A DNA stretch of 63,479 nucleotides, filler included, from Choristocarpus tenellus KU-1152 (Eukaryota; Protista; Phaeophyceae): NCBI GenBank assembly GCA_964200185.2. It is 10 parts of 10 records of this genome, joined end to end, with 100 filler letters (N's around TTAATTAATTAA, not from the genome) between each part and the next. Parts side by side here need not be neighbours in the genome. Positions count along the whole stretch, not along the records: positions 18,865 to 28,273 come from CAXNAD020003698.1; 9 more parts are not named here. The stretch is one strand, 5' to 3'. Shown here in pieces: positions 1-63,479 of this stretch. A model generated the notes under the pieces. That model saw only the letters and a list, made by a program, of their open reading frames with translations, was not told the DNA's origin and did no database searches. A program made the position numbers and the translations under genes. The first letter of the stretch is position 1; each line of letters begins with the position of its first letter.

Positions 1-3
1 GAA

Positions 4-182
4 GGCTCAACGTATCTGGGGGGCGTGTGGCGGCTGTCCGTTTGGGGCCCATTTTTCTATCTCGTTTTTTTTTGGTGATTTGGTTGCATGCGTCGGATTG
101 ATAATATAAGTGCACTTTTTCTAGTCAGGGCCTGAATGGATACCTTGGTGTAGACCCCCTGCCTCCCCCAGATACTTGAGCC
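4..182 (+). mobile_element. MITE family A (~180 bp)
   Basis: TIR GGCTCAA.GTATCT..AGATACTT(T)GAGCC; homologous to copies at 19443, 40816 and 54663. Confidence 0.85.
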
Positions 183-2185
183 TCAACTCATCATACATAC
201 TTTGAAGTACTAAATTCAATGTTTGGTAGTCGACCTCATTCTCTTTCAAATATGTTCCTCTTTATTTACTCTCGATTGCCTCGACAAACAATATCCTAGT
301 TTCTACACAGTGATACTTCTACTAATACTAGAGCTCCACAAAAATGTCCGTGACTGACTGTGGTGAGCACTAAGAACTTCTCGTCCGTATTTCAGACTTA
401 TGTATAGTATTGGACACCAAGCACCGCAGCCAATAAATTGTTATGTCAACCAGAAAATGTAACACATACTAGCTCACCAATTATTTGTTTCACTATCTTG
501 TAAAAGATACACTTCTTCTCTTTCCTCTGAAAATTGTTCTATTTTAAAGTACTGTTGAAGCATGAAGTTATTTAAAATACGACATGTGATGCTGACTAGG
601 TGTTTCTTGCTGCGTACCATGTATCCAATCCGTTGTCTACTGCGTGTCCTTCCATTTTTTCTCCCACGTATCTTGTTCTTGTTTATTGTTGTTGTGCTTA
701 CTACCCTCCTCTTTGTTTTGGTGGAACTGAGAACAATGCCATGATTCATTTCTGACTCAACTTGCAATTATTGTACTATAGGCTAATTCATGCAATCTAT
801 TGCAACTTTGTGGTCCAAATCACCATACACTATATATCGATCATCATCTAGTATATAAAGGTGGATAGATATCCTCCCTTGTATCTCCTATATATGAACT
901 CTTTTGAGGCACACTAAATCAAAGAAACATAGGTCTTTATCGTTTCCATATCTAAGTAAACTATTATGAACCATAGAGTACTTACTATCCAGACGCCACA
1001 ATATGCTAAGGGACTTAGAAGAAAAATAAAATGACTGTATTATTCATCCTCTCTCAAGCAACTAAGATCACACCTTGTTTAATGACCACTATTTCAATAG
1101 ATAGGTGCCCAACCAACAAACAAAATCATCAATTCACTATAATAGTCACTAAACCTTAATTCTTCAGAAGTACACCTTTTACAACAAAACAGCTTAGTAT
1201 GCCTTGCCAAATACGAAGTACTCCATACCACCTAGAAGAATTTCAAGGTTTTTGCGTCGTGATGGATCACAATAGATGACCCCTAGCACACAGTGTCCTA
1301 TTTCCCAAACAATTTCAATTCTACTCCTTTCTCTTACCACACACAGATCTGCTGCACGTTCCACAAAAGAACATACTACGTGTAATATGTTACCACTCAA
1401 CTCATGCTGACTATAAAATACATTACAACAGACAAAGAAAAATGCACCAGCAGTAAGCTGCCATGGGTGATACATGCACAACGATCACACATGCTTATAT
1501 ACTCACAAGCACCGACTCAGTCTTATACAAGTATCCTCTTCGCAGAACCCCTTTTTCCAAGCGGTAGGCAGGTGATGACTACCTCCAGCTTGCCGCAACA
1601 GAAAATCTCTTTCTCATGCGTTTGCCTCTTGAGATGTTCAATCTAAACAACCCAAATGTTGTAGCTGCAATACAATTCCCCCTTCAACAGACAACACTGC
1701 ATTTCATAGCACTCCCTCTGTGCTAATTCATGAAAGAGCAGGAATGAGTGCATGTCCACATCACAGTCAACGCAATCAACCACACAACCCTTCACCAGTG
1801 TCCAACAGTAAGATTGCATGAACAATGAGCAGATGCACACTTCCTTACTTTCAGAACACACACACCTCTCACATATGTAACATCAAGGACAAATGCATAA
1901 AAGGACCATATACGCAAAACAAACATCATTCAATCCCTCCCATACCACCCCTGCCCTGGACCTTACCAGGTAATTTGGTGCTACCACAAGCAAGAACCAG
2001 GGGGTGGAGACAGGGTGGATGAATCCAAACACTCAACTCCAGATAGACTTACGACTACTCTACCACTCCCAAGCGCTTCCTTCAAAGCAACCACCCAACA
2101 GTCCAACGCAAATTGATGTTGCTCTTGGACCCAAACCTGACATCAATGCTTAAATATACGATCCTCCGACAGTGTCCCAAAACAC

Positions 2186-5100
2186 TTAGAAGTAATCGTC
2201 TTCGCCATCTGACTCGCAGTCCCCATACCGCCACATGGCCACACGACTCTTGTGGGCCACTTCCTGAGACTCCCTGAGTCGAGACACAAGATCTTTGGCA
2301 AGCTGTTTTCATCATGACGATTTTCAATTTGAAGATAACCGACACAGAAATAGTGGGTGGGTTAATGTGTGCCACAGTTATGCATGCCATGTAGTTCATC
2401 ACAGGTGAAAGATTCAAAAGGTTGGGGGAAAATAGTGCACTGCTTTCTCATCGGAGTTTTGGAAAATGCTTCTAATTAGTTTGGTCAGTGGGACAGTGTA
2501 GTACTGAATTAAACTAAACTGGCTAGTTATTCTTACGCCATCAACTTCTCCATACACATATGCATATATACCATCATACAGTCCTGCCAAGTACCAAAAG
2601 CCTTCTAACAGCAATTGCTGAGGTTCATCGATTTTGGGGCAGGCTGTCCCCAAAAAGGAACTAATATCCAACACCCATACCTACGTGTGTTATGCTGATC
2701 TTACAAAGCCTTTTGGAATTCTCACATATGAAAACAGTGTTGTACAACAATACAAGACTTGACACTATAAATACTTGATATTGATGGGTGGAGAGGGTTA
2801 ACAGGTGTAAAATTAGGGCTGGAGCAATAAATATTGCAAGGTATTCCACAAACTATTGAAACACGAAATGGAAAAGAAGACTAAACCACAAACAGCACAC
2901 AACCAGGTATCATCTCAGTCACATCAACCCTGTAATACTTCTTGGACACTCAAGGCTCACAGGGTGTAGCGAACATACACACATACACACACACATACAC
3001 ACACACATACACAGCTCCAAGTGAAGAGCAGATCAAGTGATATAACCTTGACACAATAAGCGAGCTATTAAAACAACCAAGTCCCTACAACACGACATGA
3101 AACAGATGTATTGTAATGTAGGTGAATTTTGGAAGGGAAGGAGGCTGTATTTGAAGAATTCCCTTTATGGATATCCTCACCTGGGACTTTGCCTCCTGAT
3201 TAGCAGTCTTGGAGACACGGGCTAAGCCCTGACTGACAAGGGCCTCATTTAGGCTCTCTGTATCCTCACCATCGTAGACGGCCATCATCTGTAATGGGTT
3301 AGTATAGACTTTGTGGTCAATCTTCTGACAGGGGGGGGAAACCTATCACTTTGAACTCTACTTGGGAATATTCCTTCAAAACCAATAAGATATTTTTCTC
3401 ACCAAACGCCCTTCTTCATCCCTCCCAAGGGCCCTGCCAAGAAGATCTTTCCCCCACGCCATTTCGTTCAAGGCCATTGCAGCATCACGGCCAAACTCAT
3501 CCTCCAGTGATGGAACCCGGGTAAATGCCAGTACACACGCCCTAGAGTATTCCATCAGAAGGACATTGGGGGGGGTTGGTGGGGAGGGTACAGCATGGAG
3601 ATATTTTAAGCACCTGAAAGTTGAACAAAAACATAAACCTTAAACTGCACTGCACAACCCTCCCTCTTTTGATCGCAGGTACTCAACTACATACAGCAAA
3701 CACAGAGTACCCACTATGGCAGGGTCTACAAATACGTGAAAGGGATTGTTTCATCTTAACCTACACAACACCCACCTCTCCTCCCACCAAACCCGTAACC
3801 CCTTTTGCAACTTGTATCCCTAACTCTTGCCCCAAACCACAACTTTCAACCATCTGATCCCAGCACCGTATGATATACCTGGCCTGAGGACGGAAAGCAA
3901 AGTAGGAAGAATCAAGCGGACGAAGCTTGCTCATGGAGACAGTGGCACTGTTACCGTGGTCTATGTACTGCACCCTCACACCCACAGGGGTCATACCCTC
4001 CACCCTGGCACGGAACCACATCGGGCCAGAACCATCATCAAAGAGGGCAGCACACTCAGTGCCCCTGCGAGGCTCCATGGTAGCACCAGCAGTGCCCACC
4101 TTTTGACATGAGTAAGGAGAGGGAGGGGTGAAGGGTGAAGGGGGAGGGGGTTCATGATCATGTGCAAATAATGACTCCATTGGGAAGGGAAGACGTGGAT
4201 AGGACACTTTCAATTGAAAATTAACTATTCTTCATCCTATATCGCTCAAGGTAGGTAATTTTAATGCTCACTCTTTTTCCTTCCATCATTATGCTTTCCG
4301 ACAAAGAGGAGGAGTAGAAAGTTCTTCACAGGCATGATGTACTTGATGGGATGGGGATATGGTTAGGGTTAGATACCCTTTACACGAAAAAAATAATCGG
4401 AAGAGGCATCACAGAGTACATACACATCATTTGATAGAGAGTCACCATACAGCAAACAAAAAAAGGACACTCAAAGGAACACTTCAAAAGAGACGACTCT
4501 TGTTGAATCCAGAACAAGCACAACAGAGCAAATAAGCTCAAGTACTTGCTGGACAAGAGATATGCGCAAGTACAACTAATGTACTATGGAGTATAATTTT
4601 CTCAAATTAACATTTTTCCTTATGACAAATTCCCTATACTTTTTTAGCTTCAAAAGATCAAGGAAGTGAAAAAAAAAGTATTACAGAAGCAGGCATCTTC
4701 ACAGAAGAATTTTCGAGCAATTGAACCGAGCAATGATCTGCGCTTCAAGACAGTATCAAGACAGTATACACTTGAATGCCTGAGAGACACCAGTAATTGT
4801 GAACAAAGGTTCCAAATGCTATCCTGACAACTGACATTGTGTGAAAAAGGTTTGACTTATCATAGATTACAGGCGTTGTGGAGCAACTGATCCCCCCAAA
4901 AAGTCCTGGTCACACATGTTCCCTGGGCGTAACATCCATTATAGGATAAGCATGGTTGAAGTTCTAGGGAATTAATAGAGACTTCTGTTGTACTTTCCAA
5001 GGCACGCAATGCCATTGAGAGAACCTCTCCTGTTTCCATCTCTCCACTTCCAAATCTTCCACTTGACCCCTGGACACATGGTGCTCAAAACAGAAACCAA

Positions 5101-7207
5101 TCAGAAGACAAAGAGAAGACAACAAACAAGTATCCCGTCACACCCACACCCCAATGACAATTCCCTACATAAAGATCCTACCACCATTCCATTCATAGTC
5201 CACTGTTTGTATACACCCCTGCAAATGAATTTTGTCAGAAGGCACTACTAGTGCGTATGCAATGTTTAGAGCAAAATAGTTACTGATTGGCAAACCCAGG
5301 ACTGTTGTAGCAAGACTGGGTACATAGGAATGACATTACAAGGTATCCTCATGCCAGACTCATCTTAACTAATCACTCTAGAATATCAACCAACATGCCT
5401 ATATTTTTCACTCCTACTCCTAAGTGAGGCGCACAATACTTCAATATATATTGATCCAATGTTGTTCAACTCGCCATTAACCATGTCTCGATATGGAGAA
5501 AGAGTTCTACCCATTGTCCCCGAGGTCCGAAAAGAGGTCACCCCTGCAGAAGACTAACTCCAGGAACTTCCAGGAGCTGTGGACGGTCTGTCCAGGGGAC
5601 TTAGCATGTGTAGGGCACTTAGCAATCTACTGCAGGTCAGGAACAACTCAGGTGGAATGTTCATAGTGTTAACGGTGGGCATGATCCCACCATCCAGACC
5701 ACAGTGCCAAACACACAGCTTCTGACTGGTTACGTACCAGCTGAAGTCTGAGATCATGGCGAAAGTTCAGATAGCATCATCAAAATGACACCTTGGAGGT
5801 CAGATTCTTCTGGGAATTCAGGGTCTGGCAAACCAACTATCTGCCACATACATGATTAAGGTCTAAAGTCCAGCCACCGCAGTCAACAGATGACTCAGAG
5901 TGCAGGAACTAAAGGAGGCACTTTACAACCAACCTGTTGTAGATACAGTTGACTGCCTCGCAGCTTTTGACAACTCCTTGACTGATCAACGCCAATCTCA
6001 TTCCCACTTAGACTTCTTGTGGACAGTTCTGAGGAAGTGGAAATATCAATGTCCCATGAGGTGCACCATGTCTTCCACGTTTATCTTGGTAAACTATAAT
6101 GCCACAAATGCCATGTCCAAACCTATCAAAGCTACAGTGAGCTTCTTCAGGATGACTTCTCTCTTGTTGTTTAGTAGCAATTCAACTTAAGGACAGCCTC
6201 CTTGCGCCTTGAAGTACACTTCCTACAACACCACCACACGGTCAGAAACGGAAGGAAGCAAATGGCAAGCAGCCACACACGTATATCCCAGCGCCTTATT
6301 TGCGTCTGTGGTTTCAATTTCTTCCCTGAAGTGTTGGAAAAGATGTTTGACGATTTTTTTGGTCCTCATTCATATAAAGCTAGTAGCGAGGCGCGCAGGC
6401 GCGCGCACACACACACACAAACACATATATAGCTACCGTGATTGTGATTTTTAAATTACTCTGCACAAAGAGTTAATTCACAACAAAGTTTGCCACAAGG
6501 AAAATTTTTGTTTACCACCTTAAAAGGGTGTTTGTATAGTCTACTCCAACTCTATCACAAGGCACTTGTAGCGTGTAGGGGAAGTCAAAGTGAAAGATTC
6601 ACTTGCTGATCCAGAACAGTTCCAGTGTATGGCTGGGTCAACAAGAAATTTCTCATGATATTGCAAGGTGCTCTTGTGTTCCACCCAGTCTACCTCAATC
6701 TCATCACTGTACGGCTTGAGAAACTTTCCTGTTTCCTTCACTTCTACTCCAACATGAGGTAGGCGATACTTTCTAACACACATACGCACCCACACACCTG
6801 AACCTTAAGCTCCTTAAGCTTCTGTTCAATGAGCGCCAACTCGTCACCCCCCCCGCTGTGGAGGTAGAAGCGCCCCCCATCAGTGATGTCACATAGGCGG
6901 TAGGTACCCAGTTCTTCTGACACAACAAACGCCTCACCTGCCTGCTGGACCAAAACGTAGTCAATAGGCGGATGAGGTTGGGTGTGAGTGTTTACATGTG
7001 TCTATTATCAGGAAATAGTACGAACTGTCAAAAGTCGAATTTGGGGTGAGTCAGCAAGGCATCAAGCATACGCCCGGTTAATGCTTGCACACACATGTGA
7101 GGTCCACTGAGGTCATACCATGACACATCCACATCACACAAAGACCAAGGACATCAACCACAAAAGAAACAATACCAGTGTCTTGATATTCCAACATTTG
7201 CAGGCAA

Positions 7208-7245
<38 letters not shown>

Positions 7246-10200
7246 CATGGGTCCCACAAGTAATCTTTCGACATGGTTGTGGAGAAGCACACAGATAGCA
7301 AGATATGCATTAAATGGTACTTCCTCTGCATGGAATTAAATGTAACATAACTTAATAAACTTAACTTTTGCAGCTCTGATGAAGGAACAAAAAATGCACA
7401 TGTTCATATTTTATGGATATATTATGCAGACATTAAAAGGTTGCCCACCAAAATCTCAAGGCAGGATTGATTGCAATGGCGCTGAACATAGCAATTGTTT
7501 CATCCTGTGAATTGACAGGGACAATGCTAGTGTGTAGAGGGGTTAGAAGAGGGGCAATGCACTCTCCAGTTTCTAAGTTCTCGGCTATAATGAATGCAAT
7601 GCTTTCACAACACATTGATAGCATTGAAATGCTGCTGGACAAAAGGTCAAACTTTTTAAAAGCAGATCACGGAAACCCTATTTGGTCTGATCCTACCACA
7701 AAAAAGATGACATGGTACAAAAAGGAAATAAGGCAACGGTTAGCATACACAAAACATCAGAGCATAACATTGCTAACCACATAACTCTACAACTCAACAC
7801 AGCACCAGTAAGGAAACAGTAAGGAAACAGTAAGTAAGATCAAACCCACCAAGAAATCAAGAGACACCTGACCATTTCCTCTACCCTAAAATTACCAACA
7901 TACTAACCAAGCCAACCTCCTCTTCAGTAATAATAGTCCCAAGGCTGGTTGAGTTTTTTGGGTTATTCAGGCAACACTGAATGTCCTTATCGATGCAGAA
8001 CATCCTCACAAATAATGTCAGTACCATTCCGTAAGTCCTGGAGTAGATATTGATAAGGAAGAGATCATTGCCACACCATCAACATTGCCTTTCTCAAACA
8101 GTACCAACAATACACTCCGCACACCATAATAGAGCCAGTCCATCCTCCCCTCCCCACCTTAACCTGTCATGTGCACATCCCCTTCATCAATATTTGTTCA
8201 ATCTCCCAAACCAAATCCCGAATATCTAGTCAACCCTAACCCTACACCTAAACATCCTACCCACAGATGAACATGCCATGCTCAAAACCTATCAAAATAG
8301 CATACACTACCAGACTGACCCCACTTCTAGTTTACACAATACCCTCAGTACCAACTGTAGGAGGAAGTCAAACAGTACCTACACAATAATGTAGGTAGAA
8401 AACTGAGTCAAGCCAAACAGCACATCATCAAAACCAGCCCTCACCTTTTTGTCAGCATGCGATGGCTCCACCGACCACAATCCAATCTTATCGGTCCTTG
8501 CTGCTTCCTGAGCAGAGATGAGTGACTGTGCCACACCCCCCACTCGCTCCAGGGCATGATCATCCAGCTTTGCCAACCCCACCTTACATTTACACAAATG
8601 GTATTCACACATCGATGAGGCTATGTAGTGTAGAACTTACCAGTACAGTTGTTCAGAACTTACCAGTCTCAGCCTTTCAACAACATAACAAGATAGTTCT
8701 AATAATGACAACCCAAACCCCCACCCCCCATCCCCCCCTTCAAGAATGGGCTCCACAGCAACATATCTTGTAATATAGGGATATAAAATAAAAAACACAT
8801 GCAAGTGAGATAAACAAGCCCTAAAAAAAAAATCTGCCACCAATAACATTGTCACTACCCCCACATGCAGCACTGTCCCCTCACCACCATCTCCCTTTCC
8901 CCACCCCACCAACAGACAACTCAGTTCAGTTGCTTTCACTTCCAAACTGTCTCACCTTGACAAGGTCTAGTGCAAAGCTGTGCCTTGTCGCCCCTTGGCC
9001 TACAAACAGAGATCCCAGGGCTACTCCGTGCTTGTCCATGTCATTAACTATAACTTCAACATTCCTCTGCATCACCTACACTCAAATAGTGTTAGGGGAA
9101 AAGGTTAAAATAAATAGTGACACAGTCAGAGAAGGGGGAGGGGAAACTGATAAGAGACAACCATACTACCATATATGAAAACAAAAAAAAAGTTGGGTCG
9201 ACAGTTTCAAGGTCAAATCGGTATGACAGTTTCAAGTTTACATCAACCAGATATTGGGAGGACTAGCACATCAGTATGACACAATACGATATACCACTAA
9301 TATACATAATACAGCATATATCATGATCCATATCGTGATTGGTTTCTTTCACAGTAGCTAGTTAGTCATGATTTTCCGCCGACGCTGATAATTTTATATT
9401 TATATTTGGTAGTCTGGATGCACAACCCAGTACCCCAAAACTGTATGCACACAGGTTACGCTCTCTACGTTGAAAACAAATGGTATAGAGTGTGGACCCA
9501 CCCATCCACATGTGCATATGAAAAGGTGAAAAGACTTTTCTTATATATATTTCTTATTTGAAGACTCTTCTTAAGCATAAAGACGTTTCTGACCCGCTTC
9601 AGATACAACATTGGAACACACCAGAATGAAATGAAAATAGTTCACCAGTCACAACCTAACAACAACAGCCAGAGAGATCACTGTTATGGACAAAGAGACT
9701 GTTATGAATGTATGAATGAGGAGATATTACAAAGAAAAAAAAACAAAGCATGTGTAGCCATATTCACAGTCATAGCCCACAAGGTTGGAGGGAGAGAATT
9801 CCAATTGTGCACTAATAAAAACGTGAGCAGTAGGCCTTGATGCTGGTCCTGTTGAATAGCCTGCACCTTCTGTTGCCCAGTCCTCTTATCTCCTAGCCTC
9901 ACCTGTTTTCGACTGAAGGCTGCTGCCTCCTTGCCAAACGGTTCTCCAGCTCTACCGCCAGCCTTACCCCCTTCCGCTGTGACATACATGACATTGGACG
10001 GGAAATCAGATGCAAGTGTGTATGATATAGGCAAGATTATTGAGAGAGAGGGAGGGCAAACACAAAGAAAAGAAGACTGAGCATTCCTACCTAGCGTGAC
10101 AAAACAGGTGTATGTGACACTTCAACAGGACTTAACTGAGAGGTGAAAGGTGAAAGAATCAACAATAATGGGAAAAGATGTTGCAGTTTTAAAAAATCTA

Positions 10201-10599
10201 TGGGAAATTGGGGATTGGAAATCAAGGGGGGAGTGGGGAGATGGCGTATCCTCTCCCCCTTTCTTCCAAGGCTAATTAACATCACATTTTAGCACTCTTG
10301 CAGTATATGCCAAGATACATAAATCACATCCTATGAGACAGTCTACCACAGCTGGTGCTGAACTGCTATTCCCCTCCTTCCCATTCCAAAGAGTAAGCAC
10401 AAATACCTCAACAATAAACTTCAACATCAAAAAAGTATCATCACGAGTCCCACTGTCCCACCCCTTTTCCCCTCCGTGTTCTCTTCCACCAAGAAGACTT
10501 TGCAGCCAAAACACCTTACTCACCTGCTCGGGGCGCCTGGGGACACCTGACCTCAGTCATAGTCAGAGTGAATGCACAGTTCTCCTTGGGCACATATAC
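2186..10599 (-). CDS. SND1: Tudor staphylococcal nuclease (Tudor-SN/p100), 3' portion (SN4, Tudor, SN5); 5' end cut by contig edge
   Basis: Nine phase-consistent GT-AG exons: 10524-10599, 9903-9976, 8956-9075, 8445-8582, 6798-6944 (or 6941, NAGNAG), 3879-4099, 3403-3541, 3181-3288, 2186-2302. Translation shows VYVPKENC..EVRCP, EPFGKEAAAFSR..MQRNVEV..DKHG, AQEAARTDKIGLW, a Tudor segment CAALFDDG..WFRARV..VQYIDHGN, LNEALVSQGLAR, and C-terminal QEVAHKSRVAMWRYGD..*. Confidence 0.93.
7205..7247. repeat. (GGCA)n microsatellite in a Tudor-SN intron
   Basis: Direct inspection. Confidence 0.9.
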
Positions 10600-10737
10600 C
10601 TGCTCACATGAGCATTGCATTCAAAGCATAAACAGGAGGAGATTCCTACATTAACATGAGACTCTCTTACCTACATCACTGCTTCCTTGGCAATACAACT
10701 TATGTGATCAGGAGTAATGGTATGTGGGGGGTGGGGT

Positions 10738-10837
10738 NNNNNNNNNNNNNNNNNNNNNNNNNNNNNNNNNNNNNNNNNNNNTTAATTAATTAANNNNNNN
10801 NNNNNNNNNNNNNNNNNNNNNNNNNNNNNNNNNNNNN
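10738..10837. other. Artificial contig linker (N44-TTAATTAATTAA-N44)
   Basis: Identical six-frame-stop linkers at 10738, 18765, 28274, 36263, 40716, 44136, 53938, 56861 and 60492, each 100 bp. Confidence 0.99.
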
Positions 10838-10975
10838 TCCAAAGTGAGCAGCATGGTGGAGTGGAGTGGTACCATCCTCACACACAACGCGACAATCGGT
10901 ACCATCCTTCAACAATCGTCGAACGGCACCGACGCTGCCGGAGCGAACCGCATCGAGCAGCACATCATTTCTCAT
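10838..10975 (-). CDS. Ankyrin-repeat protein, first exon, truncated by contig edge
   Basis: MRNDVLLDAVRSGSVGAVRRLLKDGTD..DGTTPLHHAAHFG matches the ankyrin consensus (G.TPLH.AA..G). Confidence 0.85.
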
Positions 10976-11348
10976 GGTTATCTGATACCGTGCGTGACGT
11001 GATCATCTGGCCATCTACGGCTCTAGTTTACCCCCTTGACACCTCCGTTTCCACGGGTCTTTTGTTTCAGATTGTTTTTCTGTTTGTTGTGATCTCCTTT
11101 TTAGGTCTTGTTTGTGTGATTGTAAGTACAGTCCAGAAATCCATCGTGCACCGCACGCCGTATTGTGTATATTATTTGGTGGGAGAAAGAAATCTTAGTG
11201 AGAAGGTGAGAGGTGAAAAGGTGCCGTTCAGAGTGCAACCTCCAGCATACGGATTGCTTGTTGTAATTCGCGTGGTGTAACCATTAGTGGATGGGGGGGA
11301 AGTGAATTGTTCCACAGACCTTGTTGCGCACCTAGCAATACAGGATCC
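10976..11348. promoter_or_regulatory. Putative bidirectional promoter between the ankyrin gene and CSN5
   Basis: Divergent start codons 373 bp apart in a CpG-rich region. Confidence 0.55.
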
Positions 11349-14300
11349 ATGGCGGAATCGTCTGTGGGTGGAGGACCCCTCCCCCAACCTATCAAAGATG
11401 GTAGGGATAGTCTCTACAGTTTCGATGACGACACACTAGATCAAATTCGCCGCACCAAGCCGTGGATGCAAGAGTGAGTGCATAGTCTAGAAGGTTTGCG
11501 TTTTCTGTTCTATGACCTCTTTTGTCGAGCCTGCTCTTGTTGACTCAAATGGCGAATGTCATTAGGACATTATCCCTGTATCTGACGTGCTTCATCTGTG
11601 ACCCACTACCTCAAGGGTGTAGGTAGTAACCTTCCCCAGATTCTCTAGCTCATTATCCGTCAATTGGATAGTGTGATCGAACATTCTAGATAACTTTTAG
11701 GTCTCGGTGCCAAATGATGTGTAAGACCATCCCTCCACTCCAACCCAAAGTTATTTCAAGCTACCTCTGCAGCCCGCAAGGATTTTTGTGCGTTGAACGA
11801 AAAATGCGTTTTTCTCGAATGTGAATTTGAGTCGCCCTAGACACTACTGCAGCTGCACGTCTCATTTGTTACATAATGTCAAGGTGTTGGATGGGCGGTC
11901 TAACACGATCTGCACACAGAGGTGTATTTGTCTGGTGGTTATTCTACGGTCGTGGGCAGTAGGCCCATTTAGTCAGTTTTCTGGTTGAGATTCCTCTATT
12001 CACTTCTCCGAGCCTCCTTGGTTGTGAGATTGCACCTTCCTGCCTCTCCTGATTGGTTTGTGGTAGTGTAATATGGTAGGATGTTGATTGCCGGAAGAAT
12101 AGTTCACACAACTGGCAGAGAGGAGCTGCAAGTACATGTATAGAGATCCCACTCGCTCACTGCAGATGACCTTATAATGATTATTGCCTCAGCAACTGAG
12201 TTGCATACTCTCAACTTCAGAGTGCTTCCATAAGCTGTCATATCGTTGTATTCCATTCACATCACTCCCCTTCCCACCACTTTCTCTACTATTTCTGTCA
12301 GCCCTAAGTACTTCAAGAAGGTCAAGGTGTCCCCATCGGCAGCAATGAAGATGGTAAGTGAATTAGGTTTTGTGGTCTGGAATAGCAGTGTTTGAATGCC
12401 CTGTTTGGGTTAGAGAGCTCTCAGATGTGATCCATACATACCATGTGGGGGTAGTGTAAGATTCAAAGCTTACTGAGTGTAGTCGTATCCTAGTGTGCTG
12501 GCACAGAAGACATGTCGTAGCTGTTGCTTACTGGTGCTTCCTCTGCAGTATAGGTGGAACGTGATAGAGTGTTCAAAAGTGGAGTGTCAGGTTGTGCATA
12601 TTTGAGAGCTACTTACCTTTAAAAGTTGTGATTCAAGGTAAGTCTAAGGTAGTCAGGGCTTGATCTGCGCTTTTGGGAGAAGGGAAGCACTGACGCATTT
12701 CCCGCAGCACCTTCCTTGTCATGACTTGTTTCTTATTTTTTGTTCTAGTTGTATTTTCCTACCTCTGGACAGAAAACTATGGGACTTTTAGATACACTGA
12801 AATATAATGGACCGTATTATCGTTCTGGCGATGTCGAGATTGAGACTAGGAAGTACTTGATACCTTGGTGTATTTTGTACCTCATCATAAAAGTACAATG
12901 TGAGACAAGTCAGTGACTGTGCCTGTTGGGTCATCAAGGACCCAGTTTTGCTTTCTTGAAGGAGCTCTGTGATCACTGCCCTCATTTCACCAAGTGTCAG
13001 ACTCTTTCTTTTGGTAATCTTGAGCATATTCTGACCCATAGGCAAATCAGGCGTAGGGACTGAAGGTACTGGTTCAGACTTTCGCTTTTGTGTTTACTCT
13101 GGGCCTCAACTGTCCAACTATTAGAGGATGGTTTTGTTGACATCTCCACCCCTCCTGCTCCAATTATTCAACCTTACACTCTAGATTGCAGAGTTGCAGT
13201 TTTATGTTCAAGACTTGTCTTCCTCTCTTAGCGCGAATGTCTGATTATACCTCTGCATTTCATGTTTTACAGAATTGGGCACAAGGTGATTTACCCCTGA
13301 AGATCATATTTAGGATCCACTCACAGTACTTGTGCGCATCCCTGTACCTTTTTTTTATATATTTTTGCTTGCCGCTTGCTTTGCCCTTCTGGCACTAAAT
13401 TCAACTCTTTCCCAGGAAGAGAGGCATATAGTTCTGCCCGCTGACATAGGTCCTGAGTAGGCTATTGTCCCATGCTAGGGGATGGCAAACATTGTTTGGA
13501 ATGCTCTGTCATCCATAGCTGAACGTAGACGTGTGGGATGTGGGGGTGCTTACGTAGTCGCAGGCTCCGATGGCGTGCTGAAGGAGGTAGTTGGTTATCT
13601 TCCTATTTGCTCCAATACTACGTATATTAGCAGATTGCCATGCATATCCTGTATTGTTGATGAGTTGTGTTGTGCAAACTCTTGAACAAACATAGCTATT
13701 GCTACTGAACTGATAACTGATAACTGATACGTGGCTTGGTGTTACAACCCACTTTTGATATGTTGCTCCCTGTAACACATATGTTCAGCTTATGCATGCC
13801 AACTCTGGTGTGGAGAAGGGCATGAGCAAGGGGGGAAAGCCAGTGGAGATTATGGGTCTGATGCTTGGAAGGCCAGACACAGAGACACCTAATGCCCTCA
13901 TTGTCACAGATGTGAGTTCAGGCATATTCATGAAGTGGGAACGGTGTCCATGAGAGAACCACATGCATAGGATGAAATGCAGAGCTAGAGATGGTTGTTC
14001 CACTTGGAATTGGGAATGTCCTCTCTAAAGGGTCACAAAAAGTCAGACACATTGATACGAAGACTGTGAATAACGTAGGGTGCAGGGGGTGAAGGTTAGA
14101 AGTAGAAGGATTCGTGTTGTGGTTTTGAATCAGATACTGATGTTGAGTACCACATATAGACCAAGGAATGTACTCATATGTAGCATCTGTATTGTGAAGT
14201 ATTTTGTTGGGTTTACAGGGTTGAGCATGTGGTAAATAAGGTTGATTGAGATGTTTTGTGGTCTTTATCCTCGAATGTGTTGTTGGTGTGGGGTCATTGA

Positions 14301-16813
14301 AGTCGATCATCTTCTGCAGTTAGTTGTAGAATGTGCAAGTTGATTTCAGTGGGTGAGAAGCAGCCTCCAGAATTTGGAAAGTGGATGCATTAATCATTTG
14401 TTCACCTCATGTGTGAGCAGGGGAGGCCTCTGCCTTTAGTTAAATTGTTACTATGGAAAGGGGAGGATGCAATCGGGAGGCAAGCATGAAGTGGTACCCG
14501 CTAAGGTCACTATCAACACCGTGGAAGTATGACTTGATCAGGGCGAGAAGAAATGAGATTCCTGGAAGGTTGATGTAAGAGTGGACTAGCTCAAGCTACA
14601 TCTTTCATCCCCTTTCCTGAGTTTCTGATATGAAAAAAATCCTGGTGTGTTGCTTTGCGTTCTGGTAGTCTCATGTCCTGTCAAGAGTTGGGTGTATGTA
14701 GCAAAACATTTTAGTACAAAATAGTTACAATTATGAATGTTTATTTAGAAGCACATTTATATATATATGAAACACGGTGACCGTGTCGAAGCTTTTGTGA
14801 ATGCGAATTTGTATGCTCTTGCGTGGATTTTGCAATAGAGCCGGTGATAATGTGCTTGTTTGCGCTCGTTCGGACACATCCTAGTTGAACAATATATTTG
14901 TCGGGGGGAGGAGGGTCCAATGCGAATTTTTGTTTGTGCCTTTGCTTTTGCAGGTGTAATGCACTCTTGTGTGTATCATGCCTATGGTAATGGTCCTGGT
15001 TTGTGAAGGAAGTGCCAGTTGATTGGGGTGCATAGATTTGAGGCATGGTTAACCTCGTCGTGAAGCTTTGATTCTGTGCTAGGATCACTCTGATATCCAT
15101 CTGTGTGTAGTTTGTGTTGCCCTATGCTCATCGCCGTACTGGTTCATCTCGTCCTGCTTATCCATGCTCAAAACCATCTTCCTCTGTTCTCTTATACCCC
15201 CTGATGAGGGCTCGCTAATCTTGCCTGGTTCACTCTTAGTATTCGCCAGCCCTCTTCAATACATGATGTTAAATCTGTGTGAATGAATAGGATGGTGTTG
15301 TTTGCAGCAATGGCGTGTTGTTGTCCATATAGTGTGACCTTGATTAGGTGTTTTCACCCATCTCCAACTGTGGAACCGGGATTATGATTTTTGTTGTTAT
15401 GGAGGAAGTCAAGGTCAAGCTTGGTGTTTATTGTTATTATTATTTTGATAATAGACTGCCACTAGTGATTCTTGCAAAATGTGACATTTTTGAGGACGGG
15501 CATTCTCAAAATTGAAGATGCTGGGAGGATTAGTGCAGCTGCCTCAGCTTCTGTCATTGCTACCTTACTGTGATAAATGGGGGACTTTTTTTTGTTCTGA
15601 AAGTTTTAAATTTTTGAAAAAATATCACCAATAGAAACTGTCTGTCATGTGCATTTTGAGGCCGTCGCTGATTTCTTTGTCATTGTTTCTGCATTGAATT
15701 GATGCAGTGCCTACCTACTATGGCATGTGCAGTACTGTTGACCTTCTCATTTATTTTTTTTGGGATAGTGCACCGAAGTGGTTTGAAATTTGCAACTGTC
15801 TTTCCCTTTACTAGAAGAGGATAATTTACACTTGATAATGCTTTTCTCGGTGGTTAATATGGTATTGATAGTTAACCTTAATATGGTATTGATAGTTAAC
15901 CTTAATATGGTATTGATAGTTAACCTTAATATGGTATTGATAGTTAACCTTAATATGGTATTGATAGTTAACCTTAATATGTTATTGATAGTTAACCTTA
16001 ACATGGTATTGATAGTTAACCTTAAGGAAAAGGTTTTGGCAGATGGCTGTTGAGAGTGTGGGGAAATCAGTGTGGTTGGCACTATGGAAAAGGTGCTGGT
16101 CGGCAGTGCAATATGGTAGTTTGATTTGATTTGATTTGATTGATTTTCACATGTTGGTTTGATGCATGGCACAAACGTGCTTGAATATTTTTGTAGATGT
16201 TGTCATTGGTCACAATGACCACAGCATGTACCTGTGGTCAAAGGCAGAGTACAAAGTGAGATAATTTTTTTTTTAGCAAGAATGGGTATTTGGTGAAAAG
16301 TTTAGATACAGAAATGCAAAAATAAAAAAATGACCGAAGATGACCAGAAATGCAGTGATGAGAAGAAAAGTCATCAGAGAAAGAAAAAAATGAAAGACTC
16401 AGTGTTTCCTATCCATCCAAGGCGTGTATCTGCTCTTACTACTGCCAGTGTCGACTGTGTGTTGGACCTGCTCTTTGGTTGTGTTGTCTTGTGTTGTATT
16501 GTATTGTATTGTATTGTATTGTATTGTATTGCATTGTATTGTATTGCATTGTATTGTATTGCATTGTATTGTATTGTATTGCATTGTATTGTATTGTATT
16601 GCATTGTATTGTATTGTATTGTATTGTGCTTGTACGGTGGTACTTTTCATTCCATTTTTTTTTTTTGGTGACTTTGTTTTTAACTTTTGAATTTCTGTTT
16701 GTGTTGGAGTGAAGGTGTTCCCCCTACCCATTGAGGGAGCGGAGACAAGGGTCCTTGCTGATGACCAGGAGGTTACCAATTACATGATTGACTTGGGAGA
16801 GGCTCTGGAAAAG
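11349..16813 (+). CDS. CSN5: COP9 signalosome subunit 5 (JAB1/MPN deneddylase), first four exons; remainder off contig
   Basis: Phase-consistent exons 11349-11473, 12302-12353, 13789-13911, 16715-16813 give KPWMQDPKYFKKVKVSPSAAMKMLMHANSG..VEIMGLMLG..IVTDVFPLPIEGAETRV, the diagnostic CSN5 N-terminus. Confidence 0.95.
15854..16025. repeat. 24-bp minisatellite x7 (TTAATATGGTATTGATAGTTAACC) in CSN5 intron 3
   Basis: Seven near-perfect tandem units plus a terminal TTAA. Confidence 0.95.
16494..16627. repeat. (TTGTA/TTGCA)n pentanucleotide microsatellite
   Basis: Direct inspection; it is the source of the spurious VLYCI and QYNTI ORFs. Confidence 0.95.
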
Positions 16814-17011
16814 GTGGGTTTATTATAGAAGTGCTGCGTTGTCACGAGGGTTGTTTTTTATTGCTCATTGCTGTTAGAGCAAGTGCTTGTAAACAATGTT
16901 TTGGTACTACTCAGATGTGTAGATATAGTGGCAGAGATAGAGTGCTTGCTGTATAGTCAATGGAAGTCTTTTCTCATCTCGATCTTACTGCATCAATATA
17001 TATCTTGAAAA

Positions 17012-17627
17012 AGTATTGTAATCCATTATACTGTTGTGGAAATAATGTAATTCATGATACTATTGTACAAGTGCTGTAATTCATTATACTGTTGTAAAAG
17101 TAATGTAATTCATTATACTATTATACTAGTATTGTAATTCATTATACTATTGTACAAGTATTCATTATACTATTGTAATGGTATTGTAATTCATTATACT
17201 ATTATACTAGTATTATAATTCATTATACTATTGTAAAAGTATTGTAATTCATTATACTATTATACTAGTATTGTAATTCATTATACTATTGTAAAAGTAT
17301 TGTGATTCATTATACTATTATACTAGTACTGTAATTCATTATACTATTGTAAAAGTATTGTAATTCATTATACTATTATACTAGTATTGTAATTCATTAT
17401 ACTATTGTAAAAGTAATGTAGTTCATTATACTATTATACTAGTATTGTAATTCATTATACTATTGTAAAAGTATTGTAATTCATTATACTATTATACTAG
17501 TATTGTAATTCATTATACTATTGTAAAAGTATTGTAATTCATTATACTATTATACTAGTATTGTAATTCATTATACTATTATACTAGTACTGTAATTCAT
17601 TATACTATTGTAAAAGTAATGTAATTC
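17012..17627. repeat. 29-bp AT-rich minisatellite, ~21 units, with alternating variants
   Basis: Core AGTATTGTAATTCATTATACTATT followed by GTAAA or ATACT. Confidence 0.95.
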
Positions 17628-18864
17628 CATGCATATGTTTCGTTTTATTGTGGTTCCTTATAGAGGAAAGGCATTTTGCATGTACTTTGAATTATTTTCC
17701 AGTGTTGTAACTGATGTTGGTTGGTGCCCTTTTTGCTTTCTATTTTTGTGTTGAATGTAAGGGTATATACAATCGAAGCCAAGATTTGTGTTTGGTTTCC
17801 AACAAGGAACATTCTAGAATATATATATGTATGGATAATGAAATTACTACTGTAAGGAACATTAGTTGTTCTTGTACCATCCGGCATATGTCAGTCACCG
17901 TAACGTGTGTATCACAACCAAATGTGTTGATCCTGATGAGATGATCAAGTCATATTTAGGATAGATAAGAGGAAACGAGAATCTCGAAAATGTTTGTGTT
18001 TGTGTGGGATTGATTTGTGCCTGTCTCACAAAAAAGCCGGAATTTTTGTGAAGGTTTTATGTCGATAGTAAGAAACCAAGTGTGAATTGGCAGGAGCAGG
18101 TTCTTTGAATGGGGACAATGCCTATGTGGAGTGCTTTTTGCAAACCAGTAAAGTGGGAGAGAATGGAAAGGGCGCTTGGAGTTGTATAGTATCGGCGCCT
18201 GTGTGCTTGGGCAAGGTTGCATGCAATGTTGAGGATACCTTGCTTGCTCTATGAGTTCTGAAATCGAGTAGCCAAGGCCACGAGGACTGATGTCTGTTTC
18301 GTGCAAGGTAATATTGTCCCTGCAGAGGTTATGGAGTGTGTGCTTTGAAGAGGAGGAATCGCAGTTTATCTGTTATGTCGTAATGTCCTGGTGCTGCTTC
18401 AAGATGGAGAGCATCTTGCATTTTTCTGAGGATGCTGTCGTGTAGACTGTTTTGTGCTTTGACAGTTGTCCCAAACAAGGTTGAGGGGGTGGAATAGGAT
18501 CGTCGTGATGGCTGCCCATTTCAGTGCCAAAACATATCTTTCCTGCACTCATTCCCCTCCCAAATATAGTGTCTGTATGGCGTCTACTATTGTAGGGTTG
18601 TTGCTGTAGTTCTCCCTCTTGATATCCTTTTGTTATCTAGGAGTATCTTCTGTGTACTTTGTGGTACTTTGTGATACTTTATGGTACTTTGTGGTTCCCC
18701 CCCCCCCCTCCCCCCCCTATTTGTGTTTTTGACTTTCCTCCCTGTCCCCCTTGTGTCATTCCCGNNNNNNNNNNNNNNNNNNNNNNNNNNNNNNNNNNNN
18801 NNNNNNNNTTAATTAATTAANNNNNNNNNNNNNNNNNNNNNNNNNNNNNNNNNNNNNNNNNNNN

Positions 18865-18920
18865 CGGATGCCCCCTCACACCCCCCCCCCCACACACACA
18901 CACCCACAGATACTTTGACC
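18865..18920. mobile_element. MITE family A, end fragment at contig edge
   Basis: C-rich run followed by CAGATACTTTGACCC. Confidence 0.55.
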
Positions 18921-19442
18921 CAAATCCTTCGCAAATCTGTGTTAAATAAATCAGTTTCTATATGGATTATACTGCTATCTATTTTTAGTTTGCCTTGTGA
19001 CAGTAGTAGTTCCTCCCCTCTTTCTCTTACGCTACTGCGATGAAAATTTGAACGATTATTTTTCTTTATTTTTTGAGTTCCAACTCCCTGGTTCTTCGAT
19101 CAGCAAGCACAGGAGTAGTGGATTTTTTGAGGATAATTCTTTACACATAGTTATCATCTTTCATGTGTTCCAGAACAAGTGGTTGATTGGTATCCAATAG
19201 TAGCTTAATTTCTTATTACTACAGAGTGGTTATATTGGTCGCTCTATACTTGAAAATTCTGGTAAGGATAGTGTACTTCCTACAATAACAGGGTAGTTCC
19301 AAAATAAAAAATACTACAAAAAAAGGAGGTGCCTATCTTTTGAGAGGGGTGCCGTTGGGAATTTGATGCCCCTGTGACTGCCTTCTGGTACATATACCTA
19401 CTGTGATGTGGTTCTGGAGGGCAATTTGCACTAAGCATAAAC

Positions 19443-19623
19443 GGATCAAACTATCTGGGGGGTCTACACCAGGGTGTCCATTCGGGCACGTCAAGGAGAA
19501 GTGCACTTACATTATCCATTCGATGCATGCAACCAAATTCATCACCCAAAAATCGCGACATGGAAAAATAGGCCCCGAATGGACAGCCGCCACCCCCCCC
19601 CCCCCCCCCAGATACTTTGAGCC
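19443..19623 (-). mobile_element. MITE family A, full copy
   Basis: GGATCAAACTATCT..AGATACTTTGAGCC; internal sequence is the reverse complement of the 4-182 copy. Confidence 0.85.
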
Positions 19624-21473
19624 CAACACTTGCTAACTTGTGCAACCTTCAATCAGCATAACATGACCCTCTTGATGCGAAGACAACTTCCCCTTCGATC
19701 CCCCTGCTTGTTGTGTTTGTGCTTGTTTGAGAAGGTGTTATTGTGGGACGTCTTTCTATGGTATGCTCTTTGATAGATACTCCTTCCTTAGGCTTGACGA
19801 GAGGGATCGCCAGAGCAGTGTAGTGAGAACGCAGAAGAGGAGAGTGGACATGGATGTTGTTGGAACATACAAGAAGAGTCGAGGTAAAAGAGCCGATGGT
19901 ATACCCATTTCCGATGAGGAAGCCTTCTTTTTCAGATATAATCCAACCTCCAACGAAATATAAGCTAGCTAAGAAAGTGGCAGTGCAAAGGTTCAACTAT
20001 GTCATTATAAACCATCACATATAAGTTTATTCACACCAAACCTGCCCCAGCAGTGCGAGGAGGGTCTCATGCTACTACCACAATACAACCAGGGTGTTCC
20101 CACCCAGAGTCATCTCATCTTAGATGGAGATCCATTTGGACCCTTTTTGAGCACCTAACACGATTAAAGCCTGCCCTGCATCCCACTCCCATGTTGGAAT
20201 GGACCTACCCCTCCTTCGGAGGCCATGGCTGTACGAGAGGAGAAAATGTTTGCCCACAATACGTAAAATCGCCCTTCAGAGTGCTAGAAGCACATGCACC
20301 AGAAGTCAGTCAATGCTGCTGCCTTCAGCACTCGTACAATGATGCATGGATTTTTGGTCTCAACACGTGTGGAAGCTTCCCAAATATGTTGTTTGCACCA
20401 TGATGCCGACAGTGCGCTTGCACACACCTGTCACTCTATGCCAGAGCTTTATTTCAAGCGACAAAGCAAAACGTCGACACAACATAGCCCAAGAGCAGTG
20501 TAAAGCTAGGAGCTCGCCCCTCAACTCTCGCACATGATTCTCAATGAGTCCAGCACCAAAACACATATCTATTTGATTCAACCCTTGGAGCACACTGAAC
20601 GCATGTAAGGGGTTGCAGACATACACATAATCAAAATATCTAGTTTGGGGCATCATCGGCGATCAACCCCCTATGTGATAGGGGAAGGCTTTCCTTTGGT
20701 GAGTCTAAACCAACATTTCTCGGCATAATGTAACCCCTAACCCTAACCCTAACCCTTGAACCAACAATAAGTGGTCCTGCACCTGACTTATATTTCAAGT
20801 CACATCTAATAATGCTGGACCAACAATTGGTATGAACGGAACCTGATTTTTTTTAACCAATCCGCATTGATACGCAGTTGATGTATCTCATCGTCATACC
20901 CCACCAAGTATCTCGTTGTGATACCCCACCAATTTTGATATTATCTGACTCTGGTATAAGAGCAGAGGATTGAAGCGACATGTTTGAAGTAGAGGAACTT
21001 GTGTTTTATATTTCTTTTTTGTTTTCCCTACTTCAATTGTAGATAAAAAAAATTAGAAATACCTCTACAACAAGTCACTCCCATTTGTGAGCTGCCATTT
21101 CTATATGTTCAAAATTCCGAAATGAGCCAAATCAATTGAGGGGTAGGCAAATTTGAACCCTTCTGTGTTCTAAGTCATCTTTCTTATCTTGTGCGGTACA
21201 ATATATTTCATTGCAATATTATGCGCAATAGTACATGCAAAATTGATATTCCCTCTTTCCACACACCATAAGGTGACACCACAATTCAGCAAAGGATCTT
21301 TCTGGAGTTGTACAAAAAATCATCCTTTCACCCTTTCTTGGGTGCAACTCTTTGCCTCTTCGTTGGTTTGACTCAATTTGAAAAATATTCAGAATTCGAA
21401 ACTTCAACCCCACAATATCTGTCTACTCTTAACAGAAATTATATATTGTAACGTTGATGAAAGGGGTATGAAA

Positions 21474-21555
21474 AACGACGTTGTAGAGTGGTCAAATGCG
21501 CCGGTTTCAAGCACCGGTCCCTCAGGGTTCGCGAGTTCAAACCTCGCCGTCGTTA
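21474..21555 (+). tRNA. tRNA-Leu(CAA), intronless, eukaryotic type
   Basis: Acceptor stem AACGACG/CGTCGTT plus discriminator A; D-arm GTA-GAGTGGTCAAA-TGC; anticodon stem CCGGT/ACCGG with loop TT-CAA-GC; long variable arm CCC-TCA-GGG; T-arm GCGAG-TTCAAAC-CTCGC. G37, no encoded CCA. Confidence 0.9.
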
Positions 21556-22634
21556 ATTTATGGTCCCCAGATTGCAGTTTAGGAGTATCCTTGCATCGTA
21601 CTCGAAGGCTCGAACTTCACAAACGTTGGAAATGTTTTTTGTCCTACGTATCATTCAATACAAGTTTTTGGTGAGTAGGCGTAATAATCTGTCTAGGACA
21701 GGTCTCTAAGATATCATTTTAGCGAGTGTGTCAAATTGTCGCACAATTTTTATAACTAGTGAAGAAAGATAATTTTACTTCTCCCTAAAATCGCAAGAAG
21801 GATATTATTGGTTAGAACTCTGTAAAATGAAGTTAGTTGCCTAAGTAATCGTGGATGATGTCATATTCTTTACGTAGGTGTCAATATATCGTAATAGGTC
21901 ATTTTCGTATATCAGATTGTAGCCAACACAACAGTAAAGAAGCCCTTTTCCGATTTGATGCATGCTAGAGTTGTGGTTGTATTCCTGGAATCAAAATGTC
22001 CAATAGGACTCACTCTTCTTCACAAGGAACTCGTTCATGACCACACCCCACTTTGACTTCGCCATGTGGGAGGGTATCATTTTGACGAGTGTGCAAGTCG
22101 TCACTAATTTTTATTCTGAATGGCACAGTTGTCGTAGAAATTTATCAAACACAATCGTCACAAGACTTAGTTCGTGGAAATTAGTTTTGATCATCAAATA
22201 GTTCACATGGGAAGAACTACACTTCATACACCTGTTGTGAACTGTACACCTGTCGTGATACACCACAAAAAAATGCTAGACCAAGAAGAGGGAGCAAAGA
22301 GCTTCACTGCCGATCGACTCTGAGCTTTTCTGTCACTGCCAAGTATTTTTACTGTATGGACTGTTCACGATCAACAGATGACGGAAATATTGGTAAAATT
22401 TGACATTGTCATACCGAGCGGGTTATACCAAGGAAGATCGTCTTGCATTCGTACAGATTATGCAAAGAAGGATTCCGATTGTGTGCATAAGGTAGGCCCC
22501 ACCTGGATGGTCAGGACCAGTCATCGATATATATCTGAGAACATACACATACCTTAAAGAAATTGTCTGGAGTCATCTAAGGTCAGTGATTCAGTCCATA
22601 ATTAGTGTAACAACTATTTTGTATGTCAATAGCT

Positions 22635-22924
22635 CTACATGCTTTTAAAATTAATAGGTCCTCCATACCAATCTGGATCTGAAACATCATTAGGTGTTGG
22701 TATAATTTGCTCATTATGACAGTTAATTGTATATATACGATTTAATCGCTTTGTTTTATTCACTCTCGGTGGCCTTCCTTTAGTGAAGACTAAAACCATA
22801 CCATTACTAGCCCACGAGGGACTCTCTTCAATATATCCCTTAGAATTCAGTCTCTCGGTGTTTTGCTGATTTATGGCTCCTGGTTTCATTAAGCCTATAG
22901 TCAACCATAATCACGACTAATTTT
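22635..22924 (-). pseudogene. tolB: Fragment of bacterial tolB (C-terminal beta-propeller end), Rickettsiaceae-like
   Basis: KISRDYG/(frameshift)TIGLMKPG..NTERLNSKGYIEESPSWASNGMVLVFTKG..NRIYTINCHNEQIIPTPNDVSDPDW. This shows the PD40-type P.WS.NG motif and the terminal SDP.W. AT-rich and intronless. Confidence 0.8.
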
Positions 22925-23371
22925 ACTTGCATATATCCCATATCGCAAAAAGCAATATCTTGTATATTTGTGGCTAGTTTCCAAATATCTTCATAATTAG
23001 AAATATCCATTGTAGATATAAAATGTAGTTGTTTACGTTTATTCTTAATAGATGATTTCTACTAAAGAATTAGTAGCAATAACATAATTTCTGAGTGTTA
23101 GTAATTTTGCAAGTGATGAACGTGTGCACCGCAGTGATAAATAGCATCTATATTGTGTACTAGCTTATTTAACGTATCAACTGAAAGTCCCAAGTTTTTC
23201 GAGTTTATATCTCTTTGCAATGGAATAATTCTACTACTATCAACACGTTGTGGAAAACCACCATTAATTAGTGAGTTATATAATTTTTCCTTTAAAAAAT
23301 GATTTTTTCTTACCCTAACTTTAGCAATAAATATTGGCATCAGTATGATTTAACAGGTCAGTCAACAAATA
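22922..23371 (-). pseudogene. Fragment of bacterial NRPS-type thioester reductase (extended SDR, NAD_binding_4) domain with stops and frameshifts
   Basis: Across frames: YLLTDLLNHTDANIYC / VR..RIIPLQRDINSKNLGLS..IDAIYHCGAHVHHLQNY* / TLRNYVIAT / KQLHFIST..GYMQVK (the GYxxxK catalytic motif). Confidence 0.75.
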
Positions 23372-26300
23372 TTATCTGACTGCCTCCCTTGGCACCACAA
23401 TCTTCTGCCTAATTCTTGAGCAGTGATGCTGCTTTACTATCCCATCAAGACGAGTTAACTTGGGTTGAAACATAGAGATAGGTCCTAATGAGAAACGAGG
23501 ACACACTGAGTGCTCTTGTCAAGTCCAACTCTACTAAGGATAAGGTTCGGTTCATACTGGGTAGCATAGCAGATGCGAGGGCGTTGTTCACCAGCATCTC
23601 TTTAACTAAAAAAATGCGCCAGTCCCAGTAGAAGCTTCAAGCACTCTTCTATGCTAGACGACGCAGAGCAGCAATATCTACCTTCGAAGTACCCTAAAGT
23701 GTCCTTAGACAAGTACGTGAATGCACTGCAAAACAAGACAAGGAGTGCACATGTTCTTATGCTACCTGTCAAGTTCTTAGAACCCTGGGAGGTGTTGGAA
23801 ATGGATCTGCAAGATGTAGGAGACACATCAGCACGAGGTAATGAGTGCTGTCTCTGAGTGTTGTCATATGATAGAGCGCCTAACAGATTTCCCTTCGCTT
23901 TTACAATGGTGTTAAAGGGTATGTGGTGCAGGAGGGGGATTATATCTTCTTGGCTGAAGGTACAGGTCAACCATGGACCTGCCAGTAATCCCAGGGATAA
24001 AGGAGGCGTAAAGACGATAGGGGGGTTGATCTTGGAAGCACTGTCAGAATTACAGAAACCATGGCCACAAATATGAGGCAAGTATGTATTTCCACCTGAC
24101 GCATTTACCCTAATGCCCTTCTTTCGAAATTGGTTGGGTGCAACCTATGTGCACATCTCGATACTGGTACCCTCAAGATGAACGATATTGATGGGGGGGG
24201 GCTGGATTATTTGATCCAGTGACATTATCAACTTTTCAAGGAAGTACAAGAGGCTCTGGAAGGTGGAAGACCAGTTAGAAGGAAAATGCTGCTATTGCTA
24301 GGGTTTCTCCCAGGTTCAAGCCCAAACTAAGTTGATAAAAGAATCGGACAACTCCATGCATGGTGTAAGGGTTGGCTGGAAAAGGGTTGGTAGTAGTTGG
24401 TTCATGAGAGTTAAACGTTTCCTCTTATGATACAAGGAGTTAGACCAGGAAGTAGTAGTCTGAAGGGAGGAACTAATTTCTCGCTGAGACTCATTTCTTC
24501 GTCAAGAACGTGGTTGACACACCATTCAATCTTGATATTAGGATTATTAACACAATCTATTAATTTAATTTACAAAATCAACAAAATTTATCATTACTAT
24601 TTCAAATGAAGACAGATGACTTTACCATAAACAAAAATGATCGAGGGGAGGTACAGAAGAAATTAAAGTACCTCCATTGATATATAATATTTTATTAAAT
24701 GTCTGATAGTATCATAATCTATTTCCCCACACATTCCTACAAGTCATGTAATTACCAACCCGTGTGTAACACGCCACAATAAATTGTTCGACACCTCGGA
24801 AAGGAGATTTAGGATGTTGCTCTTTCACTCTTTGACCATCCTCAGGGAATTTTCCGCCCCATTTTTTCTTCTGGCTCTGATCAATCCATTTTCCCTCAGT
24901 GTTAGTTGCGGTTTTCGTGGTTACAATACCGTGTTGGCTTCACTCTTGTAGCTTCACTCCTCTCCTTTTCTCGGTACCATCTTAACTATAGTTGATATCC
25001 CCTGCTTACATAGAGGTGAAAAAAATATTTGAATGTCGGACTTCTGGACTGCCATTTCCTATTTCCCGACCTTGACTTGCCCCCTTTACAACAAACTGTG
25101 GCTGATCGCCGAATTCAACGCCCTAACATCAATAACAAGTACGAGAATGAAGACCCACCAACTACCTCACCCAATCACATGAGAATGCAATATACCCTCA
25201 CCCAATCACATTGCCTAACCTCAACTTCAACCTGATATCTCAAAACTCCAACGGCAGGAAAGTTACTTCACATACATAAAATATGTTGGTACGTAGAACT
25301 TGATATCCTCTGATTCAAAACTGTAACACTGATATCTCAACTTCAACCTTCAACTCCTCCATCCTACTCTCTCGAATGGTTTTGTGTTGGTGTACGATTT
25401 TGTGACCCCTATGGAGATGACGCACCCAATTTCTTACAGAATGTGGGCCAACCATTTCTATTTGTTTCACTCCAAATAGAGTTTTGAACCTGTGCCGATC
25501 AATATCGTCCACATCGGACTAACAGCAACGAACTGATAACCTAATATTTTAACACCGATTGTTCGGTTATTCTCCGAGTCATCAGTGCGAGTGCACGCTT
25601 CTTATAGTTCCTGTTTGCCAAGCACGTACAGATGTGCAATGTTAGTCTCAAATTCTTTCACCTCTGGGGGTCCTCACCACTCGGGAGATCAATTTTTCAT
25701 GGCGACACCTCTCGCTGCCCATGCGCTACACACTATGAACCACACGATTGATCCTGATTAACTAGTGACATCTGAACCGATTACAATTGTAAATTCCAAA
25801 TCCTCTTGGTTCACAGCTCGACATAAATATTTTGTTAGGAATCATGGCCATTCGTTTGATCGGATTAAATCACAGTTTGATCAAAAACGAAAAACTTACA
25901 GCTGTTTTATCGATTTTTTCCCTTCTATATTGTACTGTTCGGAGGAGTTAAGGACAAACACAGGCACACAAACAACATAAGCACCACAAACCCCTCTAGC
26001 AATGCAAATAAGCCATGAATGTGTCCAGGTACTCCGAAAAAGGTGAAGATGGGTTCCTATATATATGTGTTGAAACATGGGATTGAATGAATTGTGCTCT
26101 TGTACAGTGGCAGGTTAGTTGCTGTGAAGGGGTGTCATAGAGCAATAATGAAGTGCTGGTGAATTAATGATGAACATAGTGACATGATGTGCATAGCCAG
26201 AGGTTATTTGGTAAGATGTTGTGGGTATTCCTTGAGACGGTCAAAGGAAGAAGTACATGCTCTGAGTAAAGGTGTTACAGGCGCCCCTCGATGCTCACCT

Positions 26301-27914
26301 TTCCAGGATGTACAAGTCAAGTCCAATTCACAGATTATCGAACGTCAGCTCAGCAGAACAGGGGTACTCTCAATGAATCAATCAATGTAAGGTGTATATA
26401 AGGTTCGACATCAGTAAGATTGAGATATGTGGGTCTTTTTGGATGAGAAGAACTGATCTGGTTTGAGCCATTTTTAGGAACTCTAATCATCATTTATTTG
26501 CTCTTGTTAGGGGATTGTTCGGGTTTGGAAATAGTGGTATGTATCTGAGAACCCTTTCCGACCATCCATCCATGACCCTCTGCAACTACCCGAGTTACAG
26601 TTTATTCTGCAACTTTTAGCAAATCGGAGTTCCCCCTTTTGGGGTTCCCCACCCGGGTATACTTCTCGCGCTCGTTAAAGCGCGGGAAGAAATACTCGCG
26701 CTATTCGCCTGTGACAGAGGCTTGGTGCCTTGTTGTGAAGAAGAGTTCTGAGGATGTTTTTAACTCTGAATATATGACATCCTGATGTCTAGAGGTACAC
26801 TTAATGCAGAGTGAACTCGAAGTTTAGGTGGAGTAAGGCCAACGAGAGAAAAAAAGAATAAACATATGAGACAAAATTGATGGTTCTGATGTGAAGATTA
26901 AAAAAAGAAGAAACACACTACTTGAATAAATAACTGGGATAACTCATATGGCACATACTATGCTTGTATACTTGACAGATATCGACTGTTCAATACTTAC
27001 TATACACGATGATGTTCTAATAGTAGTTGAGGATGCTATGACGAGGTGCTGAAGGTGTAAATGCGAGTAACGACCGGTACCGATGTGCGAATCAACAGTC
27101 AGTATTAACTGGTAATACTCTTGTATCAAGACACAAAATAAAATATTAAGTAGTATCCAATTTTTTAACAGTATGCAAGTGTTACAACGTCGGTCGATCT
27201 TCCACATATTATGCCCTCCGCCATGCGGAGTGTGGTGGTAACTAATGTGGAGGGCCAGCTGAAGATGCAGGAACTGCTTTGAAGGAAGACAGCGTGCCAT
27301 CAATGGCTACGATGGGTGCTTGCAGGAGGAAGACCACTGTATCGCGACCCACCACTGCATAATATCTCTATTGGAATGTGTGGCCTGTATAGCATTCAAC
27401 AGGAAAGTGGTAAAATATGCCACGAAACCAGCTTGGCAGGTGTTGGCGCCTACTCAAAGTCCAGCCAGCGCAAAGAACCCTTCAAGGGGGTGTCGAGGAT
27501 ATCGAGGATTGAGCTGAAGAAAGTGGTGGAGGATGTATTGTACCGACTTGGTGATTATCCACTTATTCCATGGTGGACCACTTCCTGAAACTCTATAAAA
27601 ACTGCCATCATTTTTCACAACAAGAACACTGATTGATGGTCACTCACAATGTATGTCGATCATTGAGTGAGAGGTAAGCAGTTGGAGTTGGAATGAAAAA
27701 CAAAAATTGAAAGAGCGTGTAGAAGGATTAAGTGGAGAAATCACCTGTCACCTGTCGATTCTCTCGACAAATATGCTGTAGTTTCTCTTCAATGTTTTTT
27801 ATTGGCATCTATCGCGTACACCCCATTCCTTCTTCCTTCACATTAAAAGTTGTGTTGAGGTCACCAACTACGTTGTGTCATTTGTCGTTTTTAGTTATCT
27901 GCCTTTTGTCTACT

Positions 27915-28173
27915 GAACCGAAGTGCCTTAGAGGGTAGAGCTGCGTCCATTTGGGAGCCAAAATCCAATGTTGCAATTTTGATGTAATTTTGGCTATCAT
28001 GTCTGTTAACAAGTGTCAATATCAATCTTCTGGACACACCTTTTCATAACATATCCACTTCAACTACTCCTAAACAAATTGGAGTAGGATAATGTCATAA
28101 AAGAACCCATGGGAAGCCAAGCCCCAAATGGACAAACAGGGCAAAACTCGTACCCTCTAAGATACTTTCGCTC
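27915..28173 (+). mobile_element. MITE family B (~258 bp)
   Basis: Degenerate TIR ending TACCCTCTAAGATACTTTCGCTC; flanks TACT/TATT. Confidence 0.85.
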
Positions 28174-28373
28174 TATTCTCTGTAACCTTTCTTCCTCATT
28201 TCCCATCTCGCCTCTATTAATCTTGCTCTTTTTCTGCTTTCGGGGGATCGTCTTAGGTGAAATACCACTTGATNNNNNNNNNNNNNNNNNNNNNNNNNNN
28301 NNNNNNNNNNNNNNNNNTTAATTAATTAANNNNNNNNNNNNNNNNNNNNNNNNNNNNNNNNNNNNNNNNNNNN

Positions 28374-28566
28374 CACCTTTCGCGAGAAATTTTTTCGCTT
28401 TTTCCAAACTCGGGTGAATATATCTGGGGTTTTGTGCCAAATCGCCCGAATACGAGAATTCCGGTACAAAAGCCTATTTTTTTTAGCATGTCGAAAAAAG
28501 AGGTACAAAAGTACATATTTTTCGATTTGGTTCATAATATCGGGCACAAAATCGGGGTAGGTACTG
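28374..28566. mobile_element. Possible right end of a Tc1/mariner-pogo-type element
   Basis: CpG-rich segment ending ..AAAATCGGGGTAGGTACTG followed by TA, a CAGT-type terminus with a TA target. The other end is off contig. Confidence 0.4.
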
Positions 28567-28763
28567 TATCCATATTTATTATCTCCATGGAGTAGTGGTT
28601 AAATATTTTTCGATCTCGGTAAATCAACCGAAATCGTAAATTGATATAGCGATACATCCTCTCATACTTGTTCTTTTGAATGATCCCTTTCATCTATCCA
28701 CTTTCAGTCCCAACCTGAAAAGCTCGTGTTTTTTCCATTAGATGGTTTGGGTTTCTCGTGGAA

Positions 28764-31700
28764 ATGAAGGGTAGAAGTACCCTGGAAGCTATGGGAACGG
28801 TACAATCCATCATATCCGTGGTGATATCGTTGTCTCTATCCTTTCTCTCTTGGGCAATACGCTTCAGTCCTCGTCTACACAGCCTTGTTAAGCACTTTGA
28901 CAGAGGCAAACGAAAGGTGAGGCAGAATTTGGTTTCATCATCAATCCATAACTACCTCAGTCGCTTTAAGGTTCTATGTGGGTTTCATTTGAAACATATC
29001 CCAGGATATAGGAAGGGCTGATGGTGGCGACCAAGCTTGACAATCGCCACCCTTTTTGACAGGTCCCGAAGGGCCTCCCTCATGTGGGACCTTGGGACAA
29101 ATTGACGGAGACGGTGATCAGGGTTAACGGTCTAAACCCTGGTATGGTGAGCGGTGAAAGAAGAACATTCCATTTAAGAATCCTCTTATATTTCCCAATG
29201 GATATGATTGTGTGTGTATGTGATGCCTTATTGGTCTTTTCCAACCAAGGGTAAATCGATTTGCTCGTCCTTTACCCCTTTTCCAGTTGGCCGTAAAAGG
29301 AAAGTCCGTGTCGACTGAAGTCATGTTATGAGCCTTTCGAGGGCTCTAGTATTGTGCTGTTTGTCAAAGAGCCTGGCTGAAATGTCCGACCCCTATTCAC
29401 CTGTTTGCGAATAATCCGCCAATGTCAAGCACACTCTCACTGGAACCAATTGCTACCTCATTGGCACGGGGTCGAAAAGGATCCTTGTTGATACAGGAGA
29501 AGGAATCGAGGGCTTCGTCGACCTTCTTCGGGTGAGAGATTGCTCCCAGTCCCTCCGTTTAACCTCAACAATCTGGTGAGCTTGGCAAGTATAGCGTTAG
29601 TAAGACCTTGATCGCAATTCCGTCATCCTCTTCAAAAACATCTGTACATGAGCTTCCTCCCCTTTTCCCTTGGGTAAGACGGGGAAACTCAGAGACTTCC
29701 TGTGATCTCTTACCACTTACGCCCACGATCTCTTTACTATTTCCCCTTGAAGGAGGTCATGCATGCCGTCGGATGTGATGATCTCGAGTCCATCGTGCTC
29801 ACCCATTGGCATGCGGACCACGTGGGCGGTGTCAATGACATCTGCAGATCGCTTGGTAAGGCGGTTCCTGTGTTTAAACGGGTGAGTAAAGACTGCTAGC
29901 AGTGATTGGTCTTCTTACTTTTATGAGACACCTCTGTTTTTTCCCCAACGTTGAAGACATCATCTCTAAAGTTGTTTATTCTTACCCATCTGCAGCTTTG
30001 ACTGGTTCCACAACAGGAGACTGTCAGATGCTGTCAAAGGTTTCCTTGACACCGAAGTACTTATCAATGTATCCATAGAACTTACTGCTGCACATCTATC
30101 TACCCAGTAGGGGTACTAATACTAACCCTAACCCAATCATGATGGCTGTATTTGTTCAGAATGACAAGCTTTCCTCAATTCATCACCCCCCCCTGCCATG
30201 CAGCGAGGACCCCGGAAAGAATCTTTTTCCTACTGTAACATTGAAGACGGGCAAGTTTTCACCACCCAGGGAGGTACCATAGAAGCTGTGTACACCCCGG
30301 GGCATACAGAGGACCATGTTGCATTTATTCTGAGAGAAGAAAGGGTGAGTCTCCCTGCCATATCAGCCTCCTGTGCTTTGGCCTCCAGTCAAGAAACGAT
30401 TGCTTTAGGATTCTAAGCAGAACTGTGGTAGTTTCTACTGTATAGTGATGTACCGAGGGTACACTAGTCCATTTTCCGCCTTAATTTAGATGTTTCCTAA
30501 TACTTACTATGGAGTGTAGCCTCAGGTGTAGACTGTACACAATTAAGTTGAGCAAGGTTCGTTGCATACAAGAGCCTTCTTTTCTCTGATTGTGCGCATT
30601 TCCTTCCACTGGAACTCACAATATATGCCTCGCATCCCTCGACACAGATCACTCTCGCACATGTACAACCTAACCCTAACCCTCACCCTAACCCTAACCC
30701 CAAACTTGTGGCGCTCCTTCTCCCTCTCTTGTGGACCTAACCCCATGCAGGCTCTCCTCTGCGGTGACATGATCCTTGGGTGTGGGACAGCGGTCTTTGA
30801 TGACTTTACTTCATACATGTCCTCGTTGGACAGAGTTTTGAGGTTGTGTGGCAATACGACAGCCATTGGTCAAGGGTTGACAAGGTCTCTACCCCCCCCC
30901 CCTCCTTCCACCACTCTTCATTTGCAGGGCTCATTTTTGATTGTGAGATGATGCACTTGAAGTTCCGTGATAGAGACTCAGATGGTCAAACCTAGGTTTT
31001 CGTGGTTTTACTTCTTTGGGCTGTCCTTCTATGTTCCATGTGGTGTGGTGGTGTATGGTGTTTACATTTCACAGAAGCAGCACGATGCTTGTTTGTCATA
31101 TCCTATACTATGAAATCCTCCATTCCATACTTGGCGGTGTCTTGCACACACTAAATGAAAGCAGGAATGAAATTTGTTTGCATCCCGGTGACATGTGTAT
31201 TGAGGAAAAAAATTTCCTATGTTAAGATAGAAGTTACGCACACTCCTTGAGCCCCTCCTATCCTATCCTCACCTTGTAGATGACAAGAACAAAGAGTAGT
31301 ATTGCTAAAACAGGCACCACCCACCGCTGTGTCCTTGCCCTTTCCGCAACGTATCCTACTCCGCTCTGAAGGATTTATCCTGGTCATGGACCAGTCGTGG
31401 AAGATGCTGAAGAAAAAATCAAGTACTATATAACCCACCGACGGGAACGAGAGAATCAGATACTAGAAACACTCATGTCTGCAAATGGGTCTGCTGTCAG
31501 CACCTTTCAGGTCAGACCAGGGGCACATTGCAAATTTTCCATGTCGTACCGCTTTAGGGCGTGATCCCACAGTGGGAAGTATATCGTTGATCTGTGTTAG
31601 GGTTAGGGTGTGGTGCTCTGTCGCATCTTCCCATACCATTGTTTTTATCTTGATCGTTATCGTTAATACCACAAAACCAGTTGAAGGATCAGGAGTGATT

Positions 31701-32237
31701 TGTGAAAGATGTGCTCCTCCAACTTAGACATATTATTGTGGAGTAGATCGCTGGAGTACTTACTATTCCGTACACTGTACTCAGTACCTCTAGTAAGAAG
31801 TTGGTTGATCCTAAAAAGGTTTGCAGTGTTTGCTTTCAACTAGATAGCTTACAAGAATAGTAAGCACGTGATAGTAGTACCCTTGTCATTGTGCGCTATG
31901 TGAAAAGATTCCTTCAGGGTGTATGTCATGATTAGGAACATAAACGCGCACCCCAACAGGTGATCAAAGTACAGCATCCCTCCCCCAACTATCAATGTGC
32001 ATCCTGTACCCTCCCATCCATGTACCGAACTTCTAGGCAAACTGACTTCACCATGCCTTCTTGCCCCCTGAACAGATAACTTCTGTAGTCTATGGCGATC
32101 TTCCTTTGCCTGTGATGGTATCAGCCCATTACAATGTGATGCACCACATGTCCAAGCTCCTTAGTGAAGGAAAAGTCAAGCGTACCTTCTTACCAATGTC
32201 TTTTGTTGATGCTCGAGGTGCAACTAAGCAGCAGTAA
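28764..32237 (+). CDS. LACTB2: LACTB2-like metallo-beta-lactamase-fold endoribonuclease, complete, 8 exons
   Basis: Exons 28764-28916, 29063-29146, 29430-29531, 29753-29881, 30204-30344, 30751-30884, 31372-31510, 32076-32237. Motifs [38 protein letters not shown] (HxHxDH), [36 protein letters not shown]. The start could instead be the ATG at 28791. Confidence 0.92.
30668..30700 (+). repeat. Interstitial telomere-like (CCCTAA)n tract
   Basis: About 5 units. Shorter tracts at ~4361, 8235, 20735, 30122, 31597, 32836 and 48883. Confidence 0.8.
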
Positions 32238-33687
32238 AAGGAGGTCCATGTCTCAATCACCACAAGAATCAATTGATTGTCTAGTTAAGGGGTCAGCAGT
32301 TTTGGTAAGAGATTTTTGCATATCGGATTAATGGTAAAGAAGACATGGCACAGAAATATACTAGAGTGTACGTGCCATAATGAGATAAACCTCACCGAGG
32401 AATACTATTGTAACAGCTCGTGTGTCCTAAGGTATTAACCCCAAAGCTCTCTATTAAATAGACTCACTGATTGGTGGGAGTGGGAGGGTGTTTCTTCGTA
32501 CTTTTTCTTAGTCGTAACAATTTCCGTTGTGTTTCTTGTCCTGTTCTTTTTATTCTGCTAATATTCTGTGTACTACTATTATCACTAACGACCACTACGA
32601 CTCCGAACTATTTCTTCCTTGTATCTTCCTCCAGTCTTCGTGCTTGGGTTGGTGAGGGACACATTCATTACACCTTACTAATGTGTGGTTCTAAGAAATA
32701 TCGCAATCCTTTTGACCAATCCGACACAGCCTTGTAGAATTTTTTTTATATCGGGCGCTCTCCAATCCACATTCTTCAATACTGGTTCTTGGACGGATTG
32801 CAGTTACATGCCCCACTCGTGCCTTCGCCAGTTTCCCTAACCCTAACCCTAATGTAATAAGTGGCAAGGCCCAAATAATTGTAAATTTTGTTCTAATCCT
32901 ACATGCCTGCATGTCTCTTGGCTTGAATGAAGTGTTTGACCTAATAATATGGAGGACGGGAGCATGAACAACTGACTGTCATCTGCGCAATCGTCCCTGT
33001 CCAACGTTATTTTTTATTGATGATTGTCTGTTATCAGAAGGAGGTTACAAATTGATTTGTTCGGTGCAGAAATCATTCGAGAAAGCCAAAGTTTTCCTCC
33101 CATTGGCTCAGATATGGAAACATAGAATGCTGCCAGATGTATAAACCAGGCAGATTTGGGAGAGGATGACTACGTATTGGGCCATCTGAACAGCTGAAAA
33201 GGTTAGGTGAAACGGTCGACAATGAACTTCTCCACCCAATCTAATTCAGATCCTATCATTCACGCTGTGGCTGCCATCTCTCCCACCTGAAGATACTCTC
33301 CTGGCACACTCAGTTGCTATACCCTTTGTTAAACCTCTTTTTTAGCTTAATACATTGAAGAGGGCGGCAGCGAACAGGAAGGGGAACCGTTGATACTCGG
33401 TTTTGCTGAAATATGAGAACAGTGACAAAGCTAAGCTGAAGAAAGCACTGATCCGGAGAAACAGAAGTTGCGTTTTTGGAAGGTGTTTCATTTCATGCAC
33501 AACTTGATAAAATTTACGTTTCTGTAACACTGAATGACCCGGCATGTAAGATGTGCCTACATGTCAGGGATATTCGTGCCAGAGTAGTGGTGATTCACTC
33601 CATCCGTTGCAATCTGCTTTGAACCTGCACCCAAGTCTATTGTTTCCCGCTCCCCTGCTGCTTGCCCTGTCTAGGCTTTGTGTGAGT

Positions 33688-36262
33688 TCAAGATCGCTTG
33701 TACATGTCCACGACAATCTTACAAAAATATATAAGAAATAGGGAGTATCTAAGCAAGTCTCTCCCTCTTCGCAATTATCAACACAAATGAACACAGGCAC
33801 AAAATTACAGTAGCACTGAAATAGGGTACTGCCATAGACTGTCCCCCTTCACAACTATAAACACAAGGATACCAAGATAATGTCTCACAGTCACAAACAA
33901 AAATAAGGTACTGCCATATAAAGGCTTGCCCTCCCTACGAGCTAAGAACATACTAACAAATAGGGAGTGGCATAGCAAGACTCTCCCCCCTCAAAATTAT
34001 CGACACAAATGAATATGGGCAAGTGGCTGCCACGCGCAAGTAGAGCTCTGCGCGCGGCCCACACACCTCCATTCCAGGTGAAAGCATGCGCTTGAGTTGT
34101 CTGTTGTTGGCCACATGAAGCAGCCGAATGCACTGTTTTTCTTGGTCTTCAAGAGAGATCGAACAGAAGGCCTCTGATCGAGAGTTGCACACTACGAGAT
34201 CACCCCACGCAGGGAGGTCATTTGCGCCGATCTTGTAGTCTTTCCCTTCAAGCGGGAATAAGGCCATTTCTGCGGGATTCGAGGACGAGCTTGCATGCGG
34301 CTGAGCATTGCGGAAGACAAAGACGGCGGAGGGGTTGGGGGGGTGGATGGGTGTTTGGGGGGGGGCAGAGTTCGGTCATTCATGAATGTAATGCTTTTTG
34401 GAGGTAATCTCGTCCGAAGGTGGTGCAAAAACGTCAACCTTATTGTGGCAAACGTGAGCGAAAGTATCTTGGAGGGTACGAGTTTTGGCCTGTTTGTCCA
34501 TTTGGTGCTTGGCTTCACATTTTTTTTTAGGACGTTTTACCTAATCTGAAACGTTTGGGAGTAGGTAAAATGTATACGTTATGAATAGGTGTGTCCGAAA
34601 CATAGATATTGACACTTCCTAACAAACACGATAGCCAAAATAACATCAAAATCGCAACATTGGGTTTTGGCCCCCAAATGGACGCGGTCGTACCATCTAA
34701 GATATTTTGGCTCACGTTGAAGACACGACGGATCAAATACTTACCCGCAAGGCCCATATTTTTCTACGCGACGTATTGGGGTGCCGCATTAGATAGGTTT
34801 GGACTCTGGAATGAAAAAAATATATATTCTGCGTGCCAAGATGTTGACTCTGCTGTTCGTTCTTCACAAAATATGTAACGCAGTGCATTCTATACCACAT
34901 TCACCTCCATCTGGTAGCCGAAGTCCGTCGCCAAGGTCTTTGCAACGAAAACGGTCGCCTCATCGTGTCCCTTTCCCCGAGGATTGACGGCCTCAAGAAA
35001 ACATAGATGCGTCTGAATTGGGACGAGGGTCTGCCCCAAGGCTTCCGGCAGGCAGGAAGGGCCTATCACGCGTTCTTGAACGAGAGCCGTGGATACCTGC
35101 AACGTTATGTGCGTACATGTGACAGCCCAACCATGTGGCATTGAAGTGTTTGCCATGAGATAAGGTTTCGTCAAGTACGTGGAGGTTATTCCGGCGTTGG
35201 TTCAAGATCTTGTGGTGTACCGCAGTACGTTTGTTTTTTCGTGTGGGGAAACAGGACATTACGACGTTCCGACGCTCACACACAAAGTCTTGGGGTCTCG
35301 CGATTTCCGTTTGTGGTGTGTGTAACCGCGTGCACCGTTTGAGCAACGTGTAAATATCGACAAGGAAGCATCACAACAACAATCGCACACTCGACACCTA
35401 TCCATAGGAGAACAAGACAGACAACAAGTTGGAAAGGAATGGAAAAAAAGCCAGCACACTCTTCTTACCTTCCACTTGCCGTCCTTGTAGGCTTGGGTGA
35501 AGGAGGTATCTATCTTCTCTTTCACCTTGTCCTTGAATGCCGCGTTGGACACGAACACCTCCACCCTCCCGCTCCGTTCAAGGGCCGCCCCCACCACGTT
35601 GTGCCTCTCTGCGCTGAAGGAGACGACGGTGTCCCCAGCATTCGTGTACCTATTATAGGAGGGTAGTTCGTCAATTATCTCGAGGAGTATATTGTATTGC
35701 GCATGGATTCATCATATGACACATCAAAGATTAACCTATCGATACAGGGCAACACACTCTTGAGTCAAAGTATCTTAGAGAGTAGAGCCGCGTCCATTTG
35801 GGGGCCAAAATCCAATATTGCGATTGTGATGTGATTTTGCCTATCCTGTTTGTTAGGAAGTGTCAATATCCATGTTCCAGATTCAAATTTTCAGAACATA
35901 TACATTTTACCTACTCCGAAACATTTTGGAGTAGGAAAATGCCATAAAAGAACCCATGAGAAACCAAGCCCCAAATGAACAAACGGGGCAAAACCCGTAC
36001 CCTCTAAGATACTTTGACTCTCTTGGTGCGGACAGACGCTTAACATACTGATTGTGGGAAGGCCACTCGTGGTATGGTTTGACGCCCCTTAATCGTCACC
36101 CAGCCTGTTGCGTTACTGCTTAACGATGTCCTACACCTGTACAAAAAAAGTCCCTGCTGCGGTGAAGAAGGGCGTGTGTGACGTTATTAACGAACCTGTT
36201 AACGAGGAAGTGGAGGGCCCTCATGGGGATGTCCGTTGCAGCACCTTGGTATTCCACGTCAC
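33688..36262 (-). CDS. Spliced gene of unknown function, 3' portion
   Basis: Phase-consistent exons 36245-36262 (partial), 36137-36156 (microexon), 35469-35649, 35097-35208, 34067-34269, 33688-33717 give about 185 aa: VTWNTKQGLFLYRYTNAGDTVSF..WLGCHMYAHNVAEMALFP..IRLLHVANNRQLKRMLSPGMEIVVDMYKRS*. The last exon is the least certain. Confidence 0.65.
33738..34021. repeat. Degenerate intronic tandem repeat, 3-4 units
   Basis: ATAGGGAGT..GCAAG(T/A)CTCTCCC..AATTATC(A/G)ACACAAATGAA at about 33738 and 33960, with weaker copies between. Confidence 0.6.
34456..34713 (-). mobile_element. MITE family B in an intron of the orphan gene
   Basis: GAGCGAAAGTATCTT..AAGATATTTTGGCTC; perfect 4-bp TSD ACGT. Confidence 0.9.
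35762..36020 (+). mobile_element. MITE family B in an intron of the orphan gene
   Basis: GAGTCAAAGTATCTTAGAG..CTCTAAGATACTTTGACTC; perfect 4-bp TSD TCTT. Confidence 0.92.
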
Positions 36263-36362
36263 NNNNNNNNNNNNNNNNNNNNNNNNNNNNNNNNNNNNNN
36301 NNNNNNTTAATTAATTAANNNNNNNNNNNNNNNNNNNNNNNNNNNNNNNNNNNNNNNNNNNN

Positions 36363-36399
36363 ATGGACAGCCGCCACCCCCTCCCAGATATTTTGAGCC
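36363..36399 (-). mobile_element. MITE family A, end fragment at contig edge
   Basis: ATGGACAGCCGCCACCCCCTCCCAGATATTTTGAGCC. Confidence 0.75.
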
Positions 36400-37566
36400 T
36401 GATACATATATACTGTGTATGGTATGCCATTATTTGAAGTGTAGTGATATTTAATCAACATGATGGCAGATAGTCTAAATACTATTGTTTCGACTAGCAC
36501 TCTGTATAACCGCACGGTTGTACACCACTATTTTGTAGCCTTAAAAAGATACATCAATTTCACACTATCCAAGGTATTGCGATGGCATAACGTCATGTTG
36601 TGCTATAATGCATGGAGTACTACGTATGAGTATAAGGTGATAGTGCTGGATATTGTCTAAAGTGTTGCGATTTCGTGACAGCATGTTAACAACGCTACAG
36701 GTAGTCCTGCCATGGATACTGTGTGATGTGTTCCACTATTTATGTATTGTGGTTGGTGGTTTTGATGTTTTTTCCTGCATGCTTGGGCATATGAGACTGC
36801 TTGCTAAGAGAACCATCTCGGTGTTTGCTGGATCCAATGAGGTCTCTAGGGAGGTACTGCTTGCCTGGCCGCACAGATATCGCTCTCTACCACAGGAGGA
36901 GACATAGGGCGAACAGGAATATCCTATACAATGGTTGAAAATAGGGGTAATTTCTTCCGTCTGTAGTCTCCGCAAAAGGCCATCACTCCTGCCCCAGAGG
37001 TCTCTCTTCAGGTTGGCTGATATCTTGAAAAAAATGGATAATAAAGAGGTTGTGTAAAGGGGGTTTTGCTTGTTGTTGCAGAAGAAAACTAGCTTCGCAG
37101 TTTTGTTTGAGACTAGATTTGGTTACAATATGCATTTTGTGCCATGAGTCACAGCAGGTGATCATTAGAACACAGAATGCTGTATGTGGTTGTTCATACA
37201 TACATGATCGACGCAGGGAAAACTGTGAGTAGTGTAGACTTATTTTCCAAGCAAGTAGTGCACACTTGTGAGTACAGAAACACTCCTGACCTCCATTTCC
37301 TAGTGACCTCCTTGACAAATTCCGCTGGAGCGATGAAGCATCCACTTCCTCGATCCTGTTGCTGTCATCACAAAAAAACACAGTTTCCTGCCCCCTCTTC
37401 TTGTTCTCCACTCCTCGGGTAAATCCGATTTGCTTTCTACCTTGTGCTTACCCCTATCTTCGCAGTCACTGTGCACCCCCTTGGTGAGGAATGCCCCTTC
37501 CTGATGACCAAGCCAGTGGTATCCTTCACCTGCAACCGCATCTTCTTGCACACAGCCTTTGAATGA

Positions 37567-37760
37567 AGAGGGTACGAATTTTGTCCTGTTTGTCTGTTTG
37601 GGTGTTGGCTTTCCCATGGGTTTTTTATGACATTTTCCTACTCCGAAATGGTTCGGAGTAGGTAAAATGTGTACGTTATGAAAAGTTGTGTTCGGAATAA
37701 TGATATTGACACTTCCTAACAAACACGATAGCAAAAGGTACATCAACATCGCAACATTGG
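37567..37760 (-). mobile_element. MITE family B, internal fragment
   Basis: GAGGGTACGAATTTTGTCC..CCTACTCCGAAATGGTTCGGAGTAGG..ATCGCAACATTGG. Confidence 0.8.
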
Positions 37761-38342
37761 AATTGCCATCACCTCAGGGTAGATGCTGATATTCTGTATG
37801 TAGCTCGGTTGGTAGGACCTGGGGAAAGTGCCATGACCATGTCAAGGAGATGACTCTTGTTCCTTCATTTGGATCCATACCGTCTGTCCTCAAATCTCCA
37901 TGCAGTAGCCTTTCTGAAAGCCTTGTTATACCTCCTATGCCAGAGAGACCAACAGGCTAAACCTCATTTGGTGGAGTTCTCCCTTAACCCAAAATTCTTT
38001 GCATGCGCTCATGGAGGATTAGGAGGGTGTTTACGTTGAGATTATGATCTTGGAGAAAATAGAGGAAATGCTTCACCAGTGGCACAGGGGGCCTGTCACA
38101 TCACAATGGTGTTTGCCGTTTCCTTGAGCAGGGTATACGTTTCTTGTCTGATTCTAGACAGATTTGGAGGGTTTGATACGACAAGTCGATTGTCTTATTT
38201 TCTGCCATATGCAGTAAAAACTAGAACATGTAAGATAGGTGTACTCTTCACAACCACAGACTCAATTTAATGTGCCCACCTGCACCAATAAACTTCACGC
38301 AATACACTGAAAGTAAGAGGTATGGTTCCTAACTTGACACAA

Positions 38343-38601
38343 AAGTTCAAGTATCTTAGAGGGTATGAGTTTTACCCTGTTTGTCCATTGGGGGCTTGGC
38401 ATCCCACAGGGTTTTATGAAATTTTCCTACAACGAAATCTTTCGGAGTAGGTAAAATGTGTACGTTATGAAAAGGTGTGTCCAGAACAAGCATATTGACA
38501 CTTCCTAACAAACACGATAGTCAAAATTAGATCAAAATCGCAACATTGGATTTTGGCCCCCAAATGGACGCGGCTCTACCCTCTAAAAGATAATTTGGCT
38601 C
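38343..38601 (-). mobile_element. MITE family B
   Basis: Full length with a degenerate left TIR; 4-bp TSD ACAA. Confidence 0.88.
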
Positions 38602-40665
38602 ACAATAGATTTATTTTTCTATCGGTACACAATTCCCTCTCGATGTGGTTCTCCGTAGTACATTGTTGCTGGGACATCGTAGAGGTGATAACTACCTGAC
38701 AAACACAAGGTGTGTTACAGGCAATACTCCATATGCCCGTTTCTTAACACCTATATGAATTTGAGGTATGAAGAGATTGCGGTGGATTCAAGGATCCTTA
38801 AGATATATTTTATTCCATGCAGCCCAGATAAGCCTCTTTGGTCTGGTAAATGTTTCCAATAAAATACATTGTGACAATTCGTCAGGGCGTCGTCTACCAC
38901 CTCCGTTCTGGAGTATTAAGGGCAAATTATTCCCACTACATGAATAATCTAGGCATTGTAACATGGGGGTCCTACCACGGACACCCAGTTACTTTTTTTT
39001 TTCTCTCGTGAAAAAAGGGAAGGGTAGAGTAGCGTAAGCAGGCTGCTAATGGAATATATTTTTCGACCCCCAGCCTTCAGGAATAATGCCGGAGAATTTG
39101 ATTGGCTTCTGCGGCATTAAACGTTGTGGTGGCAACGTGGGACTATGTCTATACATCAGTAGCTGTTAGTTGGTGGGATGCTGGCTCGTCAAAACTGGGT
39201 TTTGGGATAATGGCGCCCCAATCTATTGCTTTAGGATAACCTTCTATTGGGGTATGGCCTTCATGAATACGTAAGAGGATTGGCAGCTTGCATCGAGTCC
39301 TGTTGACTACTGAGATTGAGTAGAATAGGTTCCACTTTGATCACACACTCAGTCATGTTGTCCACTTTTACTCTCACCTTTTTATTGATTTATCTTGAAT
39401 TTTGGTCACCCCTTTTTAGGTAATGCCACGTCCTTACTAACCCTTGGAATTATGTTGCGGACAAGGGCGTTCTCATTGGTGTGATAACCTTGCAGCTCGT
39501 CTATAACAGCCATTGCTCCAGTCTGAGATCGGGTAGTCAACAGGAAATTTGACCGCCCTCTGATTTGGACAGGAGTAAGGGTCGGATTGCAAGTTTGGAT
39601 AGAGTGTAGGCACCTTAGCCCAGCTTCCTCTTTTGCTCTACCCCTCCAGCGCTTACAAAACACTTCTTGCATCACCTTCCCCAACCTGCTGAAATTTGCT
39701 CTCCAGCATATATGATTTATACAGGAGACCCATCAGGTGTTCCCCAATCATAGAGGCTCCAGACATGACAAGGAAAATATTGAAGTCTCATCATTGTACG
39801 AAACTTATCTTTGGACTTGCCTTCTTGTAAGACTGTTTGCCCACTAGTGGCCAATCATCGAATCTTATATGAGTAAGAGCATACTACTGTGGAATATGAG
39901 AAAATATTGGTGAGCTTTTAAGATTGTGCTTGACCAAATTGGGGTTAAGAATGTGACATTTTCTCTTTGGAATGAGCTTACAGTATACTAGTTCGCTCAC
40001 TGTCTATTCCTCGTAATTATAGTAATCGAAGATGAAAGGGAAAGCAACAATGTGACGGATTTTTGATTACTAGAGTAAATATCTTATTGTAGTACAAATA
40101 TGTAGATGTTAGCTATCTCAATGTCTGTTTTTTCCTGTCATAGGCCATGAAGGACTTCATGGTAGTACTTTCCTGAACGGGTTGCCAGAACCTGACTCGC
40201 TTTCAATGAGTACAGGTATTGGTCACCAAACCCCATGAATGTGTAGCTGTTTCTATTTTACCTTCCTCAGCTCCTGGTAAGTACAGAGTGCAATTCTCTT
40301 GAAGGACTAAGATTCTTTCTCACATGTCCCTCATTCCCTAGTTAGTTCATCCATCACCCTTTACAGGCCTGGAAGCAACAGATCGTTTGATCAGCCGCTA
40401 CTCAGGCGCCACTCACTGATTCTGCCAGCATTTTTAGTAGCGGTAAATGGTTGAGGAACACAGAGCAGTAATATATTGCACCTGACTGAACCAGGGCTTA
40501 AATCAGACACCAGAGGAGCCCACATAGCTTGCAGTGCTTATTCCCTCAACAGAGTACAACTTGGAGTTGAGAAATGTGAATTGCTAGGGTAGTAAAATAC
40601 TTAGAGCTCGGAACTCCAATAGACCCGAACGTGCAGTAAGCCAGTCAGTGTGTAAGGACGTTTAC

Positions 40666-40715
40666 GAGTGAAAGTATCTTAGAGGGTACGAGTTTTGCCC
40701 TGTTTGTCCATTTGG
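40666..40715 (-). mobile_element. MITE family B, partial at contig edge
   Basis: GAGTGAAAGTATCTTAGAGGGTACGAGTTTTGCCCTGTTTGTCCATTTGG. Confidence 0.85.
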
Positions 40716-40815
40716 NNNNNNNNNNNNNNNNNNNNNNNNNNNNNNNNNNNNNNNNNNNNTTAATTAATTAANNNNNNNNNNNNNNNNNNNNNNNNNNNNN
40801 NNNNNNNNNNNNNNN

Positions 40816-40999
40816 AGCGTGGGGGGGGGGGGGGGGGGGGGAGGGGTGGGTCTACACCAGGGTGTCCATTTGGACCAAAATACGGAAAAGTGCATTTACA
40901 TCATCCATCGGAGATACGCAACCAAATCACCCCAAAATCGCAACATAAAAAAATGACCTCAAATGGACAACCGCCACGCCCACCCAGATACTTTGAGCC
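40816..40999 (-). mobile_element. MITE family A, near-full copy at contig edge
   Basis: Poly-G, GTCTACACCAGGGTGTCCATTTGG..AGATACTTTGAGCC. Confidence 0.85.
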
Positions 41000-42502
41000 A
41001 TGACGGACGATGGTACGCCTTGGTTAGGGTCGGCACAAGCTCTATATGGTAGGCTGACCACCACTAAAATGGGAAATAGGATGAGGGGTAGTCGTTATCT
41101 GAGACAAAAAAAATCGTCCAACTGACCATAAGTCTACATAACCTACTCTACCATATACTACTCGTTCAACCGATTTAGATTATTGTACTAATTCTGGTAA
41201 ATCTAATTTTTCCATCCATATAGATGACTATTGAACTAATCTGAACAGGGAGAAACGGTTGAAGGCAATGTAGAAAGAGATGAGAAATGAGTGACACAAA
41301 ACAGCAAAGTGCCTTTCACTTTGTTCATTCACCCTCACATCGAAGATGTCGTTTCTCGTTAGAGATGGACTTTCAGAAAGAATAAAAAAGGGTTTTAAAG
41401 CAAGATGAGTAGCTCAAGGACATGACCAAGCGCTCTGAATCGACAAACTCATCTCGTGCGGTTGCGCATGGGTAGACTACTGAGCATCAGGTTCCTGCCA
41501 ATACTTGTGAACAACATAAATCTTGAACGTATCACACTCAGATGCGAATAAGTGCATTCTCGCAAGCCCCTGTGTTGTAAGGAGAAGCATCACACTTCGA
41601 AATGGTCGTGTATACTAGTATATGCCAAGCCCCAGGTATTATCAAATGGGATTTCAAAACGACAGAGCCTTGGTTTGGAAAATGAAAGGGGAAAGCCATC
41701 ATGGAGTAGAGTATCTCTGAGAAAATGGAATCTTGCAATCACAAACGCACGTGTTGAGTTGGATTCAAAGCCATTAGTGAGTGATCCAAGTATTGAATGG
41801 CCATCAAAATTTGAACTTGATATACTTGTGCAATAACGACTACGGTAACTGGATTGCGCCTGTGTGGCTCGGAGATAGTACATGACGTTCTGTGTTACGC
41901 ACATTGATATTGAAGGTTGTGGTTACGCGATATATATATATATATATATATATTGATTGCCTCTTTCATAACGGTGGACGGGTTCGGAATCTGTCCCGAC
42001 CTGGTTCATTCTCTTCTCAAGGATGCTCGGTTAGAGGAGGCCATTAATATAACAACTGTTATAATGGGTTTATTCAGAGCTTGTTAGCACACTACGATGA
42101 TATTGATACATATCGCAATCCTATCGCTCTTGCATTGTTGTATTTGCATGTTCTTTCACCAGACTGAATTTGAGATTTATTATCTTGCACCTGTTTCAAT
42201 TCATGAATCTGCCAAACAACCATGACCTTTCTCCTGTAATAAAGGCTTTGAGAATATCCAAGGGTAGTCGACTTCTTTTTGATGTAATATATGAAACAGG
42301 AGATCTCAAATTTGCAGTCTGTTATTTTTGCCTTGCCTATTTGTAAGAAGTCAAGTCAAAAAAGCTTTTTTTCGAGACAAGTTACCATCCACATGTTCTG
42401 GTTTCAGCTTCAGAATACTGCATGCAGGGGTGTTGTGATGCACAGATTGCTGTTGCAAGAATCCAAACTCGCCCTTGAATAGTAGGGAAGTATTACGTCA
42501 TG

Positions 42503-42652
42503 TTTCGGCGTAGGTAAAATGTGTACGTTATTAAAAGGTGTGTTCGAAACAAGGATATTGACACTTTTTAATTAATATGATAGACAAAATTACATCAAAA
42601 TGGCAACATTGGAGTTTGACCCCCAAATGGACGCGGCTCTACCCTCTAAGAT
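42503..42652 (-). mobile_element. MITE family B, half copy
   Basis: GTAGGTAAAATGTGTACG..CCCCAAATGGACGCGGCTCTACCCTCTAAGAT. Confidence 0.8.
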
Positions 42653-44062
42653 GTTTCTCTATGTAACACTATCGGATACTACAATGAGAAGAGTTTTCAA
42701 TCTTGACTCCCTGGGCTTCCCAATCACCCTACATTGGTGACACAGTGCATTTCAGAGGAGAGGCAGGCGAGGAAACGTTCGATTTCAAATGCAGTGAGGT
42801 TTTTTTGAATTTAAGTGTGTTGTTGAGAAAAATAAAACAAAAAAACTGAAACTGCACGTACCTGAAGGTGTCACGAACATTTTTTTTGTTGGCGCTCTGA
42901 GCTTGAAATATATATATAATATACATTTTTCAAAGCATCAATACAGTGGACACTCCAAATATTCTAACGTGTGACCATACTCCAAAAGGAAATTGAAGAC
43001 TTGAAAGAGAAGAAAATAACCGTTCTGGAGTGATTGGCCATTACATCACCACAAGTTACGTAATGCTTTAGAGCGAATATTTCACCTATCAAATTGTACC
43101 TTCTGCTCTAGTCTGAACCGTGGTAAATACTACATTTCTTATTTTACTATTCCGATCCGCTGAACTCTTCATGCCTGCGCCCTCTTCTGCTGTGGGTGTT
43201 TGAGTGCACTCTTCCTTGTATTTTGCTGTGACAGCACACGAGAAGTTGGCCAAGTGATACAAGTAAGAAGTCATGGAGTCACGAGGTAAGAAAATGGAAG
43301 CTGGTGCTTTGTAGGAAGCCATTGCAAAGCAAGAACACAGTCATGAAAAAGAATCTAGGTAGTCCTTTTTGGATTGCATACCGAAAACCCCCTTTGCTAT
43401 GTCAAAACTGCATTATCCGAATAGTTTGGGGTGGAGTGCATGCTAGGCAGCCTGTCAGTACCCCAACACGAAGAGCAGATGCTGTTCCTTTGGTGCCACA
43501 TCAAGGAAGGACTGGGTTGCTTGCACAACACAAGTACAACAAGTAATTATCTGAGAGACTAGAAAAATATAGATGGGATTGGTTGAATAAATTGATGGAG
43601 GATGCTCATCCAAGTGTCATGCCAAAAGTGGTAATCTGGAGTACCAAGTTTTGTTTCCAAAACCGAAATGTTTTTCGGCTTCCCTACGTCCCATTACATA
43701 ACAGGCAGGAAATACTGTTAAACATGCCCATCATGGAGGTTTGAACTCACTTGTGCCTGTTCCTGCCCCTGCTCCTGCCTCGGGGGAGATCAAAACATCG
43801 GCCCTCATCTTCGTCTGACATGTTATCCCACCCTGTCGTCACATTTTTGTGACTTAGGGCACATCCATTCTCTTGCTCCTTTGGTTCATTTGGAACACAT
43901 CGTTTTTTTAGTAGCAGAGGTGACCAAGTACGATAAGGTTGGTTTACATGAAGTTGTGGAACGGAAGGAAGTCAAGAAGCAGACCTGAACACAGGGTTTG
44001 TGTGACTATGAGCTGCATGGTAGAGCGTGACATAGTATCTTGGAGCAAGAGTTGACAGTAAC

Positions 44063-44135
44063 GGTTCAAAGTATCTGGGGGGGTGGGGGGGGTCTACACG
44101 AGGGTGTCAATTTGGACCAAAATCGGGAAAAGTGC
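44063..44135 (-). mobile_element. MITE family A, partial at contig edge
   Basis: GGTTCAAAGTATCTGGGG..GTCTACACGAGGGTGTC. Confidence 0.8.
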
Positions 44136-44245
44136 NNNNNNNNNNNNNNNNNNNNNNNNNNNNNNNNNNNNNNNNNNNNTTAATTAATTAANNNNNNNNN
44201 NNNNNNNNNNNNNNNNNNNNNNNNNNNNNNNNNNNGTGTGGTGGT

Positions 44246-44285
<40 letters not shown>

Positions 44286-46532
44286 ATTTAGAAGGAAGGT
44301 TTGAGAGGACAATAGGGTGAGATGGATGCTTTCGTTTATGATATGGAGGGTGCACTCACAGCTGAAAGTCAGGAACATTTTGGGTTGGGGGTTTTGGGAA
44401 TCCATTGAAGAATAGAGAGCTATTAATGATTCTCTTTTGACCTTGGGAGTAAGGGGAGGAAAACTTGCCTTTTGCAAGGTGATTTTGTTTTCCCATCCAT
44501 TGTGATTCTCTTGAATCCATTGGGTATTATCGATTTTTCCAACTCTTGATTATTATCATGAAAATGCATTGCTGTAGAGGCTAGAAAATGCTGCACTCGT
44601 TTGGAGAAGATCCCCAGCAGGACCTATTCACAATTTTTTCTTTCTTTCTTAATTCTCACTACCTACAAGTGGAACATCGACTACATCGTTTGTGAGGGGC
44701 TATCAGTTACATATTGTTGCCTTCACCATCATGGTCGCATCTTTTTATTTTTCCGAAACGCTTCTCGAAGACCTCCATTAAATAAAAAAGAAAATTAAAG
44801 ATAGTGATATCCAAAAAGTAACAAACATTCATCGAGCGTAGCAGCACAGGTTCAAAAATATAAAAAGATAAAAGTCGGAGATCAGAAAGAGGGAAATAAG
44901 AGTAATTTGTGTATCGAGTGTTAGGATTGAAGTCACTCCTCTCTCTCTCTCTCTCTCTTTTTTCCAAATTACCGGGGAGTATGAAGAACATCTTGTCGGG
45001 ACTTTCTTCCTCCCTGTGTGACAAGAATGGACTGGGGATTCGCATCCCCTAGAAATAGGTGGAAGTTGGAGATCTTGAAGGGAATACCAGCTCTGGGGAG
45101 ACTGCGATCGGCTCCCCTTCCCTTCCTATCAATCACGCCTGGAAAATAAATGAAAAAAAAAGGAGTTGCGTTGTTTTCAAGGCGGGATAATCACATAGGG
45201 TAGGCCTGTTGTCACGCACTTCAATCTCGACAGGACGGCGTGAGTACCAGGCTCGTGAAATCTGTTTCTCAGGGTATGCGCACGATGAGCGCTGTGCTCG
45301 TGAGGGTGGGGGTTCTTATCCATCTGTAAGTGGGTATGCATGCAATACTGGATTTACCACTAGTTCCCAAGAGGGAAACGCTGTTTTGTTTTATTAGGTT
45401 TTCAAATTTTATTGTCTAATCCTCATGCAGATCCTAGATCTGTTCTCCGTGTTTCGAATCAATGCTGTGGTTGTCATCACCTCTTCGGAGGCTCGTTTCC
45501 TTTTGTTTGTTGAATTAGTATCTTCCATCTGTTAGATTTACATAGGTGTGATGATGAGCCTTGGAGAGGTGGAGGAATATTTGGTTGGTGATGGAATATC
45601 GAGCTTCTGTTGCACTCAAATGAGCTCTTCCCTTCACCCTTTAACCATGTCCTGCAGCTGTGGTTTTCAATGGTATTAGGCATTTGTTTACCTGCTTCGT
45701 GTCTTCAGTGAGGGGGTCCCTTGCTGTGCGTGCTTGGTGTAGTTCATTGATAAGGTGCCCTACCTGCATGCTATCTAACCTCTGATTGCTCTGAGTATGC
45801 ACAAAATGGTTGAAGAACAGAAAAATCCCCACTGACGGGAGCTAAGATCCGCGGTAACCATCACAGCTCGCTGTCTCAAAATATTTGTTGTGAGCCACTT
45901 TTTTACTAGATCGGTAGTGACATGTTGGCCAGAGAATCATTCCCTAATCCTGAAGCATTGTGGAAACTTACATCGTGTAAGGGAGAACATCCTCCCCAAT
46001 TATGAGATGAGACACTTGCAGGGCGCAAGATTCCTCTCTCCCTCTCTGCCCATGATCCCTTCCCCCCGTCTGTACTTCATACCCTTAACCATACCCATAT
46101 CCGTTGACCAATATCTCACTCCCACCGCCCATGAATTGTTTGTAATAGGTGGACCGTGCGCTGGCAGAGATACACAACATCATGACAGCAAAGCTATGGG
46201 AATGTCTTTGTGGTAAAGAGGTCATGAAACCTCGAGCCCGTACCAATCAGGCGTTTTACCACAACTGCAAGCTGAACAGTCAGTTGAAGTTGTGCGCCTC
46301 GCGACTCCTCAAGCCAGGGTTGGACTGCTAGCCCCCTGAGAGGTAATAAATACATGCTGGGGATTTACAAGGTCAGGTGGTGTAGGGAGACTGATGGTTT
46401 CTGAGAAGGTACATCTCAGACACACAGCTTCACGTGTACAATAGCTGGGTTTCTCACTCAGTGCCGTCCTTTTCTAGGCCAAGCTCGTTCATTTTGATAA
46501 GTGTGTATGAGAGATGCACATTGGAGGTCTAT

Positions 46533-46618
46533 ATAAAGGCAGTTGGGAGTTGAAGTTAGGTACTGTTATCCCTTGATAAAGGCAGTTGGGAGTTAAAGTT
46601 AGGTACTGTTATCCCTTG
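46533..46618. repeat. 43-bp tandem duplication
   Basis: ATAAAGGCAGTTGGGAGTT(G/A)AAGTTAGGTACTGTTATCCCTTG twice, one mismatch. Confidence 0.9.
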
Positions 46619-48332
46619 TCTGAGAGCATGGAGACACCTTTTTTTTTTTGCTGTGATGTTTTCCCTCGAATGTTAAGCCCATGGTTGGAATATACCTTAT
46701 CATTCACTTTATACAATGGTATGCTGTGTGTGTAGTTGATGGTGTGGAAAAGTGCATTCCACAACTGTGTGTGTGTGTTGGTGTATCCTTACTGCATCTC
46801 TGTATTTGATTGATTTTTTTTTTTGGTGTCTTCCCAGTGGTCCAGTAATTGTTCTTCTGTGTGTTTGTTGTGAATCAGTTACATAATCTGTATCTGCTAA
46901 CTAATAGGGTAGATTCCTCCATTCAGATGAGTGTGTTCGGGCTTCTTGGATGCCCCCAAATTGTTTTTTTGGTTGTGGTAGAGTCCTAGCTAGTGTGCAT
47001 ATACCCATGTTCATGCTAATGTTCCATCGGGATTCTGAGCATTGTCAAGTATTTCCAGTGTGTAGCTTTTTCCACCCTCTGAACTTGATTAATATTTCCT
47101 ATTAACTTTGAAGTCTTGACTAGGAAATCTCCTTGAGGGTTTAGAGAGGGGTTGGGTGGCGGTTGGCAATAATAGTTCCAAGGTTGGAGTACGCCATTGC
47201 CTCTATAAGATTTGACAGCATGTTGTGTCTGGGTTCAATGATAGTCCAATGCACAAAAATTCGAACATGGCTGAGAATTTTGAAAAGAGAATCTGTTCCT
47301 GTTAAATTGTCTCCCAGAATACACCTATCATGTGCTGTGCTGAATCCATCCTTTGCTTATGAATGACACACCATAAATACATGGGGGTGGGGTGAAAGGC
47401 CTCTATAATTGCTCACCAATCCAACCAGATAGATTGTAGTACATAAACCCACCGCACACGTTTGAAGTTACAACAACAATGGGTGTAGGGATCAATGCAT
47501 GTCATTGTAAACTGTATCAGGCAAGAATGACTCACTTTAAAAGACCAATGACCCTACTGCAACACACACAGACCGACCCAAAAATCTGAAATTGCCCTCC
47601 CTCCCCACCCAAACTATGATCCAAAATTGTTAAAGGTTTTTGTACTCAATATTTTCATTCCAACTACAATGAACAGGAGTATCAATTCCTTCTTACTCTC
47701 TTTCTTTTCTCACATTGAACACATTACAAAGACATCGAATCGTATGTTCAAACAAACTGTTTTTTGGGCAAAATAGCTTCTGAGGAAAATTTTCTCAAAC
47801 TCAAGAATTATTCTTGAGGACCAAAATGTACAACGGCTAAACAGGCCATACAATGCAAAGTGTGCAAGACAGACCTACTTACAGAACACCCTTTACCAAG
47901 GAGATGCCCCCCCAAAAGCATTTAGTTCTGAGTAAAGTCGAACTCTCTTATCAATGGACTCGGTGAAACTGGATTATGCTCAAATGGCAGATGGGGACAA
48001 GACATGTAGTGGAAGTGTTGAGGGACAATAACACCTACATAAATAAAAAATATAGCAAAACTTGTTCGCGGGTGGTTGCTACATAAATAAAAAATATTAC
48101 CAAGGTTCGAAGGAGGAACCCTTGGCTGACCACGGTTGAAATCTAAGGTCTGGTTGTTCTCCTGCAACCTGGGGTGATCTCTGAACAACTAGGTGATGTC
48201 CCCTGCTGGACATGCAATGCAACCCCCACCCTTCATCAATTGTGTACAGAGTGGAAAAGGTGATCATGGCACAGAGGGTCAGCAACAAGATGTCAGCACC
48301 CTGCCTAATCTTCCCCCTCTGCAGGTTCCTTG

Positions 48333-51300
48333 TCATCCACGAGGCTCAACAATAATTGTCGCAACAGCTAGGGCCAGGCCTGCCACCATGGATGGAATGG
48401 CTGCACACAAGTAGACTCGACCCGATCTCTCAATCTCCTGTGTGCACCGGAAAAGTGTTGCATGGTAGAAAAAAAAGGGATATGTAGGATGACAGGGTTA
48501 GATTGTAGGAAGGGGGACGTGGTCTGAGGACAACCATGTGGGTAGCGGGTGCATTCTTGGAGGTCGAGTTCATGATTGAGGAATACTGGACATTTGCTGC
48601 CCCAATGTAAGGGTGGCCTCAAGCTAAAACCACACACAAAATGTACTACTAAATAATAGCGGTACTGAGTAGGGTTCCTATAACAGCTATTTCCCACGCC
48701 TTCCATGCATGCAGAGATGATTATTACTCTAACAAAATGTACACAAACCAAATGCAAATCTTTGGTCACAGCTATCTGCGTAGGAGGTTGCAGTACCTGT
48801 TCAATCTTAGCTTCCACTGACTGCTCTGCGAGCATTTCCACAATGCCCCCCTAACTGCTTCACACAATGTTCTACTCTACATAGGGTTAGGGTATCATAT
48901 AATAGCACGCTCGTAAGAACCTGTTGAACATATTTTATAATGACAGTAACACGTAAGTCTTGTTGTAGGTGCCTCATCCCGGTGTGATCAACACAATGAT
49001 ACTAATTATTTCGAGATTACGTAAATTGTTCCCCCCAATCCCAACCCCTGGCTTTGACCATTCAACTTCCTCTGCAGCTGCTGTGGAAGTCTCAAAGGAA
49101 GAGGACGGCACCTGAAGTAACGCCTGCTCAGTATTGGTGGTCACCACAAATGACCTGGTAATGGAGGTTGTCTTCAAGTCTAGGATTGACTTGGGGGTAG
49201 ACCTCTGCACAACCATCCGCATAGCAGAGGGCCCACTGCCGTCAGTGTTTGCATCTATTGCCTCCTCATCCTCAGAGACCTCTCCAAGGACGACTACATG
49301 GGTCCCAACAGCTAACACCTGCCATGGAGGAAGGCACAGAACACACCAATGACAGGGTGGGTTCAGGGAAGGATTCAGAACAAGTTTTTTTGCCCTGGTA
49401 TGCAGACCACAATATATAATGCACATGTTATACTTGCAAGGGGGAGTTGATCTATTCTTTCAGTAATGTGATTTCCTACCCCACCCCCCATCATGCTCAG
49501 AATCGTTCCAATATGAGATGATTCACCTCAGCAGTAATGACCACAGAGGACTACAATGCACAGTGATTTGTGACCATGTGACTGGGGCATGTGATCACAG
49601 CTTGGGTTCCCATGGACCCTTGGTAATCCTACGGCCCATGTGCTTGAGTCATGCACTAAGGCAGTATCCTTAAGCTTTTCCACAAAAAACATATTACACC
49701 TAGCCCTCACCAAAAGATGGAAGATATGCCAGTGACAGCCCCAAATACTATCAATTGAGGACTAAGTGTTACACGCCTCTTTGCCATCTCTGCATGATTA
49801 GCCTACATTAAAACTGCATTTTGGCTCATCTCGTTTCCACATATCTTCACAACAAAGCCTCGACAAGGCATTCGAACTTCCAAGGGGATATCTTTGGACC
49901 CCAAGGAGCAATCAACATAAAGAGCTCCTCCATTCCTTCCCTCACCTCCTCCACTGTTCTGTATCCTAGTTGATTCCGCGAACCTTCATCCCTTCCAGGG
50001 AGCACTGGGTCAGGAGTGAACTCCTCGGCCACCTTGTCCAAGGTGAAGAATTCAGCTCCTGCCAGGTCAAGTCGAACTCTCCCTGAGGGGTGCATGGATA
50101 AGTTTCCAACTGCTGTACCAGGATCCCTAATTTGCTGGTCAGGCTCAAGAAAAACCTCCACAGACTCTTCACTGGTGCTGAGTCTCTGGTGCACAGCCTT
50201 CCAACTTTCGGTGTTCACCTGGGAGAATAGATTACTATGTTACTACGAGGGAATATATGATGGTGGAGAGTCCTTCGGCTTGCTCTTCAGAGGCTGTCTC
50301 TTTGTGGCTAGGTGTACCGTTCTTAGCACTTACGGGTTTTGTGCTGTCAATTGCTTGGCAGGCACGAACGAGTGAGTGCTGAGGATTGACACAAATATGC
50401 GGTACTGTTTGAGTATAATACCTGTTTATAATATGCTCTGGAGAGGGTATGCAAATATTTGCATTGATTTCTACTCTTCTATGTCCGTGTTCACTAGAGC
50501 AGAGGGCAAGGCCTTGATAACACCGAAAGCAAAAAATTTACCTCTTTTTATGGTGTCTTCTCTTACTATGTGGAACTTGCACGACTGCTTGTTACATATG
50601 TCAAATATGTGCATATGCTAAAATCTAATTACTTATTCTTGAAATCGAGAATTTTCATGGGTAATCGTTGGCAATGGTTAATTACCTCATTACTCTAAAA
50701 AGGGCTAGCTAAGTTGAACACATCAGATAACAAATACATACATATAAATGCATATAAATATAGGCCCACTGCGCCATAGTACAAATGGGCTCTACCCCCG
50801 CACCTGTGAAGACGCACTCATAGAGGAAAAATATGGGACAAGTTGACTGACACGCCCCGCCACACTTAAGAAACCGCTGGCAGTGTCCTGAGGGAAGGAG
50901 GGAAAAGAGGGTGTCGGGCACCAAGTGTCGAGTTACCAGGGTATCAGCGGGAATAAATGGACTTGGATATATGGAAACACATGTATTTTGGGGTTGCAAT
51001 TAGCCGTGGCTCTGTAATGGTGACATCGTATGTCATGCCTGTAATTTACTAAGGGCACATTGAGACTACCTTTGAAGACAACACATCCTAGGAATCGACA
51101 TGCTATGCTAAAATATCCCAGTCCTTGCCTTCCGATTGGACGTCCTCGAGTCCACCACGCGGATTTTTGTGAGGCGGTAGGCAACGCAAGGGACACCCTT
51201 CAAGGGGCTCTTCAGGCAACGATCCCCAACTGCCACTTTCCCCCTGAGCCAGATGTATGATCCAGGTATGAGTCTGGACGCATCCACGGGAGAACGGCGA

Positions 51301-51532
51301 TCCTGACGGAGCTTCTTGGATTGGTTAAGTCGGCGTCTAAACCTGGGTGAGGGGGGTGGTCGTGATTGGGATAGTTATAGGCACAACAGTGAAGGTTTTC
51401 AGCGACCGCGTGCTTTCTTTGGAATAGGCTCTCCCCTGCATATTACCTCCTGAGCAACACATAACCTGCTGATAGGCACACCGTAGACAAGACGGCTGAT
51501 AGAGCTCGAGTTCGAAGCTTGAGGGACTGCAT
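48333..51532 (-). CDS. GIDE-domain (MUL1/SP1-like) membrane protein with two hydrophobic segments and no RING
   Basis: Exons 51447-51532, 51129-51342 (GC donor), 49946-50218, 49112-49318, 48333-48437. N-terminal hydrophobic segment, LRGKV..LKSPLKGVPCVAY, GYRTVEEVLAVGTHVVVLGEV, FVVTTNTEQALL, then a C-terminal hydrophobic segment and stop. Confidence 0.75.
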
Positions 51533-52254
51533 GGACACGGCGGATGTCGAAGGACTTATGATTTGATTTATTGGAAGATTGTTATGAGCGGGCTAATCTA
51601 TAACCATCAACTCCCCTTCCTTGACCTTCATTTCGATATATTGATGAGATGTTTATATCGGAATGTTATCAATACCGATAGTTGATTTTGGGAAGGGCTA
51701 AATGTTTGGTTAGTAAAATAGTGAATGCCGTGTAGACCTGGTCTGTAGCATTTGTAGACCTCCCATATATCAGGCAACTTCATTTCCAAAAAAGAACTTG
51801 CTCTCACTCTTACCTACTACTACTTACTGTGTAAGTTCTTCGTAATAGTTCTAAATCTCCGTGTCATCCCAGTACCTTGATTATGGTCACCTCTACTACG
51901 TCAGGGTGCGAGGATTAGGGAAGGCTGAACGTCATACAGGTCAGAATTTGTTAAATATATCCACAGCCACTCAATCCATAAACGTTTGATGCCGTCCACA
52001 GGCTCGAGTTATATCTATTCAAGTTGATCACCTCCAGAAGAGTTTTCCACTACTTGAAGTTAGAGACACCAATTCATTAGGCAGGGTGGAGAGACTTTAG
52101 ATGTTGCCGATGAGAGTCTTCCTGTAACTCTCGCCCACCTTCATAGAGTCAGTTTATTCGTTTTTCTATACACTTTTTAAAATGCAAGTTATTGTATCTG
52201 GTATTATACATCATATTTGTAGAAAGCAGGGTTGTCTGTTATCATATTGTTACT

Positions 52255-52470
52255 TTATTATTATGCCCTCTGACATTTTGCAGATAGATGTGTCAGGGGA
52301 AAAACCAATGAAAACTGTCCACATATATATCAGAATCCCTACAGAAGTAACAGTTGTCATAAATACATGTGAAAATCACTGATCTATTTACTATTTACTA
52401 CCAGCTATGCTGTACCACTGACTTCCTGTCTGTGCCTCCAACCTAGCTTAGTCCTGCACCCCAGTGTGAG
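52255..52470 (-). mobile_element. SINE-like repeat family C
   Basis: TTATTATGCCCTCTGACATTTTGCAGA..TGTGTCAGGGGAAAAACCAATGAAAACT..TCCTGCACCCCAG, colinear with 60236-60460. Confidence 0.55.
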
Positions 52471-53909
52471 GAGTATGGTTATTGTTGTATGCCACATATT
52501 GCCATACCGATTGAAGTTCCTTATCAGGAGTCCTGGATTCCAGTGGAGGATCTTTCGTTAGACTGAGGTGGTGTGAAACCTTTTCAAGACACTAATCCCA
52601 CAACTAGTAGATATCTATCAGAACTGTCAAACATCAAAATATTCTCTTTGTTGCCACTTACTGACATTTCTGATGATCCCCCTCTCATGAGATTCTAATC
52701 CCTCTGGGGTTGTCTGCAGTTGTCTGGAGTTTTTGCACTGGTCCAATCATAACTTCGTCCCCTCGGTTATGGTTAGTCTTGGTCCGTCTCTTTCGTCTTG
52801 CTCGGTGATTCTCTTTACCACCCTTGCTTGCCTGAGCGAACCACATTGCCACAGATTCATACAATTCACATTGGCGACACCGGTGAAAAGAAAGTCAACA
52901 AAAGTGAGCCAATCCAGGACATACATGAAGTCATCCACAACTCATGACTCAGACAAAGGTTTTCGCAGTCACTCCTCCTCATCTTCATCCAACAATTCAA
53001 AAAATGTGAATAGTAGACAAGGCTCCCCCCTATCTACCCTACTAACAGGTTGTCGTGCTCATGCAGGGACAGTGTTGTTGACCTTTGAGCATGTCAGCTC
53101 CGGCGAATGTCACGCCTGTTGTGCCCTTTTTCAGGACAGTCCAGTTTCCTCACAACGTTCAAGCATTTGTGAGGTGGTCGGTTTGCAAGCACAGTTCGGT
53201 GATGTCACCCCTGCATTCATTGCACACCACATCAACAAGTATGCAACAACCAATATTGTTCCCATCCGAATGACTAAAGGATCTCCTGAAGCTCCAGGCC
53301 AGTAGACACACTTCTGATCATATGAGAACCTGTTGGGAATCATAGCGATGTCTCGCACCCATGTCAAACATCTAAGGGGAATCGTTTTAGATATTCCACT
53401 TCAGAGATCACGACTGGTCTGGCGATCACAGGTTCTGGAGAAGTGTGCACACATCGCCTATTGATCTTATCGTCTGCAGTGTTGATTTTTGATCACATAT
53501 ACGCGCTCATGTTTTTACACATCAGAGTGTTGATCAAAATCATTATACAACACTCGTTTAGCAACGTCAGGTATCAAATACTTGTCAACAGTTTATTTAT
53601 ATCGTAAAACGTTTCCTCCTGACCACGTACCATCAACCTTTCGCTAATGATATCCTGATCTCAGTCAGATATTAATCAATAATGTCACGTTTATATATTA
53701 CCCTTCATCTTGTAACAATGAAGTCGTGAAATATAGTGGTGCAACGATCGCAGTTTCAGGAAAACGGGGTGTACATCAAAGACTACGATGTGAATACCTT
53801 TCATATCTCAATAACCACCGATCTAGGAGACATAAGTCAAGGGGTCGAACTAGTTGTCACCTCATGTCCTTGGCAATGAAGGGGGGCGTCTCATAACAAT
53901 TTGAACCAT

Positions 53910-53937
53910 GAATCAAAGTATCTATCTGGGAGGGGGG
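53910..53937. mobile_element. MITE family A terminus at contig edge
   Basis: GAATCAAAGTATCT followed by a G-run. Confidence 0.55.
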
Positions 53938-54662
53938 NNNNNNNNNNNNNNNNNNNNNNNNNNNNNNNNNNNNNNNNNNNNTTAATTAATTAANNNNNNN
54001 NNNNNNNNNNNNNNNNNNNNNNNNNNNNNNNNNNNNNGTATGAGTCATAAAAGGGGGATAACCAACCTAAGGTGAAGAGGCCACCAATCATTGAGGGCGA
54101 TTGTAGAGACGAAACAGTCGTCTTGGCTGAGAAGGGTGTCAAAGGATGTTTTTAAGTCTGTATATATTGCATCCTGGTGTGTGTCTGGTACACGTACTGG
54201 AGAGTGAGCATGATGAATGGCCTGGAAGAGCAATTAATGCCAGTCAAGAAAAATGATAATTAACATACGATATTCAACTGATGACATCTTGTGTGAAGAA
54301 GAAAAGAAGAAAGGGAGAAATAAAGAAGAAACAAGGAGACAAACTTGAATCAATATCCATTGGAACTGATGTAGCACATAGTATGCCTGTATGTTGAGAG
54401 GAAGCGAGTGTTCTTATGGTTCCATGTACTGTGGTGTTCTGAAGGTGAATGATGATGTTGTGATGAGGAGGAAACGAGATGAGTAAGAATAGCGACCATT
54501 GCAATTGGACAAATCAACATTCAGTATGGACTGACGATACTGTATCGTATCAAAAAACACAAAGGAACGTACTGAAGTGGATGATGGAGGGGTGTTCTTG
54601 TGTAAATGTGGAATGTTATGGAGTGGAGTTGCGTGGTGTGGTAGAGAATGGTGTAGTGTAGT

Positions 54663-54843
54663 GGCTCAAAGTATCTGGGGAGCTGGGACGGCTGTCCGTT
54701 CGGGGCCAATTATTCCATGTCACGATCTTTGTGTGACTTGGTTGCATGCATCAGATAGATGATGTAAGCTCACTTCTCCTGGTCAGGGCCCGAATGGACA
54801 CCCTGATGTAGACCCCCGCCGCCCACCCCAGATACTTTGAGTC
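54663..54843 (+). mobile_element. MITE family A, full copy
   Basis: GGCTCAAAGTATCT..AGATACTTTGAGTC, flanked by AGT/AGT. Confidence 0.88.
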
Positions 54844-54899
54844 AGTGGAAAGTGGTGGAAAGTGTTGTGGAGGAAGGTGGAGAGGTGGAGAGTGTGTTT

Positions 54900-55156
54900 G
54901 AGTCAAAGTATCTTAGAGGGTTGAGCCGCGTCTATTTGGGGACCGAAATCCAATGTTGCGGTTTTGATGTGTTTTTTGCTATCGTGTTTGTTAGGAAAGT
55001 GTCAATCCTTGTTCCGGACACACCTTTTCATAGCATACACATTTTACCTACTCCGAAGTATTTTGGATTAGGAAGATGTCATGAAAACCCCGAGAGAAGC
55101 CAAGCCTCAAATGGACAAACATGGCAAAACTCGTACTCTCTAAGATACTTTCACTC
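54900..55156 (+). mobile_element. MITE family B
   Basis: GAGTCAAAGTATCTTAGAGGG..CTCTAAGATACTTTCACTC. Confidence 0.9.
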
Positions 55157-55179
55157 TTTGGAGGAAAGTGGATGGATTC

Positions 55180-55475
55180 GCGGAAATTGTTCGCATTGGT
55201 TAGTCACTGGAAACCGGTTGCGAAGATTGGTCACATACTGGTTGGTCATTGGACATGGCTGCTGACTGGAAATCAGCGGCGAAGATTGGTCACACTGGTT
55301 GGTTATCGGATATAGTTGGTGACTGGAAATTAGTGGGAAAGATTGGTTGCAGTGGTCGGTCGCTGGATATGCGGGATAGTCCGCCTTGGCTGGTGGCTGG
55401 AAATCAGTAGCGAAGATTGGTCGCCTGGTTGGTCACTGGGCACATGGGATTGGCCGCATTGGTTGGTCGCCAATG
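55180..55475. repeat. Degenerate ~58-70-bp tandem repeat, ~5 units
   Basis: Recurring CTGGAAA..GCGAAGATTGGTC..TGGTTGGTC. Confidence 0.7.
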
Positions 55476-55673
55476 GTGTCGCAATGGTTGAGGAGGACTA
55501 GAATGGATGGAAGGCTAAGGCGAGGCTAATTTATTATCCAGAATTCGTGAGCAACGCAAAGCATGAAATGTGGTGTTGGTTGTTCTGTGGAGTATGTCTT
55601 AGTTGAGAGTGTGGTGTGGGGTGTCTAAAAAATTATCTACACGCATATACTATGTAGTATATGTGCATATATT

Positions 55674-55933
55674 GAGCCAAAGTATCTTAGAGGGTAGAGC
55701 TGCGTCTATTTGGGGGTCAAAATACAATGTTGCAATTTTGATATTATTTTGGTCATAATGTTTGTTTGGAAGTGTCAATATCCATGTTCTGGTCACACGT
55801 TTTTGGAAGGTATACATTTTTACCTAACCTGCAACATTTTGGAGTAGGAAAATGTCATTAAAAAAAATATTGCAAGCCAAGCCCCAAATGGACAAACAGG
55901 GCAATACTCGTACGCTCTAAGATACTTTCACAC
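55674..55933 (+). mobile_element. MITE family B
   Basis: GAGCCAAAGTATCTTAGAGGGTAG..CTCTAAGATACTTTCACAC. Confidence 0.88.
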
Positions 55934-58859
55934 ATTGAGTATTTTTTCAATTTCACATAATAAACAATATATTAATACATTATAAATATAGTTTAATTAT
56001 ATTCCCTATCAGGTATCTGGATGGCTCGGATCTCTGAGTGTGGGTAGAGACTACTACACAGCTATCACGTCGTGTTGAAGAGGACCACAACAGCAAGGAG
56101 ATGAGATGAGGAGAATTAAAGATTAGCCCAGACGAAAGGTTCACACAATCCTAAACGCAGTGCGTAGAGTTGGATGATGAAGGATGAAATAAATAAGAAT
56201 CAGATCAAGCATGACGGTTGAGCAGAGAGAACTGACAACACAACCCTACCAATGAGTATCATGTGAGGTGACCTCAGACAAATAAGAGCTCCTCAAGAGA
56301 TCCCCTGACAGGATCCTCGTCACTCAAGAAGACCTCGAACAAAGCCAGGTGAAATATGATGCCTTAGCTGAGAGAAATGGGACAGGAATGGTGATCTGTT
56401 GGGTGAACTGCACAGCTGAGACCACAAAGAAAACAGTAAAAAGGTAGGACCCTCGTTGGAACTCTCGACCCGATGAGTACATGAGTTGTGACGCTCAAAC
56501 TTAGCAAACCGGGAATGCCTCTGTGAACTCTCGATCCGCAAGAAGCCACTGAAGGTGTCTCCAGAACCTACTCTCCACAAACACATCATAGTCTCAATAT
56601 ATGCTATACATTACTGTCGATACATTAATCTTCATGATATTTTGAGGATCTTTTCGTGGCTTATAATGTAGTAGTTCATATAGCAGTATATACACCCTAA
56701 AATAATGTATATACCTAAAACACTAGTAAAATGTGTTCGCAAATAGTGCTGCTGGTACACTATAGGCACCATTGGTGGAGTAGATTAGGAAATGCAGACA
56801 CCACTGGTGGAGTAATGGAGGAAAGATAGAGCCAGATATATGTTTCCATATATTTCAGGTNNNNNNNNNNNNNNNNNNNNNNNNNNNNNNNNNNNNNNNN
56901 NNNNTTAATTAATTAANNNNNNNNNNNNNNNNNNNNNNNNNNNNNNNNNNNNNNNNNNNNGGAGGAGAGGGGGGGGGTGGGGGGGGGGGATGGTGGTGGT
57001 GAGGGGAAGAAAAAATGGGAACATTGGACTTGTTCCTCAACATTGGTATACAAAACCTGTAGAGAAATGGTGGTACTATATTTGAAAAAAAGGGGTTTCA
57101 ACAAATCGCACCTCAAAGTTGCTGTGTGTGGTAAGATCCTGGTCGCTGGTGAAACTGTTATGTGTGGCTGTCAGTGGCAGTTGGTCCAGAGGAACGTCAT
57201 ATCTTTTTTTGTGGCACAGGGGACAGGGGTATGCATAGTCATTAAAATCATCATTACTACATTGTCTTCAAAAATATTCACACGTATTTGAGCAATGAAG
57301 AAAATTGCTGCCTCGTGATAACATTCATTACGAGAGGGGGGCAGAGGGTGCCAGCAAGTAACTTACTGATATGACCAAACAACCGTTTAGCTCATAAGTA
57401 CTAATGGGAGTTGTAGGGTAATCAATGGGATAACAGACCATAACAGACGGACGGGATAACAAACCATCTTCCTACCCACCATTGGCACTTCCTGGGGAGA
57501 GATGGGGCATGCGACATCACATGGCACTCTTTCCAATACCATATCAGAGTGCAAGCGACCTTGCACCCCGCCCAACCCCTATCCTTTTCCATACGTAACA
57601 TGCACATGAACAGCCTCAGTTCTGTATAGGACACACAGATGTTTGCACACTTGGCACTTGTGTGTGTCAAACTAACTGGACATAAGACTAGGTTAGCCCT
57701 GAGGTGGGAGCGACCCAAGATAGTGACATAATGGCAACCAACAGGGGCGAATAGTAGGAATGGTATGGTCCATCCAAGCAAAGTAGGTCAAACAGTTAGT
57801 GCACCAATAAACTTCCCGCGTCCCACGATCCAAGTGTAGAAAATACCCAGCATCCAAGTGGGTTATCCATCCTCCGGGATTTCAAGATGGAAAAGGTAGT
57901 TAAGTGCAAGATTAACACTGTTTCACGAGAACGTACCCCAGATAGCGCTGGTGTGCAGCCGCACGTAGGAGCCACCCTGATGTTGCCGTTTGTCCTGAAG
58001 CCGTCCTTGTGCCAACCAGGACCGCACACACTAGCAGAACAAGAGCATCCAGAGACCTCAAGCACCAGCTAGAGCATTGTTGCATCGTTCAAGACGAGGG
58101 AAAAAATCTTAAGGGGGAAAGAAAGGCAGTGATTGGAGCACTGTGCCACCTCCTGTCTTCGAACGATACCCAACCAAATATAGCACAAGTCCTCCAGAAG
58201 CACTAACAGTTAGAAACTCGGATGCACTACCTTCCCCTCCCCTGTACGCCCCTTCCCTCTCCAGGAATAGAGCAAGGTAGCAGCTGTAGGTGGAACTTCT
58301 TCTCTCACACTGGGAGAGGGGCACTATCCATTGAGAAGAGGTCAATTTCCACCCTACTCACCCTGCATACTCCAACCACTCTTATCTCCTATTTCTTGCT
58401 GTTCTTTCACAGAAATTCGAAATTTCTTTCATATCAGAGTCAAAAAGAGTAGTTCTATTAATACTCCTAATCACTATATTTCAATAGGTAATCTTAATAG
58501 TAGAAATCACTACTTTCAATAGATAATCCTCCTTTGATATGACTACTACAAAAAAATATTTATGTGTAATGGGCAAGCTACTGATAATCTGGAAATTTCC
58601 CAAGACTACAGAATCGGTATATAAAGAGGCGGTATGACTTCATACGTTTAAATGGGAACAGTTTCTTACTTTTCTAGGGGTTTTTTTAATGTGAGTAGTG
58701 TTGATTGTTTTTTTCCTGGATATCTAAAATGTAACAGGTTATAATAATAAAAAATAGATAATATATACACTAACTATAATTATTATGCCCGCCTAATGTA
58801 AATGGAAAAATATAAAAATAAATAAATGTACATAAAGGGGTTCTTGTAAAATTGGTATG

Positions 58860-59240
58860 GCTTTTCCCCTGACATGTAGACAAAATGTTAGAGCATAATA
58901 ATATTATATAATGAGCATCAGTGTTTCTCACATTTCTGACATATGTTACTTCCTTAGGGTTTACATTGAGATGTGAATTATATATGAATAGTTTTCATTA
59001 GTTTTTCCCCTAACACATCTGTAAAATGTCACACGGCAAATTAATATACATAATAGGCAAAAATATATAAATACAAACAAGTGGTAACATTTTTTTTTCA
59101 ATATTCAGTATCCCCGACAACTTTAATATACGCTCCAACATATTATATTATTAGGCCCTCTGACATTTTTTTCGATGTGTCAGGTGGGAAACAAATGAAA
59201 ACTCCAACATATTGTTGTGATAAAAACATTGTTACTATTT
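58860..59240. mobile_element. Cluster of family C 3'-end fragments in both orientations
   Basis: The hairpin motif occurs at about 58862-58895 and 58990-59035 (inverted) and at 59145-59205. Confidence 0.5.
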
Positions 59241-60235
59241 CTAGTGTTGTCTGTTCTTCTACAGATTTCTTGATTCTGAACGACCGTAAAATACGTTGAA
59301 CAAGAAATGAAAAATTTCGGGTTCTGGATTTAGCGTACATCTGGATCACTCTTAGAAAGTCTCAGATGTAGATAATATCATTTTCCACGTTCAACATGTT
59401 GGAGTGTGTAGCTGTGTGTCTCTCTCAAAAAGTTCACCCTGATAGGTCTCAAATGTTATTGTACTACAAAAAGAACAAAAAAGAACCATTATATTTTAAA
59501 ATTCGAACGCAACAGCCGAAGGAGTTGAGTTCTTGTTGATGTTGTAACCTAGCGTAATTTTTTTTGTTAATAACTTAGTTGTGAACATGGTAGATGGTGG
59601 TGTAACACTCACCAGGGTCGAATCCCTTCAACACCATAGCTCTTTACTCGACTTCTATCGCTGGGCCTGTCTGTGGCTAAAGCAAGTGGGGATCGAAGCA
59701 TAGGCTGGGGAACGGATGTATGTGACTGGTGGAACGGGTTTGATGCATTGCTTTTTGGAATCAACAAGGTCCGCATTTTCCAGGAACCGAAGAAGGTTGT
59801 TTGTTTACGGCAGTAGAGACAGTGGGTGAGGAGTTCTGGGTTAAAACAGGTTGTAGCATCGATGCAAGGGTTGCCAGTACACTGTTGATAACCTCTTGGT
59901 TTGGCAGTGAAGTTTGGCTTGATACCTCATCGTGCATTGATTGACGTCCTGTTCTGGCGAGGTAGTCCTAGTTCCTGCCTAAAGATCGGGGTTTCGACTG
60001 AGGCAGCGAAAGGGTGTGACATGCTGGCAAACATGACACGCACATCTCCCATGATACCCAAACACCCAAACAATTGTGAGTCTTGTCCTTGTATAATGCA
60101 GCTTTTGTGGCATTTTGGTTGTCTAAAACAAATTCAAATTGGTTGCTTCGATTGGATAATTCCTCTTTGGAATTATCAACCCCTTAAGTGTTGCCCCAAG
60201 GGTCTTACTGAGGGCATAGTGCTTTTCACTATATA

Positions 60236-60491
60236 TTATTATTCCCTCTGACATTTTGCAGATGTGTCAGGGGGAAAACAAATGAAAACTATACGTATGT
60301 CAGTATAAGCCCTAAAGAAATAAAATATCATAAATATGAAAACACTGTATAACACTGTAAGCGTCAAAACCACTAATCTATCAGTTACTTCACCACTATC
60401 AATATTGTACTACTGTCTTCCTGTGCTTCCCATCTACCTACTCCTGCGCCCCAGGGGGGGGAGCTAGGGATGCATCCCAAGAATCGAACAC
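60236..60491 (-). mobile_element. SINE-like repeat family C
   Basis: Minus strand begins GTGTTCGATTC (B-box-like, cut by the contig edge) and ends with a CTGACA/TGTCAG stem-loop plus an (AAT)n tail. Homologous to 52255-52470 and 59145-59240. Confidence 0.5.
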
Positions 60492-60591
60492 NNNNNNNNN
60501 NNNNNNNNNNNNNNNNNNNNNNNNNNNNNNNNNNNTTAATTAATTAANNNNNNNNNNNNNNNNNNNNNNNNNNNNNNNNNNNNNNNNNNNN

Positions 60592-60614
60592 CCCCTCCCC
60601 CAGATACTTTGGCC
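60592..60614. mobile_element. MITE family A terminus at contig edge
   Basis: CCCCCAGATACTTTGGCCC. Confidence 0.55.
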
Positions 60615-61226
60615 CAAAGCTCAGCATGCTGTATGATATTATTTCATCTACCGTACCTCTTGTGATCACCAAAACAATGTAGAGAATGGAGGTTGAGGAG
60701 TGACGCATTATAGCTGGTAGATTGTTGTGAAATGCTCTCATAACAAGTTGAACCCATGCCAGTCCATTAAACACATAGCACCTATGGCAAATCTCCAAAT
60801 GAAGAACATCAATACAACTTCCAGCAGGGTCGCTTGTCCTGCACTATCCCACCACTTCCCCTTCCACTGCCCAGTCTCTCTTTCCTGCCCAGCATGCGTA
60901 CTTTTTCCTTTTCCTCGAGTTGATGGCAACCTTGTATGCCATCAAACCTGTCCATCGCCCTAGTGATTTTTCAGGAACGATTTTGAGGGACGCGATGATG
61001 TGCATTGGTGGGAGACGCAAGGGATATATCCTCACATGACAGCAGCAATGCTTGGTAGGTGGTATTGGCGGTGCACTACTATAGTACATGAATGGGAAAC
61101 ATGAAACGGTGTGAGATATCATCATGATAGTGCTACTAACGGTCAGTGAAGAAGAAGGAAGCAGTTCATAGTTATACTCTGGATGAGAGTCAGCTATGAT
61201 GTGTAGCTGCTTACTCCAAGTATTTT

Positions 61227-61463
61227 GAGTCAAATTATCTTAGAGGGTAGAGTCGCGTCCGTTTGGGGACCAGGATCCAATGTTGGCTATCGTGTTTGTT
61301 GGAAAGTATCAGTATCTTTGTTCCGGACACACATTTTCATAACGTAACATTTTCCTGCTCCGAAACATTTTGGAGTGGGAAAATGTCCTAAAAAAAAAAT
61401 GGGAAGCCAGGCCCCAAACGGATAAACAGGGCAATACTCGTACCCTATAAGATACATTAACTC
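61227..61463 (+). mobile_element. MITE family B with a small internal deletion
   Basis: GAGTCAAATTATCTTAGAGGGTAG..ATAAGATACATTAACTC. Confidence 0.85.
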
Positions 61464-63410
61464 ATTTCGCGAATGGTGACATCCTTATCACCATCCTTTA
61501 ACCGACAGTGTATTAAATTTGAACGAAAGTGGGGGAGCTGACAGACAAAATACATTGGATAAGGGCTAATGCGACCAACCATAGTTACTTCCAAGTTCGG
61601 TAAGTTTCTCAAAAGGTACCCATATGCTTGTGTCTTCTTTAATCAATTCTCCCCTCCTCATGCAAGTCTCTCATCAGGGTTGAGACGTTTCAAGACTATA
61701 ATGGACTTGGTGTTATGGGGGGGGATGCTTAAACTCACTGGTGCAGCAACTCCTTCCGCTCCAGCATGGCCTTGTTCCCCCTCTTACGATAAATTTCATC
61801 GTACTTACTGCATCGCTGATGGCAGTACGTTTGGTATAATCGTGCCTGCCCAGCAGCACCTACTCTCAAACTCTCCCTTCCAGGATCGGTCTCACTGTTC
61901 ATAGTGAACCTTTCCTTCTGCTTCACACCCAACCATTCACCAACCCCTTCTTCCACACCTTCCCTTCCGTGACTTGCTGGCCACACAGCAGTCCCTGCTG
62001 TCCATCCAACACCAGTCCTAGCATTACTCCTACTTGAATCTGAGGTGCCACCTCCAGCCCTTGCTGTGTCCCCGACCCCAGCTCCAACCACATCAATAGA
62101 GTCTTCTCCGAATGTTCTAACAACACTGCACAGGGGATTCTTCGTACGTCCCATTGGCCAGGCGGAACTATTAACAAATGGAAGCATTTTCTCGCCCGTT
62201 CTGGTATTTGCTATTGCTCCAGATATGCGGGAAGTGTTATTCAGAGATGCCCTCTCGGACTCCATTGCTCCAACTGCTTCTTCTGGTGAACCATTTCGTG
62301 AAGTCAGTCCAAAAACTGTTGCAGGGGTACGTGGCCAGGCCTCCAATACATTGTTGTTCACTCCATTGAACCAACTCTCATCCCTAGTGCAAACCCCAGG
62401 GCAGGGTTCACTCCCCACCTCTCTCCCTCCCCCAATAACATTTCGAGACCTGTTCAATCTAGGTGCGGAAATTGCAAGGGCATCTCTGCTGGAGCGAGCT
62501 CGGGCCTTGCTGCTGACCATAGCACGTGCTTGTGGGCTTCAGGAGGAAGGCATATGTTGTGGGGTAACACAAATGGATTCAAGGTCTATTTGTCATTTCT
62601 CTGCTTGAGACAAGGTGGTTTCTAGACTGTAATGAGCACAAGCGGCAGAACTTTGTGATAAGATTAAATCGGGAGCTTGAGGCATCCCAGAGTTGATACA
62701 GGATGGCGGTGTCACAGTGAAACATTAGAGTACCACACACAACGTGGAGTATGCTGATCAATGCTAGCAAAGAAGTGTATGAATTAGTACTCCAGTTCAA
62801 GGAGAGAGTGGGACTGCGATCGGCTGAGGAAATGTATAGAATTGTGCACCAAAATAATACTCCACATAATATCAATAACACAAAAGATGAGTATCCCATG
62901 TTTCAGCACGGTATAGAAATTCCTATACTCTTCAAATATAACTCATCTTACGTAAAATTTACCGAGGAATCCAACGCAAAAATCCGTTTTGAAATCGGAG
63001 GTCATCCCGAAGAGGTACATGCATAAAGGAACAGAACTATGGGACAGAGGGAGAAGAATGTTTTGTGCAATGGGTTGCAGTTCGATAATGAGATGCAGGA
63101 ACAAGACAAGTATTAGGGCGACTGGAGAATTTGAATGTTCTCATTTGACTGATATACGCACATCTATACTGTCGGGTAGCGCAGGAACGCTGTAATAAGT
63201 GAGTCAGAACAGAATTGATCGGAGAGGAGATACTGCATTCCAACAAAGGGCTATTGAAATAACGGTTAGCTGTTTGTTGATCGGACCTTTCTTGAGCTCG
63301 AGAGTCCTAGTAATACTCGATGGGTTGATCCTTGTACCACTTCTGTGCAATAAAAATACCTACATGTATTGATATTTATGCCGATAGAGCAGTCTGCTTG
63401 GTGCCGTTTT

Positions 63411-63479
63411 GGCTCAAAGTATCTGGGAGGGGGTGGCGGCTGTCCATTTGGGGTCAATTTTTTCATGTCGCGATTTTTG
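63411..63479 (+). mobile_element. MITE family A, partial at window end
   Basis: GGCTCAAAGTATCTGGGAGGGGGTGGCGGCTGTCCATTTGGGG. Confidence 0.85.

Follow-up and report, generated by a model that had tools for sequence, protein, structure and literature searches.

We found that a short AT-rich stretch of the window (the whole 63,479-nucleotide stretch analysed here) is a genuine, if unremarkable, relic of an intracellular infection in the past. We read it, with a probability of roughly 0.8, as a bacterial mosaic from an intracellular Rickettsiaceae bacterium on the Candidatus (Ca.) Megaira side of the family, lodged in the chromosome of a eukaryotic host and decayed there as neutral DNA. The insert occupies about 740 bases (0.74 kb) at 22635-23371, within a 9.4-kb piece of non-coding, eukaryote-like DNA. 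It is the sole recognisable coding homology of that piece, and all its features lie on the minus strand. A sequence-only reading had proposed an AT-rich bacterial stretch with the limits 22635-23371; the limits of homology agree with these almost to the base, and the GC content, 0.319 in the insert, 0.386 and 0.455 in the 1-kb flanks and 0.412 in the piece as a whole, bears the description out. Two gene pieces make up the insert, and its features are listed below in order of position.

22600-22634, no strand: approximate left edge of the insert, an AT-rich tail 3' of the tolB stop (GC 0.26 at 22600-22649, 0.44-0.46 at 22400-22549).
22635-22904, minus strand: remnant of the 3' end of tolB, an open frame of 89 codons with its stop at 22635-22637 (TIGR02800, phmmer, tree).
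22905-22915, no strand: joint of two unrelated gene pieces, set by tblastn end points (reductase homology runs to 22915, TolB homology from about 22901-22910).
22915-23058, minus strand: reductase segment 3, with the '..HFIST..' motif and the catalytic Y-x-x-x-K region ('GYMQVK') (through-stop alignment to the NRPS reductase domains of loci L087 and L088; tblastx).
23059-23100, minus strand: decayed stretch with three in-frame stops, at 23098-23100, 23062-23064 and 23059-23061 (frame translation; the alignment passes through).
23101-23340, minus strand: reductase segment 2, the best kept, an 80-aa ORF (PF07993, TIGR01746, PDB 4u7w).
23324-23371, minus strand: reductase segment 1, in another frame, the '..LL......IYC' stretch just past the nucleotide-binding motif (tblastn, 56% identity over 16 aa; tblastx, many loci).
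About 23371, minus strand: right edge of the insert (GC changes from 0.28 to 0.44 at 23350).

The left-hand piece derives, judging from its sequence, from a tolB gene but is predicted not to encode a working TolB, a class that we took as the Tol-Pal beta-propeller protein defined by TIGR02800 and by PF04052 with PF07676. The ORF at 22635-22904 (89 aa) matched the TIGR02800 profile at positions 357-417 of 418 (E 2.3e-6, 26.8 bits) and PD40 weakly, and a phmmer search of 1.84 billion representative proteins returned 159 matches (best E 7e-20), the named ones being TolB. The string of motifs from which TolB had been recognised by eye lies within this ORF, and the identification stands. What is left is the last fifth of the gene, encoding the final ~81 residues of the beta-propeller with the PTP.D.SDP.W motif at the C terminus. 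Tblastn with 150 TolBs limited the homology to 22668-22910 and detected none 5' of 22910 in any frame; the TolB_N domain is missing. The remnant lacks the complete six-bladed PD40 propeller and falls below the curated cut-off (343 bits); its C-terminal blade and end motif are homologous to TolB and nest in the TolB tree. Unlike its relatives, it lies outside any tolQ-tolR-tolA-tolB(-pal) cluster. No pal or other gene was recognisable at the left edge (22600-22634), and the ORFs of Rickettsiaceae tolB loci, compared with the whole piece, had no match beyond the remnant. A PDB sequence search with the remnant found no match at E up to 1.

To whom the remnant belongs was seen in the database scan and then in the phylogeny. 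When one genome of each bacterial species was scanned with a search pattern, six loci came out on top (E 8e-29 to 5e-23, 47-60% identity); their genomes are labelled Rickettsia, Rickettsiales or unclassified alphaproteobacterial MAG. They were followed by a gap, the next matches (Rhodospirillales and others) having at most 43% identity and an E of 2e-15. With a full TolB query, the family of the best locus (L005) had as named members a Rickettsiaceae bacterium, a Ca. Megaira endosymbiont, Ca. Trichorickettsia mobilis, Ca. Tisiphia and Rickettsia endosymbionts. The nearest TolBs came from uncultured Rickettsiaceae, P0184 (Logan DRR496536) and P0205 (NCBI assembly GCA_024449895.1), and a further word search seeded with P0184 gave no relative nearer than those in hand. 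The remnant was 72% identical to P0179 and P0205 and 71% to P0184, the comparison with P0184 and P0205 extending over ~82 residues; the nearest available gene by nucleotides, L085, was 75.5% identical. P0184 and P0205 differ from it in being intact 440-aa genes within a tolQ-tolR-tolA-tolB cluster, whereas the window keeps the last fifth.

We calculated a quick TolB tree of 73 rows and a careful one of 44 (LG+C20+F+G4, rooted on Rhodospirillales). The remnant grouped with P0184 and P0205 (support 100/100) inside a clade of 20 rows of uncultured Rickettsiaceae (97/92), and this clade fell within a larger one that contains a Megaira-labelled sequence (100/99) and is sister to the Trichorickettsia/Tisiphia/Rickettsia-endosymbiont clade (100/100). 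Together, the tree and the gap in the scan show a tolB tail of Rickettsiaceae ancestry, apparently from the Ca. Megaira side of the family. The donor that the sequence-only reading had suggested is upheld in this way for the tolB piece only. Because classical Rickettsia, Orientia and Midichloriaceae were left out of the trees, the donor is placed to the Megaira side of Rickettsiaceae and not to a genus, and because the nearest sequenced tolB is just 72% identical, we concluded that the donor lineage is absent from public data. As a separate observation, P0205 and its intact tolQ-tolR-tolA-tolB cluster are carried by a 4.7-kb contig from an NCBI assembly of very large size (GCA_024449895.1); the contig probably belongs to a living Rickettsiaceae symbiont sequenced in a genome project on a eukaryote.

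The second piece (22915-23371) is not TolB but a pseudogene of a thioester-reductase (NAD_binding_4) domain of the NRPS/PKS type. The ORF at 23098-23340 (80 aa) matched PF07993 (NAD_binding_4) at positions 28-105 of 258 (E 3.5e-12) and TIGR01746 (E 9.6e-10), and its best solved relative was the MxaA reductase domain (PDB 4u7w, E 4e-4). Matches to the piece on plasmids were annotated as non-ribosomal peptide synthetases (~40% identity). For the through-stop alignments, natural homologues (3 plasmid loci and 69 metagenome loci) were compared with the window by local tblastn and tblastx. The natural reductase domains aligned as three collinear segments running from 23371 down to 22915, with one frameshift near 23320-23323 between segments 1 and 2, and segment 3 recurred as the collinear third tblastx segment in many metagenome loci. 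The reductase core, including the Y-x-x-x-K region, is therefore collinear with known domains, but its frame is interrupted. The N-terminal nucleotide-binding glycine motif and the upstream carrier and adenylation domains are missing; homology begins past the motif at 23371, and the DNA upstream of that point has a flank-like GC content and no match to the reductase queries. Judged by its length, domain content and frame, all of them deficient, the piece would not encode a functional reductase. The expectation of two frameshifted bacterial fragments was thus borne out for the reductase piece, with its one frameshift and three stops, but not for the tolB piece, whose frame (22635-22904) is open, with no frameshift and no in-frame stop. 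We had also considered the middle ORF (22843-23058) as an earlier TolB blade in another frame. This was rejected, since tblastn with 150 TolBs was blank there and reductase domains align through it; on its own, this ORF had no Pfam and no PDB match.

The two truncated, unrelated genes are fused head to tail in the same orientation, less than about 10 bases apart, and the residues preceding 'TIGLMKP' at the joint differ from the conserved 'GF' of the relatives. Among the relatives sampled, tolB comes after tolQ-tolR-tolA and has no reductase gene in its neighbourhood, which argues that the fusion is secondary. Both pieces would nevertheless come from the same donor in one event, given their adjacency, their orientation, their shared AT-richness and the published NRPS/PKS clusters of Megaira. 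The GC content of the insert (0.32) matches that of the donor-clade loci (0.25-0.37). Published Megaira genomes have 28-35% GC, with one marine outlier at 40.5%; Ca. Megaira genomes carry NRPS/PKS clusters, and their GC is also given as 31-35% (PMC10132079).

The origin of the reductase piece from Rickettsiaceae is argued from adjacency and composition only, and this leaves some room for a mosaic of two sources, in which the tail of tolB came from a Rickettsiaceae symbiont and the reductase from another bacterium or from an NRPS/PKS-like gene of the host, the two being joined by end-joining or rearrangement. Searches that stopped short of the long Rickettsiaceae NRPS proteins turned up no relative of the reductase piece from that family. 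A word search and a single-protein metagenome scan yielded no candidate, a profile metagenome scan yielded relatives at 31-54% identity only, and plasmid tblastn hit no Rickettsia plasmid. The best matches (40-54% identity) were unassigned metagenome loci and unrelated NRPS genes of cyanobacteria or Agrobacterium, and the ESM Atlas held only short NAD_binding_4 fragment clusters, which are uninformative on origin. Two sources would also fit the lower GC of the reductase part (0.291, against 0.367 in the tolB part) and the arrangement around tolB in the relatives. Against them, the pieces abut within ~10 bases in one orientation and are both far AT-richer than the flanks, Megaira genomes do have NRPS/PKS genes, and the blank for Rickettsiaceae reductases weighs little when long NRPS proteins were beyond the reach of the search. 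We consider a double origin unlikely and retain a single Megaira-side donor for both pieces.

To see whether the insert is continuous with its surroundings, we checked its edges in contigs of two further samples (runs X1 and X2), both from one study. One contig crosses the entire insert:

21528-24209, no strand: 2684-base contig of run X2 crossing both insert edges (26 differences, 4 gaps, depth 31.8).

The neighbouring contigs of X2 had depths of 28.7 and 40.6. In X1, the left edge was crossed by a contig at 22325-22845 and the right edge by one at 22847-23857, both at depth 10-12 like the flanks. Run X3 of that study, from another organism, had no reads over the stretch and says nothing on continuity. 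Single-nucleotide differences between samples amounted to ~1%; those inside the insert were at 22638, 22846, 22926, 23067, 23244 and 23247, with an additional A at 23063, and the others lay outside. The insert is physically continuous with its flanks at single-copy depth, and its polymorphism is like theirs.

Because contigs span the edges at the depth of the flanks and with ~1% SNPs, the insert is neither an assembly chimera nor a live contaminant, in agreement with the sequence-only reading, which had argued against contamination by a live bacterium from the stops and frameshifts. Eukaryote projects do include bacterial contigs from the clade of the remnant, as the 4.7-kb contig of P0205 illustrates. 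For the insert, a chimera or contaminant would have to reappear across both edges in two other samples, and it would have to carry two truncated genes, one of them with stops and a frameshift, at a junction unseen in the sampled relatives; we regard this as hardly tenable.

In the summed contig depth of X2, the bins at 22671-22837 reached 66.8 against 31.8 in the neighbouring bins. This doubling reflects one extra contig of at least 90% likeness that overlaps part of the tolB remnant; candidates for it are an allelic bubble, a further copy, and the tolB gene of a live relative.

The DNA around the insert points to a eukaryotic nucleus. No flank ORF was longer than 159 aa, and 17 flank ORFs were without a Pfam match. 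A dispersed high-copy repeat at ~21123-21355 reached a summed depth of 550 in X1 and 2765 in X2, against 10-32 around it, which is 50-90 times the depth of the flanks and sums to ~90 copies. An interstitial telomere-like tract, (CCCTAA)3.7, lies at 20735-20756. From the lack of recognisable coding sequence, the high-copy repeats and the telomere-like tract we infer that the flanks are nuclear DNA of a eukaryote.

Two other hosts were weighed against this evidence. The first is an organelle, that is, a mitochondrial contig with rickettsial-type DNA as in the fern Haplopteris ensiformis, whose mitogenome contains Holosporales DNA (PMC10027690). The flanks of the insert would suit it in being non-coding, with ~41% GC and a tRNA-Leu(CAA) gene, the single feature that Rfam recognised on the piece. 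However, the 9.4 kb contain no mitochondrial gene, intron or rRNA, the depth of 10-32 against 550-2765 in the dispersed repeat is a single-copy nuclear pattern with a nuclear repeat family, and the telomere-like repeat is present; a mitochondrial location is very improbable. The second is a co-sampled eukaryote, such as a protist living with the named species, to which a real contig might belong. Megaira-side Rickettsiaceae are typical of ciliates and algae, which makes such an owner conceivable. Against it, other copies of the repeat families of the piece were on contigs of similar depth (17-28 in X2), and ~90 copies of the repeat imply that the genome owning the contig is a main component of both runs. 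A co-sampled owner is accordingly improbable, if less so than an organelle.

Several smaller features of the flanks were recorded on the way. The tRNA-Leu(CAA) gene lies at 21474-21555 (ARAGORN; Rfam 47.3 bits) with no T-run just 3' of it, and X2 has a further copy with 7 differences on another contig, which indicates a gene family or a tRNA-derived repeat. The repeat at 21123-21355 has no clear terminal inverted repeats, and a diverse family is indicated by its numerous loose ends and by skips of 53-117 bases inside it. A second repeat at 25343-25500 reached a depth of 37 in X1 and 134 in X2, and one X2 contig joins 21264 to 25379, linking the two repeats. Around the telomere-like tract, 20727-20763 was skipped as a repeat in read mapping. 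The flanks also differ structurally between samples, X1 having 16 bases inserted after 21583 and 11 bases missing at 25170.

For the age of the transfer we turned to the decay of the two pieces. The ~150 codons of the reductase contain three stops and one frameshift; the 89 codons of tolB contain neither. At the 37 columns conserved in at least 90% of 60 Rickettsiaceae TolBs, the remnant was changed at 10, including a 2-residue deletion, against a median of 1 and a maximum of 6 in the ingroup. Its terminal branch was 0.43, compared with 0.04 and 0.14 for the two nearest rows, and part of this length may belong to the unsampled donor lineage. The pN between the remnant and L085 was 0.126, no higher than in the bacterial pair L085-L005 (0.15); synonymous sites are saturated, and dN/dS is accordingly no guide to the time since transfer. 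Since the tolB frame is open and pN is no higher than between bacterial relatives, the decay is modest. A very rough estimate of neutral change since insertion would be ~5-10%, which fits the break counts of both pieces. On this rough footing the transfer was probably not recent, and the term 'old' comes from decay alone. The pattern is what neutral decay after a transfer would leave, and the insert is likely to be without function.

We propose that DNA of an intracellular Megaira-side Rickettsiaceae bacterium reached the host nucleus, where bacterial fragments may have been end-joined at a chromosome break. Fragments are captured at chromosome breaks by end-joining in organelle and Wolbachia inserts. 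Alternatively, a longer insert could have been shortened by later internal deletions. Either way, the outcome would be the tail of tolB fused to a piece of an NRPS/PKS reductase, with both drifting since.

Transfer from endosymbiont to host is a known class, and the insert has its hallmarks, in that the tolB remnant nests in an intracellular bacterial lineage and the edges are continuous at host depth. In the Volvox case (2015, PMC4324946), DNA of a Rickettsiaceae endosymbiont, its donor identified by phylogeny, was likewise found in the nuclear genome of a eukaryote and read as the record of an infection possibly since lost. The Volvox insert is ~9 kb long, with four gene-like regions syntenic with the symbiont, whereas here two non-neighbouring truncated pieces share 0.74 kb. 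The Wolbachia transfers of insects and filarial nematodes (PMC2882956) are similar in that fragments of an intracellular alphaproteobacterium, mostly decaying pseudogenes, reside in chromosomes and were detected by junction-spanning sequence and host-level depth. Their donor belongs to Anaplasmataceae, in contrast to the Rickettsiaceae donor and the one tiny insert seen here. The fern Haplopteris mitogenome (PMC10027690) shares short, truncated and variably degenerated alphaproteobacterial coding pieces with coverage continuous into the flanks, but the recipient is mitochondrial and the donor Caedimonas-like, in place of nuclear-looking flanks and a Rickettsiaceae donor. The insert is smaller and more fragmentary than the Volvox, Wolbachia and fern cases.

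The insert would record that the lineage owning the contig once housed a member of the poorly sampled Megaira-side radiation of Rickettsiaceae. Once the host is established, it could be used as a presence/absence marker to date the association and to guide the search for a living symbiont. A bolder possibility, which we put forward only tentatively, is that the insert is the tip of genome-wide integrations from an NRPS/PKS-bearing Megaira-side symbiont in a host lineage not known for such bacteria. If so, copies shared by or absent from related species could date the infection, and the extra X2 contig at 22671-22837 could represent another copy, or a tolB from a still-living descendant of the donor.

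Two further observations concern the 9.4-kb piece and the relatives of the remnant. Near the start of the piece, C-rich ends ('CCCCCC..AGATACTTTGA') occur at 18885-18929, 19443-19462 and 19587-19631 as direct copies and also as an inverted pair of 20 nt with a spacing of 141 bases; the arrangement resembles a small inverted-repeat element, the MITE of the sequence-only reading. Among the relatives, three Logan runs (SRR23998786, SRR23998798 and SRR23998799) have a related tolB (L002, 908-2025; also L003 and L004) broken into two ORFs, one of 123 aa with TolB_N and one of 216 aa with the propeller, apparently a tolB in decay within a bacterial genome.
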